Shown: positions 1-64,000 of the stretch, in pieces
How positions within the stretch are numbered: position 1 is the stretch's first letter
Layout of the letters: each line of letters opens with the position of its first letter
Source: Candidatus Colwellbacteria bacterium
GTDB lineage: Bacteria > Patescibacteriota > Minisyncoccia > UBA6257 > Colwellbacteraceae
Assembly: GCA_016176505.1 (NCBI GenBank)
Contig: JACOXB010000006.1
Span: forward strand, 7,240 to 71,239
Length of the DNA stretch: 64,000 nucleotides
Direction of reading: 5' to 3'
Position numbers and translations under genes: made by a program
The notes under the pieces: model-generated
Database searches by the model: none
Seen by the model: only the letters and a program-made list of their open reading frames with translations
Told to the model about the DNA's origin: nothing

Positions 1-1
1 A

Positions 2-751
2 ATTCAAGATAAAATTGATATCAGTATTTATTTTAATATCGACACGCCCGAAGACGAAATTTTGGCTGTCAAACGTTCGATCGAAGGATTGGAAGAAGTA
101 AAATCAGTTGAATACGTTTCCCGAGATCAGGCCTTAGCTCTTTTCCAAGAGCGGCACAAAGACGACCAAACTATTACCACCGCCCTTGAAGAACTTGAAG
201 AAAATCCGCTTTCAGCTTCCCTGAATATTAAGGCTGAAAATCCTGACGATTACGCCGTGATCGCCGCTTACCTTAACAATAATGTGCCGACCGAAAGGGT
301 GGAGAATATTACCTACAATCAGAATCAGGTAGTGATTGATCGGTTGGCCTCGATTATCAGAGTCAGCCGCCAAGTCGGCATTCTTTCGGCTCTTTTCCTG
401 ACCGTAGTGGCGATTCTCGTCGCCTTTAACACCATTCTTCTTGGTATTTACTCGAATCGGGAAGAGATTTCGATTATGCGTTTAGTCGGCGCTTCAAATA
501 TGTATGTGCGCGGGCCATTTGTGGTGATGGGCATTATTTACGGCTTGATCACCGCCGTTTTAAGTATTCTGATCACGGCGCCGGTGGTTTATCTTTCCTC
601 TCCCTATGTCAGATTATTTATTCCGGAGATGAATTTAGCCGGGTACTTCGGCTCTCACATCGGCCTCCTCCTTTTGTACCAAATACTTTTCGGTGTCGGC
701 ATCGGCGTTATCTCAAGCTTCATCGCCATCCGAAGATACCTGAGCATCTAA
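2..751 (+). CDS. ftsX: Cell-division permease FtsX, C-terminal part (5' end lies outside window)
   Basis: Reading frame is open to position 2. Periplasmic domain followed by 3 TM helices typical of FtsX. Upstream in-frame residues (IQDKIDISIYF...) continue the protein. Confidence 0.75.
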   Translation: MQDKIDISIYFNIDTPEDEILAVKRSIEGLEEVKSVEYVSRDQALALFQERHKDDQTITTALEELEENPLSASLNIKAENPDDYAVIAAYLNNNVPTERVENITYNQNQVVIDRLASIIRVSRQVGILSALFLTVVAILVAFNTILLGIYSNREEISIMRLVGASNMYVRGPFVVMGIIYGLITAVLSILITAPVVYLSSPYVRLFIPEMNLAGYFGSHIGLLLLYQILFGVGIGVISSFIAIRRYLSI

Positions 752-772
752 ACAATTTTTCTAGCCGAAAAA

Positions 773-862
773 CTAAAGCGAGGGGAAGTTGTCCCGAGGG
801 TGAAGAAATTTTTGCCGCTGGAGCAAAAATATTCTGCTTCTGAGGGATAATTTCCCCGAGCC
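773..862. repeat. Short variant of dispersed repeat family R1 (left flank plus right half of core)
   Basis: ctaaagcgaggggaagttgtcccgagg ... gaagaaatttttgccgctggagcaaaaatattctgcttctgagggataatttccccgagcc is near-identical to 1590-1742 but lacks the central ~63-bp hairpin core. Confidence 0.6.
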
Positions 863-1066
863 TTTGTAACTTTTTTGGATCCCCCCCGTCTTCCCTATTG
901 GTGCGCCTTGAATTTCGGCCCACCACTCGTAGTTCTTTGAAGGGAGGTGATAGATCAGTTCTGGTCCCGAGCATTCGTTCGCTGGTTAACGAGTCTCTGG
1001 AACAGAATCACTGATCTAGTCCGGTCCTGTTGTAGGCAGTGTTTCGACTACCCGGAAGGGGGAAAG

Positions 1067-1486
1067 ATGAAACGCATCGCCGCCATCGTCGCCTTCGGCC
1101 TGGTCTTTGCCCTATCTCCTGGCATAGCCGAGGCCCATCACGCGAACTGGCCCTGCGATCTCCACTGGTGGGAGGGCGTCTGGCATCGGAAGCAGCTCAT
1201 CAAGTGCGAAGAGAACCGCATCGACCCGCCAGGCACGTTCCAGTACGTGCTCGGTATCGCTCGGTGTGAATCCGGCGAAGATCTCATGGACACCTACGCT
1301 GGTGATGGTTACGCTGGTCCTTTCCAGCAAGCCACCCGCTACTGGGACACGCGCTTCGATTATTACAAGAAGCCGTGGGACAAGCACTTAGTCGACAAGC
1401 CCGGGAACTTCCGGGCGAACGTCATCATAAGCTTCCGGATGGCCAAGTCCAAGGGTACCTGGCAAGCCGATTGGGCCTGCGCCTGA
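1067..1486 (+). CDS. Secreted transglycosylase-like (Rpf-like) protein
   Basis: ATG at 1067 with GGAAGGGGGAAAG RBS. Signal peptide MKRIAAIVAFGLVFALSPGIAEA. Motif IARCESGEDLMDTYAGDGYAGPFQQATRYW resembles the Rpf/transglycosylase-like domain (CESGG ... GGLQF ... W). GC is about 60% against ~45% in flanking DNA. Confidence 0.5.
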   Translation: MKRIAAIVAFGLVFALSPGIAEAHHANWPCDLHWWEGVWHRKQLIKCEENRIDPPGTFQYVLGIARCESGEDLMDTYAGDGYAGPFQQATRYWDTRFDYYKKPWDKHLVDKPGNFRANVIISFRMAKSKGTWQADWACA

Positions 1487-1497
1487 CAAAGAAGAGT

Positions 1498-1540
1498 CTG
1501 GTGGCCGAGCACTCAAGCTTGTTGAGTGCTCGGCCACTGG
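1498..1540 (+). terminator. Strong hairpin just after the Rpf-like gene (16-bp stem, 5-nt loop, no T-tract)
   Basis: gtggccgagcactcaa gcttg ttgagtgctcggccac is a perfect inverted repeat. Confidence 0.4.
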
Positions 1541-1589
1541 GCCTAGTTGAATCCGCCAATCGGCGGTTTTTTCGTCTTTAAAAATTTAA

Positions 1590-1742
1590 CTAAAGCGAGG
1601 GGAAGTTGTCCCGAGGAACATCCCGCAGGCCTAGCTCGGCTTGGTCTCCGACTCTAGTCGGAGCGAGCAGGCCGAGGGAGAAGAAATTTTTACCGCTGGA
1701 GCAAAAATATTCTGCTTCTGAGGGATAATTTCCCCGAGCCCC
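1590..1742. repeat. Full-length copy of dispersed repeat family R1 (MITE/REP-like, structured)
   Basis: Core aacatcccgcaggcctagctcggcttggtctccgactctagtcggagcgagcaggccgagggagaagaaatttttaccgctggagcaaaaatattctgcttctga recurs as the reverse complement at 59845-59990 and 62995-63141. It contains a nested hairpin ctcggc...ctccgactctagtcggag...gccgag. Confidence 0.7.
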
Positions 1743-1770
1743 TGATGTGGTAAAATAGTAACCAGCCTAG

Positions 1771-2997
1771 ATGCCTTTTAGATTCAGACCTCCTAAAATT
1801 AGACGCCCCAGAATCTTTAAGCGGAAAGGGGTCGGAAAGCCCGAGATTATTATTGGCATTCCCTCTTATAATGAAGCCGAGAATATCGGTATTTTAACCC
1901 AGATTCTTGACCAAGGGTTGATTAGGTATTTTCCTAATAAACGAGCGCTTATTATAAATGTTGACAATAACTCTTCTGATGGTACTAAAAAGGCCTTTCT
2001 CTCAACTAAAACTAAAACCCCCAAGCGTTACATTAGTACCGCGCCCGGAGTTAAAGGCAAGGGGCGGAATATTAAAAACCTTCTTGAATATTTTTTGAAT
2101 ACTGAATCAGCCGCGGCTCTGATGACGATTGACGCCGATGTTACGGCGGTTGATCCGAAGTGGGTTAAAAATCTTTTAACGCCAATTTTTAAAGGGTTCG
2201 ACCACTGCTTGCCGATTTACCGAAGGAGCGAAGATGATGGTTCGATTACCAACCACTTAGCTTATCCGATTGTTCGCGGTATTTTGGGCGTGGAAATCCG
2301 TCAGCCCATCAGCGGCCAGACCGCTCTTTCGCGTAAAGCGGCGGACCGGATTTACAACCGCCCTTGGCCGAACTGCGCTTACGGCTTTGGCATCGATGCC
2401 CTAATGACTTTGAGCAGCGTTTTTGGCGAGCTAAAGTTGTGTCAGGCGTATCTCGGAACAATTCACCACAAGCCGGTTAAGTTAGAGGACCCATTACTCT
2501 TTAACGAAGTGGCGGCTAGTCTCTTTAGTCTATTAAACGTTCAAAAACAGCTTTGGCAATGGTCAACCCCAATGAGGGTTCGGAGGCCGCCCGTTTTTTT
2601 CGAGGCTAATCACGGGAGCGAGGCGCCTAAAATGGGCATCGCCTACCGTGAATTAAAGGAAATTGTACTAGCCGAGTTTAGTAAGTATAGAAAAGAGATT
2701 GAGGCAATTGTCGGGAAGGATGTCTTTGGTTATCTTTCCCAGAATTTTGGAAAGGGCGGCGATTTAAACATAGATGCCGAACATTGGGCTGCGATTTTGA
2801 GTTGTTTTATTAAAAACTCAAGAACTCATCATCTAAAACGAGCTAAATTCTTAAGGCCGCTTTACCTGGGTCGTTTTCTCACTTTTTATAAAGATTCACT
2901 CGATAAATCGAGAGAAAGAATTGAAGAGGCGATTCTGGCTCAGGCCGCTCTCATCTTTAAGGAGAGAAAGAAATTTATTGATTTCCCTAAAGTTTAA
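1771..2997 (+). CDS. Family 2-like glycosyltransferase
   Basis: IIIGIPSYNEAENIG N-terminal GT-A signature and a DADV (DxD) motif. Confidence 0.55.
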   Translation: MPFRFRPPKIRRPRIFKRKGVGKPEIIIGIPSYNEAENIGILTQILDQGLIRYFPNKRALIINVDNNSSDGTKKAFLSTKTKTPKRYISTAPGVKGKGRNIKNLLEYFLNTESAAALMTIDADVTAVDPKWVKNLLTPIFKGFDHCLPIYRRSEDDGSITNHLAYPIVRGILGVEIRQPISGQTALSRKAADRIYNRPWPNCAYGFGIDALMTLSSVFGELKLCQAYLGTIHHKPVKLEDPLLFNEVAASLFSLLNVQKQLWQWSTPMRVRRPPVFFEANHGSEAPKMGIAYRELKEIVLAEFSKYRKEIEAIVGKDVFGYLSQNFGKGGDLNIDAEHWAAILSCFIKNSRTHHLKRAKFLRPLYLGRFLTFYKDSLDKSRERIEEAILAQAALIFKERKKFIDFPKV

Positions 2998-3021
2998 AAG
3001 GTCGAGTCGATTATTAATTCA

Positions 3022-3444
3022 ATGAAGAAAGAAAATACTTTAATTGTTTCTGCTCTGCTTGTCATTGTTCTGGGTTTGGCTTGGTATCTTTGGTTCGGCG
3101 GCAAGGACGTGGTAAATGCGGATAAGGTCTCGGCGGTTGACCAGGCCGCTACCGATCGAATTACGGTTGAGAGCGTCAATCTTAAAGAGCCAGGCTATGT
3201 GGCGATTTACGCTGATAGCGGCGGCATGCCGGGTGAAATGCTCGGCAACGGCGAACTTTTGGTCGGTCGGCACAAAGATGTAGTTGTTTTTTTGAAGCGA
3301 GAAGCGAAGCAGGGTGAGACGCTTTACGTGATTCTTCACCGAGATGATGGTGATGGCGGATTTGAGTTTCCGGGTCAAGATGCGCCGGTAACTGACGAAA
3401 CCAGTCGAATAATTCTTGATTCCTTTGTTGTTTTAGAGAGCTAA
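3022..3444 (+). CDS. Membrane-anchored hypothetical protein
   Basis: N-terminal TM helix and coherent ORF. The antisense ORF 3040..3378 is judged spurious. Confidence 0.45.
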   Translation: MKKENTLIVSALLVIVLGLAWYLWFGGKDVVNADKVSAVDQAATDRITVESVNLKEPGYVAIYADSGGMPGEMLGNGELLVGRHKDVVVFLKREAKQGETLYVILHRDDGDGGFEFPGQDAPVTDETSRIILDSFVVLES

Positions 3445-3489
3445 AACGAAAGGTCGGGCGAATTCGAGATTGATTAAAGAATTAAATCA

Positions 3490-3738
3490 ATGCTTAATAA
3501 AAAAGCTTTTGGTACAGCTGTCGCTGTTTTTAACGCCATTTTTTGGCTGGTGGCCATGTTTTTCTCCCTTGTCACCGGCGTTGGCGAAATTACCCTAACC
3601 ACGATTGGCTCTTTCTTCCCGTTTTTCGAGTACTCGTGGCTGGGGATGCTTGTCATTGTGGTTGAGCACATTGCCCTTGGTTTTCTCGGCGGTTGGGCGT
3701 TTGCCTGGTTCTACAATCGCTTTAATAAATCAGCTTAG
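3490..3738 (+). CDS. Small integral membrane protein (hypothetical)
   Basis: Two or three hydrophobic helices, 82 aa. Confidence 0.4.
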   Translation: MLNKKAFGTAVAVFNAIFWLVAMFFSLVTGVGEITLTTIGSFFPFFEYSWLGMLVIVVEHIALGFLGGWAFAWFYNRFNKSA

Positions 3739-3756
3739 TCTAAACCGCTTCCGGGA

Positions 3757-5367
3757 ATGGATTCTTTGAGCGAACTTAAGCGGGTTATTAAAGGCGAGGT
3801 TTTACGAGCGCCCGAGGTTCTTGATAAATACAGTGAGGACGCAAGTCTTTTTAAGATCAAGCCTCAGGCGGTTGTTTTTCCTAAAGACGCGGCTGATTTA
3901 GGAGCCCTGGTTAGATCCGGTTTTTCTTTATCGCCTCGAGGCGGAGGGAGCGATATGACCGGCGGCCCCTTGACCGAATCAGTCGTTGTTGACCTTACTA
4001 AGCATTTCAATCGCATCGGCGAGATTAAAGGAAATCGAATTTCGGTTGAGCCAGGCGCTTTTTACCGGGATTTTGAAAAAGAAACCTTAAAACACAACTT
4101 GCTTCTGCCTTCTTTCCCAGCCTCACGCGAGCTTTGCACTTTAGGCGGCATGGTGGCGAACAACGCTGCTGGCGAGAAAACTTTAAGCTACGGTAAAACC
4201 AATCGTTATGTTAAGTCCTTAAAGGTTATTCTCCGGGACGGCAATGAATATTTCTTCAAGCCGCTTAATCAAAAAGAGCTTACCGAGAAGCTCGAATTCA
4301 ATAATCTTGAAGGGGAAATTTATCGCGGAGTTCATAAACTAATTAACGAAAACTACGAAGCGATTCAAGCGGCAAGGCCGAAAGTTTCTAAAAACTCGGC
4401 TGGTTACGCTCTGTGGGATGTTTGGGATAAAAAAACTTTTGATTTAACCCAGCTTTTTACTGGCTCCCAGGGGACGCTCGGCATTATTACTGAAATTGAA
4501 TTTGAGCTTGTCCGGCCGAAACCTTACTCAAAAATGCTTATTATTTTCCTCCGTAATACCGAATCTTTGGCCGAGATTATTAATCAGGTACTTCGCGAAA
4601 AGCCAGAAACTTTCGAATCTTATGATGATCATACTTTAAGTCTGGCCCTCAAATTCCTGCCCCAATTTGTTAAATTACTTAAAGGAAATATTTTGGGGGT
4701 TGCTTGGAAGTTTTTGCCGGAATTCAGGATGATTTTAACCGGCGGAATGCCCAAAATGGTTTTAACGGCCGAATTTACCGGCGACGATCCGGCCGAAATT
4801 GAGGCAAGAGCAAGGATTGCCAGAGCGGCGCTCGAACCCTTCGGAGTGAAAACGCGGATTACTAAATCTGCTAAAGAAGTTGAAAAATATCATTTAATCA
4901 GGCGGGAGAGTTTTAATCTTTTGCGCCACCGCCTTAAGGGGAGAAAGGCCGCGCCCTTTATTGACGACATTATTGTGAGGCCTGAAAAACTGCCGGAATT
5001 TCTGCCCGAACTCGATAAAATTCTCGACGAGTATCCCAGCCTTATTTACGGTATGGCTGGGCATATTGGCGATGGCAACTTTCATATTTTCCCCTTAATG
5101 GATTTAACTGATCCCAAGACCAGAGAAATCATCCCGGCCTTAATGGATGAAGTCTATCGTTTAATTCTCCGGTTCGGGGGCTCGCTTACGGCTGAACATA
5201 ATGATGGCTTGCTTCGAGGGCCGTATTTAAAACAAGTGTACGGCGAAAAAATTTATCACCTATTCGAAGAGGTAAAACGTATTTTTGATCCGGAAAATAT
5301 CTTTAATCCCGGCAAAAAAGTGGGTACGAGTTTAGAATACGCTCTGGCTCACCTAAAAAGCGGGTGA
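3757..5367 (+). CDS. FAD-linked oxidase (GlcD / D-lactate dehydrogenase-like)
   Basis: PCMH-type FAD-binding N-terminus (GGGSDMTGG) and C-terminal FAD-oxidase domain. Confidence 0.7.
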   Translation: MDSLSELKRVIKGEVLRAPEVLDKYSEDASLFKIKPQAVVFPKDAADLGALVRSGFSLSPRGGGSDMTGGPLTESVVVDLTKHFNRIGEIKGNRISVEPGAFYRDFEKETLKHNLLLPSFPASRELCTLGGMVANNAAGEKTLSYGKTNRYVKSLKVILRDGNEYFFKPLNQKELTEKLEFNNLEGEIYRGVHKLINENYEAIQAARPKVSKNSAGYALWDVWDKKTFDLTQLFTGSQGTLGIITEIEFELVRPKPYSKMLIIFLRNTESLAEIINQVLREKPETFESYDDHTLSLALKFLPQFVKLLKGNILGVAWKFLPEFRMILTGGMPKMVLTAEFTGDDPAEIEARARIARAALEPFGVKTRITKSAKEVEKYHLIRRESFNLLRHRLKGRKAAPFIDDIIVRPEKLPEFLPELDKILDEYPSLIYGMAGHIGDGNFHIFPLMDLTDPKTREIIPALMDEVYRLILRFGGSLTAEHNDGLLRGPYLKQVYGEKIYHLFEEVKRIFDPENIFNPGKKVGTSLEYALAHLKSG

Positions 5368-5630
5368 GGCACCTCAACATTAAAATATACGGCTTGGTTC
5401 AGGGCGTTATCTTCAGACAATCGGCTAAAAAGAAGGCTGAGGAGTTGGGTCTTGTCGGATTTGTCCGAAACGAACCTGATGGTACAGTTTATATCGAGGC
5501 CGAGGGGTCAGATGAAGTGCTCGAGATATTCGTTCATTGGTGTCGGGAGGGTCCGGAGCACGCTTCGGTCGAAAAGGTCGAAGCCGAGGAGGGGGATTTT
5601 GAAAACTTCCAAGAGTTCGAAATTAGATGA
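5364..5630 (+). CDS. acyP: Acylphosphatase
   Basis: VxGxVQGVxFR ... GFVRNxxDGTV signature. GTG start overlaps the upstream stop. Confidence 0.7.
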   Translation: MRHLNIKIYGLVQGVIFRQSAKKKAEELGLVGFVRNEPDGTVYIEAEGSDEVLEIFVHWCREGPEHASVEKVEAEEGDFENFQEFEIR

Positions 5631-5641
5631 AGTAACTAAGA

Positions 5642-6100
5642 ATGAAATTAGAAAGTCTAGTTTTTGAAAATAATAGTTCTATTCCGGCGAAATATACTTG
5701 CGATGGCGAGAATATTAATCCGCCGCTTAAGTTTAGCGAAGTGCCCGAAAGTACTGCGAGCCTAGTTTTAATTATGGATGATCCGGATGTGCCGAAATCT
5801 GTTAAGCCTGACGGCATATGGGATCACTGGCTTATTTGGGATATGCCGCCGGAAACATCAGAGATCAGAGAAGGAGAAGCGCCAATGGGAACTCTGGGCA
5901 AAAATACTGGCGGCAGTTTTGGTTATCAAGGGCCTTGCCCGCCGGATCGAGAACACCGATATTTTTTTAAACTTTACGCCCTGGATAAAAAGCTCGGTTT
6001 ACCTCGCGAAACAACCACTAAAAAAGATTTAGAAGCAGCAATGGGAGGGCATATTTTAGCCGAGACCCAACTTATGGGTCGTTACGATCGCGCGAGATGA
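5642..6100 (+). CDS. PEBP / YbhB-YbcL family protein
   Basis: DPDVP ... HRYFFKLYALD motifs of the phosphatidylethanolamine-binding protein family. Confidence 0.7.
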   Translation: MKLESLVFENNSSIPAKYTCDGENINPPLKFSEVPESTASLVLIMDDPDVPKSVKPDGIWDHWLIWDMPPETSEIREGEAPMGTLGKNTGGSFGYQGPCPPDREHRYFFKLYALDKKLGLPRETTTKKDLEAAMGGHILAETQLMGRYDRAR

Positions 6101-6282
6101 GTCTTAACCAGCTCTAGGAGTTCCTGGACGTGCGCTTCCTTATCTTCAGCCATTTTTCCCCAGAACCGATCGCATTCTTCGCAACCGGCCGAGTCAGTTA
6201 AATAATGGTTTTTAATTCGCCAAAGGCTTTTATGCTCCTGGGTTAACTGGAGCAGGAGATTGTAAATGTGGTTACTGAGCAC
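6082..6282 (-). CDS. Small hypothetical protein (66 aa)
   Basis: ORF only; overlaps the 3' end of the PEBP gene. Confidence 0.3.
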   Translation of the reverse strand: MLSNHIYNLLLQLTQEHKSLWRIKNHYLTDSAGCEECDRFWGKMAEDKEAHVQELLELVKTHLARS

Positions 6283-6291
6283 GGAATGTGT

Positions 6292-7470
6292 TTAATTTTT
6301 AATGATTGTTTCGACCTTTTCCCGGCGCCTGATTAATCTGGCGCGGTTCGCCTCTATTAAAACCTCAGCTGGACGCGGTCGCAGATTATAATTCGAGCTC
6401 ATGCTAAAGCCATAAGCCCCGGCATTTAAGATAGCGAGCGCGTCTCCGATTTTAGGGAGGGGGATAGGCCGGTCTTTAGCAAAGAAATCAGCTGATTCGC
6501 AGATATTTCCCACAATTGAAGCTTTAATTTTCTTGCCTCCTTGTCGGCTCAAATTAACTATTTCGTGGTAACTATCATACATGGCTGGCCGAATCAGGTG
6601 ATTAAACCCCGAGTTTACGCCGATAAAAACTTTTGAAGGGTTAATTTTGATGTCTGTGACTGTGACGAGCAGGGTGCCGGCCTCAGCGATTAAATAGCGG
6701 CCTGGTTCGAAAACAAAATTAAGCTTTCGGCCATAAACCGCCTCAAATTCTTTTAAGATCTTAACTACCGAGCGGCCAAGGCGATTTAAATCAAGAGGTT
6801 TTTCATTCGGTCGATAGGGGATGCCGATCCCGCCGCCAAAATCAATAAATTCTAAATCAGGAAAGCGTCGAGCGGTATGAAGCAGGGCCATCATTGCCTC
6901 AATGAATATTTTTTTATTTTCGTTAAGAATACCCGAGCCAATGTGCTGTTGGATTCCATTTACGGTGAGCTTGTATTTTTTAGCGAGAGCCAAAGCCTTA
7001 TTAATTTGGCGAACATCAATGCCAAATTTACTTTCTGGTCCGCCGGTAATGAAGTGATGGTGATTGCCGGCGCCAATACCTTGATTGACCCTGAAGCTGA
7101 TTGATGTGCCAGGTGCTAGCTCGCCCCACATTTTAATCTGGTTAAGCGAATCAAGGTTTACCCTGATTTTTCTCTTGTTAAGAGTTTCGAGCTCCTCCTT
7201 AGTGATATTACTACAGGTATAAATAATATCTTTTGGTTTAAATCCGGCCTTGAGTGAAATTAAAACTTCGCCAAGACTGACAGTTTCCGCTCCAGCCCCG
7301 AGCTTTCTTAAATACCTTAATATCTCGAGATTACTATTAGCCTTAACCGCATAATGAATTCTCAATCTGGGGTGATTAAGATTTTTAGCCAGTTTCTGAT
7401 AGCGGTCTTTAATAACCCTGGCTTCATAAACATAAAGCGGAGCACCGTATTTTTTAACCAGACTTTTCAC
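6292..7470 (-). CDS. lysA: PLP-dependent fold-III decarboxylase, probably diaminopimelate decarboxylase
   Basis: HYAVKANSN lysine-PLP motif, GGG loop, size typical of LysA. Confidence 0.75.
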   Translation of the reverse strand: MKSLVKKYGAPLYVYEARVIKDRYQKLAKNLNHPRLRIHYAVKANSNLEILRYLRKLGAGAETVSLGEVLISLKAGFKPKDIIYTCSNITKEELETLNKRKIRVNLDSLNQIKMWGELAPGTSISFRVNQGIGAGNHHHFITGGPESKFGIDVRQINKALALAKKYKLTVNGIQQHIGSGILNENKKIFIEAMMALLHTARRFPDLEFIDFGGGIGIPYRPNEKPLDLNRLGRSVVKILKEFEAVYGRKLNFVFEPGRYLIAEAGTLLVTVTDIKINPSKVFIGVNSGFNHLIRPAMYDSYHEIVNLSRQGGKKIKASIVGNICESADFFAKDRPIPLPKIGDALAILNAGAYGFSMSSNYNLRPRPAEVLIEANRARLIRRREKVETIIKN

Positions 7471-7504
7471 TAATTAATTTTAGCTAATAAATAGGTTTAA
7501 ATAA

Positions 7505-7531
7505 AAAAACCATCTTCGAAAGATGGGCGGG
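7505..7531 (-). terminator. Rho-independent terminator (minus strand) between the GC-rich element and the lysA start
   Basis: Minus-strand reading ccatctttcgaagatgg followed by ttttttt; a second GC hairpin lies immediately upstream. Confidence 0.5.
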
Positions 7532-8300
7532 GGGCGGGAGGTTCCTGAGAACCCCCCGCCCCCGCGGCGACCGCGGAGGGGTGCGGTCGGGGGCGACGGA
7601 AGGGCCCGGCGGACTCGTAACGAGCAGCTCGGGGAATGGGCACGGGTCAGGCCGCCCGCCAACAGGGCCCACACAGGCCCTCCGTCGTGGTGGATGGCGG
7701 CTGCGCGGCTACCATCCCACCGGGATGAGGAGAAGTCGGTCAGAGCCGACCGCGGTGTTGCTCGAGGGACGCCTCGCCCCTGAAAGGCGTCCACCGCGCT
7801 ATGCCTGCGTCTCGGCCCGTCCGGGATCCGGGCAGCGCTAGGCTTCGGGTCGGCCGAAGGACCGAGCATCTCCTCATCGCTTTAGCGGAGAAAGACTCCG
7901 CCAAGACGTATCATATTGCTCAAGGTGCGGGCGCTCCAACTTATGTCGGAGTGGATGGGGGAGTAAGACAGGACGAGGGACGCCCTGCTTCTTGGAGGAG
8001 AAGGGTTTGGGCATCCCTACCGGGGGAACCTCCCACCATCCAATTTAATTGTGGCCGAAAAGCAGTCTAGCTGTCAATTGGGGATAAGGAGCTCGAACTC
8101 ATCTCCTCAAGAACGCTCTCCGCTCGGATAAATAAACCCTCACTCAGCCAAAAAAGGGTGAAGCTGCTCACGGACTCAACCAATCTAAGGATACCCGACG
8201 TCCTTAGATTGGGATTTAAACATCGTTCGCCGCTCTTCTTCTTAGTGGCCTCGTTCGGTTATTTCCAACCTCGCTCCGAGATGTTCTTTACGGAGACAAG
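7532..8300 (-). ncRNA. GC-rich, hairpin-dense non-coding segment; candidate large structured RNA of unknown class (boundaries approximate)
   Basis: GC is about 65-70% against ~45% background. All six frames are open with Pro/Arg/Gly-rich pseudo-ORFs. Many perfect hairpins (ccaatctaaggacgtcgggtatccttagattgg; gacgcctttcaggggcgaggcgtc). Ends at a minus-strand terminator. I could not find RNase P or tmRNA consensus motifs. Confidence 0.3.
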
Positions 8301-8317
8301 TTCTCGCTTATTTAATT

Positions 8318-8599
8318 TCAGGAGTTATTTTTCTCTTTCGGTTTCCGGATAATATAGGCCGTGATAAGTACCAGGACAATAGTGATAATAATAGCGTAGA
8401 AAAATTTAGCCGCGATTGTATTCTGTTTTAATGGGAAAAGATATTCGATTAGAGTTTTGATAGCATCGTTCCAAGCTAGGCCAACCACTAAGCCGAGGGC
8501 CGCCGCAATATAGGTACCTACTTTTGTTCCAACTTCCCGTTGGAGCCCTTTGCCCCCTTCAGTTACTTTCTTAATGCCTTGTTTTACTTTAGTCGTCAT
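8318..8599 (-). CDS. Small membrane protein (hypothetical)
   Basis: 93 aa with two TM helices and a charged N-terminus. Confidence 0.45.
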   Translation of the reverse strand: MTTKVKQGIKKVTEGGKGLQREVGTKVGTYIAAALGLVVGLAWNDAIKTLIEYLFPLKQNTIAAKFFYAIIITIVLVLITAYIIRKPKEKNNS

Positions 8600-8632
8600 G
8601 CGGATAGAGCATACTAATTTGTTTGGGAAAAA

Positions 8633-8660
8633 TCAAAAGGGCCTGTCGGGCCCTTTTGAT
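8633..8660. terminator. Bidirectional terminator hairpin
   Basis: aaaagggcc tgtc gggcccttttga, with T/A tracts on both sides. Confidence 0.5.
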
Positions 8661-8661
8661 T

Positions 8662-8850
8662 TTATCTGCGGAAATTGTTTCTTCGAGGATTGTTCTTTCG
8701 ATAACAGTCCCGACAATACACCGGCCGACCGTCGGTCGGTTGAAATGGTAATTCGGTAACGGCTGCGCCACAGTCGGCGCAAGTCCATTCTCCTTTTACC
8801 CATTCACCCGGCGTCCGTCGGAAAGTCTCTCCGCCCTGATTTTCCTCCAC
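8662..8850 (-). CDS. Zinc-ribbon small protein
   Basis: CxxC-x20-CxxC (WTCADCG ... YCRDCY). Confidence 0.45.
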   Translation of the reverse strand: MEENQGGETFRRTPGEWVKGEWTCADCGAAVTELPFQPTDGRPVYCRDCYRKNNPRRNNFRR

Positions 8851-9007
8851 TTAATTATTAAGTTGGTGCGAATACGTCGACTCCCGTACTTTACTAATAA
8901 TAGCAAAATAGGGTCGCTAGTCAAATCATAGGGATTGGGGACAAGGGCTTGACAGGGATTTCCCGTTAGAATATGATTAAATAGTTACATAATTATTTAA
9001 CTATCTC

Positions 9008-9331
9008 ATGTTGACTAGGAGACAGGTAGCTGACATTAGATCCGGCATAGGGGGTATTACAACCGGCTTTCCCTTGGTATTCCAAGCGCTTGGGGATCCT
9101 GGTCGATTCAATATCTTCAGGTTGCTGATGGATCGCCATGATATATGCGTCACGGATATCGCCAATGTATTCGGTATTACGGTGTCTGCCGCTTCCCAGC
9201 AGTTGCGCGTGCTTGAGCGTCTTGGTCTCGTCGTCAAGATAAGGATGGGGCAGATGGTATGTTACGAGATCAACCATGAGAACGCTATCGCCAAACGATT
9301 GCTCAAGTTTATTAAAGAGTCGAACAAATAA
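9008..9331 (+). CDS. ArsR-family transcriptional regulator
   Basis: Winged-HTH ICVTDIANVFGITVSAASQQLRVLERLGLV. Confidence 0.65.
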   Translation: MLTRRQVADIRSGIGGITTGFPLVFQALGDPGRFNIFRLLMDRHDICVTDIANVFGITVSAASQQLRVLERLGLVVKIRMGQMVCYEINHENAIAKRLLKFIKESNK

Positions 9332-9349
9332 ATTTATTACTAGTAAACT

Positions 9350-9586
9350 GTGCCTAAAGTTACCATTTACACCACGCCGACCTGCGTCTATTGCAGAATG
9401 ACGAAAGCCTTCTTTAAGGAACATAACGTTGCTTATGAGGAGAGAGATGTTTTAACCGACATGACAGCTCGCGACGAGATGATTAGTAAATCCCACCAGA
9501 TGGGCGTGCCGGTCATCGATGTTGACGGCCAGATTATCGTTGGCTTCGACGAAAAGAGCCTGTCGGAACTATTACAAATAAAATAA
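9350..9586 (+). CDS. Glutaredoxin-like (NrdH-type) protein
   Basis: CVYC active site and ~78 aa thioredoxin fold. Confidence 0.7.
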   Translation: MPKVTIYTTPTCVYCRMTKAFFKEHNVAYEERDVLTDMTARDEMISKSHQMGVPVIDVDGQIIVGFDEKSLSELLQIK

Positions 9587-9623
9587 ATTTCCGAAAATCG
9601 AATAACATTTATGCAGTTTTCTT

Positions 9624-10631
9624 ATGCAGCCCTCAAAGACAATTACCATTGCCAGTATCGCTATTCTCGTAACTCTTACGCTAGTGGTTTTAGCAGCTAC
9701 GGCATTTAGAAACAGTTTTTCCCCACCTCAAGACGGAGAAACTAAAAAGGAAACTGCGAGAGAAATTATGGTAACGGATGGCCTCAAACACAGTGTTCCA
9801 TTAGATGAGATTATCGGCGGCGGCCCGCCGAAAGATGGCATTCCATCCATCGACAATCCGAAGTTTGTTTCAATCGCAGAAACGAGCGGATTTTTAAAGG
9901 ATGACGATCCAGGCATTGCTTTAGACCTTGACGGCACCGCCCGATTTTACCCCTTCCAAATCCTAGTTTGGCATGAAATTGTGAACGATACCGTGAACGG
10001 CGAGCGCGTTCTCGTGACGTACTGCCCTCTTTGCCTTTCCGGAATCGTATTTGATCCCGTTGTTAAGGACGAGCGCGTAGAATTCGGCACCTCGGGCAAA
10101 CTTTGGAACTCGAACTTGGTGATGTATGACCGTAAAACCGATTCGCTCTGGCCCCAGATTTTAGGTGAAGCGGTTGTGGGCGAAATGACCGGCAGCCAAT
10201 TAAAAGTTCTTCCCTCCGACATGATTCGATTTGGAGAATTTAAAGAACAGTATCCTCAAGGGACTGTGCTCTCCCGTGATACGGGGGCAGTGCGTTTCTA
10301 CGGCCAAGATCCATACGGGGATTATTACACCACCCCGGGCACATACTTCCCGGTCAGTAAAAAAGATGATCGCTTGAGCGATAAGGATTTCGTGCTTGGC
10401 ATTGTGATCAATGAAAAGGCGAAGGCCTATTGGCCAGAGGCGGTAAAGAAAGTTGGCGAGATAACCGACCAATTTGAAGGGAAGACCATTGTGGCCCGGT
10501 ATGAAAAAGAAATTGATGCGGTGCGGCTTTTTGAGAAAAAGGCCGATGGCACTCTCGAGCGCATCAACCCGTTCGGCGCATTTTGGTTTTCGTGGGTAGC
10601 GGCCCATCCCGACACAGAACTGTATAAATAA
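9624..10631 (+). CDS. DUF3179-like exported protein
   Basis: N-terminal TM/signal anchor and YCPLC motif. Family assignment is from memory and tentative. Confidence 0.45.
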   Translation: MQPSKTITIASIAILVTLTLVVLAATAFRNSFSPPQDGETKKETAREIMVTDGLKHSVPLDEIIGGGPPKDGIPSIDNPKFVSIAETSGFLKDDDPGIALDLDGTARFYPFQILVWHEIVNDTVNGERVLVTYCPLCLSGIVFDPVVKDERVEFGTSGKLWNSNLVMYDRKTDSLWPQILGEAVVGEMTGSQLKVLPSDMIRFGEFKEQYPQGTVLSRDTGAVRFYGQDPYGDYYTTPGTYFPVSKKDDRLSDKDFVLGIVINEKAKAYWPEAVKKVGEITDQFEGKTIVARYEKEIDAVRLFEKKADGTLERINPFGAFWFSWVAAHPDTELYK

Positions 10632-10639
10632 AATTAGCT

Positions 10640-11161
10640 ATGAAGAAATTTTTAATTCTGGCGGGTATTATCATCGTAATTGCTATTAGTTGGCTTATTA
10701 TTTCAAAAATAAATTCCTCGCCCCAAGAGGAAGTTTCAGCGCCAGTTGCTTCGGCCGAAGTGCCGGATTTCGTGCTTCAAGACTATAGCGGCCAGACAGT
10801 CACTCGGGCTGATTTTTCAGGCAGGCCAATGGTCATTAATTCCTGGGCGGCTTGGTGTCCGTTTTGCCGGGAAGAACTGTCTGATTTTGCCGCGGCTCAA
10901 AAAGAATTTAGCGACCAGGTTGTTATTATCGCTATTAACCGCGCCGAATCACTCGAAACTACTAAAGGATATACTGACGAACAGGGGATTAGCGACAAGC
11001 TTATTTTTCTGCTTGATCCGACCGATTCGTTTTACCAGTCGATCGGCGGTTTCTCTATGCCCGAAACAATTTTTGTAGACAAAAACGGTAATATTGTTGA
11101 CCATAAACGAGGTCCGATGGAGCTCGACGAAATCCGCTCAAGAATTAAAAAGATTTTGTAA
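10640..11161 (+). CDS. TlpA/ResA-like thiol-disulfide oxidoreductase
   Basis: WAAWCPFC CxxC motif with an N-terminal anchor. Confidence 0.7.
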   Translation: MKKFLILAGIIIVIAISWLIISKINSSPQEEVSAPVASAEVPDFVLQDYSGQTVTRADFSGRPMVINSWAAWCPFCREELSDFAAAQKEFSDQVVIIAINRAESLETTKGYTDEQGISDKLIFLLDPTDSFYQSIGGFSMPETIFVDKNGNIVDHKRGPMELDEIRSRIKKIL

Positions 11162-11163
11162 TT

Positions 11164-11919
11164 ATGGAAGCTTCGCTTATTATCCCCGCTTTCATAGCCG
11201 GCATTCTCACCCTGCTTGCGCCTTGCACCCTTCCTTTGGTGCCAGGCTATCTGGGATTTATTAGCGGCGTTTCTGCAAGCGATCTCCAAAATCCGAGCAA
11301 ATCAAAAATGGCTCGCGGGAAAATATTTTTGAACGGCGTTCTTTACGTAATTGGCTTCAGTCTGGTTTTTATAATCCTCGGTAGCCTCTTTGGGCTTACC
11401 GGAGTGGCGCTCGCTAAATACCGGATTTGGCTTTCCCGAATCGGCGGTATTTTTGTGATATTCTTCGGACTGTTCATGATGGGAATTTTGAAACTGCCAT
11501 TTTTAAACGTTGAAAAACGCATCGGGAACATAAAGATCTTAAAGCCGGGCACCCCTGCCAGTTCTTTAGTTTTTGGAGCGACTTTTGCTTTCGGCTGGAC
11601 GCCGTGTGTGGGGCCTATCCTCGGCTCTATCCTCACCCTGGCCGCTTCGTCAGCCACAGTTGGTCAGGGCGCGTTTTTACTCGCCGTTTTTTCCGCCGGC
11701 CTCGCCGTTCCCTTTTTAGCTATTGCGGCAAGCGTCAGCTCCGCCTCTCGCTATCTTGCAAAAATAAGTAAGTATCTCAATGTTGTATCGATTATCGGCG
11801 GAGTATTTCTCGTTTTTCTCGGCATTCTACTTCTGACGAATAACTTTAACGCCTGGCTCGGCTACTTCTACCGCATTTTCGATTTTATAAACTACGACCG
11901 TTTATTGGATTATCTATAA
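11164..11919 (+). CDS. ccdA: Cytochrome c-type biogenesis / disulfide electron-transfer protein CcdA
   Basis: Six TM helices, conserved Cys in TM1 (LLAPCTLPLVPGY) and a second Cys (WTPCVGP). Confidence 0.7.
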   Translation: MEASLIIPAFIAGILTLLAPCTLPLVPGYLGFISGVSASDLQNPSKSKMARGKIFLNGVLYVIGFSLVFIILGSLFGLTGVALAKYRIWLSRIGGIFVIFFGLFMMGILKLPFLNVEKRIGNIKILKPGTPASSLVFGATFAFGWTPCVGPILGSILTLAASSATVGQGAFLLAVFSAGLAVPFLAIAASVSSASRYLAKISKYLNVVSIIGGVFLVFLGILLLTNNFNAWLGYFYRIFDFINYDRLLDYL

Positions 11920-11956
11920 AATAGAATGCTGCGTTCTTGGGGTTGGGGCGAGGCGC

Positions 11957-12796
11957 CTACTTCCCTTCGGGGGCTATAAGATAATTCTCTGATAGGATTT
12001 CGATCTGCGTCTGAAGCACAATCTTAAGGGCCTCATCTAACTGACTGTCCTTTTTGATTTTCTCAGTCGCGTCGGCGAGTTGATCTATTGCCCCTAACGC
12101 AGTTTCTTTAGTTAAAACAGGCGATTCTATAAGCGTCTGAGTTTCGACCACTTCTTCGCTTAGCGTTTGGATGACCCTATCAGGAGATTCGCTAGAGACA
12201 TAATCTTCTATCTCTCGGCTAAGCTCAGCATCAATCAGATCACCGAGTTCTTCAATAACATCAGCCTTAATATCGGTGTTTTCCAAAATCTCTCCTTCTG
12301 CATCGAGTAGCGCTGATGTTTTAACTAAATGATTCAAACGTCCTCGCCTCGCGATTTTATCATCGGGCACACTCAGTATTTCGTGAACGTGTTCTTCTAA
12401 ATTCTCTGTTATCTCGGCAGCCTGATCCGCGGATTCGAGTTCATCATCGGTCGCCATTTGGGTCTCTCTAAGACGTTCCTCGAGACGTTCGGCGTGATAA
12501 GCGGTATTAGCTTCGGGCGAAAAGCGCATGGCTTCTTCTACCTCTTCAATGATATAAATCTCGAGCCCGTGAAGCAGATCGCCGGGGATACTCTGTTGCG
12601 CGGCATAGGTAAACGGAACTAAAACGATGAATAGACCCGCAGCTGTCGCGAGGCCGATCTTTAGAATAAATAAAGGAAGGCGTCTTTCTTGCGGTAAGGG
12701 GTTTCGTAAGACGAATTCCCGGATTGCATTTCTTTCAGAATCCAGTAAACGCACTCCCGAACCCTCTTTATGAAATCGCTTAAGCATCCTGTTCAT
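11957..12796 (-). CDS. Putative anti-sigma factor (single-pass membrane protein with acidic coiled-coil C-terminus)
   Basis: Start overlaps the stop of the ECF sigma gene. One TM helix. Role inferred from position. Confidence 0.4.
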   Translation of the reverse strand: MNRMLKRFHKEGSGVRLLDSERNAIREFVLRNPLPQERRLPLFILKIGLATAAGLFIVLVPFTYAAQQSIPGDLLHGLEIYIIEEVEEAMRFSPEANTAYHAERLEERLRETQMATDDELESADQAAEITENLEEHVHEILSVPDDKIARRGRLNHLVKTSALLDAEGEILENTDIKADVIEELGDLIDAELSREIEDYVSSESPDRVIQTLSEEVVETQTLIESPVLTKETALGAIDQLADATEKIKKDSQLDEALKIVLQTQIEILSENYLIAPEGK

Positions 12797-13292
12797 AGAT
12801 TTTCCTAAGTTGTTTTAAGCCACGACTAATTCGTGCCGATATATTATTTTCGCTCGTGCCGAGGATTTGGGCAATTTCTTTAACTTTCATCTCTTCAATG
12901 TACCGCATCACCAAAACTTCTCGATAACGTTCGCTTATTCCCTTGAGCCGCTGCACGACTTGCTCTTGTGGGGCGATCATCATAATTTCCGCATCTTCAT
13001 ATCGAACCTCAAACCCGACTTTAAGCATCTCATCAAGAGAAACCTCCCTCTTATTCGTTCGAATTTCATTTACGAACGCGTTAGCCGCGCTGCGGTAAAG
13101 AAAGGCTTTGGAATTTTCAATCTTCTTGCCGGCCAAGAGGTATTGCCAATAACGGGTAAAAACTTCTTGGACAAGCTCTAGGGCTCGTTCGCGATTTTGA
13201 AGACGGTAATAAAGGTACCGGAAAATAGCATCGGCATACTTTTTATATACCGATTCGAATTCGCGCCTATGGGATCGCATTAATATAGACAC
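12780..13292 (-). CDS. ECF-type RNA polymerase sigma-70 factor
   Basis: Region 2 (YLYYRL ... ELVQEVF) and region 4 HTH (KEIAQILGTSENNISARISRGLKQLR). Confidence 0.8.
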   Translation of the reverse strand: MSILMRSHRREFESVYKKYADAIFRYLYYRLQNRERALELVQEVFTRYWQYLLAGKKIENSKAFLYRSAANAFVNEIRTNKREVSLDEMLKVGFEVRYEDAEIMMIAPQEQVVQRLKGISERYREVLVMRYIEEMKVKEIAQILGTSENNISARISRGLKQLRKIYEQDA

Positions 13293-13506
13293 ATTAAGTA
13301 GGGTAAGTATGACGATTCCCTAATCGGACTCCTTAAAAATAGAACGTTGTGTCAGGTTTTTCGTTTCGAATGTGTCTCAAATAGCAGTGGGGAATCCCAC
13401 TAATCAAGCGACGCGTAATACCTTGATTGTCAACCTCACTGACACCATAGGGGTGTTACGCGTGTGGCAATACATTTAAAGGTCGATAAATAAATCATTA
13501 AAAATA

Positions 13507-15519
13507 ATGACTACAGTTACACGAAAAATAGTTACTGTTTCTGTTTCCGCAGCGACCATAGTATGGCTCTCTGGTGCAGCTATGCTTGCCCCAGTAGCCG
13601 TAGCCCAGACCTCAGCCGAGGTCCAGGCCCAGATTGACGCCTTACTCGCCCAAATTGTAGCCCTTCAGGCCCAATTAGCAGCAAGAGTCGGGGGCGATGC
13701 TTGTTATCCCTACGCCCGTGACCTCACTCTCGGGGTAAGGGGAGATGATGTCTCGGCCGTCCAGACTTACTTAGTTGCCCAAAATAAAGGCGCAAGAGCG
13801 CAGGCTTTAGCTAGCGTTTTCGCTAGCGGCACTGCTAAGGGTTACTTCGGCCCATTGACTCAAGCGGCACTCGCTGAGTATCAAGCCTCGGTTGGTATCT
13901 CGCCTGCCGCTGGTTACTTTGGTCCGATTACTCGAGCCCATCTCCAGGCTGCCTGTGTTTCTCAGCCTCCAGCCGAAGAAGAAGAGAAAAAGGATGGCGA
14001 GCTTAAAGGCGGTGCTGGTGCAGTTGACCAGTACGACTTAGTTTCTGGTCTTCAGAACGAGGAAGTTGGTGAAGATGAAGAGGATGTAGAAGTAGCTGGT
14101 CTTGAGATTGAAGTTTCCGACAGTTCTGACCTCGAGTTCACTGCTGTTACCCTCGACTTTGACCAGAACAATGCTGACAACGATGACTTTGATGAGTACG
14201 CCGATGAAGTCTCTGTCTGGCTTGATGGCGAGGAGGTCGGCCGCGTCGATGCCAGTCGTTTCGATGAGGATACTGGCTGGCGACGGACTATCACTCTTGA
14301 TAGAGGCGCCATTATTCGCGCTGGTGACACTGGCGAACTCATAGTGGCTATAAGCGGTGTTAGGAATCTCGACAGTAATGACGAGGGCGAAACTTGGGAT
14401 GTCGACTTCGATTTGGTTCGCTACCGTGACGCTACTGGTGCTTCTACCTCAGAAGACCCAGGCACGGCTGTCCGGACCTTCTCGTTCGAAACCTTTGCCA
14501 CTGCGTCTGATCTTGAGCTTCGGGTAAGACTGAATGAGGATGACGAGGACATTAACGACGCCCACGTCATCGACATCGATGATGCTAATGACACGGATGA
14601 TGTTGAATTCCTTTCCTTCACCATGGAAGCGAGAGGGAGGTCCGACATTACCATTGATGAAATTCCGGTTGTGATTACAACTACCGAAGCCGCTGGAGCG
14701 AACTTCGATGACCCTGATGACGTTATCACCAGTGTTTCACTTTGGAGAAACGGCAGGAGGGTTGCCACCGAAAATTTGAGCGCGGCTGACGCCAACGATG
14801 ACACCGAGACCGTTACCTTTGACGACCTCGATCTCGAACTTGATGCCGGCGATATCGACGAGTTTATGGTCAAGCTTGACCTTGTCTCGACTGGTGACGC
14901 GCTTGATAACGGCGATACTATTCAGGTTCAAATGACAGCGGTTGAAGTCGACGCCATTGATGCCGAAGACGAGTCTGGCGAAGAGCTGGTTGCGGCCGAC
15001 CTAACCGGCACGGCCTTAGCTGATGCCCACGTTGTGTATGACGCGGGTATTATAGTTGAGTTCGTGAGCGCCACTGCCACTCGATCGTTTACGGCAGATG
15101 AGGCGGGCGAGTCTGACACTGGGGAGTACAAGATTACCTTTAGGGTGACGGCCTTCGATGGCGACATGAGGATTGACCGTACCTGCGAGGACGACAACGG
15201 CGCTGATGCTGACGGTCAGGGCACTGTCTTTGACTTCACGGTAAGCGCTGGTGATGAGGTGGGTTGGACCGTTGGCTGTCTCTTGAGTTCCAGCTCTGCT
15301 GACAGCGAAGATACGGCTAACACCTTTGAGGTTGATGAAAATAAGACTCGTACCTTCACTCTCACGGTTAATGTCACTCCCGATGAAGACAGCTTCGTCG
15401 AGGTGGCAATTGAGTCCATCAACTGGGGTACTAACCAGGACAACACGAACGCTGAGGACTACACCTTCAGTTTGGATGAATTCAAGACCGACTCGATCTT
15501 CTTGAACGATATCCCGTAG
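13507..15519 (+). CDS. Secreted protein with a peptidoglycan-binding-like domain and a long Asp/Glu-rich region
   Basis: Signal peptide. PG_binding_1-like segment (DVSAVQTYL ... GYFGPLTQAALAEYQ). The remainder is highly acidic. GC is about 55%, higher than neighbours. Confidence 0.55.
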   Translation: MTTVTRKIVTVSVSAATIVWLSGAAMLAPVAVAQTSAEVQAQIDALLAQIVALQAQLAARVGGDACYPYARDLTLGVRGDDVSAVQTYLVAQNKGARAQALASVFASGTAKGYFGPLTQAALAEYQASVGISPAAGYFGPITRAHLQAACVSQPPAEEEEKKDGELKGGAGAVDQYDLVSGLQNEEVGEDEEDVEVAGLEIEVSDSSDLEFTAVTLDFDQNNADNDDFDEYADEVSVWLDGEEVGRVDASRFDEDTGWRRTITLDRGAIIRAGDTGELIVAISGVRNLDSNDEGETWDVDFDLVRYRDATGASTSEDPGTAVRTFSFETFATASDLELRVRLNEDDEDINDAHVIDIDDANDTDDVEFLSFTMEARGRSDITIDEIPVVITTTEAAGANFDDPDDVITSVSLWRNGRRVATENLSAADANDDTETVTFDDLDLELDAGDIDEFMVKLDLVSTGDALDNGDTIQVQMTAVEVDAIDAEDESGEELVAADLTGTALADAHVVYDAGIIVEFVSATATRSFTADEAGESDTGEYKITFRVTAFDGDMRIDRTCEDDNGADADGQGTVFDFTVSAGDEVGWTVGCLLSSSSADSEDTANTFEVDENKTRTFTLTVNVTPDEDSFVEVAIESINWGTNQDNTNAEDYTFSLDEFKTDSIFLNDIP

Positions 15520-15550
15520 GTTGAGTAGCGTAGTTTACGCGAGTAGTGTT

Positions 15551-15594
15551 AAAACCAAAACCGGTCCGACTACAGTCGGACCGGTTTTGGTTTT
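15551..15594. terminator. Long perfect hairpin (bidirectional terminator) after the 670-aa gene
   Basis: aaaaccaaaaccggtccgac taca gtcggaccggttttggtttt. Confidence 0.6.
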
Positions 15595-15713
15595 AGTCGC
15601 CCAGTCGGCCGTCTCGGGAAAACTCCCGTTTTCCCGACCCCTTTCCCGTTCGAATCTTAGCCCGTCATCATAAAACAAAAATCCCTCGCCACAAGGCGGG
15701 GACTTTTGTTTTG

Positions 15714-15784
15714 CTGCCGGGCAGGGATTCGAACCCCGATACTCAGGTCCAAAACCTGATGTCCTACCATTAGACGACCCGGCA
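15714..15784 (-). tRNA. tRNA-Gln (anticodon TTG)
   Basis: Minus-strand cloverleaf. Acceptor TGCCGGG/CCCGGCA, anticodon stem TCAGG/CCTGA with loop TTTTGGA, T-arm GGGGTTCGAATCCCT. No CCA encoded. Confidence 0.8.
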
Positions 15785-15809
15785 ATCATGGATTATCATA
15801 TTAAAACCG

Positions 15810-16271
15810 ATGGCGAAAAACAAATTGTTCGTTGGTTTGATGGTCGGAGTGGTTGCCTTGAGTCTCTTGGGTCTCACCGGTCTTTTTAATGTGCCTTTCG
15901 GCGGCTCTGACAATTCATCCGAAGATAACAGCGGCCCCAAAAGCGTTCCTTGTCTTACAAGTGAGGCTTTCCACATTCATCCCGAACTAACCGTTTTAGT
16001 TAACGGCCAAAAAGAGGCTGTTCCGGCGAATATCGGCATTGTGCCTGGTTGCACTCGCGAGCTTCACACCCACGCTACTGACGGGGTGATTCACGTCGAG
16101 TCAGCGGTTGACCGGGGTTATGTTTTTACTAACTTTCTCGCGGTCTGGGGTAAATCGCTCGAGCGAGGAGGCTATGACTTAAAAATAACTGTTGATGGCG
16201 CCGAAACAACCGATCCGAATTTTATCTTAAAAGACGGTCAAGAAATTATTCTCGAATATACTAGTTTATAA
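15810..16271 (+). CDS. Secreted hypothetical protein
   Basis: Signal peptide; coherent 153-aa ORF. Confidence 0.45.
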   Translation: MAKNKLFVGLMVGVVALSLLGLTGLFNVPFGGSDNSSEDNSGPKSVPCLTSEAFHIHPELTVLVNGQKEAVPANIGIVPGCTRELHTHATDGVIHVESAVDRGYVFTNFLAVWGKSLERGGYDLKITVDGAETTDPNFILKDGQEIILEYTSL

Positions 16272-16277
16272 ACTATC

Positions 16278-16319
16278 ACAGAATATTATAACATTCTACA
16301 GAATGTTATAATATTCTGT
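16278..16319. repeat. AT-rich 42-bp palindrome, family P, copy 1
   Basis: acagaatattataacattct a cagaatgttataatattctgt; related copies at 22870, 39032, 57078. Confidence 0.65.
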
Positions 16320-16339
16320 ACCAAGGCTTAAAAGTAATA

Positions 16340-16403
16340 AAAAAGACCCGCGTTGCGAATCTTACGGAGAGAGCGGTCCGATTCAAATCGGACCGCTCTC
16401 TCC
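16340..16403 (-). terminator. Hairpin terminator downstream of the minus-strand zinc-ribbon gene
   Basis: ggagagagcggtccgat tcaa atcggaccgctctctcc is a 17-bp perfect stem; a T-tract follows on the minus strand about 20 nt later. Confidence 0.45.
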
Positions 16404-16409
16404 TTCCGT

Positions 16410-16871
16410 TCAGTCCCGGTCCCAGCCGTTCGCGACCAGCGTGACCGTTCCCTCCCCAGGAAGGTACGCATCACGTGGGAGATAGTCGTCAGTGCCGGGG
16501 ATCCTAACGGTCTGCAGGCCCATCTGTTGGACCGCCGCCTCGATCTGCTCCGGCCGAACTCGCCGTCGGGCTTCTTGGATCACCTCGTCGAGGAACTCCT
16601 TCGGCACCCGCGAGAGCACGCCGCACTGGGGGCAGTAGAGTCCTGGATCGAACCCGACTGATCCCTGAACGATGTATCTGAGGTTCGTGCCCCCCCGGGG
16701 CGAGAGCTCAGTCCCCATTTCGTGCTCGAACTGCGCGTGGCAGACTGGGCAACTCATCTGCGTTCTGCAGACGAGTTGCGGCCTGGCGTTGAGCGGTCCG
16801 CCGGAACCTCTGGCCTCGATCGAAAACTTCAGAACATTCATCCGTTTCACCTCCCTCCGTTCACTATTCAC
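16410..16871 (-). CDS. GC-rich hypothetical protein with two CxxC pairs (zinc ribbon)
   Basis: CPVC ... CPQC. GC is about 60%. The start codon is uncertain. Confidence 0.4.
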   Translation of the reverse strand: MNSERREVKRMNVLKFSIEARGSGGPLNARPQLVCRTQMSCPVCHAQFEHEMGTELSPRGGTNLRYIVQGSVGFDPGLYCPQCGVLSRVPKEFLDEVIQEARRRVRPEQIEAAVQQMGLQTVRIPGTDDYLPRDAYLPGEGTVTLVANGWDRD

Positions 16872-16943
16872 TTCTCGAAGACCTACGGCGAGGATATCGA
16901 GATTTTATATTTTTGTCAAGAGGCGGTGAAAAAGTTTTTAGAT

Positions 16944-18077
16944 TTAACTTTTGAGATTTTCTATTATCGCCACTTCAAGCGGTACTAAGGTAAAAGGCGA
17001 ATAACGCATTTCGCTGTAAGCCCTGATTAAGGATTTGATTAAGCTGATTATTTTGGCTTCGCTTTCAATTAGTTCGCCCCGTTCTTTAATTTCTTTAACT
17101 TCATCCGGTGTCAGTTCACGCTTGAAAACCTCTTCGAGTCCGGGGTCAAATTTTAAAGCCAGAATCCGACGGAGATAATGAATTAAATCCTTATTTAGCT
17201 GGACCAAGTTAAAGCCCGCCTCGTTGATCTCAGTTAAGTATTCGAGAGAGGCCTGAAGATCATTATCCAAAAGATATTTCGCTAAGGTTGCAGTCCTCAC
17301 TGAGCCAACCTTGCCCAAAATCTGCTCAACATTTTCCAAGCTCGTGCCGCCAGTACTGGCTTCGCCTAAAGACATCACCTGTTCAAGTAAGGCTTCGGCA
17401 TCCCGAAAACTGCCTTCGGAGGCCGTGGCCACGAGTTCTAACGCCGCGTTATCAATTTTTAATTTTTCCTCGATCGCAATCTGGTTCAGTTTCTGTAAAA
17501 TCAATTGAATCGGGATGCGGCGGAAATGGAATCTCTGGGTTCGGGAAATAATGGTCGGCGGCAGTTTGTCATACTCGGTGGTAGCCAGTACAAAAATCGC
17601 ATGGGCCGGTGGTTCTTCAAGCGTTTTTAAAAGCGCATCGGCTGCCTGTTTCGTCAGCTGATGAACCTCGTCAATGATAAAAACTTTGTATTGATAAGAA
17701 GTCGGCGAAAGGCGAATGCCTTCTCTTAAACTCCTGATTTCATCAATACCTCGGTTTGAGGCGGCATCAATTTCAACCACGTCCAAGGCTCGACCTTCAT
17801 CAATTTCAGTGCAAGGGCGGCATTTATTACAAGGTTCGCCTTTTTCGCGGAAAGCTTTATCTTTGGCCCGGGTTTCGCAATTGGCGATTTTGGCCATAAT
17901 CCGGGCGGCTGTGGTTTTGCCGGTTCCGCGCGGGCCGTAGAAAAGATAAGCATGACTGATTTTATCGGACTTGGCCGCATTCTTAAGAATACCCACCGCC
18001 AATTCCTGACCAATCAGGTCTTTTAAGAGTCGCGGCCGATATTTCCGATAGATTGCGAGCGCCATTTTTCCCTTCAA
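16944..18077 (-). CDS. dnaX: DNA polymerase III gamma/tau subunit (short form)
   Basis: Walker A GPRGTGKTT, zinc module CNKCRPC, SRC motif. Confidence 0.8.
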   Translation of the reverse strand: MKGKMALAIYRKYRPRLLKDLIGQELAVGILKNAAKSDKISHAYLFYGPRGTGKTTAARIMAKIANCETRAKDKAFREKGEPCNKCRPCTEIDEGRALDVVEIDAASNRGIDEIRSLREGIRLSPTSYQYKVFIIDEVHQLTKQAADALLKTLEEPPAHAIFVLATTEYDKLPPTIISRTQRFHFRRIPIQLILQKLNQIAIEEKLKIDNAALELVATASEGSFRDAEALLEQVMSLGEASTGGTSLENVEQILGKVGSVRTATLAKYLLDNDLQASLEYLTEINEAGFNLVQLNKDLIHYLRRILALKFDPGLEEVFKRELTPDEVKEIKERGELIESEAKIISLIKSLIRAYSEMRYSPFTLVPLEVAIIENLKS

Positions 18078-18110
18078 TTATAGGGGAGTTTGGCTTAAAA
18101 TGAGAAATAA

Positions 18111-19259
18111 ATGACTGGCCGTTCGATAGCGATTCTCCTCTTTCTCTCCGCTCTCGCCCTAGGCGTTTTTTTATTCAAAACTAACTCGATTAAGCTTGAT
18201 TCTCGACCGCTCGGTTTTATCGGAACCCCAGCCGTCGAGGAAGAGCTAAAACAGCTTGAAAATCCGCCAACCGTAGTTAAGGCAGTTTATGCCACAAGCT
18301 GGTCAATGGCCACGCCGAGCAACTTAGGGCACTTGCTTGATTTAATTGATACCACCGAGCTTAACGCCATTGTGATTGATATTAAAGATTATTCAGGGCA
18401 GGTAGCCTACGATACTAATATTCAAGCCCTCGAAGATTATGGCGCCGAAGATATAAGAATCAAAGACATTAATTCTTTAATTAAAGATCTTCATAATCGC
18501 AATGTTTACGTCATTGGCCGGGTCACGGTTTTTCAAGATCCGATTCTCGCGAAGGCTCGACCAGATCTAGCGATTAAAAATAGAGCTGGCGCAACCTGGC
18601 TTGACCATAAAAGTTTAGCTTGGGTTGATCCGGCGAGTCAGGAGGTCTGGGATTATAATATTGCGATTGCGGGAGACGCTTTAGGTCGCGGTTTTGATGA
18701 GATTAATTTTGACTACATTCGTTTTCCTTCTGACGGCAATGTCGACCTACTGGTATATCCGGTTTATGACAAAGATCTTCGAGAGAAACAAGAGATTATT
18801 CGCGATTTCTTTACTTACTTAAGAGCCGGGCTCGAAGGCGAGAAAATTTCAGCTGATCTTTTTGGCCAAACCACTTTTCAAATGGACGATATGGGCATTG
18901 GCCAGATGATTGAAGATGCTTTTATTCATTTTGATTTTGTAAGCCCGATGGTTTATCCGTCGCATTATGCGGCCGGCGTTGGCGGTTATAATAATCCGGC
19001 GCTTTATCCTTACGAGATCGTTAAGTATTCATTAGACGAGGCGATAAGAAGGAGAGGCGCGCTCGCTCTTCAGGATCCGGAAGTCGAATTAGCCGAACTC
19101 CGGCCCTGGCTCCAAGATTTTGATTTAGGCGCGATCTACACTGGGGCTATGATTCGGGAAGAAATGCGAGCCACTGAGGATGCCGCTGGCGAGAATTTCC
19201 GCGGCTGGATGCTTTGGGATCCGTCGAATGTCTATACAAGTGCCGCCCTAAATCCATGA
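18111..19259 (+). CDS. Putative glycoside-hydrolase-like TIM-barrel protein (DUF4015/GHL-like)
   Basis: N-terminal anchor and conserved acidic TIM-barrel motifs. Family assignment is from memory. Confidence 0.5.
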   Translation: MTGRSIAILLFLSALALGVFLFKTNSIKLDSRPLGFIGTPAVEEELKQLENPPTVVKAVYATSWSMATPSNLGHLLDLIDTTELNAIVIDIKDYSGQVAYDTNIQALEDYGAEDIRIKDINSLIKDLHNRNVYVIGRVTVFQDPILAKARPDLAIKNRAGATWLDHKSLAWVDPASQEVWDYNIAIAGDALGRGFDEINFDYIRFPSDGNVDLLVYPVYDKDLREKQEIIRDFFTYLRAGLEGEKISADLFGQTTFQMDDMGIGQMIEDAFIHFDFVSPMVYPSHYAAGVGGYNNPALYPYEIVKYSLDEAIRRRGALALQDPEVELAELRPWLQDFDLGAIYTGAMIREEMRATEDAAGENFRGWMLWDPSNVYTSAALNP

Positions 19260-19996
19260 CCCACTCGACAGGCCTAGGGCAAACTGAATATGAATTTAGC
19301 TTGGGCGAATTCAAAGGACCGCTTGAGAAACTGCTTGAATTAATCGAAGAGCGCGAGCTTGAGATAACGCGGTTGTCGCTCGCTGAAGTCACGGCTGACT
19401 TTCTTAAATATTTAGAATCTTTAACTGATGTTCACCCCCGGGTATTAGCCGATTTCGTGGCTGTGGCTGCCAAGCTGATTCTTGTAAAATCCCAAGCACT
19501 TTTACCTCAATTAGAACTAGCGCCGGAAGAAGAAAAGGAAATTGCTGAGCTTGAGTCAAGGCTTGAATTCCTCGCGCAGTTTCGGGGTGCTGAACGCGAA
19601 TTTAGTACTCTCTGGGGGAAGGAAATCGCAGAGGCGCGGGATTATTTCCTGGGTTTGCCGCCTGGCTTTTACTTTCGCGAAGAACTAACTCCAGCTGACT
19701 TAGAAATCGAAATTAAAAAAATCAGCTCGATTTTAACCGAACAATTTTTGAAAACTGAATCAGTCGAAGTGAAATTAGTAAGTCTCGAAGAGAAAATCGC
19801 CGAGGTTTTAGCTCGGGTAGACAAGGCGATTAAGACCAGTTTTAATGAAATCGCCCGCGGCCGAGCCAAGGAAGAAGTCGTTGTCTTTTTCCTAGCCCTG
19901 CTTCATCTCCTAAAAGAAAGGCTAGTCGAAATAGAGCAGGGCGAACCATTTTCTGAAATCACGGTTAAAACTATTAAGAATAATGGAAGAGAATAA
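19256..19996 (+). CDS. scpA: Segregation and condensation protein A
   Basis: EYEFSLGEFKGPLEKLLELI N-terminus typical of ScpA. ATG at 19256 overlaps the upstream stop (ATGA). Confidence 0.7.
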   Translation: MTHSTGLGQTEYEFSLGEFKGPLEKLLELIEERELEITRLSLAEVTADFLKYLESLTDVHPRVLADFVAVAAKLILVKSQALLPQLELAPEEEKEIAELESRLEFLAQFRGAEREFSTLWGKEIAEARDYFLGLPPGFYFREELTPADLEIEIKKISSILTEQFLKTESVEVKLVSLEEKIAEVLARVDKAIKTSFNEIARGRAKEEVVVFFLALLHLLKERLVEIEQGEPFSEITVKTIKNNGRE

Positions 19997-20549
19997 GGGA
20001 CTCGAAGAATTAGAAGCCCTGCTTTTCTTATATGGCGAACCAGTTAAATTTAAAAAACTGGCTGACACTTTGGGCCGGAAAGAAAATCAAATCCGCGAAG
20101 AGCTCGAACTTTTAAAACAAAACCTTGATCAGGGCGAGAGGGGATTAACCTTAATTATTTATGATGACCGGGTTCAGTTGACCACGAAACCCGAGCTCCA
20201 GCCGCTTATTCAAAAAGTAGTTGAAGCTGAGATGGATACAGGTCTTACTCCGGCAAGCCTCGAAACCCTGACTATTATTGCTTATCTCGGCCCCTGCAGC
20301 CGGGCTCTCGTTGAACATATCCGGGGCGTTAACTCGAGCTTTATTTTAAGAAGCCTTTTAATCCGGGGGCTGGTTGAGCGAAATCCCGATCCCAAGCATC
20401 CGAATACTTATTTTTATCAAGTCACTTTTGATTTTCTCCGGCATATTGGTTTGGATACGCTCGAAAAACTGCCGGATTATGAAAAATATCGCGAATTAGT
20501 TAAGTCTTATTTAGGTCAGGATGAAGCAAGTGAAGCTAGGGGAAATTAG
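19983..20549 (+). CDS. scpB: Segregation and condensation protein B
   Basis: LEALLFLYGEPV winged-helix ScpB signature, immediately after scpA. Confidence 0.7.
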   Translation: MEENKGLEELEALLFLYGEPVKFKKLADTLGRKENQIREELELLKQNLDQGERGLTLIIYDDRVQLTTKPELQPLIQKVVEAEMDTGLTPASLETLTIIAYLGPCSRALVEHIRGVNSSFILRSLLIRGLVERNPDPKHPNTYFYQVTFDFLRHIGLDTLEKLPDYEKYRELVKSYLGQDEASEARGN

Positions 20550-21429
20550 GCCTTTATCTTTCGTCTTGATTGCTACTGTGATTGTTGGCGGTTTTGCTTT
20601 TGGCTTTTTCTCTTGGATAATTTCGGCTCGACCCGAGGAATTGCCGCCAATTAATGAAGATGCGAATTCCCCGCCGCCTCCGGCGACCCCTGAATTAACG
20701 CCTACGCCCAGCGCTCCGGTTATTGAACAAGTCGAGTTGAATGCCGCCGCGGCTTATCTCCTTGACGGGAAAACCCTTTATGAATTTCGAGCTGACAAAC
20801 GTTGGCCCATTGCTTCGGTTACCAAACTGATGACCGCGTTTGTGGCTCGCGAACTTATGTTTGAAGACGAAGTAATCGTGATTACCCCCGAAGCCGTGGC
20901 CGCGACCGGCGCTGCCGGCGGCTTTAGCGCTTATGAAACTTATCGCTTGAGCGAGCTTGAGAAGGCAATGCTGACGGTTTCTTCAAACGACGCCGCCTTG
21001 GCCATTACTCTCCACTGGGGTGAAGCCGATTTTGTAAAAGAAATGAACCGGCAGGCCGCTATTCTCGGCATGAACGAGACGAACTTCAGCGACTCGACCG
21101 GCATCTCGCTCCAGAATCGATCAACTGCTCTTGACCTCTTCCGTTTGGTAAAATTTATCTGGGAGGAGGAACCGGAGATTTTTGAGATTACCCGCCGGCC
21201 ATCGGTGGCGATTACCGATGAGCTTGGCCGGAGCCGAATCCTTAAAAATATTAATATCTTTGCCGGCCGGGCTGATTTTCTCGGCGGGAAAACCGGGTCA
21301 CTACCTGAGGCCCACGGCAACTTGGTTTCGATCTTCAGCCTACCGAATCAAACTTCCCCGGTGATTATCGTGGTTCTTGGCGCCGCTGATCGGTTTGAAG
21401 AAACAAAGGAAATTTTAGCCAAACTTTAA
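20521..21429 (+). CDS. Serine-type D-Ala-D-Ala carboxypeptidase (PBP5-like)
   Basis: SxxK (ASVTKLM), SxN (SSND) and KTG (GKTGS) motifs. Confidence 0.7.
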   Translation: MKQVKLGEIRPLSFVLIATVIVGGFAFGFFSWIISARPEELPPINEDANSPPPPATPELTPTPSAPVIEQVELNAAAAYLLDGKTLYEFRADKRWPIASVTKLMTAFVARELMFEDEVIVITPEAVAATGAAGGFSAYETYRLSELEKAMLTVSSNDAALAITLHWGEADFVKEMNRQAAILGMNETNFSDSTGISLQNRSTALDLFRLVKFIWEEEPEIFEITRRPSVAITDELGRSRILKNINIFAGRADFLGGKTGSLPEAHGNLVSIFSLPNQTSPVIIVVLGAADRFEETKEILAKL

Positions 21430-21435
21430 AACTAA

Positions 21436-22509
21436 ATGTATCAAATTCACTTACTCGCAGTTACCAAATTCCTTTCCTTATTCTTAATTGCTTTTGCCGT
21501 GGCTTTGGCAATCGCGCCAATCCTAATTCACTTTCTTTACAAATATAAAGCCTGGAAAAAGAAGCCCCGGGAAAACGCTCCTGGCGGCGATCCCACACCC
21601 TTCTTTACTAGGTTCCACGCTACTAAAGAGGTTTCCACTCCCCGGATGGGCGGCATTCTAATCTGGAGCACAATCCTTGTCGTTACTGGCATTACTTTTG
21701 TTGCTGGTTACTTTTTCCCGGATTCATTTCTCGGGAGATTAAACTATGTTTCCCGTTCGCAAACTTGGCTGCCGCTTTTTACTCTCGCTTCAGCCTCCTT
21801 GCTTGGCCTGGTTGATGACATTCTCGTTATTAGAAACAAGGGCCATTATATTGCCGGCGGCGTCCGTTTTCGAGTGAGATTAGGTTTAATTCTTCTTATT
21901 ACTCTGGTTGGTGCTTGGTGGTTTTACTCTAAACTTGAGTGGACCAGTATTTACATTCCTTTTTACGGAAATCTCGAAATTGGCGGTTGGCTGATTCCGC
22001 TTTTCATCGGCGTGGTGCTTGCCACTTTTTCCTCAGGCGTGGTTGATGGTTTAGATGGCTTGTCTTCTGGCGTGCTCGGTTCGATTTTCGCTTCTTTCGG
22101 CGTGATTGCCTACGCCAGAGGTCTTTATGATTTAAGCGCTTTAATCATTGTCATCCTCGGCGCGCTGATGACTTATCTTTGGTTTAATGTTCACCCAGCT
22201 AAGTTTTATATGGGCGAGACGGGCATTATGGGGCTTACCGTCACCTTGGCCGTGATTGCCTTCCTAACTAATGCTGTTTTCCTCCTACCAATTATTGGTT
22301 TTGTTTTAGTACTTGAATCTTCATCAGTTATTATTCAGCTTGCAGCCAAGAAGTTCTTTAAACGAAAAGTCTTTTTATCAGCGCCAATTCACCATCATTT
22401 CGAAGCCAAAGGCTGGCCTGAATCTCAAATCACGATGCGTTTCTGGATTCTCTCGGTCGCTTTCTCCGCCCTCGGCCTCGCCATCTTCTTCATCGACAAA
22501 TTTATTTAG
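21436..22509 (+). CDS. mraY: Phospho-N-acetylmuramoyl-pentapeptide transferase
   Basis: About 10 TM helices, DGLDGL and HHHFE motifs. Confidence 0.85.
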   Translation: MYQIHLLAVTKFLSLFLIAFAVALAIAPILIHFLYKYKAWKKKPRENAPGGDPTPFFTRFHATKEVSTPRMGGILIWSTILVVTGITFVAGYFFPDSFLGRLNYVSRSQTWLPLFTLASASLLGLVDDILVIRNKGHYIAGGVRFRVRLGLILLITLVGAWWFYSKLEWTSIYIPFYGNLEIGGWLIPLFIGVVLATFSSGVVDGLDGLSSGVLGSIFASFGVIAYARGLYDLSALIIVILGALMTYLWFNVHPAKFYMGETGIMGLTVTLAVIAFLTNAVFLLPIIGFVLVLESSSVIIQLAAKKFFKRKVFLSAPIHHHFEAKGWPESQITMRFWILSVAFSALGLAIFFIDKFI

Positions 22510-22521
22510 AGAGCCGCTTTT

Positions 22522-22767
22522 ATGAAAAATAAATTTACTGAGATTGCGGGCTGGATTGGTACCGCTCTAGTAATAGCAGCTTATATACTAGTTAGTTTCA
22601 AGGTCCTTCCTGGAGATAGTGTTATTTATCAGTTAATGAATTTACTCGGGGCAATGGGCGTTTTAACGGTTTCTCTTGTGAGGAGAGTGTACCAGCCCGC
22701 AGTGATACAAGTCGTTTGGATTACGGTAGCCCTAGCGGCATTGTTGAGGATCTTTAGGATTATATAA
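22522..22767 (+). CDS. Small membrane protein (hypothetical)
   Basis: 81 aa with 2-3 TM helices. Confidence 0.4.
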   Translation: MKNKFTEIAGWIGTALVIAAYILVSFKVLPGDSVIYQLMNLLGAMGVLTVSLVRRVYQPAVIQVVWITVALAALLRIFRII

Positions 22768-22869
22768 ATGATGTACTATTTTGCTTAGAAATATGCTTTT
22801 GAGCACTGCTATGCTATAGCATAGTGTTGTGACACGTCAAAGCACCTAATTTATTCATCGTTACAAAGA

Positions 22870-22914
22870 TATTATAACATTATGTATAATCACATTATAC
22901 AGAATGTTATAATA
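22870..22914. repeat. AT-rich palindrome family P, copy 2 (variant with central CAC and TATAAT in both arms)
   Basis: tattataacattatgtataat cac attatacagaatgttataata. Confidence 0.6.
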
Positions 22915-22979
22915 ATTATTTTACGTAGTTGCGTATGTAAAAATGAGAAGGACCCGCGGGATGTCCTTCCCAACGGGTC

Positions 22980-23270
22980 CTAGACCAGTGCGCCGAGCTC
23001 GGCGAGAGCCGCTTCGATCTGGTTCTTCTTGACCTTGATGGCGGCCGATGCCGCCTCACGCCGGCCCTGAGCTTTCGCCAGTTCGGCCGCAGCGGACTCC
23101 ACGTTGTAGTACATGTTGTGGTCGTCCCGACGGTGGGTGCCGTCCTTGAGGGCTTGTTGCCAGAAGTCGTAAGACCTCTTGGTCTCGGCGTACTCCACCT
23201 GCAGTTCGATCAGCTCGTTCTGGAGTCGTACGACTTCCAACAGCTTCGCGACCTGCTCGGTCACGTCCAT
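22980..23270 (-). CDS. GC-rich coiled-coil hypothetical protein
   Basis: 96 aa, about 60% GC, heptad-like sequence. Confidence 0.4.
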   Translation of the reverse strand: MDVTEQVAKLLEVVRLQNELIELQVEYAETKRSYDFWQQALKDGTHRRDDHNMYYNVESAAAELAKAQGRREAASAAIKVKKNQIEAALAELGALV

Positions 23271-23504
23271 CTCGATTCCTTTCTGAAGTGCGAAAGCTGC
23301 GAATAGCAGCCATTACCAGACCACCTGATAACCCAGCCAGATTAGCATAAATCTACGATAAGGTCAAGGTATCTAGCTCTTAAAAACGACCCCCTCTCTT
23401 TTCGTAAAACACATCATTTATATAACTTTTATTGACATAGATATAAAAAGGTGATATTTTAAGGGAGTATCGGCTTCCGCTGATATACCCCCAAGAGGGG
23501 GTCC

Positions 23505-23906
23505 TTGTCCCTTAGCAACTCGGAGAGGGACCGGTTGAAGGAGGCAATCGTGTTCGTCGCCTACGGCTTTATCATCAAGCCGGTCAAGGGTCCGTTCTAC
23601 AACCATCCGCCCCTTGGCACGGGCGATATCCTGAAGCTCCGGAAGCTCTTCCCCGACAACCCGATCTGGCAGGCCAGGACCAGTGGGGTCGGCAACGCCT
23701 ACCACCCGACGCCGGAGCAAGCACGTGCCTTCTACTACGCGTTGAAGGCCTACGCCGAGGCGCACGAGGTGAGCAGCGAGCAGTACCCAACTGGCAACAC
23801 CACCGGGCGGTTTCTCGTCTACAGCGATCTCAAGTCTGTCTTCGACGACCTCATCCCCTTCTTCGAGGACGAGCTCGACCTCCCGCGCACAAGGCGCACA
23901 GCCTAA
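23505..23906 (+). CDS. GC-rich hypothetical protein
   Basis: 133-aa ORF, about 60% GC; a hairpin plus T-tract follows at 23945-23970. Confidence 0.4.
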   Translation: MSLSNSERDRLKEAIVFVAYGFIIKPVKGPFYNHPPLGTGDILKLRKLFPDNPIWQARTSGVGNAYHPTPEQARAFYYALKAYAEAHEVSSEQYPTGNTTGRFLVYSDLKSVFDDLIPFFEDELDLPRTRRTA

Positions 23907-24011
23907 CGGCCCGCATGCGGCACAGTCTTATGGAAAGACTCGCCCCGCGTGCGGGTTTTTCCATTTAGAGAGGAAAGGGAACATATCTCTTGGTGTATAA
24001 TTTGAGTTAGA

Positions 24012-25499
24012 ATGAGCCTTTTGCTAAAGGAGGTGCAGGTTGTGGATGGGACGGGTAAGGCGCCATATAAGGCCGATGTTTTAATTCAGAAAAATATTAT
24101 TTCTGCCATCGGCAACCTGAAATCGCGCGGCGCCGCCCGGGTTATTGACGGCCTGGGCGATTATTTAACCCCTGGTTTTATTGATCTTAATACCAATTCT
24201 GACCATTATCTTTCTCTTTTCACTGATCCGGCCCAATCTGACTTAACTTCCCAGGGCGTCACCACTATTTTCGGCGGCCAGTGCGGTTCGTCGCTTGCGC
24301 CGCTTATCTACGGCACTTTGGAATCAATCCGCAAATGGATTGACCCGTACGAGATTAATGTTAACTGGCACACAACTGCTGAATTTTTAAAAAGCCTGGA
24401 ACGAGTTCCGCTCGGCATTAACTTCGGCACTTTGGTTGGCCACTCGACCATTCGCCGGGCTTTGGTTGGTGATGCTAAACGCCGCTTAACCGAATCTGAG
24501 CTTAATGTTTTTAAACGCCTTCTTCGCGAATCCTTAAACCAGGGTGCTTTTGGTTTTTCAACCGGTCTTGGTTATGTTCACGGCAGTGCGGCTTCAAACC
24601 GGGAAATTGAAGAGCTCGTAAAAGTGGTTAAAGAATTTGACGGCGTCTATGCCACTCACTTGCGTCACCAAGGCGAAAAGATTCTTGATTCAGTAAAAGA
24701 AGCAATTGAAATTGCCGAGCGAACCGGCGTCCGCACCATCATTAGTCATTTTCGGCCGGAAAAAGGATTTAGCGAACAATTTGAAAAAGCAGTTGAAAAA
24801 ATTGAAGCAACTCAGGCGGAAATCTATTTTGATGTTTATCCCTTGCCTTACAGTATCGAAACTATTTACACCCTACTGCCAGAGTGGGTGAGGGTCGGTA
24901 GTCTTGAGATGATGCTCGAGCGCGTTAAAAACGGCGGTGTCACGCCATTAATTAAGAAAGATTGGCCGAATTTTAAGGGTGATGAAATTGAAATTGTCGG
25001 GGCGCCGAATCACGAATATTTAGTTGGTAAATCCCTGGCTCGAGTCGCCGAAAGATTAGAGGTCGACCCGGCCGAAGCCCTGATTCAGGTGATGAAAATG
25101 ACTGAACTCCGAGCCACGATTTTGAAGCGCGATATTGATCTGAAAGTTCTGCCGCGGGCGCTCGCGAGTAGCCGCGCTTTTATTGCCTCAAACGGCAATG
25201 CCGTCTTGCCGCCGGGCTTTGTGAAGCCGAAAGAATCGCTTAGTGTATTCCCAAAATTTCTCGAAATAGTACTCCAGAGTAAGTTGATGACGATTGAGTC
25301 AGCTGTTGCTAAGCTCACAACCGAGGCGATTAAGTTTATATCACCGAAGCGGTCATTAGGCAGGGGAGTAATTAAGGAGGGTATGGCGGCTGATTTAGCT
25401 TTAGTGGGTAAGAATAATTACAGCATTAAAAAAGTAATTCTTGGCGGCGAGCTAGTGGACGAAGTAACTGCAAACGGCCAAATCCTTCGCCGTCGTTAG
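24012..25499 (+). CDS. Amidohydrolase-family protein (D-aminoacylase-like)
   Basis: N-terminal beta-sandwich plus TIM-barrel metal-dependent hydrolase layout. The metal-binding HxH is degenerate. Confidence 0.55.
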   Translation: MSLLLKEVQVVDGTGKAPYKADVLIQKNIISAIGNLKSRGAARVIDGLGDYLTPGFIDLNTNSDHYLSLFTDPAQSDLTSQGVTTIFGGQCGSSLAPLIYGTLESIRKWIDPYEINVNWHTTAEFLKSLERVPLGINFGTLVGHSTIRRALVGDAKRRLTESELNVFKRLLRESLNQGAFGFSTGLGYVHGSAASNREIEELVKVVKEFDGVYATHLRHQGEKILDSVKEAIEIAERTGVRTIISHFRPEKGFSEQFEKAVEKIEATQAEIYFDVYPLPYSIETIYTLLPEWVRVGSLEMMLERVKNGGVTPLIKKDWPNFKGDEIEIVGAPNHEYLVGKSLARVAERLEVDPAEALIQVMKMTELRATILKRDIDLKVLPRALASSRAFIASNGNAVLPPGFVKPKESLSVFPKFLEIVLQSKLMTIESAVAKLTTEAIKFISPKRSLGRGVIKEGMAADLALVGKNNYSIKKVILGGELVDEVTANGQILRRR

Positions 25500-25500
25500 A

Positions 25501-26586
25501 ATGGTTAAGTCAAGAAGGGGAAAACCAGATTACCTGATTCTTCTTGTGGCCGGCCTTTTAATTTTAATGGGCTTTGTGGCTCTGGCTTCAGCCTCTTCTG
25601 ATTTGGGCAAGACAAAGTTTGATGATGCTTATTACTATCTAAAACACCAGGCGCTTTACGGTTTTATCCCGGGTGTCTTCGGCTTTCTCATTGGTTACTT
25701 TATTAATTATCGGTTTTTGAAAAAATGGGCCACTTTGATTTTACTCGGCGCTCTTCTGCTTTTACTTTTAGTTTTTTCGCCTTTTGGTTTTACCTCAGGC
25801 GGAGCTCAGCGGTGGATCGATCTCGGCCCGGTTACAATTCAGCCAAGCGAAATTTTAAAAATTGCTTTTGTGATATATCTCGCGGCCTGGCTCTCTTCAG
25901 CTAAGGGTGACCGCCAGAAAAGTCTTCACGAAAGCTTTCTGCCTTTTATTGCTATTTCCGGTTTCATTGGCATAATTCTTTTGATTCAGAAATCAACCAG
26001 CGCCGCTTTTATTCTCCTTGGTGTCGCCTTCGTTCTTTATATGGTCGGCGGGGCTAAATTAAGATACCTCGGCGCTCTGGCTCTAATGGGAGTACTCCTC
26101 TTCGGCGCATCCATTGCTCTTACTGGTTACCGTTTGGAAAGAATTAAAACTTTTATTTCTGGAGAAGGGCAGTCTTATCATATTGAACAAGCTAAAATTG
26201 TGATTGGTTCTGGCGGCATAACCGGAGTAGGTTATGGCCAGTCGCTCTCGAAAGCCTATTTGCCGGAACGAATCGGTGATTCTATCTTCGCCATCATTGC
26301 CGAGGAGTTTGGCTTAATCGGTTCTTTAGTCATTATTTTTCTATTCTTTGCTTTATCTTTACGCAGTTTTATTCTGGCAAGAAGGGCGAGAGATCAGTTC
26401 GGCCGCTTGATTCTTGTCGGCTTCGGCCTGATTATCGGGCTTCAGGCTTTTATTCATATTGCTGCAAACTCTGGCCTGATTCCCTTGACTGGCGTGCCCC
26501 TGCCCTTTATTAGCTACGGCGGTACGGCCCTTGTTGTCTCAATGACCATGATAGGATTAATGTCGAATATCAGCCGGAATATCTAA
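25501..26586 (+). CDS. ftsW: SEDS-family peptidoglycan polymerase (FtsW/RodA)
   Basis: Ten TM helices and conserved SEDS loop motifs, next to murG. Confidence 0.8.
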   Translation: MVKSRRGKPDYLILLVAGLLILMGFVALASASSDLGKTKFDDAYYYLKHQALYGFIPGVFGFLIGYFINYRFLKKWATLILLGALLLLLLVFSPFGFTSGGAQRWIDLGPVTIQPSEILKIAFVIYLAAWLSSAKGDRQKSLHESFLPFIAISGFIGIILLIQKSTSAAFILLGVAFVLYMVGGAKLRYLGALALMGVLLFGASIALTGYRLERIKTFISGEGQSYHIEQAKIVIGSGGITGVGYGQSLSKAYLPERIGDSIFAIIAEEFGLIGSLVIIFLFFALSLRSFILARRARDQFGRLILVGFGLIIGLQAFIHIAANSGLIPLTGVPLPFISYGGTALVVSMTMIGLMSNISRNI

Positions 26587-26626
26587 CGTGTATACAGTAC
26601 CCTGTACCGAGTACCCAGTATAAAGT

Positions 26627-27016
26627 ATGGCGAACGATATAGATAAAATTCAGCGATTCACGGATCTAAATGCCTGGAAAGAGGCCCATAAGTTAAGCTT
26701 GATTATCTACAAGCTAACTGCTAATTTTCCCGCAGAGGAACGTTATTCTTTGATTGATCAGATGAGAAGAGCCGCAGTTTCAGTCACATCGAACATCTCA
26801 GAAGGATTTTCTAGAAATTCAGCAAATGAGAAGAGACGATTTTACTCCATGGCGAAGGGATCGAATATGGAATTACAGAATCAGCTTATTTTAAGTAAAG
26901 ACTTAGGCTATCTCGATGGCGATGAGTTTAAAAAAGCTTTTGAACAATCGGTCAACGTTAATAAGCTAATCAGCGGGTTGTTTAAGGCGGCTGAAAAATT
27001 AGATCATAATAAGTAA
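26627..27016 (+). CDS. Four-helix-bundle protein (the family found in 23S rRNA intervening sequences)
   Basis: LNAWKEAHKL ... AAVSVTSNISEGFSR signature. Confidence 0.7.
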   Translation: MANDIDKIQRFTDLNAWKEAHKLSLIIYKLTANFPAEERYSLIDQMRRAAVSVTSNISEGFSRNSANEKRRFYSMAKGSNMELQNQLILSKDLGYLDGDEFKKAFEQSVNVNKLISGLFKAAEKLDHNK

Positions 27017-27026
27017 TACGAGATAC

Positions 27027-28178
27027 ATGGTACGGAATACAAGGTACAGAATACTATTTACCGGAGGAGGAACGGGCGGCCATATTTATCCTTTAATTGC
27101 TGTTTCGGCCGAGCTCCAAATGGTCGCGGCCCAGAGCGGGCTTGATCTTCACTTGCGCTATTTAGGTTCGGCCGGGTCTTATCGCCAATTGCTTCAGGAT
27201 AATGGCATTAAAGTCGGTAAAATCTGGTCAAGTAAGTTAAGGCGTTATTTTTCTTTTAAAAACTTTATTGATTTTCCCAAGTTTGGCTTGAGTCTAGTTC
27301 AGGCTTTATGGAAAGTTTTTTGGCAAATGCCGGATGTGGTTTTTTCAAAAGGCGGGCCAAGCGCCTTAGCCGTGGTTTTAGCCGCCCGTTTTTATCGGAT
27401 TCCAGTTGTCATTCATGATTCTGATGCGATACCTGGTTTAACTAATCTTATTACTGGCCGTTACGCCCGAGTGATTACCACCTCCTTCCCTGGCGCTAAA
27501 GATTATTTTCGAAAAACCAAAGCCGAAATTATTAATGTTGGGAATCCGGTTCGCCGTTATCTTTTAAGCGAAGAAATTTCCCAAACTTGGGCCAAAAGTT
27601 TCTTAGGTTTTGATCCGAATCAGCCTTTAATTTTAGTCCTTGGCGGTTCTCAAGGCTCGGAGCGAATTAATAATTTTATCGTCGGCATTTTGCCTTCTTT
27701 GCTTCCTTTAAGTCAGGTTCTGCATCAAACTGGCCGGGGCAATTACGACCGGGTAGTCCAGGCTTTTCAAATCGCCTCGGCTGATATCAGCGAAGAGCTT
27801 AAGCGAAAGTACCAGGTTGTTGATTATTTTGAAAAAGATATGCGGATTGCCCTCGGTGCAGCCGATCTTGTGGTTTCCCGGGCTGGTTCGGGTAGTATTT
27901 TTGAAATCGCCGCTTTTGGCCGGCCCTCGATTTTAATTCCTTTGCCCGAAGCGGCGAATGGTCATCAATCTGAAAACGCCGCTGAATACAGTAAAACCGG
28001 CGCGGCCGAAGTGATCGAAGAATCAAATCTCTTGCCCCATCTTTTCTTAAATCAAATCACCGGCTTATTTAACGACCCGAACGAGCTCACTAAAATGAGC
28101 CAGGCCGCCTTTGCTTTTTACAAACCCGACGCGGCCGTAAACATCGCTCAAATCATTCTTCAGGTAAATGCTTCTTGA
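27027..28178 (+). CDS. murG: Undecaprenyldiphospho-muramoylpentapeptide beta-N-acetylglucosaminyltransferase
   Basis: GGGTGGHIYPLIAV N-terminus and GT-B fold. Confidence 0.85.
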   Translation: MVRNTRYRILFTGGGTGGHIYPLIAVSAELQMVAAQSGLDLHLRYLGSAGSYRQLLQDNGIKVGKIWSSKLRRYFSFKNFIDFPKFGLSLVQALWKVFWQMPDVVFSKGGPSALAVVLAARFYRIPVVIHDSDAIPGLTNLITGRYARVITTSFPGAKDYFRKTKAEIINVGNPVRRYLLSEEISQTWAKSFLGFDPNQPLILVLGGSQGSERINNFIVGILPSLLPLSQVLHQTGRGNYDRVVQAFQIASADISEELKRKYQVVDYFEKDMRIALGAADLVVSRAGSGSIFEIAAFGRPSILIPLPEAANGHQSENAAEYSKTGAAEVIEESNLLPHLFLNQITGLFNDPNELTKMSQAAFAFYKPDAAVNIAQIILQVNAS

Positions 28179-28731
28179 TATTGGCGTCGGAATTTTACTA
28201 TCAATTTTTACAAGCAACTTATTTGGCTTATCACTCACTGGCTCCTTTCTAATTAGCGGTATTATCTTTTCTTTATTCGCGGATATTGATTATATCTTCC
28301 ACCTGATAAAAGGAGGCGACTCAAAGAATGCGTACAAGCATCGGTACCTGCTTCATTACCCGCTTTTATATATTCCAGCGGGGATATTTGTGATTTCATT
28401 TTCTAACCCCGATTTGGCTATATTATTTGGATTTTGTTCTTTTGCGCATTTTCTTCACGACAGCATTGGTATCGGCTGGGGCATTCAGTGGCTTTACCCC
28501 TTCAAGAAAGATCACTATATGTTTCTCTATCGTTATACACCTCCCCATAAAGAGCGACTACCATGGCAAATTATTTATATTTGGAGGCACGACGATATCG
28601 ATGCACTTGCTAGAAAATACGGTGATGAAGATTGGATAAGGAATATTTATTGGCGCTGGCATCCATATGCGATTATCGAATTTTTAACCTTTATAATTGC
28701 CCTTATCGTTCTATATTTTTCTATCAGATAA
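28168..28731 (+). CDS. YdjM-like membrane-bound metal-dependent hydrolase (DUF457-like)
   Basis: Multi-TM protein with His-rich motifs (HxxxH, HFLHD). Confidence 0.45.
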   Translation: MLLDIGVGILLSIFTSNLFGLSLTGSFLISGIIFSLFADIDYIFHLIKGGDSKNAYKHRYLLHYPLLYIPAGIFVISFSNPDLAILFGFCSFAHFLHDSIGIGWGIQWLYPFKKDHYMFLYRYTPPHKERLPWQIIYIWRHDDIDALARKYGDEDWIRNIYWRWHPYAIIEFLTFIIALIVLYFSIR

Positions 28732-28933
28732 TACCTGCTCAGTAATCGATTATACCTTTACCAATTTCTTAATCTCTGGTATTAATAATTCAGGAGACAA
28801 CTGGGTCTCATGGATCTTTGAAAGGGGTGAATATTTTGGAGCTTTGGATTATCGTTGTCGGCGCCCTAGTTCTAGTGGTCCTGCTCGCCAATCTCGATCG
28901 AGGAGGTGGCTGGTGGCTGTAAGCGAAAGGACC

Positions 28934-29164
28934 GTGCTGAAGTGGTACATTGGACTCGCGATCGCAGGTCAGGTGGCGCTGGTCCTCGTTGCCGTGGCTG
29001 GGTCTATCGCGACGGTCGTTGTCGGTGCTCACTGGCTTGGTGTGGTAGCGATCCTGCTTTTCGCCGGGTTCTTCTTCGTCATCGTCACGCAGGCCAAGAG
29101 GTGGTGTCGAGGAGAGCTCGCCAAGCTCGACCGTCGAGAAATGAGAGGGATGACCAATGGCTGA
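28934..29164 (+). CDS. GC-rich small two-TM protein (hypothetical)
   Basis: Putative GTG start; two hydrophobic helices; about 62% GC. Start and coding status are uncertain. Confidence 0.3.
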   Translation: MLKWYIGLAIAGQVALVLVAVAGSIATVVVGAHWLGVVAILLFAGFFFVIVTQAKRWCRGELAKLDRREMRGMTNG

Positions 29165-29420
29165 GACGCGTTCGAGCGAAGCCGTTCGAGCCATAGCCGA
29201 GAGGCATCACAGCCAACGGCGCTCGGGATCCTGGAACAGGCACAGCTCCGGGAAGTTCGACTTCTGTTCGAACGCTGAGTGCGTTCGGATGCGCGCGGCG
29301 ATCAAGGCCCTCGAAGAGCTCGAGGTCGAAGTCGAGCGCCTTAAGGCCGAGATACGCGTACTTCAGCAGGGTTCGAGCATGCCTATGCCCGACCCTAGCG
29401 AGAAAGTGGAAGCGCTGTAG
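29157..29420 (+). CDS. GC-rich small coiled-coil protein (hypothetical)
   Basis: 87 aa with C-terminal heptad repeats, followed by a GC-rich multi-hairpin at 29425-29468. Confidence 0.35.
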   Translation: MAETRSSEAVRAIAERHHSQRRSGSWNRHSSGKFDFCSNAECVRMRAAIKALEELEVEVERLKAEIRVLQQGSSMPMPDPSEKVEAL

Positions 29421-29474
29421 GGCGCTTCCCACGCGGCCCCCGGAAGGCCCGCCTTCTGTGGGGCCTTTCCGTTT

Positions 29475-29503
29475 CTGACTTCTAAAGATTTTAACTCTAT
29501 AAT
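29475..29503 (+). promoter_or_regulatory. Sigma-70-like promoter for gltX
   Basis: CTGACT, then 17 bp, then a perfect TATAAT, 7 bp before the ATG. Confidence 0.45.
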
Positions 29504-29509
29504 TGACAT

Positions 29510-30922
29510 ATGACCGAGAAACCGCGGGTGCGAGTGAGATTTGCCCCTTCGCCGACTGGTTGGCTTCATATTGGCGGGGCCCGAACCGCGCTTTTTAACT
29601 GGCTTTTTGCCAAATCCCAGAAGGGCGATTTTATTCTCCGAATTGAAGATACGGACAAAGAGCGTTCGAAGCCTGAATTTGAAGAAGATATTAAAACCGG
29701 TTTAACTTGGCTTGGTTTAAACTGGGATGAGCTTTACCGCCAAAGCGAAAGAGTAGAGGATTACCGCCGCTATCTTGAAGATCTGCTGCGCCAAGGCTGG
29801 CTTTATTATTGTTTCTGCACTAAAGAAGAGCTTGAAGCTGAACGCCAGGCCATGATGGCTCAGGGCCTTGCGCCAAAGTATTCTAGCCGTTGCCGCAATC
29901 TTTCAAAAGAAGAAGTTGAGAAAAAATTAGCCCAAGGCGAACCATCGGTTCTGCGTTTTAAAGTTGCCGAAACTAAATTAACTTTTAAAGATTTAATCCG
30001 AGGGAGCATCACTTTTGACACTTCTTTAATCGGCGACATTATTGTGGCCCGCAATTTGGATGAACCGCTTTATAACTTTGCCGTTACGGTTGACGATGCC
30101 CTAATGCGCATCACGCATGTGATCCGCGGCGAAGAACATATTTCGAACACGCCGCGTCAGATTTTACTCGCCAAAGCCATGGGTGCCGAACCGCCGCAGT
30201 TTGCCCACTTGCCCCTGATTCTAAATCCGGATCGGAGCAAAATGTCGAAAAGATTTTCTGATACGGCTCTTCGCGATTACGTTAAAGCCGGCTATACCAA
30301 AGATGCCATGGTTAATTTTCTTACTTATCTAGGCTGGCACCCGAAAGAAGACAAGGACGCGATGACGGCCGAAGAGATTATTAAAGAGTTTGACCTGAAG
30401 CGGGTTCAAAAAGCCGGTGCTATTTTTAGCGTCGATAAGCTCGACTGGCTGAATGCGCATTATTTGAAACAAATGCCGCCTGATGTGTTTATGAAACTAG
30501 CCCAACCCTTTTTGCTAGAGAACTGGAAGTTAAATGAAGCTATGGTTCGGGCTGTCCGCGGCCGGGTTGAAAAACTCGGAGATCTAAAAGAGCTGGTTGG
30601 CTTCTATTTTGAAATGCCGGATTACAAGCCCGAGCTCTTAAAATGGCAGGAGATGACCTTTGAACAAGTGGTCGAGAACCTGGAGAAAGCCTCGGTCTTG
30701 ATTGCCGACCTTAGCGAGGCAAAATTCGAAGAAAAAGCCCTTGAAGATTACTTTTTCGAGCGGATCGGCCGAGAAAATAGGGGCGAAATGCTCTGGCCTT
30801 TGCGGGTGGCTTTGTCTGGAAAAACGGCCTCTCCAGGGCCTTTTGAGATTTTAGCGGCTCTGGGCAAGGAAGAATCCCTGAAGAGGGTTGAAAAAGCTGT
30901 CAGTAAAGCTAAAATAGATTAA
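29510..30922 (+). CDS. gltX: Glutamyl-tRNA synthetase
   Basis: HIGH motif (TGWLHIGGARTA) and KMSKR (KMSKS-like). Confidence 0.85.
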   Translation: MTEKPRVRVRFAPSPTGWLHIGGARTALFNWLFAKSQKGDFILRIEDTDKERSKPEFEEDIKTGLTWLGLNWDELYRQSERVEDYRRYLEDLLRQGWLYYCFCTKEELEAERQAMMAQGLAPKYSSRCRNLSKEEVEKKLAQGEPSVLRFKVAETKLTFKDLIRGSITFDTSLIGDIIVARNLDEPLYNFAVTVDDALMRITHVIRGEEHISNTPRQILLAKAMGAEPPQFAHLPLILNPDRSKMSKRFSDTALRDYVKAGYTKDAMVNFLTYLGWHPKEDKDAMTAEEIIKEFDLKRVQKAGAIFSVDKLDWLNAHYLKQMPPDVFMKLAQPFLLENWKLNEAMVRAVRGRVEKLGDLKELVGFYFEMPDYKPELLKWQEMTFEQVVENLEKASVLIADLSEAKFEEKALEDYFFERIGRENRGEMLWPLRVALSGKTASPGPFEILAALGKEESLKRVEKAVSKAKID

Positions 30923-30955
30923 GATTTCCCAGACCGACCCGATATATTTCTAAAA

Positions 30956-32260
30956 TTGTCAAAAAAGTATTCAAAATTTGCCCTTCTCTCATTAGTTTTG
31001 CTTGGTGTTTTAGTTTTTGATTTGAGCCCGGTCTCGGCTGAAAAAGAACTGGCCCTTGATGGCGAGGCGATTGATGAATTGAAAGATGTGATTGATTCGA
31101 AAACCCAAGAGCTTCTCGAAATCAATAAAAAAATTGCCGAGACTCAATTAAAAATTACTGAAGTCCAGGGCAAGGGCGATACTATAGAAAACGCCATTGC
31201 CCAGCTTGATTACGAAATCACGCAATTAAATTACGGCATTCGCTCAAGTGAAATCAGCATTGATAAATTAGTGCTTGAACTCGAGTCATTGGGTTATGAG
31301 CTTGGCGATGTGAAGCAAGATATGGCCAAGAAATCGGCTATTGTCGGCGGACTTCTGCGCGAGATGCAGCAAAAAGACCGCGAAGGCTTGCTCGAACTGT
31401 TTTTGCGAAATCAAAGTCTGGCTGACGGCATGTTCGAGTATCAGGGAATTAAAGTGATTCAGGACGATCTTTCAAACGAGGTCTCTGGTTTGGGTCAGAT
31501 TAGGGACCGGTTGGATCAAACAATTAATTTAACTGATCAAAAGAAAACCGGTTTGGAAAATGAGAATGTAACTTTGCGTTCGCGTAAATCCATTGCCGCT
31601 GACCAGCAAGATGAAAAAGACCGACTCTTGGCAATGAACAAAGCTGAGGAAGGTGCTTATCAGACTGCGCTTCAGCAACTGCGGGCCCAGCAGCAGTCAA
31701 TCATGGAAGAGATTAATAGCATTGAAGCGAAGTTGAAAGCCGGGTTCGATACGTCGAAAGCGCCGGTGCGGACCGCTGGCAGATTATCCTGGCCTTTAGG
31801 TGAGGGGGTGGGCCGGATTACTCAGAATTATGGCGAGACGGCTTATGCTTATCAGTTTTATAAAGGCAAACCTCACAACGGCACAGATATTGGTGCGCCG
31901 ATTGGTACACCGGTTTATGCGGCCGCTGACGGCACAGTTGCCCGGGCTGACAACAACGGTCGCTATCAGTACGGCCGCTACATTATGATTGATCACGGCG
32001 GCGGTTTATCAACTCTTTATGCTCATCTTTCCGGGCAAGTGGTTTCCTCTGGTCAGAGCGTGAAAAGAGGGGATTTGATTGGCTATGTCGGCTCAACCGG
32101 CTTCTCCACCGGGCCCCATCTCCACTTTGGCGCTTACGCCACGCCTTCTGGCGGCTGGGGCACTACTGATTCAAGAGAACGGGGCGGCTTTATTTCCCTG
32201 CCGCCAGCCTCAGGTCTGGTGCCGGTTGGTGTCACCTTCGACGCCATGGGCTACCTGTAG
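30956..32260 (+). CDS. M23-family metalloendopeptidase with N-terminal coiled coil (EnvC-like)
   Basis: HNGTDIGAP ... DHGGG ... YAHL M23 catalytic motifs and a signal peptide. Confidence 0.75.
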   Translation: MSKKYSKFALLSLVLLGVLVFDLSPVSAEKELALDGEAIDELKDVIDSKTQELLEINKKIAETQLKITEVQGKGDTIENAIAQLDYEITQLNYGIRSSEISIDKLVLELESLGYELGDVKQDMAKKSAIVGGLLREMQQKDREGLLELFLRNQSLADGMFEYQGIKVIQDDLSNEVSGLGQIRDRLDQTINLTDQKKTGLENENVTLRSRKSIAADQQDEKDRLLAMNKAEEGAYQTALQQLRAQQQSIMEEINSIEAKLKAGFDTSKAPVRTAGRLSWPLGEGVGRITQNYGETAYAYQFYKGKPHNGTDIGAPIGTPVYAAADGTVARADNNGRYQYGRYIMIDHGGGLSTLYAHLSGQVVSSGQSVKRGDLIGYVGSTGFSTGPHLHFGAYATPSGGWGTTDSRERGGFISLPPASGLVPVGVTFDAMGYL

Positions 32261-32475
32261 GATTGGCGATTATTTGAGATAATATTCGAGATTGATTAGT
32301 GATATAATCAGAATGTGCCTGACTTCAGCCCCATTTTTGATACGCTAAAAGAAATTCTCTCTGCCGGAGCCGTCTTACTTGAAAAACTCGGCCGTTTCTT
32401 CATTGCTTTAATTAATTTAGTGATTGATTTACTCGGAAAGATCGGCGGCAAAGATTAAAATTTGACATTCTATAA

Positions 32476-33066
32476 ATGGAGGAATTAAACAACGCCGTTG
32501 AAAGCGACGAATTAGTTTTAATTCTTCACGGTGCCTCAAAAGGCATTAATTCAGAACCGGTAACCTCGATTTTTAATCGATTAAAGACAGCGTCGAAGAG
32601 GGTATCTGCGATCGAATTTTCTTTTATTACTAAAAAGACGGATCCTGATCCCGATCAAATCGTTGAAACCGAAGAATTAGAGAATTATTTAAAAGCTCAG
32701 CGCTATAAGAGATTAACAGTCATTGCTCACTCCAATGGCGGCCTCGTGGCATTAGTCGCCACCACTCGAGGCCTCGTTATCAATCACTTAATTCTGCTCG
32801 GTTTAACTTCGGTCACAAAAGAGGGGACTAAGCAAATCATCGCAGAAATAGTTCGGAAGATAACCTCCGAAGGAAATAGGGTAACCATAATACAACCAGA
32901 AAACGATCCCTATTCAACCCCCTTAGAAGTTAAAAACTTTATAAACGAGTTCGATTTAGACGTTGAGCTTTATACCATTCCAGGAGATCATTACTTCAGG
33001 GGAGCCGAGCCTAAACTTTCAGATCTAATATATGAATTAGTATCTGCTACTGAGCATGCTCAGTAG
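32476..33066 (+). CDS. Alpha/beta-fold serine hydrolase (hypothetical)
   Basis: GxSxG (AHSNGG). The stop codon lies inside the palindrome ctgctactgagcatgctcagtag. Confidence 0.5.
   Translation: MEELNNAVESDELVLILHGASKGINSEPVTSIFNRLKTASKRVSAIEFSFITKKTDPDPDQIVETEELENYLKAQRYKRLTVIAHSNGGLVALVATTRGLVINHLILLGLTSVTKEGTKQIIAEIVRKITSEGNRVTIIQPENDPYSTPLEVKNFINEFDLDVELYTIPGDHYFRGAEPKLSDLIYELVSATEHAQ
33044..33066. repeat. Palindrome ctgctactgagcatgctcagtag, copy 1; second copy at 34118-34143
   Basis: Perfect inverted repeat centred on gcatgc. Together with copy 2 it brackets the dehydrogenase gene and precedes the AbrB-like gene. Confidence 0.5.
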
Positions 33067-33129
33067 TAGGTTCGATCTAAGAGTGGGATCAATTTCCTGC
33101 CGGTTTGTGGTCTGATATAATTTGCTTAT

Positions 33130-34071
33130 ATGAATATGAAGTTCAAGAAGGCCTTACTTATAAACATCGATGGCCCCGCCCTAGATAAGAAATATTGGGA
33201 AAAGCTCGACCAGCTCATAGATAAAAGAGTTTATCTTCCGAAAGACAGTTCTGATATCGAGAAAGAATTACCAGATACAGATTGCCTGCTTGTTGGTTTC
33301 GGCGTGCCGGTCACCAAAGAGCAGATAGACCGAGCCCCCGATCTTAAATACATAGGCGTTTTAGCTACCGCCTTTGGGAAAATTGATGTCGATTATGCAG
33401 GAAAAAGAAATATTCCTGTTTGTAATCTAGCGGGATATAGTACTGAGTCGGTTGCAGAATTTACAATCGCCGCCATCCTAGAGCACATACGAGGACTCGA
33501 GGAGGGTAAAAAGAGAGGTAGGGAGGGGAAATATCCAGAGGAGGGGATGAGCGCAAAAGAAATAAAAGGTAAAGTATTCGGGATAATAGGCTTAGGAAGC
33601 ATCGGAAGACGAGTCGGAGAGTTAGCGCAAGGTTTTAATGCCGATGTTAGATATTGGTCCAGAAATAAGAAAGAGGTTCCTTTCGGATATCGAGACGCCG
33701 ATTCCCTAATCGCTGAGGCTGATTTTCTGTCTATAAATCTTGCTCAAACACCAGATACAGAGAGCTTCTTAAATAAAAGAAGGCTCGATAGTCTTAAAGA
33801 AGGAGCGGTCGTTATAAACACGACACCGATGGAATTAGTTGATATCGACGCCCTAGCGGAGAAACTTTCTAAAAACGATATAACTTTTATTCTTGATCAT
33901 TCGGACGAAATGAGTAAAGAGGATTTGGCAAAGCTTTCTAAATACGAAAACTGTATTATTTATCCTCCTATTGCTTATATAACAGGAGAGGCCCGGATCA
34001 ATAAACAAGAACTGTTTATCAGTAATATTCAGAGCTTCCTCAGTGGTAAACCCACGAATAAAGTTAACTAG
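33130..34071 (+). CDS. D-isomer-specific 2-hydroxyacid dehydrogenase family protein
   Basis: NAD-binding GIIGLGSIGRRVG and catalytic-domain layout. Confidence 0.7.
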   Translation: MNMKFKKALLINIDGPALDKKYWEKLDQLIDKRVYLPKDSSDIEKELPDTDCLLVGFGVPVTKEQIDRAPDLKYIGVLATAFGKIDVDYAGKRNIPVCNLAGYSTESVAEFTIAAILEHIRGLEEGKKRGREGKYPEEGMSAKEIKGKVFGIIGLGSIGRRVGELAQGFNADVRYWSRNKKEVPFGYRDADSLIAEADFLSINLAQTPDTESFLNKRRLDSLKEGAVVINTTPMELVDIDALAEKLSKNDITFILDHSDEMSKEDLAKLSKYENCIIYPPIAYITGEARINKQELFISNIQSFLSGKPTNKVN

Positions 34072-34117
34072 GTGTATTCCGAGGGAGGGCTAAGCCATTC
34101 CTATTCGAATGTCCATC

Positions 34118-34143
34118 CTGCTACTGAGCATGCTCAGTAGCAG
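34118..34143. repeat. Palindrome ctgctactgagcatgctcagtagcag, copy 2 (candidate operator)
   Basis: Same 26-bp inverted repeat as 33044-33066, about 30 bp upstream of the AbrB-like ORF. Confidence 0.5.
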
Positions 34144-34173
34144 GTTCAGTAGCAATCCTCTAAGATATTAGAG

Positions 34174-34347
34174 ATGGTAAAGAAACCTCATATCCGAAAA
34201 CTCACCCGCATGGGCGGCGGCCGCTCGCTCGGTCTCGTCCTCCCCGCCGATTTAGTCCGCGACCTCAACTGGCGCGAACGCCAAAAAGTCGTGGTCAAGA
34301 AGGTCGGGAAAAGGATAGTCGTCGAGGATTGGCCAGTTCGAGAGTGA
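34174..34347 (+). CDS. AbrB/MazE/SpoVT-family small DNA-binding protein (57 aa)
   Basis: MVKKPHIRKLTRMGGGRSLGLVLPADLVRDLNW... has a swapped-hairpin-like core. About 60% GC. Not in the ORF track (shorter than 60 aa). Immediately upstream of the methyltransferase. Confidence 0.45.
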   Translation: MVKKPHIRKLTRMGGGRSLGLVLPADLVRDLNWRERQKVVVKKVGKRIVVEDWPVRE

Positions 34348-34359
34348 GGGGGTAATTTC

Positions 34360-35313
34360 ATGAAAAAACCATCATCAAATAAAAGCCTACATAAAGCAAA
34401 AGATATCAAGAATGATGAATTTTATACTCGTTTTGATGATATTCAGGCAGAACTAAATTTTTATAAAGACCAGTTTAAAGGCAAAGTAATTTACTGTAAT
34501 TGCGATGATCCGGCCGAAAGCGCCTTCATTGATTTTTTCAAATTGAATTTCGATTACTTAGGTATTAAAAAGTTAATTGGTACTCGCTATCAAAAATCAA
34601 ACCTCTTTTTGTTTGCCGACCCTGCTAGACGGAACGGTTATAGGTTAGAAATAACAGCGAAAAATAAAGACGACAAAAAACCCGTCAAAATAAATTTGAA
34701 AGGAGACGGTGACTTTCGTTCGCCGGAATGCATTGAGTTATTAGAAGAGGCGGACATTGTTATTACTAACCCGCCGTTTTCACTGTTTCGTGAATATGTC
34801 GCTCAATTGATGAAATACAATAAAAAGTTTTTGATAATTGGAAACGATAACGCCATTAAATATAAAGGGATTTTTGAGCTAATAAAAGAAAATAAAGTAT
34901 GGCTTGGTTACACTAGAGCTAAGGAGTTTTATAGACCAGACGGCTCAACACAAAAATTTGGCAATGTTGGTTGGTATACTAATTTAGATGTTAAAAAGCG
35001 ACATGAAGAGTTGTTTTTGTATAAAACATACAAAGACAATAAAAAAGATTACCCAAAATATGATAATTATGACGCAATTGAAGTCTCAAGAATAAAGAAC
35101 ATACCAATGGATTATGAAGGATCAATGGGTGTTCCAATTACTTTCTTAAACAAGCACAACCCTGGGCAATTTGATATTATTGATCTACTAAATAGATATA
35201 CCTTGCTTGATACGCAAAAGACAAATGAAGATGTTAGAGCAAGACATTCCCACACTTGTAATATAAACGGTAAGGCCGTCTATTCTAGGATCGTGATTAA
35301 AAGAAAAAAATAA
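34360..35313 (+). CDS. EcoRI-family N6-adenine DNA methyltransferase (M.EcoRI-like)
   Basis: Collinear with M.EcoRI as I recall it: KSLHKAKDIKNDEFYT, VIYCNCDDP, NPPFSLFREY, FLIIGN, YPKYDNYDAI, MGVPITFL. About 33% GC, well below the window average. Confidence 0.8.
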   Translation: MKKPSSNKSLHKAKDIKNDEFYTRFDDIQAELNFYKDQFKGKVIYCNCDDPAESAFIDFFKLNFDYLGIKKLIGTRYQKSNLFLFADPARRNGYRLEITAKNKDDKKPVKINLKGDGDFRSPECIELLEEADIVITNPPFSLFREYVAQLMKYNKKFLIIGNDNAIKYKGIFELIKENKVWLGYTRAKEFYRPDGSTQKFGNVGWYTNLDVKKRHEELFLYKTYKDNKKDYPKYDNYDAIEVSRIKNIPMDYEGSMGVPITFLNKHNPGQFDIIDLLNRYTLLDTQKTNEDVRARHSHTCNINGKAVYSRIVIKRKK

Positions 35314-35316
35314 ACT

Positions 35317-36426
35317 ATGGATACGATACATCAACGAATAAAAGTAAAAGATGTTTTTAATGGCTACCTAGATAAAGATTGGGACGGCGTTGTCGGTTAT
35401 GGCGGAAAATTAGATATTCGCCCAATTTACCAGCGTGAGTTTATCTACAACCCAGAAAATGAGCGAGCGGTTATAGACACAATTTTGAAGGAGCATCCGC
35501 TAAATCTGATGTATTGGGTCAAAAATAAGAACCACAATTTTGAATTATTGGATGGGCAACAGCGAACCTTGTCAATTTGCCGTTTTCTTGATCATAAATA
35601 TCACATTGAACTCAACGGAGAAAAAAGATATTGTGATACATTATTGAAGGAAGATTTGGATAAAATAAAAAATTACGAACTAGATGTCTATATTTGCGAA
35701 GGAAAAGAAAAAGAAATTTTAGAATGGTTTAAAACCATAAATATTAAAGGTAAAGAATTAAACCCTCAAGAATTATTAAACGCCACTCATACAGGAACTT
35801 GGCTTACCGACGCAAAAAGGTATTTTAGCAAGCCAAATTGTGCCGCCAAGGGTTTGGGAGAAGATTATATTAACGCAAGCGTGGAACGACAGGAATTTTT
35901 AGAAACCGCTTTGAAATGGATAAACAATGGAGACGCGCAAGGTTATATGGCGATTCACAGAAACGACGCGAACGCAAAAGAACTACAAGATTATTTTGCT
36001 AATGTAATTAAATGGATTAAAAAAACTTTTACTACCCATCGCAGAGAAATGAAAAATGTGAACTGGGGCGAGCTATATAATCAATTCAAGGATGTGAAGC
36101 TTGATGCCGGTAAATTGGAGAAAGAAATTGCCAAACTGATGGAGGACGAAGAAATTGGTGATCAAAAAGGAATTTATGATTATGTCTTGACGAGAAATGA
36201 GCGAAGCTTGAATCTGCGAACTTTTGACGAAAAAACCAAACGCCGAACTTACGAAAAACAAAAAGGAATTTGTCCACATTGTAAGGGAGAGAATAAGAAA
36301 AAGAAATGGAAATTTGAGGAAATGGAAGGTGATCATAAAAAACTTTGGAGCGAGGGAGGAAAAACAATCCCAGAAAATTGCCAAATGTTATGCAAGGACT
36401 GTCATCGAGAAAAATCTGGAAAATAA
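35317..36426 (+). CDS. DUF262 (DGQQR, ParB-like) plus C-terminal HNH nuclease fusion; GmrSD-like type IV restriction candidate
   Basis: LLDGQQRTL motif at the N-terminus. C-terminal CPHCKG ... GDHKKLWSEGG ... NCQMLCKDCHREK is a canonical HNH. AT-rich like the MTase, 4 bp downstream of it. Confidence 0.7.
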   Translation: MDTIHQRIKVKDVFNGYLDKDWDGVVGYGGKLDIRPIYQREFIYNPENERAVIDTILKEHPLNLMYWVKNKNHNFELLDGQQRTLSICRFLDHKYHIELNGEKRYCDTLLKEDLDKIKNYELDVYICEGKEKEILEWFKTINIKGKELNPQELLNATHTGTWLTDAKRYFSKPNCAAKGLGEDYINASVERQEFLETALKWINNGDAQGYMAIHRNDANAKELQDYFANVIKWIKKTFTTHRREMKNVNWGELYNQFKDVKLDAGKLEKEIAKLMEDEEIGDQKGIYDYVLTRNERSLNLRTFDEKTKRRTYEKQKGICPHCKGENKKKKWKFEEMEGDHKKLWSEGGKTIPENCQMLCKDCHREKSGK

Positions 36427-36516
36427 TACGAACGGGGGAGATAGTAAGGGAGATTAAAATTGTTGAGAGCGGGTCAGATTGATGGGGGAAGAGGTAGGGT
36501 TTAGAATAAGGTCATC

Positions 36517-37542
36517 ATGGAACGCAAAACATTAATTCAACAAATAGAGGGATTAAGGAGCTCCAAGGTAATCACTTATATCACTAGCGATCGGCAGGGG
36601 CCGGTGAGCGCTAAAGTGGCTATGGATATCATTCCCGTCATGAGCCGACAGCTTCGAGATATCGGAAAAACCGAAAACATCGATTTATTTCTTTATAGTA
36701 CGGGGGGAGATACTATGGTGCCGTGGCGTTTGGTCTCTATGGTCAGGGAATACTGCGAGAAGTTTTCCGTACTAATACCATACAAAGCCCATAGTGCGGC
36801 AACTATGATTGCGCTCGGGGCGGATGAAGTAGTGATGAGCGATCTCTCTGAGCTGTCACCGATCGATCCGTCAACGGCAAACGTTTTTAACCCAATCGAT
36901 CCAAAAAATCCGCAGAATAGAGTTGCCATCTCCGTCGAAGACGTAATGGCCTATTTCGATCTAGTTAAAAACAAATTTGGGGTGAAAAACGACGAGGACC
37001 TCACTAAAGTCTTCGTAAAGTTTATCGAGTCGAACCCTCAGATTCACCCTCTAGCACTAGGTAACGTAAATCGTATCCATAATTTAATTCGTATTCTTGC
37101 GCAGAGGCTTCTAAAAAGCCACAGGTCGCCCATGAAAGAGGAAGAAATAAATAAAGTGGTTGATTACTTTACGGAAAAACTTTACTCACACCAATACTTT
37201 ATCGGTCGCAAAGAAGCCAAAGAAGATCTGGGGCTAAAAACGGTAGTTTTTGCTGATAGCGCACTTTCTAAAGCGATGACCGATCTTTACGGAGAATATG
37301 AGAAAGAAATGGAACTCGGTGTAATATGGAATCCGGAAAATGAGCTCGGCCTAAACGCTGCACAGAATAGAAAAACATATAAGATTGCCTTTATTGAGGG
37401 CAACCAACCCTCGAATTATTTTGAACTTGAAGTCGAATATCGCAGGCAGCAGATGAATGTAGCCCAACAAACTCCTCAAGGCTCGATCCAGGTTCCGCAA
37501 GAACAGGTTATTTGGCGGGTTGTCGGCCAGGGGTGGAGATAA
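36517..37542 (+). CDS. ClpP-fold serine protease (SDH / S49-like family)
   Basis: LFLYSTGGDTMVPWRL ... YKAHSAATMIALGADEV aligns with the ClpP/S49 oxyanion and catalytic-Ser regions. Confidence 0.55.
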   Translation: MERKTLIQQIEGLRSSKVITYITSDRQGPVSAKVAMDIIPVMSRQLRDIGKTENIDLFLYSTGGDTMVPWRLVSMVREYCEKFSVLIPYKAHSAATMIALGADEVVMSDLSELSPIDPSTANVFNPIDPKNPQNRVAISVEDVMAYFDLVKNKFGVKNDEDLTKVFVKFIESNPQIHPLALGNVNRIHNLIRILAQRLLKSHRSPMKEEEINKVVDYFTEKLYSHQYFIGRKEAKEDLGLKTVVFADSALSKAMTDLYGEYEKEMELGVIWNPENELGLNAAQNRKTYKIAFIEGNQPSNYFELEVEYRRQQMNVAQQTPQGSIQVPQEQVIWRVVGQGWR

Positions 37543-37551
37543 GGAATACCT

Positions 37552-37974
37552 ATGTCGACCATTAAACCAAAAATAAATTACGCCTTTCTATGTGATTATG
37601 CCTTTATTAGTGGGGGCGATAAGTTAAATATTATCGGGATTTTTAAAAACATAAACACGCAGAATCTTCCAGCTCAACACCCTTTGATGTTTGTGGTTAC
37701 TAGTATAGCCGTGGCGACTAAGGGTAACTTTAAAGTAAATATCAAATTTGTTCGCCGGCTAGATAATGTGGAGATAATCCCGCCCCTAGATTTCGATATT
37801 TCCATGGTTTCAGATGAGGGATCTAGAGAGGGGGAACTTGGCGTAATAGGTCAAATTGCAAATCTAAAATTCGAGGAAGCCGGGATGTACGATGTCCTAG
37901 TTCTTGTTAACGGAGAGAACATAGGAAGTTTGCCTCTCCAAGTACTCCATTTAAAGAAAAATGCCGCGAAATAA
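37552..37974 (+). CDS. Hypothetical 140-aa protein (second gene of the protease operon)
   Basis: 10-bp spacing from the protease gene; soluble; no family recognised. Confidence 0.4.
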   Translation: MSTIKPKINYAFLCDYAFISGGDKLNIIGIFKNINTQNLPAQHPLMFVVTSIAVATKGNFKVNIKFVRRLDNVEIIPPLDFDISMVSDEGSREGELGVIGQIANLKFEEAGMYDVLVLVNGENIGSLPLQVLHLKKNAAK

Positions 37975-38344
37975 AAAAGCGGAGAAGCCGAAATCATCAT
38001 TTCAATTTCTGGCAACAGAGAGTGAGTCGACTGGTGATATAACGCCGCTGGAAAAACGAGTAAGTCCTATCGAGATCAGGGTTGGGCAACTCGAGGTAAA
38101 ACTAGAGGCGCTAGAAGAACGACTGAAAGGCGAACGAGCTCTAAAATTATGGGTGATAGGTACCGTACTAGCGATTGTTGCAGGCATTTTCGGGGCCCTT
38201 ACGATATACATCAATTTAACCAAAGATTCACAGGACTCATACCGAGAGCTTCAGAATAATTATTACGAGAAACTACTGGAGCTAAGGAAAGATATTTTAT
38301 CAGAGAAAAACGCTAGCTCTCAACCACCTCAAAGCGCTAAGTGA
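37961..38344 (+). CDS. Coiled-coil protein with one TM helix (127 aa)
   Basis: Overlaps the previous gene by 14 nt; heptad region then a TM segment. Confidence 0.4.
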   Translation: MPRNKKAEKPKSSFQFLATESESTGDITPLEKRVSPIEIRVGQLEVKLEALEERLKGERALKLWVIGTVLAIVAGIFGALTIYINLTKDSQDSYRELQNNYYEKLLELRKDILSEKNASSQPPQSAK

Positions 38345-38388
38345 GCAGGATCCTCGGACAGCCGTAATTTAATTGAGAAATAAAATTT

Positions 38389-38955
38389 ATGGATAATTTC
38401 GAATTTTTTATTAGGAATACTTCTATAAATATAAGAGAGCTTAGGGATAAAATCGGTAAGTCGTTGCTCGATCTTAGAGTAGATAATATTAAACAAATCA
38501 GAGAACTTATTAAGCAGTTTATTATAATTTCCGGTGCGATTATCGGTTTCACGATACCGGTGTTTGGAAGAACTAAACTTATCAGAACGCCAGTATTTCT
38601 TACCGGTGGACTAATAGAGCTGTTAATCGTCATGGTGTATGCCTTTTATTACCTGATGCATATTTTAGAGAGCGAAAATCAAAAGTTAGGAGAACAGCAC
38701 GAACGTTATAATAAGATTATTGATAGCCTAAGAGATAATCTGATTATTTTTGCCACGAGCGATAAGACCGAGAAAGACGCACAAAAGCAACTTGACTCCG
38801 ATAAACAAGTGTTGGATGAATTTCTATCCGAAGAGGCGGGCGACAAGGGTAATAAGAAAGATTACGCCTTAAATATTATTTTTTCTGCGTTTTTGGTCGG
38901 ACTCGTATTGATAATCTTATCAATGATAAATTTTCAGAATTTAATTTCGGATTAG
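38389..38955 (+). CDS. Three-TM membrane protein (188 aa)
   Basis: AT-rich; hydrophobic helices at roughly 55-75, 85-110 and 165-185; charged coiled-coil middle region. Confidence 0.4.
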   Translation: MDNFEFFIRNTSINIRELRDKIGKSLLDLRVDNIKQIRELIKQFIIISGAIIGFTIPVFGRTKLIRTPVFLTGGLIELLIVMVYAFYYLMHILESENQKLGEQHERYNKIIDSLRDNLIIFATSDKTEKDAQKQLDSDKQVLDEFLSEEAGDKGNKKDYALNIIFSAFLVGLVLIILSMINFQNLISD

Positions 38956-39031
38956 CATTATGGAAAAGTTAGTTTCGCTCGGATTTATATTTATCGTAGT
39001 GAGCCTGGGGTTTTACGGCCTCTAAGTTATT

Positions 39032-39072
39032 ACAGATATTATAACATTCTGCAGAATGTTATAATGTTCTAT
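39032..39072. repeat. AT-rich palindrome family P, copy 3
   Basis: acagatattataacattctg cagaatgttataatgttctat. Confidence 0.6.
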
Positions 39073-39121
39073 TTATGACAAATTGATGGCGGAGCGGTTG
39101 TGCTATATTTAAACTATATCA

Positions 39122-39559
39122 ATGAGATGGAGCGGGAATAGGGATTTATCAAAATGGTTTATTCCCTTTATGGCTTTGTGGGGGATTTTCTTTGGCGAGT
39201 TCTTGCCGGTGTGCTTGGAGAATAGTTTTAACTGTTTCCCCAAAACAACGCCGCCAGGCGCCAAAGAGTCAATGTTCTCCGGCCTTGATATGTTCATCCC
39301 AACCGTAGTGATTTATTTTATTCTGGCTACGGTTTTCTGGTGGCTCTATCGAAAACTAGATTGGAAAATAGTCTTTGTTATAGCGATTGTGGTCGGTCAG
39401 GTTCTGGAGTTTGCCTTCTTTAGGCCCCAAGAGGGAGACGGCGTAAATGTGGTTGATAATCCGCTCTACTCATTCTTATTTTTCTTAATCATCTGGCCAA
39501 TTCTACTCGTAGCGCCATATGGCATTTTCCAGAAATTCTTTGCCAAGAAGAAGAAATAA
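39122..39559 (+). CDS. Membrane protein (hypothetical)
   Basis: 145 aa with 4 TM helices. Confidence 0.4.
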   Translation: MRWSGNRDLSKWFIPFMALWGIFFGEFLPVCLENSFNCFPKTTPPGAKESMFSGLDMFIPTVVIYFILATVFWWLYRKLDWKIVFVIAIVVGQVLEFAFFRPQEGDGVNVVDNPLYSFLFFLIIWPILLVAPYGIFQKFFAKKKK

Positions 39560-39579
39560 TTGAGAAATAAAATTTAAAA

Positions 39580-39780
39580 GTGGAGTTATACAGGAAAGAC
39601 GTCAAAGCCGGAATGGAGGTAGAAGTAGTGCTGAAAGAGGATCAGAGGACGGGAGAACTAACCCGCGGAATAGTGGCGGAAATTTTAACCAATTCTGAAT
39701 TTCATCCCCGGGGTATAAAAGTTCGCCTCAAGTCCGGCCAAGTCGGCCGCATCCAAAAAATCCTGCGAATGGTAGAATAA
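39580..39780 (+). CDS. YwbE-family small protein
   Basis: VEVVLKEDQRTGELTRGIVAEILTNS ... HPRGIKVRL matches the YwbE family as I recall it. Confidence 0.55.
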   Translation: MELYRKDVKAGMEVEVVLKEDQRTGELTRGIVAEILTNSEFHPRGIKVRLKSGQVGRIQKILRMVE

Positions 39781-39784
39781 ACGC

Positions 39785-40261
39785 ATGAAAGTTAATAGCT
39801 TTCTTAAATTACTTATCGCCATTAGTATCTCGGAATTCGCCGGAATCGTTGGCTCGTTTTTTACCGTTTCGGCAGTCCCGAACTGGTATGCCGCTCTCGA
39901 GAAACCAGTATTAAACCCGCCGAGCTGGATCTTCGGACCGGTTTGGATCATCCTCTACGCCTTAATGGGAGTTGCCGTATTTCTGGTCTGGGAGAAGGGC
40001 TGGAAGAAAAGAGAAGTTAAAAAGGCGCTTGGTGTATTTGGGATTCAGCTTTTCCTAAACGCTATCTGGTCAATCGTCTTTTTCGGTCTTCAAAATCCTT
40101 TTTGGGCTCTGATTAATATCGCCTTTCTTTGGCTCGCGATTATTTGGACAATATTTAAGTTTTATCCACTTTCGAAGCCGGCGTCATATCTACTCGCGCC
40201 CTATATCTTATGGGTTAGTTTCGCTGTATATTTAAACTACGCTATTTGGGCTCTAAATTAA
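39785..40261 (+). CDS. tspO: TspO/MBR tryptophan-rich sensory protein
   Basis: Five TM helices and a Trp-rich signature (NPPSWIFGPVWIILY). Confidence 0.75.
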   Translation: MKVNSFLKLLIAISISEFAGIVGSFFTVSAVPNWYAALEKPVLNPPSWIFGPVWIILYALMGVAVFLVWEKGWKKREVKKALGVFGIQLFLNAIWSIVFFGLQNPFWALINIAFLWLAIIWTIFKFYPLSKPASYLLAPYILWVSFAVYLNYAIWALN

Positions 40262-40270
40262 AATAGAATT

Positions 40271-40540
40271 GTGGCGGTAATTCATAAAAAATCTTGGCCG
40301 GAGCAATTTGAAGCAATCTTTTCGAGAAGGAAAAAGTTTGACCTCCGACTGGCCGATTTTGAGGCCAAGGAAGGGGATACGATAGTGTTTGAAGAATGGG
40401 ATCCGAAAAAGAAAGAATATACTGGCCGGAAAATCGAGAAGAAAATCACTTTTGTTTTTAAATTTAAGCCTGACGAGTCCCCATACCACTCCAAAGAAGA
40501 AATTCAAAAATACGGTTTTCAGATCTTTTCTCTCGAATAG
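40271..40540 (+). CDS. DUF3850 (ASCH-like) small protein
   Basis: HKKSWPEQFEAI ... FDLRLADF pattern. Confidence 0.45.
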   Translation: MAVIHKKSWPEQFEAIFSRRKKFDLRLADFEAKEGDTIVFEEWDPKKKEYTGRKIEKKITFVFKFKPDESPYHSKEEIQKYGFQIFSLE

Positions 40541-40687
40541 GTCGCTCCCAATCATATTTGACTTTATTATCAATATAGAGTAGAATAGGCGAGTAAGTTT
40601 CTTGTTTCCCTTCCTTGCATAAAACCTATGTAAGCTTGAAGGATAAGCTAAGATAGGTCGACTTACTCTCACAATATGTAAGGAGAA

Positions 40688-40921
40688 ATGGCAAAGAAGT
40701 TGTACGTAGGCGGATTGTCCTTCATCACTGACAGAGCCACTGGCCGTTCCAAGGGTTTTGGTTTTGTTGAGATGTCTACTGACGAAGAAGCTCAGAAAGC
40801 GATTGAAATGTTCAATGGCAAAGAGCTTGACGGCAGAACAGTGACAGTCAACGAGGCCAAGCCGATGGAGGATCGTCCCCGTGGGGGCGGTGGCGGCTTC
40901 GGCGGTCGAAACCGCTGGTAG
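40688..40921 (+). CDS. RRM-type glycine-rich RNA-binding protein
   Basis: RNP2 LYVGGL, RNP1 KGFGFVEM, Gly-rich tail. Preceded by a 140-nt 5' UTR. Confidence 0.8.
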   Translation: MAKKLYVGGLSFITDRATGRSKGFGFVEMSTDEEAQKAIEMFNGKELDGRTVTVNEAKPMEDRPRGGGGGFGGRNRW

Positions 40922-40929
40922 TAGAAAAG

Positions 40930-40962
40930 AAAAATCCCCTCGATTAAAGGGGATTTTTCTTT
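40930..40962 (+). terminator. Rho-independent terminator after the RRM gene
   Basis: aaaaatcccctcgattaaaggggattttt followed by cttttag. Confidence 0.6.
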
Positions 40963-40975
40963 TAGAATTGTATTA

Positions 40976-41638
40976 ATGATAAAACTTTCGCCGTCAGCTT
41001 TAAATTTATTTCTTGAATGTCCCCGGTGTTTCTGGGCCGAGCGGGTGAGGGGAATCCATCGGCCGAATGGGCCGTTTCCGTCACTCCCTGGCGGCATTGA
41101 TAGCGTGCTTAAGAAATACTTTGATAAGTTTCGGGAAAAAGACGAACTGCCGCCGGAAATTGAAGGTAAGGTTGAAGGCAAGCTATTGAACGATCCGGTT
41201 CTCCAGATTTGGCGGCAAAATCTGAAAGGCATACGGTATTACGATAAGGAACTCGATGCCGAGCTAATGGGGGCCTTGGATGACTGCTTAATTGACGGCA
41301 GTGATTATATTGCGGTTGATTATAAAACCCGGGGCTGGCTCCCCAAAGATGATTCTCATACTTATTATCAAAACCAGCTTAATGTCTATACGCTTCTCCT
41401 CGAGAAGAACGGCTACAAGCACAAAAATTTTGCCTATCTTGTTTTCTATTCTCCAGAGGAAGTACTGGGGCAGGGGACTATCAAGTTCAATGTCGAGGTT
41501 CGAAAAGTAGAGGTTAATCCAAAAGTGGCTTATAAGGTTTTTGAAGAAGCAGTTGAAGTTTTACGCGGACCTCAGCCACCGGCGCATTCCGATTGCCAGT
41601 TTTGTTCCTGGGGAAACGACTATATTATCCTCGACTAA
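40976..41638 (+). CDS. Cas4-like PD-(D/E)XK nuclease with four Cys (putative Fe-S); stand-alone
   Basis: N-terminal CPRC, DYKT (D-ExK), QxxxY (QLNVYTLL), C-terminal CQFC. No cas genes or array nearby. Confidence 0.55.
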   Translation: MIKLSPSALNLFLECPRCFWAERVRGIHRPNGPFPSLPGGIDSVLKKYFDKFREKDELPPEIEGKVEGKLLNDPVLQIWRQNLKGIRYYDKELDAELMGALDDCLIDGSDYIAVDYKTRGWLPKDDSHTYYQNQLNVYTLLLEKNGYKHKNFAYLVFYSPEEVLGQGTIKFNVEVRKVEVNPKVAYKVFEEAVEVLRGPQPPAHSDCQFCSWGNDYIILD

Positions 41639-41657
41639 AAACAACTAAGGAGTATAA

Positions 41658-41700
41658 AAACGCGAAAGCCCCTGGACGCGGGAGCAGGAGCTCTCGCGTC
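41658..41700. terminator. Bidirectional GC-rich hairpin between convergent genes
   Basis: cccctggacgcgggag caggag ctctcgcgtccagggg. Confidence 0.5.
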
Positions 41701-41708
41701 CAGGGGCA

Positions 41709-42200
41709 TCAGAGGTACTGACCAGGGTGACCGGCGTCGTCGGTGGTCTTGGGCCCATCAGGGCTCTGGGTTTGGAAAGGAAACGGAATTCCCACCACGA
41801 TCGGGATCGGTCCCGATTCTGCTTTAGGTTCGGGTTCAGACCAGACTACAGTCCAGTCCTTCCGTATGCTGACTGAAGGGGTGGCCCAGAGCTCGAAGGC
41901 GGCGTCGATTGAGAGCCGGAAGACGCCGAGGATCAGCCTTGACTCGCGGCGGAGCCTGGCGGCTCTTTGCGTTAGTCGCTCTCGCTCAGCTTTGTCAGTT
42001 GAGCGGTTAGCAGCGACGAAGTTCTCGAAGCCGTCTTGATCGCGCCGGATCCCCAGGGTGTAGAGCTTCTTGAGGTCGAGGTCGGACAGTCGGCCGACGA
42101 CGTGGTCTCCGTCTTCAACTTCTGTGTCCGGCTCGATTAGATTCTCCTCGCTCATTTCCTCGAGTTCTCGCTGGATAAGCTCCAGCCAAGGTGCGCCCAT
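41709..42200 (-). CDS. Hypothetical protein (GC-rich, 163 aa)
   Basis: Coherent ORF at about 58% GC. Confidence 0.35.
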   Translation of the reverse strand: MGAPWLELIQRELEEMSEENLIEPDTEVEDGDHVVGRLSDLDLKKLYTLGIRRDQDGFENFVAANRSTDKAERERLTQRAARLRRESRLILGVFRLSIDAAFELWATPSVSIRKDWTVVWSEPEPKAESGPIPIVVGIPFPFQTQSPDGPKTTDDAGHPGQYL

Positions 42201-42324
42201 CGTCTTCCTCCCTTCAGAGAACTAGATTGTCAACAACAGCTACTTATTTTATAACCCAGTTTTATTGGTAATGTCAATCGTGAATAATCATGTTTACTGG
42301 GCTATTATTAAGTAAAGAGAATAA

Positions 42325-42558
42325 ATGAGGATATTTGTTAAAGCCAAGCCGAATGCTAAAGAGACGCGGATTGAGAAACTAGATGAGAATCGTTTTGCCG
42401 TAGCGGTGAAAGAGCCGCCGATTGGCGGCCGAGCTAATGTCGCGATTGAAAAGGTGATTGCTGAGCACTTTAAAGTGCCAGTCTCAAGAGTGCGGATTGT
42501 TTCCGGCCATACTTCGCGGCAAAAAGTATTCGAGATAACAGGCGAACTTTTTTGTTAG
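42325..42558 (+). CDS. DUF167 / YggU-family protein
   Basis: KAKPNAK ... V ... PP..G.AN ... FEI pattern. Confidence 0.6.
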   Translation: MRIFVKAKPNAKETRIEKLDENRFAVAVKEPPIGGRANVAIEKVIAEHFKVPVSRVRIVSGHTSRQKVFEITGELFC

Positions 42559-43514
42559 TTTTTCAACCTTGAGCCGCTGTGAAATTTTTTATGGATTTCG
42601 CGCAGTTTTTTACTGGTAACGTGAGTATAAATTTGAGTGGCCGTAATGCTCTGATGTCCTAGAAATTCTTGAAGGATGCGGATGTCCACTCCTTGGCTTA
42701 AGAGATCTGTCGCGAAAGAGTGACGAAGAACATGAGGGGTAGTGTTCGCGGGTAAACCGGCGAGAAGCGCATATTTTTGGATGCTCTTCTCAATAGATCG
42801 AGCGGTAAGGCGGCGTGAGGCGCTAGACATGCTCCTATAGTTTATAAATAGGGCCTTATCATTATCAGTACGAGATTTCAGGTATCTTTTAAGCCATTGA
42901 AGCGTTCTTGACGAAAAATACACCGTACGGGCCCTACTGCCTTTGCCAACAATTCCTAGTTCTAGCTCATTTAAATTAAGTGACGATTGAATTTGTTCGC
43001 GATTTAGGGCAACCAGTTCTGATATCCGCATGCCGGTGGAAAAAAATGTTTCGAGTATGGCCCTATCTCTAAGTCCGCTCGCCTTATTCACGTTAGGAAT
43101 CGAAAATAATCTTTCAAGTTGTTCTAGCGTGAGAAAACGGACCTCTTTCTCGCCTTTATCGCGAGGTAATTTTATTTTCTCTGGCGGCAGGGCTAGAATG
43201 TCGCGCTCAGCAAAATAAGTTAATAAAGAGCGCAGGGCTATCAAATAATAAGCCTGGGTGCTTTTACTGAGCGATTTTGAAGACCGCTTGGATCGGGTCT
43301 GACGGGCGAGGTAGATTCGGTATTTCCAGACATGGTCAGGGGAGAGGTCGTGAGGTTTTAAATCAGAGAGTTTATTTTCTTTTAACCAATCTAAAAACCG
43401 ATTTAAAAACCGAGCATAATTTTCTTGAGTTTTAGATGATAAACCTTTTTGGACATCAAGCCAGTCTAAATAATCTGGAAGATGCTGGGGAAGTGGTTTT
43501 GAGCTTTTAACCAT
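42555..43514 (-). CDS. xerC: Tyrosine site-specific recombinase XerC/XerD
   Basis: HVLRHSFATDLL ... GHQSITATQIYTHV catalytic box (R..H..R..Y) and an N-terminal core-binding domain. Confidence 0.8.
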   Translation of the reverse strand: MVKSSKPLPQHLPDYLDWLDVQKGLSSKTQENYARFLNRFLDWLKENKLSDLKPHDLSPDHVWKYRIYLARQTRSKRSSKSLSKSTQAYYLIALRSLLTYFAERDILALPPEKIKLPRDKGEKEVRFLTLEQLERLFSIPNVNKASGLRDRAILETFFSTGMRISELVALNREQIQSSLNLNELELGIVGKGSRARTVYFSSRTLQWLKRYLKSRTDNDKALFINYRSMSSASRRLTARSIEKSIQKYALLAGLPANTTPHVLRHSFATDLLSQGVDIRILQEFLGHQSITATQIYTHVTSKKLREIHKKFHSGSRLKN

Positions 43515-43629
43515 ATTAAGGGTCTATTAAGTTAAATTATGCGAACTTTATGGCTGGAGTTCAATAGGCCCTTGGGGATATCCCCTCGCCCTATTCAAAC
43601 CCCTGTTTTTGGCTCAAAATTGACCTAGA

Positions 43630-44961
43630 ATGAGTGATTTAGCCCAAAGGCGGGGTTCTGTCCATTTCATCGGAATAGGCGGGATTGGGATGAGCGCCCT
43701 TGCCCGATACTACCTCAGCCAGGGGTTTCGAGTGAGCGGCTCAGACCTCGGGGAGGCGCCGGCCGAGTTCAAGCTCGGGCATTTTAAAAAATTTAATCCC
43801 AGGCCGGATTTAGTAATTTACAGTCAAGCGATTCCATCGGATGATCCGGAGCTGATTTTAGCTCGAGAGTTGAATATCCAGACCAGAACCTATCCTCAGG
43901 CTCTGGCCGAACTCACGCGTCAGTTTAGGACAATAGCGGTGGCCGGCAGTCACGGCAAGAGCACAACCACTGCCCTACTCTCTTTAATTTTGATTCGGGC
44001 CGGACTTGACCCAACGGTTATTGTCGGTACAAAACTTAAAGAATTTGATAATAAAAACTTTCGGGCCGGCAAAAGCAATATTTTAATTATTGAGGCGGAT
44101 GAATACCAGGACGCCTTTCTAAATTACTCCCCTGCTTTAATCTTAATTACCAATATTGACCGAGAGCATCTTGATTACGCCAAACACTTCGGCAATGTTA
44201 AGAAGAGTTTTCTTAAGTTTATTAGTAACTTAGATGAAAACGGAGTTCTGGTTCTGAATCGGGATGACGCTCCCCTCCTCGAATTAGGAAACAGGAAACT
44301 AGGAGCTAGGAAAATAGATTGGTATTCACTTGAACAAGAAAAACTAGCTGAAAAAGTCAAAAAACATCTTAAAATTCCGGGAAAACATAACTTATCCAAT
44401 GCCCTCGGCGCCCTGACCGCGGCTCAGAGGCTAGGCGTCTCCGAGAAAGTAGCCCTTGAGGCCATTGCTGATTATCGTGGCGCCTGGCGCCGGATGGAAT
44501 ATCGAGGTTTATACAATATACAAAATACTAAATACGAAATACTCGTCTACGATGACTATGCTCATCATCCGACCGAAATCAAGGCGACGCTTAACGCTTT
44601 TAAAGAGGCTTTTCCGGGTCATTTTTTAATTTGTGTTTTCCAGCCGCATCAGAGCCATAGGCTCGAGATCCTATTTAAAGATTTTACCCAAGCCTTTGAT
44701 AGGGCCGATGCTTTGATTCTCCTTAATGTTTATAAGGTGGTTGGCCGCGATTCTTTAAATCCCAGTGTCGATTCTGGGAAATTGGCCGAGGCGGTCGAAA
44801 AAAGAAGGAGTGGGCCGGATCAAGTTATTCATCTTCCCTCCTTAGACAAGCTTAAAGAGACGGTTACGGGCTTAATCAAATCCCCTGCTCCGGCAATTCT
44901 TGTGATGATGGGCGCGGGTGATATTGCGGACCTAACCCCACAGTTAGTATCGCGTATATAG
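43630..44961 (+). CDS. murC: UDP-N-acetylmuramate--L-alanine ligase
   Basis: GIGGIGMSALA N-terminus and Mur ligase P-loop GSHGKSTT. Confidence 0.85.
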   Translation: MSDLAQRRGSVHFIGIGGIGMSALARYYLSQGFRVSGSDLGEAPAEFKLGHFKKFNPRPDLVIYSQAIPSDDPELILARELNIQTRTYPQALAELTRQFRTIAVAGSHGKSTTTALLSLILIRAGLDPTVIVGTKLKEFDNKNFRAGKSNILIIEADEYQDAFLNYSPALILITNIDREHLDYAKHFGNVKKSFLKFISNLDENGVLVLNRDDAPLLELGNRKLGARKIDWYSLEQEKLAEKVKKHLKIPGKHNLSNALGALTAAQRLGVSEKVALEAIADYRGAWRRMEYRGLYNIQNTKYEILVYDDYAHHPTEIKATLNAFKEAFPGHFLICVFQPHQSHRLEILFKDFTQAFDRADALILLNVYKVVGRDSLNPSVDSGKLAEAVEKRRSGPDQVIHLPSLDKLKETVTGLIKSPAPAILVMMGAGDIADLTPQLVSRI

Positions 44962-44980
44962 TATTATGTATACCGTATAG

Positions 44981-45748
44981 ATGTATTTTCGGGACGAAAA
45001 TCATTTTAAGGGAACCAATGGTTATGTGATTGACGATGTTTGGTATCCCCGCGTAACCGCGATTGTTAATATCAAAGCCAAACCGGCGCTTTACCGCTTT
45101 TACGCTGAACTTGAAGATTTTGCTGCTGGCGAGGCCATTAAAAAAAAGTCGGCTGATGAGGGCACGAGAGTTCACGAAACAGCTGAGGCGATTTTAGTTG
45201 GCGATCAGCCGATTGTGACCCCGGATATTGCGCCGGCGATAGAGGCTTTTCGGAAATTTCTTGGCGAGCGGAATGTCCAGGTTGACCGCGACTGGGTTGA
45301 GAAAAGAATTATTAACTACAGCGAACGTTATGCCGGCACGATTGACGCCCTGGCTTTAATCGACGGTAAGTTCGGCTTAATAGATATTAAAACCTCGCAA
45401 GCTATTTATCGCGATTATAATCTTCAGACTGCGGCTTATCTTCCTCCCCTTTTAGATCAGTTTCGTAATCTTCAGACCCGCTGGATTTTAAGAATTGATC
45501 AGATCCAAAAATGTTTAAAATGCGGTGCTATTCGCCGAGTGAAAGGCGGCCGCGAAAAAATCAGGACTCAATTTAATAATGGTACCAAGTCTTGTATTGA
45601 ATCAGAACATGAGTGGTCAGAACTGGCGGGAGAAGTTGAGCTAAAAGAATTCCCCTACTGGCAGGATGATTATCAGGCTTTCCTTAGCGCTAAAAAACTT
45701 TGGGAATGGGAAAATGATTATTGGCTGAAATTGATCGGTTATCTTTGA
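44981..45748 (+). CDS. Second PD-(D/E)XK-family nuclease (RecB/lambda-exo-like) with inserted CxxC ribbon
   Basis: GTIDALALIDGKFGLIDIKTSQ (D ... D/ExK), QTAAY (QxxxY), CLKCG. Confidence 0.45.
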   Translation: MYFRDENHFKGTNGYVIDDVWYPRVTAIVNIKAKPALYRFYAELEDFAAGEAIKKKSADEGTRVHETAEAILVGDQPIVTPDIAPAIEAFRKFLGERNVQVDRDWVEKRIINYSERYAGTIDALALIDGKFGLIDIKTSQAIYRDYNLQTAAYLPPLLDQFRNLQTRWILRIDQIQKCLKCGAIRRVKGGREKIRTQFNNGTKSCIESEHEWSELAGEVELKEFPYWQDDYQAFLSAKKLWEWENDYWLKLIGYL

Positions 45749-45825
45749 CAATAGGGCGCTTTTATTGTTAGGATTCTCCTGTAGTTCTTCGATAGCGCTT
45801 CGATAATAAGGGAGGAAGGGATTAG

Positions 45826-46137
45826 ATGGGCAGTGTCGTGGAAGATGCGATCATTCAGCAGTTCACGAGAGTCTTCGGCGAGGAGAGCGTCGTCTACTTG
45901 ATGGGCGGCGAATCCAAAGAAGTGGCGGTCAGGAAGATGCAGCTCGCTTCAGAGCTCGCTCGCGAACTCGCCCGACAGAATGTCAGTGAACCAGTGATCT
46001 CAACCTGGTTTACAAGAGAAAGTCCGAGGCTCGACGGCCAGAAGCCGCTCGAGTTTCTGGCGGAGAAGTCGGTTCAGGAGGCCCGGGCAGAGCTCTGGGA
46101 ACTGGTTAGGGCTGGGATCGACTACGATAAGATGTAG
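45826..46137 (+). CDS. DUF2384 (Xre/MbcA/ParS-type) antitoxin-like protein
   Basis: C-terminal WFTRESPRLDGQKPLEFL ... VQEARAELWELVRAGIDY resembles the DUF2384 toxin-binding domain. About 60% GC. Confidence 0.45.
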   Translation: MGSVVEDAIIQQFTRVFGEESVVYLMGGESKEVAVRKMQLASELARELARQNVSEPVISTWFTRESPRLDGQKPLEFLAEKSVQEARAELWELVRAGIDYDKM

Positions 46138-46145
46138 GAGGTGCG

Positions 46146-46463
46146 ATGAATAATTCTCCGGTGCCGGTAATTGAGGTTGAGGAGTTGAGGTACGGCAGGA
46201 TAAAGTACCAGGTAACGGCTTTGGTCTGGCCGAACCTCTGGCTGCGTTACGCGCGGACTTGGCACGGGGCGATTCGCCTCGTCGAAGAGTTCGGCAGGAG
46301 GCTGGAAGCTCGGGGTGTGCGCGTCATCGGCATCGGGGTGTATCTCGCGAGGCCTCCCGCCACCTGGACGCCGTCGACGCCGTTGCCGGGCGGCCGGGAA
46401 GCTCCGATCCGTGGCGGGCCTGGTCAACCATACCCTCCGGGCATGCTGGAGGAGAAGGAGTAG
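46146..46463 (+). pseudogene. Possible degraded partner toxin gene (pseudogene?) downstream of the antitoxin
   Basis: The first ~65 aa look protein-like, then Pro/Gly-rich low complexity. No intact RES-type domain recognised. Confidence 0.2.
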
Positions 46464-46645
46464 CTTCATCCTCTTGGGGTGAAGCTACTCCAAGAGGATC
46501 TACGGTGTTATATTATTTTCAATAATAATCGGCGTTTGCTGCCAGTCTCGGCCAATAAGATAACCAATACCAAAGCTTAAAAGACTAATTAAGAATACTA
46601 AGAGCGCTATTTGGACATAGGGCTTTTTTATTAAATTACGAATTC

Positions 46646-46674
46646 TTGACATCAGGTTAATTCTACTAGATACT
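46646..46674 (+). promoter_or_regulatory. Candidate promoter for rpmA
   Basis: TTGACA, then 17 bp, then GATACT. Overlaps a 14-bp tandem repeat (tagatactagcttc / tagattctagcttc). Confidence 0.4.
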
Positions 46675-46703
46675 AGCTTCTAGATTCTAGCTTCTCGAGA
46701 AAT

Positions 46704-46985
46704 ATGGCCAAGACTAAAGCAGGGGGGACAACTAAGTTAGGCCGAGATTCGGCCTCGAAACGTTTAGGCGTGAAGCGCTATGATGGCCAAATGGTCGTGC
46801 CGGGTGAAATTTTAATTCGCCAGCGCGGGACCAAATTTCTACCTGGCCGTAATGTGGCTCGAGGGGCTGATGATACTCTTTACGCGAAAGTTGGCGGTTT
46901 AGTTAAATTTACAACTAGGCGGAAAACCCGTTTTGACGGGAAAAAGAGAATCGTTAAAGCGATTGAGATTCAACCAAGATCGTAA
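46704..46985 (+). CDS. rpmA: 50S ribosomal protein L27
   Basis: [19 protein letters not shown] ... IRQRGTKF signature. Confidence 0.85.
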
Positions 46986-47397
46986 TTTCGGTTTTAATCC
47001 CCTGCCCTAAATCGATTTCGACTTGATGTTCACCAAGCGTTCTCAAGTGGGTAGTTTCGATTTTTAGATTGGCGTCTTTTAGCTCGGGATACTCTTCGAC
47101 TAATCTTTCTCTTATTTCAACATCACTGACTGAACTGAAAACTTCGCCCCGCTCCCCTGTTTTCACCCGGAAATTCAACGGACCGGATTTTTTAATTTGC
47201 TCAAGCCTATTTTTTAGTTCTTCAATCTCTGCGGCTAAAGCTTTTTGCCTAACCTCCAGTTTTTTAATATTTTCTGGCGTGGCTGGATCAACTAATTTTT
47301 GAGGAATCAAAAAATTCCGAGCATAGCCGTCGGATACATTTTTTACATCTCCCTTTCTCCCCAGCGCTTTAATATCTTGGAGCAGAATTACTTTCAC
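46954..47397 (-). CDS. rplI: 50S ribosomal protein L9
   Basis: [33 protein letters not shown]-terminus. Confidence 0.85.
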
Positions 47398-48713
47398 CTA
47401 ATTTCTCTTTTGATAAGCTCTATAGCTTTATTGAGTTGGGGGTCTCGGTCAGCGAGAACATCCTCGTCAGTTAAAGTAACTGGATAATCAGGCGCGAGTC
47501 CATTGCCTTCAAGCAGAGTGCCGTCCGCCAAGAGCCAGTTCGCAATCGTGATTTTTAGAGTTGAGCCATCGCTTAATTCCTCAAGTTCCTGGACCGTGCC
47601 TTTGCCGAAAGTTTTTTCACCAACAAGTTCCACACCGCGGTTCACCCGAAGCGAGCCAGCCAGGATTTCAGAGGCAGAAGCTGAACCTTCGTTAACTAAA
47701 ACCACGACCGGAAAATCAGCTAAGAGCCCGTTACCCTTAGCTCGGAAAACTTTTTCTTCACCAGAACTAAATTTCTCAATCACCACTACATCGCCCCGAT
47801 CGAGAAACCAGCCAGCCAAATTAACCGAGACATCAAGATAGCCGCCCGGATTATTTCGCAGATCAAGAACTATGCCTTTACCTCGAGCCCGAAGCCCCTC
47901 GAATACTGCCTGATAAAAAGCCCGAGGGGCATTGCCGCTAAAGCTATAGAGCTTAAGATAAATAATATTCCCCTCTTTCATTTCCCATTCAACCGTGGGG
48001 ATGGTGATGTTTTCCCTCGTAATCTTAAACTCTCTGGGCTCATTCCAGCTTTCGCGGAGAATGGTAAGCGTGACTGAGGTGCCGAGTTCGCCCCGGATCA
48101 GTTTTACCGATTCATCAATAGTTAAATCTCCGGTCGAGCGGCCGTCTACTTCGAGAATTTGATCACCAGGTTGAAGGCCTGCTTTTTCAGCTGGCGAATT
48201 TTTAAGTGGCGCGACAATAATTAGTTGGTCGTCCCGGATATCAATCTCAGCGCCAATACCGCTAAAACTGCCTTTGACATCCTCGTTAAATTTCTCCGAA
48301 TCTTCCGGACTTAGAAAAACGCTGTTCGGATCATCCAGAGCTTCGGTTAAGCCGCGGATAGCTCCGTAAATTAATTCTTGGTCGTCGAGCTCTTCGGCGC
48401 CAATATAGTTTCGTTTAATTGCATCCCAGGCTTCCCAAAAAATACTAAAGTCCGCTGTAACCCCTTCCGGGGTTTCGGCGCCGGAGAGACCCTCGATAGT
48501 AATATTTCTTGTTTGATCAAGCCCGGTTTCGTAGCCAATATAGTAAGAACCGGCCGAAGCGCTGCCGACCGCGAGAGAGAAAATAAGAGCCAAAATCATC
48601 TTTTTATTCTTCTGATTGAGTTTGAACTTCACTTGCGGGGTTCTGGTATAATACCAGATAATTGATGGAAGAAGAATACCTTGAGGAGATAAAGCGGCGC
48701 GGGAAGGAATCAA
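47394..48713 (-). CDS. ctpA: Carboxyl-terminal processing protease (S41) with PDZ domain
   Basis: PDZ ([13 protein letters not shown]) and S41 catalytic region (GSASASEI ... K). Confidence 0.8.
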
Positions 48714-48922
48714 GGGTTTACGAGGAACATCAACTAGTCGGACTGCTTTTGGCTGAGATTCTAGAAGATGAAGAGCATAAATCTCTTTATATGAAACTGG
48801 CCAAGGAGCACGAGACTGATTTTTTGTTTAAACTGGCGAAGTCGGTAGCGGAGCGGAAAAGGGTGAAGAAAAAAGGCGCTTATTTTATGAGGATTTTAAC
48901 CCAAATAGGCAAGAAAAAGTGA
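48662..48922 (+). CDS. Hypothetical charged small protein
   Basis: 86-aa ORF only. Confidence 0.3.
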   Translation: MMEEEYLEEIKRRGKESRVYEEHQLVGLLLAEILEDEEHKSLYMKLAKEHETDFLFKLAKSVAERKRVKKKGAYFMRILTQIGKKK

Positions 48923-49377
48923 TGGATATTTTAACGATTAGAGATAGAGAAGAGAAAAAATTTCTAGCCAAGAAAGCAGTAGAATTCGATTTTAAAAAAT
49001 TTACTAAAAAGGAGATTGGCGAGTTGATTCGGGAAATGCGCCGAACCATGGACGAGGCTGACGGTACGGGTCTCGCGGCTAATCAGGTCGGGCTTGATTT
49101 TAAAATGTTTGTGGCCAAGTGCGATAATAAATTTTACGCTATTTTTAATCCGGAAATTGTAAGCGCTTCAAAAGTCAAAGCACTTGGAGTCGAGGGGTGT
49201 CTTTCCGTACCCGAGTTTTATCTTGAAATTCCTCGGGCCGAAGAGGTCGTGCTTAAGGGTTTTGATAAGAATGGCAAAAGAATCAAGATTAAAGCTTGGG
49301 GACTTTTAGCCAGAATTTTTCAGCACGAAGTAGACCACCTAAACGGCAAATTGATTAGTGACTACGTCAAAAAATAA
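48919..49377 (+). CDS. def: Peptide deformylase
   Basis: GLAANQVG, EGCLSVP, HEVDHLNG motifs. Confidence 0.85.
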   Translation: MMDILTIRDREEKKFLAKKAVEFDFKKFTKKEIGELIREMRRTMDEADGTGLAANQVGLDFKMFVAKCDNKFYAIFNPEIVSASKVKALGVEGCLSVPEFYLEIPRAEEVVLKGFDKNGKRIKIKAWGLLARIFQHEVDHLNGKLISDYVKK

Positions 49378-50233
49378 TTTTGTTTTTTTTGGCACGCCAA
49401 GATTCGCGGCTGTTATTCTTGAGAAACTAATTGCTGGCGGTTGGGCGCCGCAGGCTTTAGTTTGTAATCCAGATCGACCCGTAGGAAGGAAACAAGTAAT
49501 TACTCCGCCGCCGACTAAAACTAGTATCTTGAATCTAGAATCTAGTATTAAGAATGAAATTAAGATTTTTCAGCCGAAGAATAAAAACGAGCTTGTGAGC
49601 ATCAGTGATCAGTTGTTCCAAGAGGCTGATTTTGGTATTTTGGCTGCTTATGGCCAGATTGTGCCGCTCGAGGTTATAAATAAAGCTCGTTTTGGCATTA
49701 TTGGGGTGCACCCCTCGCTTTTACCAAAATTCCGAGGCCCGACCCCTATTCAGTCAGCTATTTTAGAAGGCGAAACTACGACTGGTGCTACGCTGTTTTT
49801 AATGGATGAAAAAGTGGATCATGGTCCGGTAATTAGTAGTAAGGGATTAGTAGTAAGTAGTAAGGATGGTTACGAGACATTGGAAACGAGATTGGCGGAG
49901 TTGGCCGGAGATTTGTTGATTGAAACTTTGCCGAAGTTTGTGAAGGGTGAAATTACTCCCCTGCCCCAGAATGAGGCCGAGGCTACTTATACTAAGAAAT
50001 TTACAACCGAAGATGGTTATATAAATCCGAAAGAACTTCAAGCGGCAACAAGCGGCGCTAATCAAGAAAAAGCAATTGAGATTGAGCGGAAAATCAGAGC
50101 GTTGAATCCTGAACCTGGAGTTTGGACCGAATTGGATGGCGTGAGGACAAAAATCCTTGAAGGCGTTTTAATTGATTCTCGGCTCAAACTTGTTAAAATC
50201 CAGAAGGCCGGAAAGAGGCCAATAACGTTATAA
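49358..50233 (+). CDS. fmt: Methionyl-tRNA formyltransferase
   Basis: FFGTP N-terminus, formyl-transferase HPSLLP motif, immediately downstream of def. Confidence 0.85.
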   Translation: MTTSKNNFVFFGTPRFAAVILEKLIAGGWAPQALVCNPDRPVGRKQVITPPPTKTSILNLESSIKNEIKIFQPKNKNELVSISDQLFQEADFGILAAYGQIVPLEVINKARFGIIGVHPSLLPKFRGPTPIQSAILEGETTTGATLFLMDEKVDHGPVISSKGLVVSSKDGYETLETRLAELAGDLLIETLPKFVKGEITPLPQNEAEATYTKKFTTEDGYINPKELQAATSGANQEKAIEIERKIRALNPEPGVWTELDGVRTKILEGVLIDSRLKLVKIQKAGKRPITL

Positions 50234-50234
50234 A

Positions 50235-50305
50235 TGCGGGATCGTCTAATGGTAGGACGCCTGACTCTGGATCAGGTAATCTAGGTTCGAATCCTAGTCC
50301 CGCAG
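50235..50305 (+). tRNA. tRNA-Gln (anticodon CTG)
   Basis: Acceptor TGCGGGA/TCCCGCA, anticodon stem CCTGA/TCAGG with loop CTCTGGA, T-arm CTAGGTTCGAATCCTAG. Confidence 0.8.
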
Positions 50306-50310
50306 CTAAT

Positions 50311-50347
50311 GTAAAACAAGTATACCCTTGCGGTATACTTATTTTAC
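50311..50347 (+). terminator. Terminator hairpin after tRNA-Gln
   Basis: aagtatacc cttgc ggtatactt followed by atttt. Confidence 0.5.
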
Positions 50348-50351
50348 ATAA

Positions 50352-50372
50352 GACTAGGATTCGAACCGAAGG
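50352..50372 (-). repeat. Inverted 16-nt copy of the tRNA-Gln T-arm/acceptor (ggttcgaatcctagtc)
   Basis: Reverse complement is identical to 50284-50299 of the tRNA. Confidence 0.45.
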
Positions 50373-50476
50373 AGGGGTCGGGAGGAAAGTATAAGGTTCC
50401 TCCCGTGTAGGAAAACAGCGAGCGAAGCGAGCGCCAGAAACCGAGGGTGTCTGGGGAGCGAGTGGATATGAGCGAC

Positions 50477-50547
50477 GTTCGACTCCCTAGCCCCGCAGCC
50501 AAGTCGTGCTGGCGCGAAGAGCGTATGAGTCTCGTGCGCTCGAGGAG
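50477..50547 (+). repeat. Degenerate tRNA-Gln 3'-end copy plus a conserved ~50-bp segment (att-like scar A)
   Basis: gttcgactccctagccccgcag resembles the tRNA 3' end. It is followed by ccaagtcgtgctggcgcgaagagcgtatgagtctcgtgcgctcgaggag, which repeats at 51362-51412. Confidence 0.5.
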
Positions 50548-50569
50548 GGTAGCGTGATACGATTTCTAC

Positions 50570-51337
50570 ATGATGAGCAAGACAATAATACATAAGATTC
50601 CCAACGAGTTTGGCGAGAAGCTAGATGTATTAGTTGAAGGGAATGAGGGTGCCCCAGAAATGCTAGTTTTTGTTCATGGCTATGGGACAGATAAAGACGA
50701 GGGGTTCTCATCCTTTATTGATTTATCTAACGCTTTCAAGGATGAGTACTTAAATATTAGATACGACCAGGCGGGCTACGGAAAGAGTGAGGGAGAGGAT
50801 AAGGCCTTTAATCTTCAAAGGGCTGCGGGAGATCTACGCAGTATTCTCAGATGGGCCAAGGAACAGTATCCAGATAAGAGAGTAAATATCCTAGCGCACT
50901 CCCTGGGTATATTTGCTCCCCTTCTGCTATCACCCGAGGACGTAGAAAGGTTTGGATTTACTAGTATCCCTAATGCAGATACTGAGTATTCAATAGACTT
51001 CCTCCAAAAGAGAATTAAGGCTGCTGGGGGTAGGGTAGATGAAAGTGGGATTAGTGCCTACCCAAGAAGTAAAGGTGCAGTTCAGTTCATAGGGGCTGAG
51101 TTCTGGAAAACGTTGAGGAGCTTAGATCCCGTTAAACTCATTAGTAATTTAGCCAAGACATCTAAAATAGCCATCTTCAGGCCAATGCAGGACGATGTGC
51201 TTGGACTAGATCATTTTGATGAGTACAAGAATATAGAGGGAGTTCAATACACAGAATTGGATGGAGATCATAATTTCACCAAGTTAGAAGATAGAAAAGC
51301 TGCGATAGATGCACTTAGGGAGTTCCTCAAGAAGTGA
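50570..51337 (+). CDS. Alpha/beta hydrolase (hypothetical)
   Basis: GxSxG (AHSLG), HGYG oxyanion region. Lies between the two att-like scars. Confidence 0.55.
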   Translation: MMSKTIIHKIPNEFGEKLDVLVEGNEGAPEMLVFVHGYGTDKDEGFSSFIDLSNAFKDEYLNIRYDQAGYGKSEGEDKAFNLQRAAGDLRSILRWAKEQYPDKRVNILAHSLGIFAPLLLSPEDVERFGFTSIPNADTEYSIDFLQKRIKAAGGRVDESGISAYPRSKGAVQFIGAEFWKTLRSLDPVKLISNLAKTSKIAIFRPMQDDVLGLDHFDEYKNIEGVQYTELDGDHNFTKLEDRKAAIDALREFLKK

Positions 51338-51344
51338 GATCGGT

Positions 51345-51412
51345 TTGATTCCTAGACCCCCAGCCAAGTCGTGCTGGCGCGAAGAGCGTATGGGTCTCGG
51401 GCGCTCGAGGAG
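51345..51412 (+). repeat. Second degenerate tRNA-Gln 3'-end copy plus conserved segment (att-like scar B)
   Basis: ggtttgattcctagacccccagcc followed by aagtcgtgctggcgcgaagagcgtatgggtctcgggcgctcgaggag. Confidence 0.5.
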
Positions 51413-51455
51413 CGTCAAGTCGTGAGCGTTTTTACTACTAAGATATAATTAGCAA

Positions 51456-52058
51456 ATGGAGTACAAAGCTTTAGTCTTCGATTTTTTTGGAGTTCTTTGC
51501 TCTGAAGTAGCACCACCTTGGTTCCACGAGCATTTTCCCAATCGAGGTCATTCCCTTAAGGATGAATTAATGTATCCCGCTGATCGGGGTGAGGTGTCGC
51601 AGGAGAATCTTTTTATACAACTCGCAAAATTGTCTGGTATTTCTGCTAAAGAAATAGAAGAGGATTGGATTAAGCGTGCCGCTATCAATACAGAACTCCT
51701 AAACTTTATTAAAGAATTTAAGAGTCTATATAAATTAGGAATCCTTTCAAATTCTATGTCCCCATATTTTCATACGATTACGGAAGATCTCGGGTTGGAT
51801 GAGATCTTCGATGAGATAATTATTTCGAGCGAGATAGGACATACTAAACCAGAACCAGAAGCATATCAAGCAGTATTAACCAGGCTTAATGTTTTACCTA
51901 GTGAGACATTACTAATTGACGATAATACGCAATACATAAATGGTGCTGGCGAACTAGGAATTGACGGCTATATCTTTATCTCAAATCAAGATTTACAGCT
52001 TGATCTCAAAAATGAATTCAAAGGCTCCAGCTCGAGTAGGTCAGTATCGCCTATATAA
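51456..52058 (+). CDS. HAD-superfamily hydrolase (family IA-like)
   Basis: ALVFDFFGVL motif I region, LIDDN motif IV. Confidence 0.5.
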   Translation: MEYKALVFDFFGVLCSEVAPPWFHEHFPNRGHSLKDELMYPADRGEVSQENLFIQLAKLSGISAKEIEEDWIKRAAINTELLNFIKEFKSLYKLGILSNSMSPYFHTITEDLGLDEIFDEIIISSEIGHTKPEPEAYQAVLTRLNVLPSETLLIDDNTQYINGAGELGIDGYIFISNQDLQLDLKNEFKGSSSSRSVSPI

Positions 52059-52071
52059 TATTTAAGCGAGC

Positions 52072-52779
52072 ATGGATATACCTTTTCGCTACGCCTACGC
52101 CGCACTAACCATCCCGTTCATTGCAGTCTGGCTGATTCTTTTTATTTTCAGTAAGAATACACGTAAAGAACAGCTAATTTTAAGTTCTCTTTTCGCTCCG
52201 CTCGGGCCTATCAGCGAACTCATTTATTTCCGAGACTATTGGTTGCCCCAAAGCATTTGGCCGTTTTCTTTCGGAACATTCCCGTTCATGATCGAGGATC
52301 TTGTCTTCGCCTTTGTGATCGCGGGCATCGGGGGGGTTATTTATGAAGCCGTATTAAGGAAACGCTTAGCCAGCACAGGGGCTCGATTACCACGCCGGAT
52401 TAGACCGTTTATTATAGCGCTACTCGGTATTGCAACTATGTTTTTTCTTTTAAAGATGGGTATTAATTCCATCTACGCTTCGTCGGCAGCGTTTCTAGTT
52501 ATTGCGTTGCTGATAATAGCTAATCGTAGAGATTTGCTCGCCGATGCCCTGGGAAGCGGAGTTGGCGTTATGCTCATTATGTTTCTGTCTTATTTTTTAC
52601 TTTCTAACGTTATAGTTAAGAATACCGACCAACTGCTGATGCAGGCATGGTTGATTTATGGGGAGCCAATTGCTATACGATTTCTCGGTATCCCTCTAAC
52701 CGAAATGATCTGGGGTTTTACTTGGGGCTTGGTAATCGGACCGCTATATGAGTTTTTGAGAAAAATGCGGGTAGTTTAA
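52072..52779 (+). CDS. Integral membrane protein (hypothetical)
   Basis: 235 aa with about 7 TM helices. Confidence 0.4.
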   Translation: MDIPFRYAYAALTIPFIAVWLILFIFSKNTRKEQLILSSLFAPLGPISELIYFRDYWLPQSIWPFSFGTFPFMIEDLVFAFVIAGIGGVIYEAVLRKRLASTGARLPRRIRPFIIALLGIATMFFLLKMGINSIYASSAAFLVIALLIIANRRDLLADALGSGVGVMLIMFLSYFLLSNVIVKNTDQLLMQAWLIYGEPIAIRFLGIPLTEMIWGFTWGLVIGPLYEFLRKMRVV

Positions 52780-52874
52780 AATTAGGGACACTCGAATTAC
52801 GTAAATAGGTACGTACTTATTTACGTACTAGCGATACAATATACCAGATACTGAATACTAAATACTGATTTATT

Positions 52875-55800
52875 TTATCCCCGGAGTTTCCGGGAGAGAA
52901 GATAGATAAGATACGTAGCGAGCGCGCCTAAAGCGGCACCGACAAGCATGCCGACATAAGTATTCTCAGTGCCGAGCATCAAGGCGCTAAGCATTGTGGC
53001 GAGAAGCGGGGGTAGCGGTTTGGGCAAATCCGAGGTTGTTTCTGGGGCTGGAGCTGGTTCCTCTTCAGCTAATGCCGGTGGAGCAGGTTCTTCACTGGGA
53101 GCGCCTGGGGTTTCAGAGCCTGCAGAGCCTTCTTCAGCTGGAGCAGCAGGCTGCTCTATCGTGATTCCCGGAGTTTCCGGAGGGGTCGGAGTTTCGGCCG
53201 GGATTTCGGTTTCTTCTTGAGGCGCTGGTTCTTCTTCCTCTTCTTCAGGTTCAGCATAAGTGGTATAGGTTACACTCGTCCCTAAAAAACTACCCCCTGA
53301 ACTATGGGTAGCAGCATAGACCGAAGCCTTAGTAGCCGTGAAGGTACAGAGTCCATCGGTTACGACACAGGTGGTCGGCGGGCCAATGCCGTCATTAGTC
53401 CAATCCTCTACTCCGCTTGTAGAGCGAAGAATATCAAGAATTCGGCCGTTCAAATCTACGCCGACAAAAATATTCAGAGTAATGGCTGGGTCAAAAGCAA
53501 GTTCTGTATCAGGCAGGCCCCATTTAAGAGCGCCATCAACTACCACGCCTCCAGCTAAACCAGAAAGGCTGTCGGCCGTGACTGCTTCGCTCACCAGTTC
53601 GCCAATATCGATGTTCTCACCATCGCTCCGAGTGATGACGACGCCGTTCGGTAAAGTGATAGTGCTCATCCCATCGCCTGTCGGGACATTAATTTCCGTC
53701 TCCCCCAAGGTTATAACTGAAGGAGTGGATCCGCTGTTACCGCTCGTGGCGGCGAAATGACCGCCTAAAAGCTCGACAAAGTGAGTGTTGCCGAAATCAA
53801 GGAAGTTCCCGTCTACATCTTGGTTAATTTCGTTCCCGTCAATTAAATCGACGAAAATATCAAAGAAGGAATCGGCCGGATTAGTTCTCTGCCAATTTTC
53901 TTGAGCAGTCTCGTTAAGGTGATAGGTTCCCGGTTCATCAATCGGGAAAGTAAATCGGCCGTCGTCATCCGTTTCTGTTGTCGCGAGAGTCTCGTCATCG
54001 CTATTAAGTAGGTTTATCAGCCAGCCGCCGAGGCCTAATTCTCCTTCATCCCAAATACCATCAACATCAAGATCGTTCCACTTGTAGCCGACTATGGTCG
54101 AAATAGGCGGGGCGGGAATAACTTGATTGCCGAAGTTAACATTGGTTTCGTCGCTGCCGTCTACGATAGAGACTTCCCAGCAGCCGTCCTCAGTATCAGG
54201 AAAAGTTTGAACCCAATCATTCTGAAGGAGTTCGCAAACAAAATAGTTATCATCTTCAAGGTCTTCAAAAGAGTAGAGGCCATCTACGTCCGTAAGCGTC
54301 TCGTCTAGCTGGTCATCGCCGACCCAAAGCTGAATAGTCCAGTCCTCGAGTCCGGGCTCGTCATCATCCCAGATGCCGTCCCCGTTCAGGTCATTAAATT
54401 TAGTCCCGAAAATCGAGCCGAGTTCAGGTTCAACTGGCGGGATAATCACCGGGTTATCATCATTAGTGATCGTACAGGTTTTAGTTTCTCCCAATCCAAC
54501 CGTTACGTTACCGTTTTCGTCACAATCGCCGCTAAAACTGGCCGTATAACCCGGATCGCCATCTTCACTGACGATATAATCCCCAGCATCAACCGTGTTT
54601 TCCTCGCCATTTATTACTTCAGCGTCATCGATAAAGAGGGAGAAGTCATCAGCGGTGAGGTCGCCGTCATCGTCATTTATAACAACTTTCTCGACGATAA
54701 GAGTGCCTGGTTGATCGTCATTGGTGATAACGCAAGTGGCAGTTTCGCCGACGGATAAGAAGACCTCACTGCAGTTATCGTAAGTTGTGCTATAGCCGCC
54801 GACTTCTGGTTCGGTTACAGTGTAGTTCCCGGCATCTAGCGTGAGTTCATTTTCGCCCTCTTCTGGTGAATCCGCCTCCTCGAAGTCTATAGGTTCGCCG
54901 CCGTTTACCTGAAACGAGAAATCTTGGGCCTCAAATGTCCCGCCGTTATCGTTTATAACCAGTTTTTGGATGATAAGCGTTACTGACTCGTCGTCATTCG
55001 TAATAGTACAAGTGGCAGAACCGCCAGCAGGAATATCTAGGTCATCGCAATTATCATATGAAGTGGTATATCCCGGAACCATAGGTTCGGTAATCGTGTA
55101 TGTATCGGGATCGACGCTTAGTTCATTTTCGCCCGTTTCTTCGTCGATTTGTTCGAAGTCTATGGGTTCACCCCCGTTTACTTGGAATGAAAAATCTCCA
55201 GGCTCCAAGGTGCCGCCGTTGTCGTTTATAACCACCTTCTTGACGGTGAGGGTGCCGGTGTCCACGACCGTGACCGAGTTAGTGTTACAGCTGTTATTAT
55301 TGTCAGCCAACTCAGCGACTTTATTACCTGGATCTGCCTTACAGGTTTGATTAGTCCTCGGATTAGTAATGGTTCCGATGGCTGTTGGGTGAACGCCAAC
55401 AGAAAAATCAATATAGGCACCAACTGGGATTGTAATCGTATCCCCCGTATTATTACTGACCTTACAGTTTAGATCTCTATTTTGAGCGCCGGTTTGGTCG
55501 CAGATAATCGATCCGGTGCCGCCTGTACCTGACGTCGTAATGACCGCTGGATCATAATCGTCGACGCCAGTACTCGGCATCTCGTCTTGCAATATCTTCT
55601 CGTTCTTATTAAAGACTGCCTCTGCTGTCCCGACATTTTCAACTCTAACTTTCCAGGTGAAAGTGCCGTTTAACCCAGCCGTTCCATTGACGTTATTCGA
55701 TTTGGTGGCGGTTAAGTCTGGGGCTGAATCAGTAAAACTAGTTTCAGCGAGCCTTTCGCCCGAGAGAGTGCTCGCCACTACGGTATAAAGCGGTCGGTAA

Positions 55801-56441
55801 ACGTCCTCGAGAGTGTATTCGTGGGTGAATGAGCCTTCGGCATTCGCCGTTACCGCGGCGCTTTCTTCGCTAGGAGCAATCTCTTCTGTACCCTCGCCGG
55901 AAATTTTAAGGAGAATGTTTTGAAACGATTGGAAAAATCGGCCTAAAATCGTAACGACTCCGCCAGGATGGTAATCAGTTTCATCGGTTGTGAGGGTTGG
56001 TTCGGATTGGGTTTCCAGCTCTGTCAAAGACGAGCTTTCTTCTGGTGCGCTCGTTTCTGTCTCTGTTGACGAAGACTCGGTCTCGGTTACCTCTGGCTGG
56101 AACTCCGTTTCTTCTACTGCCGTAGACTCCGTTTCGGAGATAGGAGTTGTTTCCGAACCGTTTTCAGCTTCTGGTTCTGGAATGGATTCCGTTTCGGAGA
56201 TAGTTTCTGTTTTCGAAGTTGTTTCTTCGGTTGCCGCAGGACTCGATTCGCTATCGGTTGGTACTTCTGTATCAGTTGTTACGTCTGACGAAGTTTCTGA
56301 AGAAGCAGTTTCTGAAGCGACCGACGCTGTCTCGTCATCGGCATACCCAACTTGGAGCAGCGAGAAATTAGTCGAAAGAGATAAAACAACTACGGTAGCG
56401 AGGAATACCGCGAAAATTGATTGATTTTTGGGCGACTTCAT
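52875..56441 (-). CDS. Large repetitive cell-surface protein (1188 aa) with C-terminal TM anchor
   Basis: Signal peptide. S/T/E-rich linker. Three copies of a ~90-aa KVVINDNGGT ... FSFQVNGGEPIDFE repeat. Two SdrD-B/Cna-B-like repeats (GTKFNDLNGDGIWDDDEPGL). Pro/Ala/Glu-rich stalk, then a TM helix and RKLRG tail. Confidence 0.7.
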   Translation of the reverse strand: MKSPKNQSIFAVFLATVVVLSLSTNFSLLQVGYADDETASVASETASSETSSDVTTDTEVPTDSESSPAATEETTSKTETISETESIPEPEAENGSETTPISETESTAVEETEFQPEVTETESSSTETETSAPEESSSLTELETQSEPTLTTDETDYHPGGVVTILGRFFQSFQNILLKISGEGTEEIAPSEESAAVTANAEGSFTHEYTLEDVYRPLYTVVASTLSGERLAETSFTDSAPDLTATKSNNVNGTAGLNGTFTWKVRVENVGTAEAVFNKNEKILQDEMPSTGVDDYDPAVITTSGTGGTGSIICDQTGAQNRDLNCKVSNNTGDTITIPVGAYIDFSVGVHPTAIGTITNPRTNQTCKADPGNKVAELADNNNSCNTNSVTVVDTGTLTVKKVVINDNGGTLEPGDFSFQVNGGEPIDFEQIDEETGENELSVDPDTYTITEPMVPGYTTSYDNCDDLDIPAGGSATCTITNDDESVTLIIQKLVINDNGGTFEAQDFSFQVNGGEPIDFEEADSPEEGENELTLDAGNYTVTEPEVGGYSTTYDNCSEVFLSVGETATCVITNDDQPGTLIVEKVVINDDDGDLTADDFSLFIDDAEVINGEENTVDAGDYIVSEDGDPGYTASFSGDCDENGNVTVGLGETKTCTITNDDNPVIIPPVEPELGSIFGTKFNDLNGDGIWDDDEPGLEDWTIQLWVGDDQLDETLTDVDGLYSFEDLEDDNYFVCELLQNDWVQTFPDTEDGCWEVSIVDGSDETNVNFGNQVIPAPPISTIVGYKWNDLDVDGIWDEGELGLGGWLINLLNSDDETLATTETDDDGRFTFPIDEPGTYHLNETAQENWQRTNPADSFFDIFVDLIDGNEINQDVDGNFLDFGNTHFVELLGGHFAATSGNSGSTPSVITLGETEINVPTGDGMSTITLPNGVVITRSDGENIDIGELVSEAVTADSLSGLAGGVVVDGALKWGLPDTELAFDPAITLNIFVGVDLNGRILDILRSTSGVEDWTNDGIGPPTTCVVTDGLCTFTATKASVYAATHSSGGSFLGTSVTYTTYAEPEEEEEEPAPQEETEIPAETPTPPETPGITIEQPAAPAEEGSAGSETPGAPSEEPAPPALAEEEPAPAPETTSDLPKPLPPLLATMLSALMLGTENTYVGMLVGAALGALATYLIYLLSRKLRG

Positions 56442-56603
56442 GTTTTGTTGGGTTTGGCACTCGCCCTTGATTGCCCCATTATCCCATAAATCGTCGGGGA
56501 AGTCAATGTGCTAATTATAGCACGGGTTGGATGCCTGAGGCCACGGAGTTAATAAATCGGGGATAACGGAAAAGGTTGATTTTATGATGTTAGAATAGAA
56601 GAA

Positions 56604-57092
56604 ATGGAGTTTTTAATCGGGGCTCTCTTAGCTCTTCTTATCTGGCCGGTTTTTTATCGAGGGGCGCCGTTTGTGCCCACGCCTACCCGGACGATCGAAA
56701 AAATGATTGATCTTGCCGAAGTTAAGCCTGGCGAAAAAGCAGTTGATTTGGGTTCAGGCGACGGCCGAATGGTGATTGCCTTAGCTAAGGCTGGTGCCGA
56801 GGCTCACGGGTATGAAGTGAATCCCCTGCTCGTTTTCTGGTCAAGGCGAAAAATTAAACAAGCCGGGCTAAAAAATAAAGCCTTTATCCATCGAAAAAGT
56901 TTTTGGAGTGTAGATCTTTCGGATTTTAACGTCATTACTCTCTACGGCGTGAGCTTAATGATGAAAAGACTAGAAAAGAAGCTGGATCAGGAGTTAAAGG
57001 ATGGCGCCAGAATCGTTTCTTTTGCTTTCGATTTTCCTGTTTGGCGGCCAGAAAAGAAAGAGAACGGAGTGTATCTATACAGAATATTATAA
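56604..57092 (+). CDS. Small class-I SAM-dependent methyltransferase
   Basis: Motif I VDLGSGDGRMV. The stop codon lies inside palindrome P copy 4. Confidence 0.55.
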   Translation: MEFLIGALLALLIWPVFYRGAPFVPTPTRTIEKMIDLAEVKPGEKAVDLGSGDGRMVIALAKAGAEAHGYEVNPLLVFWSRRKIKQAGLKNKAFIHRKSFWSVDLSDFNVITLYGVSLMMKRLEKKLDQELKDGARIVSFAFDFPVWRPEKKENGVYLYRIL

Positions 57093-57130
57093 CATTCCGT
57101 ATAATCACATTATACAGAATGTTATATTAT
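57078..57130. repeat. AT-rich palindrome family P, copy 4 (variant with central CAC and TATAAT)
   Basis: acagaatattataacattccgtataat cac attatacagaatgttatattat. Confidence 0.6.
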
Positions 57131-57169
57131 TATTTTTCTATTCAAAAAGCAGAAGCCTCCAACGAAAAC

Positions 57170-57201
57170 AAAAGGACCCCGACTATAGTCGGGGTCCTTT
57201 T
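57170..57201 (-). terminator. Terminator hairpin at the 3' end of rnpB
   Basis: aaaaggaccccgactatagtcggggtcctttt followed by a T-tract on the minus strand. Confidence 0.55.
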
Positions 57202-57202
57202 G

Positions 57203-57592
57203 TGGAGGCAATCCGTAAGCCGGATTCTGTCGAGGACAGTAATTTATCTAGCTCTTCGATCGCTCTCAGAGTCAAGCGGCACTATCCGACCGAAGTCGGA
57301 CCACGGCCTTGCACTCGGGTAAGGTTTTAGCCGTTTCACTCCAGTCTTTTTATCCCTATAACTGGATTAGGCCGTCTACGTTGGGATCGGGCCTGTCCGA
57401 CCCTTGCAAGTCGGACCGTCACTGTTCGCACCTCTATCCTTACGGACGACGGGCATTACCCGCTACCTTTCTCCGACTATAGTCGGAGTGAGTGTCCGGA
57501 CTTTCCTCCCCATCCTCGAGCTCTAAGGTAAAGAACGATCTTTATCTGGGTTGGAGCTCGTTAGACAGAGCTACTGCCTGGATTACCTCCAG
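57203..57592 (-). ncRNA. rnpB: RNase P RNA (bacterial type A-like)
   Basis: Minus strand contains GGAGGAAAGTCCGGAC (CR-I / P4 5' strand) and GACAGAATCCGGCTTACGG (P4 3' strand / CR-V). P1 pairing is GGAGGTAATCC with GGATTGCCTCC. About 390 nt. Confidence 0.75.
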
Positions 57593-57621
57593 CGAGTTTA
57601 TAGCATAGTGGGTTTTAGATT

Positions 57622-58029
57622 TCAAGATCCTAAAATAGCGTATCCAAAGCCTTGTTGACCAGGCGGTCGGCTATTTTTAGCCCGAGGGATCTGGATAAAT
57701 TTCACATTTTTAAAATCCTGCTTTAAATTCCAGATTTCGATAAAAAATGGTTGGAGCTCCTTGTTTTTAATCTTGTACTCGCCATTTAGCTGGCGAGTTA
57801 AGAGTTCGCTGTCGGTTCTGAGCTCAACTTCAGTCGCGGCGGCTCGCTTTCCACCGAGGAGGTGCTTCGCTTTTTTTAAGGCAAAAACAACGGCTTTATA
57901 TTCAGCTACATTATTAGTGGTCTTGCCGATGGCTTCACCATATTCCTTTTCGCCTACGACTGCGCCAATCGCGGCTGGGCCAGGATTGCCTCTGGCGCCG
58001 CCATCGGTGTAAATTATGAATTTACTCAT
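57622..58029 (-). CDS. rnhA: Ribonuclease HI
   Basis: IYTDGGARGNPGPAAIGAV with D/E/D catalytic residues. Confidence 0.8.
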   Translation of the reverse strand: MSKFIIYTDGGARGNPGPAAIGAVVGEKEYGEAIGKTTNNVAEYKAVVFALKKAKHLLGGKRAAATEVELRTDSELLTRQLNGEYKIKNKELQPFFIEIWNLKQDFKNVKFIQIPRAKNSRPPGQQGFGYAILGS

Positions 58030-58579
58030 TTCCGATTAGTTTAAGAAAAACTTTATAGGCAGTCCTCGCATCATCAAGAGCGCGATGAGGTTGGCCTTGG
58101 TCAACTCGGAAATATTTAGCCAATTGGCCAAGAGTAAGATTGGGTGCTTCGGGTCGCTCGCCTAATGCCATCCAAGCCAAAGAGAAAATATCCAACCCTT
58201 TATAAAAATAATTAGATGGAAGATCTAAATCTTCAACTGCTTTTTGAAGCCACATCCAGTCAAAGGGGAGATTGTTGGCGACCAGGATCGAATCATTAAC
58301 AAATTCTAAGAACTTTTTAACTCCTTCTTCTTTGGAAACAGCATTTTGCCAGTCTTTTTCATTGTAGCCACTGATTGTGAGAGCCTCGGGGTTCGCATCT
58401 TCAAGGCGTTCGGGCTTGATTTTGATCTCGAATTCGCCTAAAGATTTAAATTCTCTGGCCGAAACCCTAATGGCTCCGAGTTCAATGATCTCGGCTTTCA
58501 AGTCGAGCCTAGTGGCTTCGGTGTCGAAAAAGGATAATTCTCTTTCCGCAAGCGGGATGTCAAAATGTTTATAAGGCAT
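58022..58579 (-). CDS. DEDDh 3'-5' exonuclease domain protein (DnaQ-like)
   Basis: Exo I FFDTEATRL, Exo III H..A.DDA motif. Confidence 0.65.
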   Translation of the reverse strand: MPYKHFDIPLAERELSFFDTEATRLDLKAEIIELGAIRVSAREFKSLGEFEIKIKPERLEDANPEALTISGYNEKDWQNAVSKEEGVKKFLEFVNDSILVANNLPFDWMWLQKAVEDLDLPSNYFYKGLDIFSLAWMALGERPEAPNLTLGQLAKYFRVDQGQPHRALDDARTAYKVFLKLIGNE

Positions 58580-59663
58580 GTTTTTTTCTTAAAGCTTCAA
58601 TCGCGGGCAGTTTTTTGCCGGCCAGAAAATCGAGCATCGCGCCGCCGCCGGTAGATAAAAACAAGTTCCTGTTTTTAGTATCTTGTATTTTGTATCTAGT
58701 ATTAAGTATTCCTAGGGAGGTGATGGTTTCGCCGCCGCCGATGATTGTCCTAGCTACTTTGTTTTTTAAGATCGCTCGAGCGATTGCTTCGGTGCCGTGG
58801 CTGAATTTCTTTTGTTCAAAAAGTCCCATTGGGCCGTTCCAAACAATAGTTTTGGCTTGAGCAATAATTTCGGCATAAAGCGCTCTGGTTTCCGGACCAA
58901 TATCAAGAATTTTGCCACCTTCGGTCAGCCAATCAATTGGAGTGACGATTTTTTTATGATTAATAATCGGCTTCAGTTCACGAAGCAAGGCCGGAGCGTG
59001 AAGCGATTTGCCAATATTAAATCCCCTTCCCGCGAGGAAAGTATTAGCTGGTCCGCCGCCCAAGAGAATCCAATCAGCCTTAGGTAACAAATTTTTAATC
59101 ACACCTAATTTATCTTCGGTTTTAGCGCCGCCGATAATGACTACTAGGGGGTGTCGAGGATTATTTTTAACCCGACTCAAATTTTTAACCTCCGCTTTTA
59201 AAATTGGGCCAGCTTGGCTTGGTAGAAATTTTGTAATAGCGACAACAGAGGCGGCTTCACGATGAGCAGTAGCAAAATCATCATTGATATATCGATCGGC
59301 TAAGGTCGAAAGCTGTCTCGCGAGCGTCTGACTGTTTCTGTTTTCGCCAGGCAAGAAACGCAGGTTTTCGAGAAGAAAAACGCTTCGAGGCGGAGATGCG
59401 GCTATTTTTTGCTTGGCCTTATCGAAATTAAAGTCGGGCATGAAAACGACTTTACGGTTTAGGACCCTTGAAAGGACTGGGACGAATGGACGGAGGCTTA
59501 GGGTCCCATCTTTTCCCTTGGGACGGCCGCGGTGGCTTAAAATCACTACTTTATGACCTCTTTTCTGGATGGCCTTAATGGTCGAAACAGCGGCTTTGAA
59601 CCTGAGGTTATCTTTAAAGTTTTTCTCCTTAATATCGAGATTTAGACGCAAAAGATAAGTCAT
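58569..59663 (-). CDS. pgk: Phosphoglycerate kinase
   Basis: N-domain RxDxNVP-like (LRLNLDIK ... SHRGRPKGK), C-terminal GGGA and GGGE motifs. Upstream of tpiA on the same strand. Confidence 0.8.
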   Translation of the reverse strand: MTYLLRLNLDIKEKNFKDNLRFKAAVSTIKAIQKRGHKVVILSHRGRPKGKDGTLSLRPFVPVLSRVLNRKVVFMPDFNFDKAKQKIAASPPRSVFLLENLRFLPGENRNSQTLARQLSTLADRYINDDFATAHREAASVVAITKFLPSQAGPILKAEVKNLSRVKNNPRHPLVVIIGGAKTEDKLGVIKNLLPKADWILLGGGPANTFLAGRGFNIGKSLHAPALLRELKPIINHKKIVTPIDWLTEGGKILDIGPETRALYAEIIAQAKTIVWNGPMGLFEQKKFSHGTEAIARAILKNKVARTIIGGGETITSLGILNTRYKIQDTKNRNLFLSTGGGAMLDFLAGKKLPAIEALRKKHAL

Positions 59664-59704
59664 ACATTAGTAGTATGTAGTATGTAGTATGTAGTAGCAA
59701 CGGG

Positions 59705-59838
59705 ATAAAAAACACCCCGACCGAAGCCGGGGTGCACCAAGCAAGATGGGCAATCCTTGATTAGTGTGTTAGCACCTCCAGAGATTGCCTAACACTCACT
59801 CTAAGTGAAGTATAACAAAAGATAGCTTAAAAGTCAAG
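59705..59838 (-). promoter_or_regulatory. Promoter plus a ~95-nt structured leader ending in an intrinsic terminator, upstream of pgk (attenuator / small-RNA candidate)
   Basis: Minus strand: TTGACT, then 17 bp, then TATACT. Hairpin gtgttagg ... cctaacac. Terminator caccccggc ttcg gtcggggtg plus tttttt, about 40 nt before the pgk start. Confidence 0.35.
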
Positions 59839-59844
59839 CCTTAA

Positions 59845-59990
59845 TTGTCTCGGCCAGTTGCTCTTCAGAAGCAGAATATTTTTACTCCAGCGGCAAAAAT
59901 TTCTTCTCCCTCGGCCAGCTCACTCCGACTAGAGTCGGAGACCAAGCCGAGCTAGGCCTGCGGGATGTTCCCTAGAGCAATCTGCCCGAG
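59845..59990 (-). repeat. Repeat family R1, copy 3 (reverse orientation)
   Basis: Reverse complement matches the 1627-1720 core with 3-4 substitutions. Termini attgctct ... gaagagcaact are inverted repeats of each other. Confidence 0.7.
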
Positions 59991-60001
59991 ATTAAGATGC
60001 T

Positions 60002-60628
60002 TTAGTTGCCTTGGGCCCTCTTCCTGAAGACAATAAATTTATAGCCGATGAAGTTCCAGACTAGGGCGGCGAAAGTGGCAAAGAAGGCGGCGAGGTTTGC
60101 TAGGAGAACTACCGCCATGAACGACTCAATGCCTCCGCTAACGATCAAGGGGATTATCCGCAGAGCACCAGCAGCTACGCCCACATTTATTACTAAGCCG
60201 ACTAGGCTGACCCCTAAAAATTCGATAAATTCTGCCTTCTTCTTCGAACCCGCCTCAAAAGTCCAGTATTTGTTCCAAAAATAACTGTTTATAACAGCCG
60301 CGGTAAATGATATCGCTTTAAAAACCCCGAACCAAAAACCAGCTGCGATGCCGCTCATAATAAATAATAAATTGAGGACGCCGAAGTCCACAAAAGTGTT
60401 TAGGCCGCCGACCACAGCAAATTTACCGATTTGCCAGAGGATCTGGAGCCAGCGACTTAAAAATTTAACTATAAAAAGTCCAACAATGGTTAAAAGTCCT
60501 AGGGTTGAAGCGATGCCAATTTGAATAAGGGTTGGAAGACTCGGAACAAGGTTCAGGACAGTGGGAAACGAAAGAACAGCCACGAGAACCGCGGCCAAAA
60601 CACCAACTTTTAAATCTTTCTTAGACAT
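60002..60628 (-). CDS. GtrA-family membrane protein
   Basis: C-terminal KFAVVGGLNTFVDFGVLNLL GtrA signature with an N-terminal extension of two TM helices. Confidence 0.55.
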   Translation of the reverse strand: MSKKDLKVGVLAAVLVAVLSFPTVLNLVPSLPTLIQIGIASTLGLLTIVGLFIVKFLSRWLQILWQIGKFAVVGGLNTFVDFGVLNLLFIMSGIAAGFWFGVFKAISFTAAVINSYFWNKYWTFEAGSKKKAEFIEFLGVSLVGLVINVGVAAGALRIIPLIVSGGIESFMAVVLLANLAAFFATFAALVWNFIGYKFIVFRKRAQGN

Positions 60629-60635
60629 ATCTATA

Positions 60636-61367
60636 TTATAAACCTTTTATCTTTTTAATTTCTCCTGGCTTTAGGCTCGCGCCACCAACAAGAGCACCGT
60701 CAATCTCTGAGCGAGCTAGGAATGATTTTGCGTTGCGGCTAGTGACTGAACCGCCGTAGAGCACCTTGATAGCTCGTAGCTCGTAGCTCTTAGCCAGTAG
60801 CCATTTTAGATAGGCGATGATTTTAGCGGCTTGGGCAGGCGTGTCAGGCTTGCTTCCCTTCTCCGTACTAATAGCCCAGATGGGCTCATAGACAATTAAC
60901 AAATTCTGTACCCTGTACCTTGTGCCTTGTACCTTGTGCAAATCTTTTTTGAGTTGGTTGCTGAGGAAGCGCTTAATTGCTGCGGGTCCTTGGCGGTGGA
61001 TGGCTTTATCTTCGCCGATACAAAGAATTACTTTAAGGCCGGCTCGAAGTGCGGTCTTCACCTTTTGATTAATTAACTCGTCAGTTTCGTCTAAATAACG
61101 GCGGCGTTCAGAATGGCCGAGAATCACGTATTTAACTTTTAGGTTTTTAAGCTGATCCGGTGAAACTTCGCCAGTAAAAGGGCCGCCTTTATAAAAAGCA
61201 TCTTGGGCGCCAAGGGCGGCGCGTTTGAGAATTCGGCCGACTGATTCAAGATAGGGATAAGGCGGAGCGATAATCGCATTTTTAAAATCACTCGCTTTGG
61301 CTAATTTAACAGCTTCTCGGAGTGTGTTCGGGTTGCTCTTCCAGTTAGCAACGATAAGTTTTGCCAT
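60636..61367 (-). CDS. tpiA: Triose-phosphate isomerase
   Basis: VANWKSN, GHSERR and C-terminal GGS motifs. Confidence 0.85.
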   Translation of the reverse strand: MAKLIVANWKSNPNTLREAVKLAKASDFKNAIIAPPYPYLESVGRILKRAALGAQDAFYKGGPFTGEVSPDQLKNLKVKYVILGHSERRRYLDETDELINQKVKTALRAGLKVILCIGEDKAIHRQGPAAIKRFLSNQLKKDLHKVQGTRYRVQNLLIVYEPIWAISTEKGSKPDTPAQAAKIIAYLKWLLAKSYELRAIKVLYGGSVTSRNAKSFLARSEIDGALVGGASLKPGEIKKIKGL

Positions 61368-61396
61368 TAGTATTCAGTATATCTTATTGGTGATTC

Positions 61397-61981
61397 TTAT
61401 TGCGCCTTGCGCCGCCGGTAAATAAACCAGCCAAGAAAGACTATGAGGGCGACCGCGATTAAGTAATCGAATTTGCGAAAGTAAGGTTCGATCTTAATCC
61501 AGTTTTCGCCCAGGACAAAACCAATATAAGTAAGAAGTAGAGACCAGAGGAAGGAACCGATAAAAGTATAGATTACGAATCGGCCTAGTTTTACTTTAAA
61601 AAGACCGGCTGGGAAAGAAATAAAAGTTCTGACAATCGGAACTAGCCGGCCGATAAAAACCGAGAGCTCGCCAAAACGCTTAAACCAAGCCTCGGCCATT
61701 AGGAAATGCTTTTTACCCTGGAGGCGGGGTTCAAGCGGTCTTGCGAGGGCGTAAGAAATAAGCGAACCTGCCAGATTGCCTAGGGCGCCCACTGTAACGG
61801 CAAACCAAAAATTAAAAGCACCCCGGCTCGCGAGAAATCCGGAAAAAGGCATAATAATTTCCGAAGGAATCGGGATATTAGCGCTTTCAAGGGTCATTAA
61901 GGCGAAAATACCAAGATACCCCCAGCCATTAATAGTGCCTAAGACAAAACTGGAGATTTTTGCGATAAGAGAACCGAACAT
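61397..61981 (-). CDS. DedA / SNARE-associated family membrane protein
   Basis: Conserved DedA core (FAVTVGALGNLAGSLISYALAR) and 4-5 TM helices. Confidence 0.65.
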   Translation of the reverse strand: MFGSLIAKISSFVLGTINGWGYLGIFALMTLESANIPIPSEIIMPFSGFLASRGAFNFWFAVTVGALGNLAGSLISYALARPLEPRLQGKKHFLMAEAWFKRFGELSVFIGRLVPIVRTFISFPAGLFKVKLGRFVIYTFIGSFLWSLLLTYIGFVLGENWIKIEPYFRKFDYLIAVALIVFLGWFIYRRRKAQ

Positions 61982-62976
61982 TAATTCTTCGCGAGGAGCA
62001 GGGCTGCCTCATCCGGATCAACGGGATTGATTTCAATGCCGCTTCCCAGTTCAAAACCGGCCGAAATAGTGGTCCGAGGAATAATTTCAACGTGCCAATG
62101 ATATTGATGATAACGGTTGCGGTTGCGGAGCGGAGCGGTGTGAATATAAAAATTGTAATCCGGCAGCTTAAGTGATCTTTCGAGCTTCTTTAGGGATTTA
62201 CTAAGGACTTCGGCCACGGCTCGAAGTAAGCCATCAGTTGATTCTTCAAAAAACGGGGAATGAGATTTGGGGAAGACTCTCATTTCAAAAGGCTCGCGGC
62301 CGACGAATGGCAAAAAGGCAATAGCATTTTTAGTTTCATACACCACTCGCTTTTTTTCTTTTTTCTCCCAGGCGATCTGAATACAGTGGACACAGGCTTT
62401 ATGTTTTCGAAAATAGTTTTGAGAACCTTCGAGAGAACGGGCAATATCAGGCGGTAGAACCGGAATAGCCAGAAGCTGATAATGGGGATGATAAATTGAA
62501 GAACCGGCTTTAGCGCCCCAGTTTTGAAAAATAGAAATATAGGTTAATTTCTGGTCACGACTTATAGCGAGATAGCGTTCTTTAAAAGTTTGAAAGACGA
62601 GAGCGGCTTCGCTCGGTTTCAGCCTAGGAAAATTATTAAGATGATCGCGAGTAACAATGACTTCGTGGTAGCCAAAAGCCGGAAGAGTGGCAAACGGACC
62701 TCGCTTCTTTATTTTCGGCGACCTACTGCCTGACGGTGAAGGCATGACTGCCGGGTAAATATTCGGGATTACTTGGATGCGCCAATTTTTACCCTTAGGG
62801 TGCTTAAGAATAGCCTCGCGGTTATTTTTCTCTTCCCAATTTTCGAGCGGACAATCTTTCTTCGACGGGATAAGTCTTTTTCCCGTTTCTTTAAACTGTT
62901 GAACCCTTCGGTGGCGGCCTGGAGCAATTAGAATCCAGTCTCCAGAAACTAAATCTTGTCTTAATTCAGGATTCAT
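61981..62976 (-). CDS. galT: Galactose-1-phosphate uridylyltransferase-like (HIT superfamily, GalT type)
   Basis: HPHYQ motif (YHPHYQLLAIP) and zinc-site Cys/His (CPLENW). Confidence 0.65.
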   Translation of the reverse strand: MNPELRQDLVSGDWILIAPGRHRRVQQFKETGKRLIPSKKDCPLENWEEKNNREAILKHPKGKNWRIQVIPNIYPAVMPSPSGSRSPKIKKRGPFATLPAFGYHEVIVTRDHLNNFPRLKPSEAALVFQTFKERYLAISRDQKLTYISIFQNWGAKAGSSIYHPHYQLLAIPVLPPDIARSLEGSQNYFRKHKACVHCIQIAWEKKEKKRVVYETKNAIAFLPFVGREPFEMRVFPKSHSPFFEESTDGLLRAVAEVLSKSLKKLERSLKLPDYNFYIHTAPLRNRNRYHQYHWHVEIIPRTTISAGFELGSGIEINPVDPDEAALLLAKN

Positions 62977-62994
62977 AAGGAATTTGAGTTTTTG

Positions 62995-63141
62995 GTAACC
63001 CTCAGGTAATTGCTCTTCGGAAGCAGAATATTTTTACTCCAGCGGTAAAAATTTCTTCTCCCTCGGCCTGCTCGCTCCGACTAGAGTCGGAGACCAAGCC
63101 GAGCTAGGCCTGCGGGATGTTCCTTAGAGCAACTTACCTTC
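62995..63141 (-). repeat. Repeat family R1, copy 4 (reverse orientation)
   Basis: Near-identical to copy 3 and to the core of copy 1; between the galT start and the PBP stop. Confidence 0.7.
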
Positions 63142-63156
63142 GACCAAAAACTCAAT

Positions 63157-64000
63157 TTATCGAAGTCTATTTTCATAATACCACCTAAAGACATCTCGGG
63201 CGATGGGGACAGCGTTCAGGCTTCCCTCTCTCGCGTCTTCAACAAGAATCAAAATCGCAATCTGGGGATTTAGAGCCGGGGCGTAACCAATAAAAAGGGC
63301 GTTGGTTTTGGTATTACTAGCGATCTGGGCGCTTCCGGTTTTAGCCGCAATCGACATCGGGACATCATTAAGGGCGTGAGCCGTGCCATAAGTTTCGGTG
63401 ACCGCATCAATCATCCCCTCTTCGACTTCACTAAGAGCCGAGCGCCACTCGCCTACATCGAACAAGAGCTCTGGCGAATCGGTTTTCTTAATATGGGGGA
63501 CATAGGCTTGGCCGCCAGTCGCAATTGCGCTTGTGGCAGATAAGAGCTCGATCGGCGTTAAGAGCAAATCTCCCTGACCGATCGAGACGTTATAAGTATC
63601 ACCCACCCGCCAGATCTGGCCAGTTCTTGATTCTTTTTCTTCCGGACTCGGCAAAAAGCCAGCCGCCTCACCGGGTAAATCAATACCGGTCTTTTTATCA
63701 AAGCCGAACTTTTGCCAATATTGCCTTAGTTTTTCAATGCCTACGCCGCGAATATTCTCAAAACCGCCGCCGACAGTGTAGAAATAAACGTTGGAAGAAC
63801 GGGCTAAGGCCGAACGTAAATTAACCCAGCCATGAGCTTTCCAGTCGAGAAATCGGCTCGGTTGATCCGGGAAATAAGGATTTGGGATTTCGATATAACC
63901 AGCTGAGTAAACTGAGGTTTCTGGGCTGACTACGCTTTCGCCGAGAGCCGCTATGGCATGAACCGGTTTAATGGTTGAACCAGGAGCGTAAAGACCGGAA
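63157..64000 (-). CDS. Penicillin-binding protein transpeptidase domain (PBP2/FtsI-like), 5' part beyond the window edge
   Basis: KTGS and C-terminal motifs. The frame stays open upstream of the listed TTG start (FDKKTGIDLPGEAAGFLPSPEEK...), so the gene continues to the window end. Confidence 0.7.
   Translation of the reverse strand, partial: SGLYAPGSTIKPVHAIAALGESVVSPETSVYSAGYIEIPNPYFPDQPSRFLDWKAHGWVNLRSALARSSNVYFYTVGGGFENIRGVGIEKLRQYWQKFGFDKKTGIDLPGEAAGFLPSPEEKESRTGQIWRVGDTYNVSIGQGDLLLTPIELLSATSAIATGGQAYVPHIKKTDSPELLFDVGEWRSALSEVEEGMIDAVTETYGTAHALNDVPMSIAAKTGSAQIASNTKTNALFIGYAPALNPQIAILILVEDAREGSLNAVPIARDVFRWYYENRLR

Follow-up and report, generated by a model that had tools for sequence, protein, structure and literature searches.

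A Clp-fold protease gene is followed at short distance by three small genes in this genome, and two questions arise: do these genes work together, and if so, for what purpose? The four genes lie on the plus strand of the window, by which we mean the whole analysed stretch of 64,000 nucleotides. Gene A occupies positions 36517-37542 (341 aa), gene B 37552-37974 (140 aa), gene C 37961-38344 (127 aa) and gene D 38389-38955 (188 aa). The initial annotation, made from the letters and their open reading frames, described them as a tight operon. All four co-directional ORFs were found at the positions given there. The 14-nt overlap of B and C was also as described, while the A-B gap is 9 nt rather than 10 and the C-D gap is 44 nt rather than 45.

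Are the four genes transcribed together? A sigma-70-like promoter (TTGATG-17 nt-TAGAAT, 36479-36507, plus strand) ends 9 nt before the ATG of A, which implies a very short leader. Many orthologous A loci have a comparable layout with TTGAAA...TAAAAT just 5′ of the ATG, and a TAnnAT-like -10 element lies within 24 nt of the A start codon in 41 of 79 loci. Gene B has a ribosome-binding site, AAGGA, 7 nt upstream of its start. A consensus scan detected no terminator-like site between the genes A-D; its sole plus-strand terminator-like site within 36517-38955 falls inside A (37394-37414), while D contains one weak promoter-like sequence. Eighty nucleotides past D there is a perfect AT-rich 15-bp hairpin with a T-rich stretch behind it (39036-39065, plus strand, dG -14.6 kcal/mol), which is a candidate for the end of the transcription unit. 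The consensus scan missed this hairpin because its stem has no G-C pairs. Since genes on one strand are generally packed tightly in Patescibacteria genomes, such packing alone is weak evidence of co-transcription. Spacing and signals together make co-transcription of A-B-C-D plausible, which is less than the "very likely" of the initial annotation.

Judged by its sequence, the product of gene A is a cytoplasmic SDH-type serine protease of the Clp fold. The ClpP/S49-type architecture proposed for it earlier was upheld: the fold is Clp, the type is SDH, the order of the triad is kept in 130 relatives, and both quoted motifs, G63-G64-D65 and A91-H92-S93-A94-A95-T96, are present. The protein exceeded the gathering cutoff of PF01972 (50.9 bits against 31.3, E 1.5e-13), and the alignment covers only profile positions 36-162 of 286. 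With the NCBIfam model Clp_like_SDH (NF047768) it scored 60.4 bits against a cutoff of 250, over positions 23-147 of 260. Such a partial match below the cutoff indicates that A represents a distinct clade within the superfamily and not the equivalog. A further match was to phrog_11747 (E 2e-37). Among 130 diverse family representatives G63, G64 and S93 are conserved in 100% and D117 and H225 in 99%, and so, from position and conservation, S93-D117-H225 is the predicted triad and G63-G64 the predicted oxyanion site. Beyond the Clp core, the C-terminal 220 residues comprise a helical region and a beta-hairpin domain, in which the conserved Trp340 comes last. The clade consists of proteins of about 340 aa. 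It amounts to 435 clusters of 50% identity at E<=1e-30 and to 3,591 such clusters as a whole. The searchable literature assigns no function to this clade and has nothing relevant on PF01972 or on ClpP-like proteins in anti-phage defence.

How much has this protease changed along different phylogenetic lineages? Across at least six phyla its orthologs keep 70-84% identity, pS being 0.86-0.91 against pN of 0.11-0.17, and the synonymous sites are saturated. Gene A is under very strong purifying selection. The clade spans Patescibacteria, Omnitrophota, Nitrospirota and Desulfobacterota, and A is among the most conserved accessory genes that we have seen. Identity of this degree across phyla is seldom seen in immune genes and is more usual among housekeeping enzymes.

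The second component, B, is a small soluble protein, as had been noted, but its membership in a named family had gone unrecognised. It belongs to DUF6941 (PF22091), matched with 86.1 bits against a cutoff of 27 (E 3e-24) over profile positions 2-124 of 125, and all recovered homologs of B bear the same domain; a deep alignment of the family comprised 334 sequences. The searchable literature has no mention of DUF6941 or PF22091. The AlphaFold2 model of B contains eight strands and is poor (pLDDT 54); B is predicted to be a soluble all-beta protein. A Foldseek search with it returned generic Ig-like beta-sandwiches (UNC119, RhoGDI, MD-1) with TM-scores mostly of 0.3-0.5 and 0.54 at best, so that the modelled resemblance may be taken as a hint. 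The model of A is mediocre as well (pLDDT 67.7) and gave only weak ClpP matches; the quality of the two models explains why Foldseek against the PDB produced weak or generic matches. Searching the PDB chains with the sequences of A and B returned nothing useful. Gene B evolves fast: between the window and the syntenic locus L018, identity is 30% for B and 77% for A.

The hydropathy scan gave the same numbers of transmembrane (TM) segments as the initial annotation: none in A, none in B, one in C and three in D. In protein C a polar N-terminal tail and a coiled coil precede the TM segment at residues 64-82, and a C-terminal helix comes after it; C is predicted to be a bitopic membrane protein with its N-terminus inside and its C-terminus outside. 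The positive-inside rule supported the N-in orientation in 15 of 20 membrane partners of DUF6941; paired cysteines in the C-terminal tails of 7 of the 20 were also used for topology. In N-in partners the tail and the coiled coil would face the cytoplasmic protease. Clear homologs of C follow DUF6941 in four loci (L045, L081, L082 and L083) and have the motifs VGQLEV and KDSQxSYRxLQxxYY in common. Homology of C to the c6 group of partners is not demonstrable (hhalign probability 38%), and a C-terminal Cys-loop motif is common to several partner groups. Protein D has three predicted TM segments (40-58, 65-83 and 162-180) and a charged helical middle. Its gene, with GC of 0.35, has a codon-position GC pattern typical of coding sequence. 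Relatives of D were found neither in 118 loci (L001-L118) nor in 2.9 million viral contigs, and D is thus an ORFan. Since further small TM genes (a second or a third) come after the DUF6941 partner in L007, L023, L083 and L100, D may by analogy belong to the module; its membership is uncertain.

Is this gene order kept elsewhere? Eight of 80 loci with A orthologs have B after A, one has C and none has D; the four genes, which had been presented as one unit, are not conserved as such. The place after A is taken by many unrelated cassettes or by none, and about 15-20 loci have no co-directional neighbour within 150 bp after A. Remote homology of DUF6941 to the other post-A cassettes, or among those cassettes, was absent save for a weak relation between c32 and c55. 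Where DUF6941 does occur in an A locus, a coiled-coil/TM protein comes next in 8 of 8 cases. The A sequences do not cluster by cassette type, and in loci L008 and L010 the proteases are 97% identical while the cassettes differ, which argues against a specific protein-protein fit. Homology between divergent loci is limited to the A gene and about 50 bp upstream of it and ends at the borders of A. Remnants of the protease 3′ end stand before second cassettes, which shows that protease and cassette recombine as units.

These observations bring forward the explanation that A is a self-sufficient single-gene unit, while the DUF6941-TM pair, and D with it, came into the same variable islet as a cassette of its own and co-transcription is incidental. 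On this view recombination hot spots would put such cassettes side by side. The heterogeneous slot after A, the lack of co-variation of A with cassette type and the homology that starts and stops at the gene borders all agree with this explanation, as does a 37%-identical homolog in an E. coli phage-plasmid, which is a solo moron on the opposite strand. DUF6941-TM pairs that have no nearby protease (L083, L100, L101 and L123) point the same way. However, although both families are rare, about 10% of the A loci and more than half of the short-type DUF6941 loci have them side by side; start/stop overlaps and short gaps are frequent in these loci; and two further protease families take the same place upstream of DUF6941. 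On balance, we consider incidental adjacency unlikely, though deserving serious attention.

The replacement of the protease became visible in a second set of loci, which comprised 21 short-type DUF6941 loci retrieved without reference to any protease. The short DUF6941 genes have a small TM protein next downstream. A chambered protease lies at most two genes upstream in 12 of the 21. It is of the SDH type in nine (L088, L098, L106, L114, L124, L126, L128, L134 and L135), divergent ClpP-like in two (L085 and L091; 50-76 bits against ClpP cutoffs of 228-361) and proteasome-beta-like in one (L081), the three cases other than SDH being short metagenomic contigs. The proteasome-beta-like protein begins TTTPEGIVLAADSR, and its gene overlaps B by 8 nt. 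In L091 the order is hsdM-DUF3800-[ClpP-like, DUF6941, TM]-hsdS, so that the trio is nested in a type I restriction-modification (R-M) operon and does not lie beside clpX. We also considered whether the ClpP-like neighbours of DUF6941 are housekeeping clpP genes and rejected this, because they score far short of the equivalog cutoffs and the L091 gene lies within an hsd operon. The trio of A, B and a membrane protein is real. The earlier link between a protease and small membrane proteins thus holds for A-B-C, since DUF6941 and a small TM protein recur behind proteases of three families.

What company does the trio keep? Directly upstream of A in the window there is a type II R-M block (34174-36426, plus strand, GC 0.33-0.36). 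It begins with an AbrB/MazE-like gene of 57 aa and continues on the same strand with an EcoRI-type adenine methyltransferase (34360-35313; PADLOC MTase_II, 2e-114) and a restriction enzyme with GmrSD_N and HNH domains (35317-36426; PADLOC REase_II, 8e-112). Locus L018 repeats the order MTase-REase-A-B-TM partner, with TspO further downstream. A type III Mod gene is present in 21 of the 80 A loci. Several loci (L001, L006, L020, L027, L053 and L134) repeat the frame RadC-protease-cassette(s)-type III Mod, and Res follows downstream in those whose contig is long enough. Other conflict-type neighbours in the A loci are PIN, Phd, AbiEii and serine recombinases. A random sample of 120 neighbours contained at least six and up to eight matches to DNA methyltransferase families, three to ResIII, two to AbiEii and three to resolvases. 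The islets are low in GC and mosaic in composition. More distant homologs of A occupy moron slots of temperate phages and of the phage-plasmid, for example between Q and holin. In PADLOC-DB 2.0.0 no protein of A-D had a significant match: A resembled a Dsr1 fragment (E 0.003), C a 2TM effector (E 0.034), and B and D gave nothing.

A different setting is seen in about ten Patescibacteria loci, where protease and cassette lie co-directionally between grpE and dnaK. It suggests a second explanation, namely accessory proteostasis or regulated proteolysis, in which C and DUF6941 would tether or regulate the chambered protease at the membrane in the manner of NfeD-stomatin or FtsH-HflKC, possibly under heat-shock control. 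The extreme purifying selection on A fits such a role, and so does the loose likeness of protease, beta-rich domain and TM/coiled-coil protein to NfeD (S49 protease, TM, OB) with stomatin; longer variants of DUF6941 stand alone in housekeeping contexts. Against it are the patchy distribution of A with two copies in some MAGs, the low-GC mosaic islets, the shuffled cassettes with protease-end remnants, and the frequent R-M, toxin-antitoxin (TA) and recombinase neighbours. A CIRCE-like operator was not found upstream of A, and the palindromes there vary among loci. The stomatin partner typical of NfeD is missing, as had been stated at the outset, for SPFH/Band_7 and NfeD were absent among the window neighbours and the recurrent clusters examined, and B, C and D have no SPFH or NfeD domain match. 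Wide conservation as a housekeeping unit, which the initial annotation had named as an outcome that would speak against it, was not found, yet the grpE-dnaK loci exist and A is unusually conserved. The proteostasis explanation appears to us to be improbable, although not negligible.

Could the locus instead be a remnant of a prophage head module, with a ClpP-like prohead protease, a beta-rich decoration or scaffold protein (compare lambda C-Nu3-D) and lysis-like membrane proteins? Matches of A to ClpP-related head maturation proteases do exist below threshold (35 bits with NF045542, whose cutoff is 120, and E values of 5e-8 and weaker with head-protease families of PHROG), and C and D weakly match XhlA, BhlA and spanin-like proteins: C has 16.2 bits with the Pfam XhlA model (cutoff 34.7, E 0.012) and E 3e-4 with phrog_1193 "hemolysin", and D has 15.9 bits with BhlA (cutoff 22.6). 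However, major capsid, portal and terminase genes were recognised neither in the 80 loci, as far as their neighbour clusters and 120 sampled neighbours could be identified, nor among the window ORFs adjoining A-D, in accordance with the earlier remark that capsid and portal genes do not accompany the protease. No relationship of the small proteins to scaffold or capsid fragments was seen either; such a relationship had also been foreseen as damaging to the first interpretation. In the 2.9 million viral contigs A, like D, had no match, and DUF6941 had a single weak one. The A gene is intact and strongly purified by selection, its phage homologs lie outside head modules, and a proteasome-like protease can fill its position. 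The prophage explanation was therefore rejected as largely refuted (no head genes among the neighbours identified, no matches of A or D in the viral contigs, A intact), and we regard it as very improbable.

We therefore prefer to read the locus as a recurrent, modular, apparently undescribed cassette of protease-controlled membrane effectors in a low-GC islet beside R-M genes, which is probably conflict-related; this reading is tentative, and we give it slightly less than an even chance of being right. According to it, A would head the transcription unit from its own promoter, followed by B, then C and probably D. The cytoplasmic protease would act on, or be gated by, DUF6941 together with the disordered N-terminal tail and coiled coil of C, and proteolysis would activate or inactivate a holin-like effector acting on the membrane. 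The company of R-M, RadC, TA and recombinase genes suggests a role of this switch in conflict between genomes, where it might, for instance, back up the adjacent R-M system by abortive infection. D would be a lineage-specific add-on, a second small membrane protein rather than a conserved component. The protease-activated, abortive-infection-like module that the initial annotation considered is likewise a conjecture from this context and from the moron positions of the distant phage homologs.

In our weighing, we counted against this preferred reading that A is uncommitted, with B as its next gene in only 10% of ortholog loci, that its sequences do not cluster by cassette type, that it is so conserved across phyla, and that the proteases other than SDH come from only three short contigs. 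The grpE-dnaK loci, the null PADLOC result, the weak structure models and the generally tight gene packing of Patescibacteria were counted against it as well.

A bolder version would be a new R-M-associated abortive-infection family, in which an interchangeable chambered protease controls a DUF6941 "holder" and an N-in bitopic protein, and proteolysis frees or activates the holin-like effector; more broadly, A might be a universal trigger heading swappable effector cassettes. We think this version rather unlikely. If the coupling is true, it would give the first functional handle on DUF6941, reveal a new logic of protease-gated membrane effectors in which the protease is replaced non-homologously, and enlarge the very small set of candidate immune modules from ultra-small CPR bacteria, about whose phage biology, to our knowledge, next to nothing has been learned. 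The cassette is only 2.4 kb long and directly testable in E. coli.

It remains to compare the cassette with known systems. The SDH-type ClpP-like proteinases (PF01972; NF047768; MEROPS S49-like) are similar to A in the N-terminal Clp core, the GG pair and the Ser-Asp-His order, and differ from it beyond the first half of the profile, where the C-terminal 220 residues of A mark a separate clade. In the NfeD-stomatin system, where the protease cleaves its own membrane partner, a Clp-fold protease (1510-N type S49) is likewise coupled to a beta-rich domain and a coiled-coil membrane protein. In contrast to NfeD, A has no TM region, and at E<=0.1 in Pfam B, C and D matched neither the C-terminal OB domain of NfeD nor SPFH/Band_7. 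Moreover, NfeD and stomatin are a conserved housekeeping pair, whereas the partners in the cassette are far smaller, fast-evolving, exchangeable and located in R-M islets. The phage proteins XhlA and BhlA are like C in size and in the N-terminal coiled coil followed by one TM segment; C, however, is below their thresholds, has no endolysin or phage context, and carries its own motif KDSQxSYRxLQxxYY and an optional C-terminal Cys loop.

Two defence systems offer parallels of another kind. Bacterial gasdermins have in common with the cassette that a protease of swappable type lies beside a small, possibly membrane-acting protein in defence islands. The cassette has no gasdermin-like domain, DUF6941 is soluble and half as large as a gasdermin, a separate bitopic protein provides the membrane component, and cleavage and pore formation are putative here. 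PrrC is an anticodon nuclease, so its chemistry is entirely different from that of a protease with membrane proteins, and the adjacency of the cassette to R-M genes may simply be island clustering. The likeness lies in the arrangement: as PrrC in the EcoprrI hsd operon, the cassette is an accessory module inside or beside R-M operons, nested in that of L091, placed in the order MTase-REase-A-B-C-D in the window, and followed by Mod and Res in many other loci.

Genes A (36517-37542, 341 aa), B (37552-37974, 140 aa), C (37961-38344, 127 aa) and D (38389-38955, 188 aa) all lie on the forward strand. By hydropathy scan, A and B are soluble with no transmembrane (TM) segment, C has one (residues 64-82) and D has three. 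The initial annotation had described this anatomy of four co-directional reading frames correctly, with exact coordinates. Its 14-nt overlap of B and C was also right, but the A-B and C-D gaps, which are 9 and 44 nt, had each been placed one base off. A promoter-like site TTGATG-17-TAGAAT (36479-36507, + strand) ends 9 nt 5′ of the ATG of A, and a promoter stands directly before the protease gene in many loci, including that of the window. The terminator scan of the + strand placed no site between the genes; its only terminator-like site in the A-D span, 37394-37414, is within A. The promoter scan gave one weak match inside D. A perfect 15-bp hairpin (39036-39065) lies 3′ of D, and beyond it we found a four-TM frame of 145 aa without family match (39122-39559) and a TspO/MBR-like gene (39785-40261).

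Protein A scored above the threshold of PF01972 (Pfam, SDH-type ClpP-like proteinases), with a match covering the N-terminal Clp core only, and far below the NCBIfam equivalog cutoff. Exhaustive search gave 3,591 cluster representatives at 50% identity, 435 of them at E<=1e-30 and mostly full-length (330-400 aa). In an alignment of 130 of these relatives, residues G63, G64, S93, D117, E141, G182, R186, H225 and W340 were conserved at 94-100%. The Ser-Asp-His order, the defining mark of SDH-type enzymes, is present, and such conservation makes protease activity of A very probable. Three parts can be told apart in its AF2 model (pLDDT 67.7): the N-domain is Clp-like, the middle is helical, and the C-terminal part is a beta-hairpin domain, the last well predicted; Foldseek against PDB returned weak ClpP matches only. 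The helical region has weak likenesses to the NCBIfam 'FFLEELY motif protein' (residues 186-242, E 2e-4) and to the middle segment of the PADLOC Dsr1 model (residues 122-244, E 0.003).

The best 120 database matches to A share 77-84% identity with it, and every one has a length of about 341 aa. Our ortholog set consisted of 80 loci from named genomes with 70-84% identity, belonging to Patescibacteria, Omnitrophota, Nitrospirota, Bacteroidota, Smithella/Syntrophaceae and other Proteobacteria. Several MAGs (JAJYYV, JAUSHZ, JBAYIQ, MHPJ) carry two copies on separate contigs. Synonymous sites are saturated (pS 0.86-0.91) and pN is low (0.11-0.17), so the conservation of A reflects old, strong purifying selection and not recent transfer.

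How constant is the set of genes behind this protease? A fixed four-gene operon, as first proposed, is not what the 80 loci contain: B follows A in eight, a C homolog in one and D in none. As first gene behind A the loci have members of many unrelated clusters, often with an overlap or a gap of a few bases. A protein of ~200 aa with an N-terminal TM segment is nearby in 14 loci and first after A in about 10; other cassettes are a triad ending in a PIN protein, GNAT plus isochorismatase, a Cys-rich protein and many singletons. Profile-profile comparison found no hidden homology among them, and the cassette types are scattered over the protease tree. Two of the loci, L008 and L010 (L-numbers denote loci from other genomes or metagenomes with relatives of A or B), have proteases 97% identical and synteny at 70-77% DNA identity, but different cassettes; homology stops at the protease stop codon and restarts at uvrB. 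Remnants of the protease 3′ end (last 60-100 nt) stand right before second cassettes in five loci and 5′-end remnants upstream of cassettes in three (L020 8274-8324; L026 5633-5697; L038 7158-7278; L053 8571-8666; L056 7726-7786; L042 4158-4232; L066 4217-4344; L075 4067-4185), which indicates that units of protease and cassette were recombined and stacked. The window holds no such remnant. The protease is thus a highly conserved head gene with exchangeable cassettes behind it, and D, without significant match in profile or defence-model searches, other loci or viral contigs, is an extra, lineage-specific membrane protein.

One alternating cassette, c9-c11-c12 (named by its neighbour-gene clusters; L005, L006, L008, L066, L075), encodes proteins of about 203 and about 92 aa and a PIN-domain protein of 160-186 aa, and takes the place of the DUF6941 cassette behind the protease, except in L066 and L075, where it is found upstream of the protease and behind a 5′ remnant. 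Long perfect palindromes flank the protease in some loci, their sequence differing from locus to locus: TTACCAATTCGYRCGAATTGGTAA in three copies in L031 (5519-5558, 5929-5956, 7106-7133), and others at L010 5911-5956 and L008 5917-5948. They are candidate terminators, REP-like elements or operators.

With such counts the adjacency of A, B, C and D could be incidental, and here the genes of the B family bear on the question. B is a clear member of DUF6941 (PF22091); its all-beta model is poor (pLDDT 54), and its resemblance to generic Ig-like sandwiches is only a hint. DUF6941 genes were gathered independently of the protease from 38 metagenomic loci and 10 context look-ups. Longer variants (137-157 aa) stand alone in housekeeping contexts, whereas short variants (about 124-135 aa), with which B is grouped, are followed after 1-5 nt, or overlapped, by a gene for a small TM protein, so that the family occurs in two contexts at least. 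Four long variants (L125, L127, L129, L130) are from non-CPR bacteria, e.g. Chthoniobacterales, and lack protease and TM partner. In L081-L083 the small TM protein is an unmistakable C homolog. In 12 of the 21 short-type loci, one of the two nearest upstream genes codes for a chambered protease: SDH-type in nine (L088, L098, L106, L114, L124, L126, L128, L134, L135), a ClpP-like protein, divergent and not of the housekeeping kind, in L085 and L091, and in L081 a proteasome-beta/HslV-like Ntn protein overlapping DUF6941 by 8 nt. In L091 the ClpP-like, DUF6941 and TM genes are inserted between hsdM and hsdS. The Patescibacteria contig of L135 encodes two different SDH-type proteases 1.4 kb apart (183-1082, 299 aa; 2465-3484, 339 aa), with DUF6941 behind the second only. 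That three protease families, two Clp-fold types and the unrelated Ntn fold, fill one slot speaks most strongly for joint action of protease, DUF6941 and membrane protein. The proposed coupling of a protease to small membrane proteins is supported for A-B-C, though not for a four-gene unit; DUF6941 with its bitopic membrane protein recurs as a cassette, and other proteases are paired with it too.

From its N-terminus, protein C runs through a polar tail and a coiled coil to a single TM segment and ends in a helix; matches to XhlA-type proteins fell below threshold. The DUF6941 membrane partners are predicted to be oriented N-in/C-out, the positive-inside rule being satisfied in 15 of 20, and this topology would put their disordered tail and coiled coil on the cytoplasmic side, where A and B are. 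Exactly two Cys occur in the C-terminal tail of 7/20. A two-Cys loop, e.g. C-x5-YW-x-Y-x2-C, is conserved at the end of many partners (L045 7485-7901; L010 7432-7839; L018 7446-7988; L053 8666-9226; L100 1304-1675; L101 1349-1747; L114 5380-5751; L128 3389-3811) and presumably forms an extracytoplasmic disulfide; gene C of the window does not have it.

The islets are bordered by housekeeping genes (uvrB/uvrA, RNR). In about ten Patescibacteria genomes (L005, L019, L022, L030, L031, L040, L045, L051, L056, L072) the insertion is co-directional in the heat-shock cluster, hrcA-grpE-[protease+cassette]-dnaK. These insertions argue against a defence role, as do the atypically high conservation of A and the absence of co-variation between A and cassette; a rival reading is an accessory proteostasis unit. 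On the other side, a search directly 5′ of the protease gave no CIRCE-like operator, and the islets abound in genes of conflict and mobility. Type III Mod is present in 21 of the 80 A loci, and large serine recombinases, AbiEii, Phd/YefM and PIN are found as well. Several loci (L001, L006, L020, L027, L053, L134) repeat the frame RadC-protease-cassette(s)-type III Mod, with Res downstream where the contig extends far enough.

A prophage remnant is a further rival reading. Distant A homologs (24-37% identity) in temperate phages and an E. coli phage-plasmid occupy accessory, moron-type positions outside head modules. Among 2.9 M viral contigs, close A orthologs and D were absent and DUF6941 had one weak match; this origin is essentially excluded. 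The homolog on E. coli plasmid NZ_CP081704.1 (L121 2229-3224, 331 aa, 37% identity, annotated 'serine protease') stands solo on the opposite strand in a lambdoid phage-plasmid, with the antiterminator Q gene on one side and the holin gene on the other, a classic moron slot. Like positions occur in Klebsiella phage ST13-OXA48phi12.4 (next to XRE/ImmA) and Gordonia phage BeeGee (gp31).

In the window, from a Candidatus Colwellbacteria (Patescibacteria) MAG, genes A-D are part of a low-GC stretch (0.37-0.41 versus about 0.46 elsewhere). This stretch opens with a type II R-M system directly 5′ of A (34174-36426): an AbrB/MazE-like 57-aa gene, an EcoRI-type adenine methyltransferase and a GmrSD_N+HNH restriction enzyme (PADLOC REase_II model, 8e-112). 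GC is mosaic: 0.33-0.36 in the R-M genes, 0.35 in D, 0.39 in B and 0.44 in A and C. The MTase-REase pair was found again with the protease in L018, L039 and L072; the syntenic island of L018 is also flanked by a TspO gene. RNase P RNA (class A, 57200-57590, - strand) and two tRNA genes (15714-15784, - strand; 50235-50305, + strand) are all away from the island, so its borders have no tRNA-type integration site.

We rate the locus as a putative protease-linked membrane effector module of defence-type islands. In the most likely mechanism, DUF6941 and the membrane protein's cytoplasmic tail would be cut by the chambered cytoplasmic protease or would gate it, and an effector acting on the membrane would thereby be controlled in a setting of conflict, where it may back up the adjacent R-M system. 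None of A, B, C and D had a significant PADLOC match, and the searchable literature gives no function for the protease clade of A and no mention of DUF6941 or PF22091. Functional metagenomics in 2025 described Patescibacteria-specific defence genes of unknown fold, LdgA and DdgA/Dallas (PMC12366544). The protease remnants, apparent scars of such recombination or stacking of units, recall the orphan cassettes of polymorphic-toxin loci.
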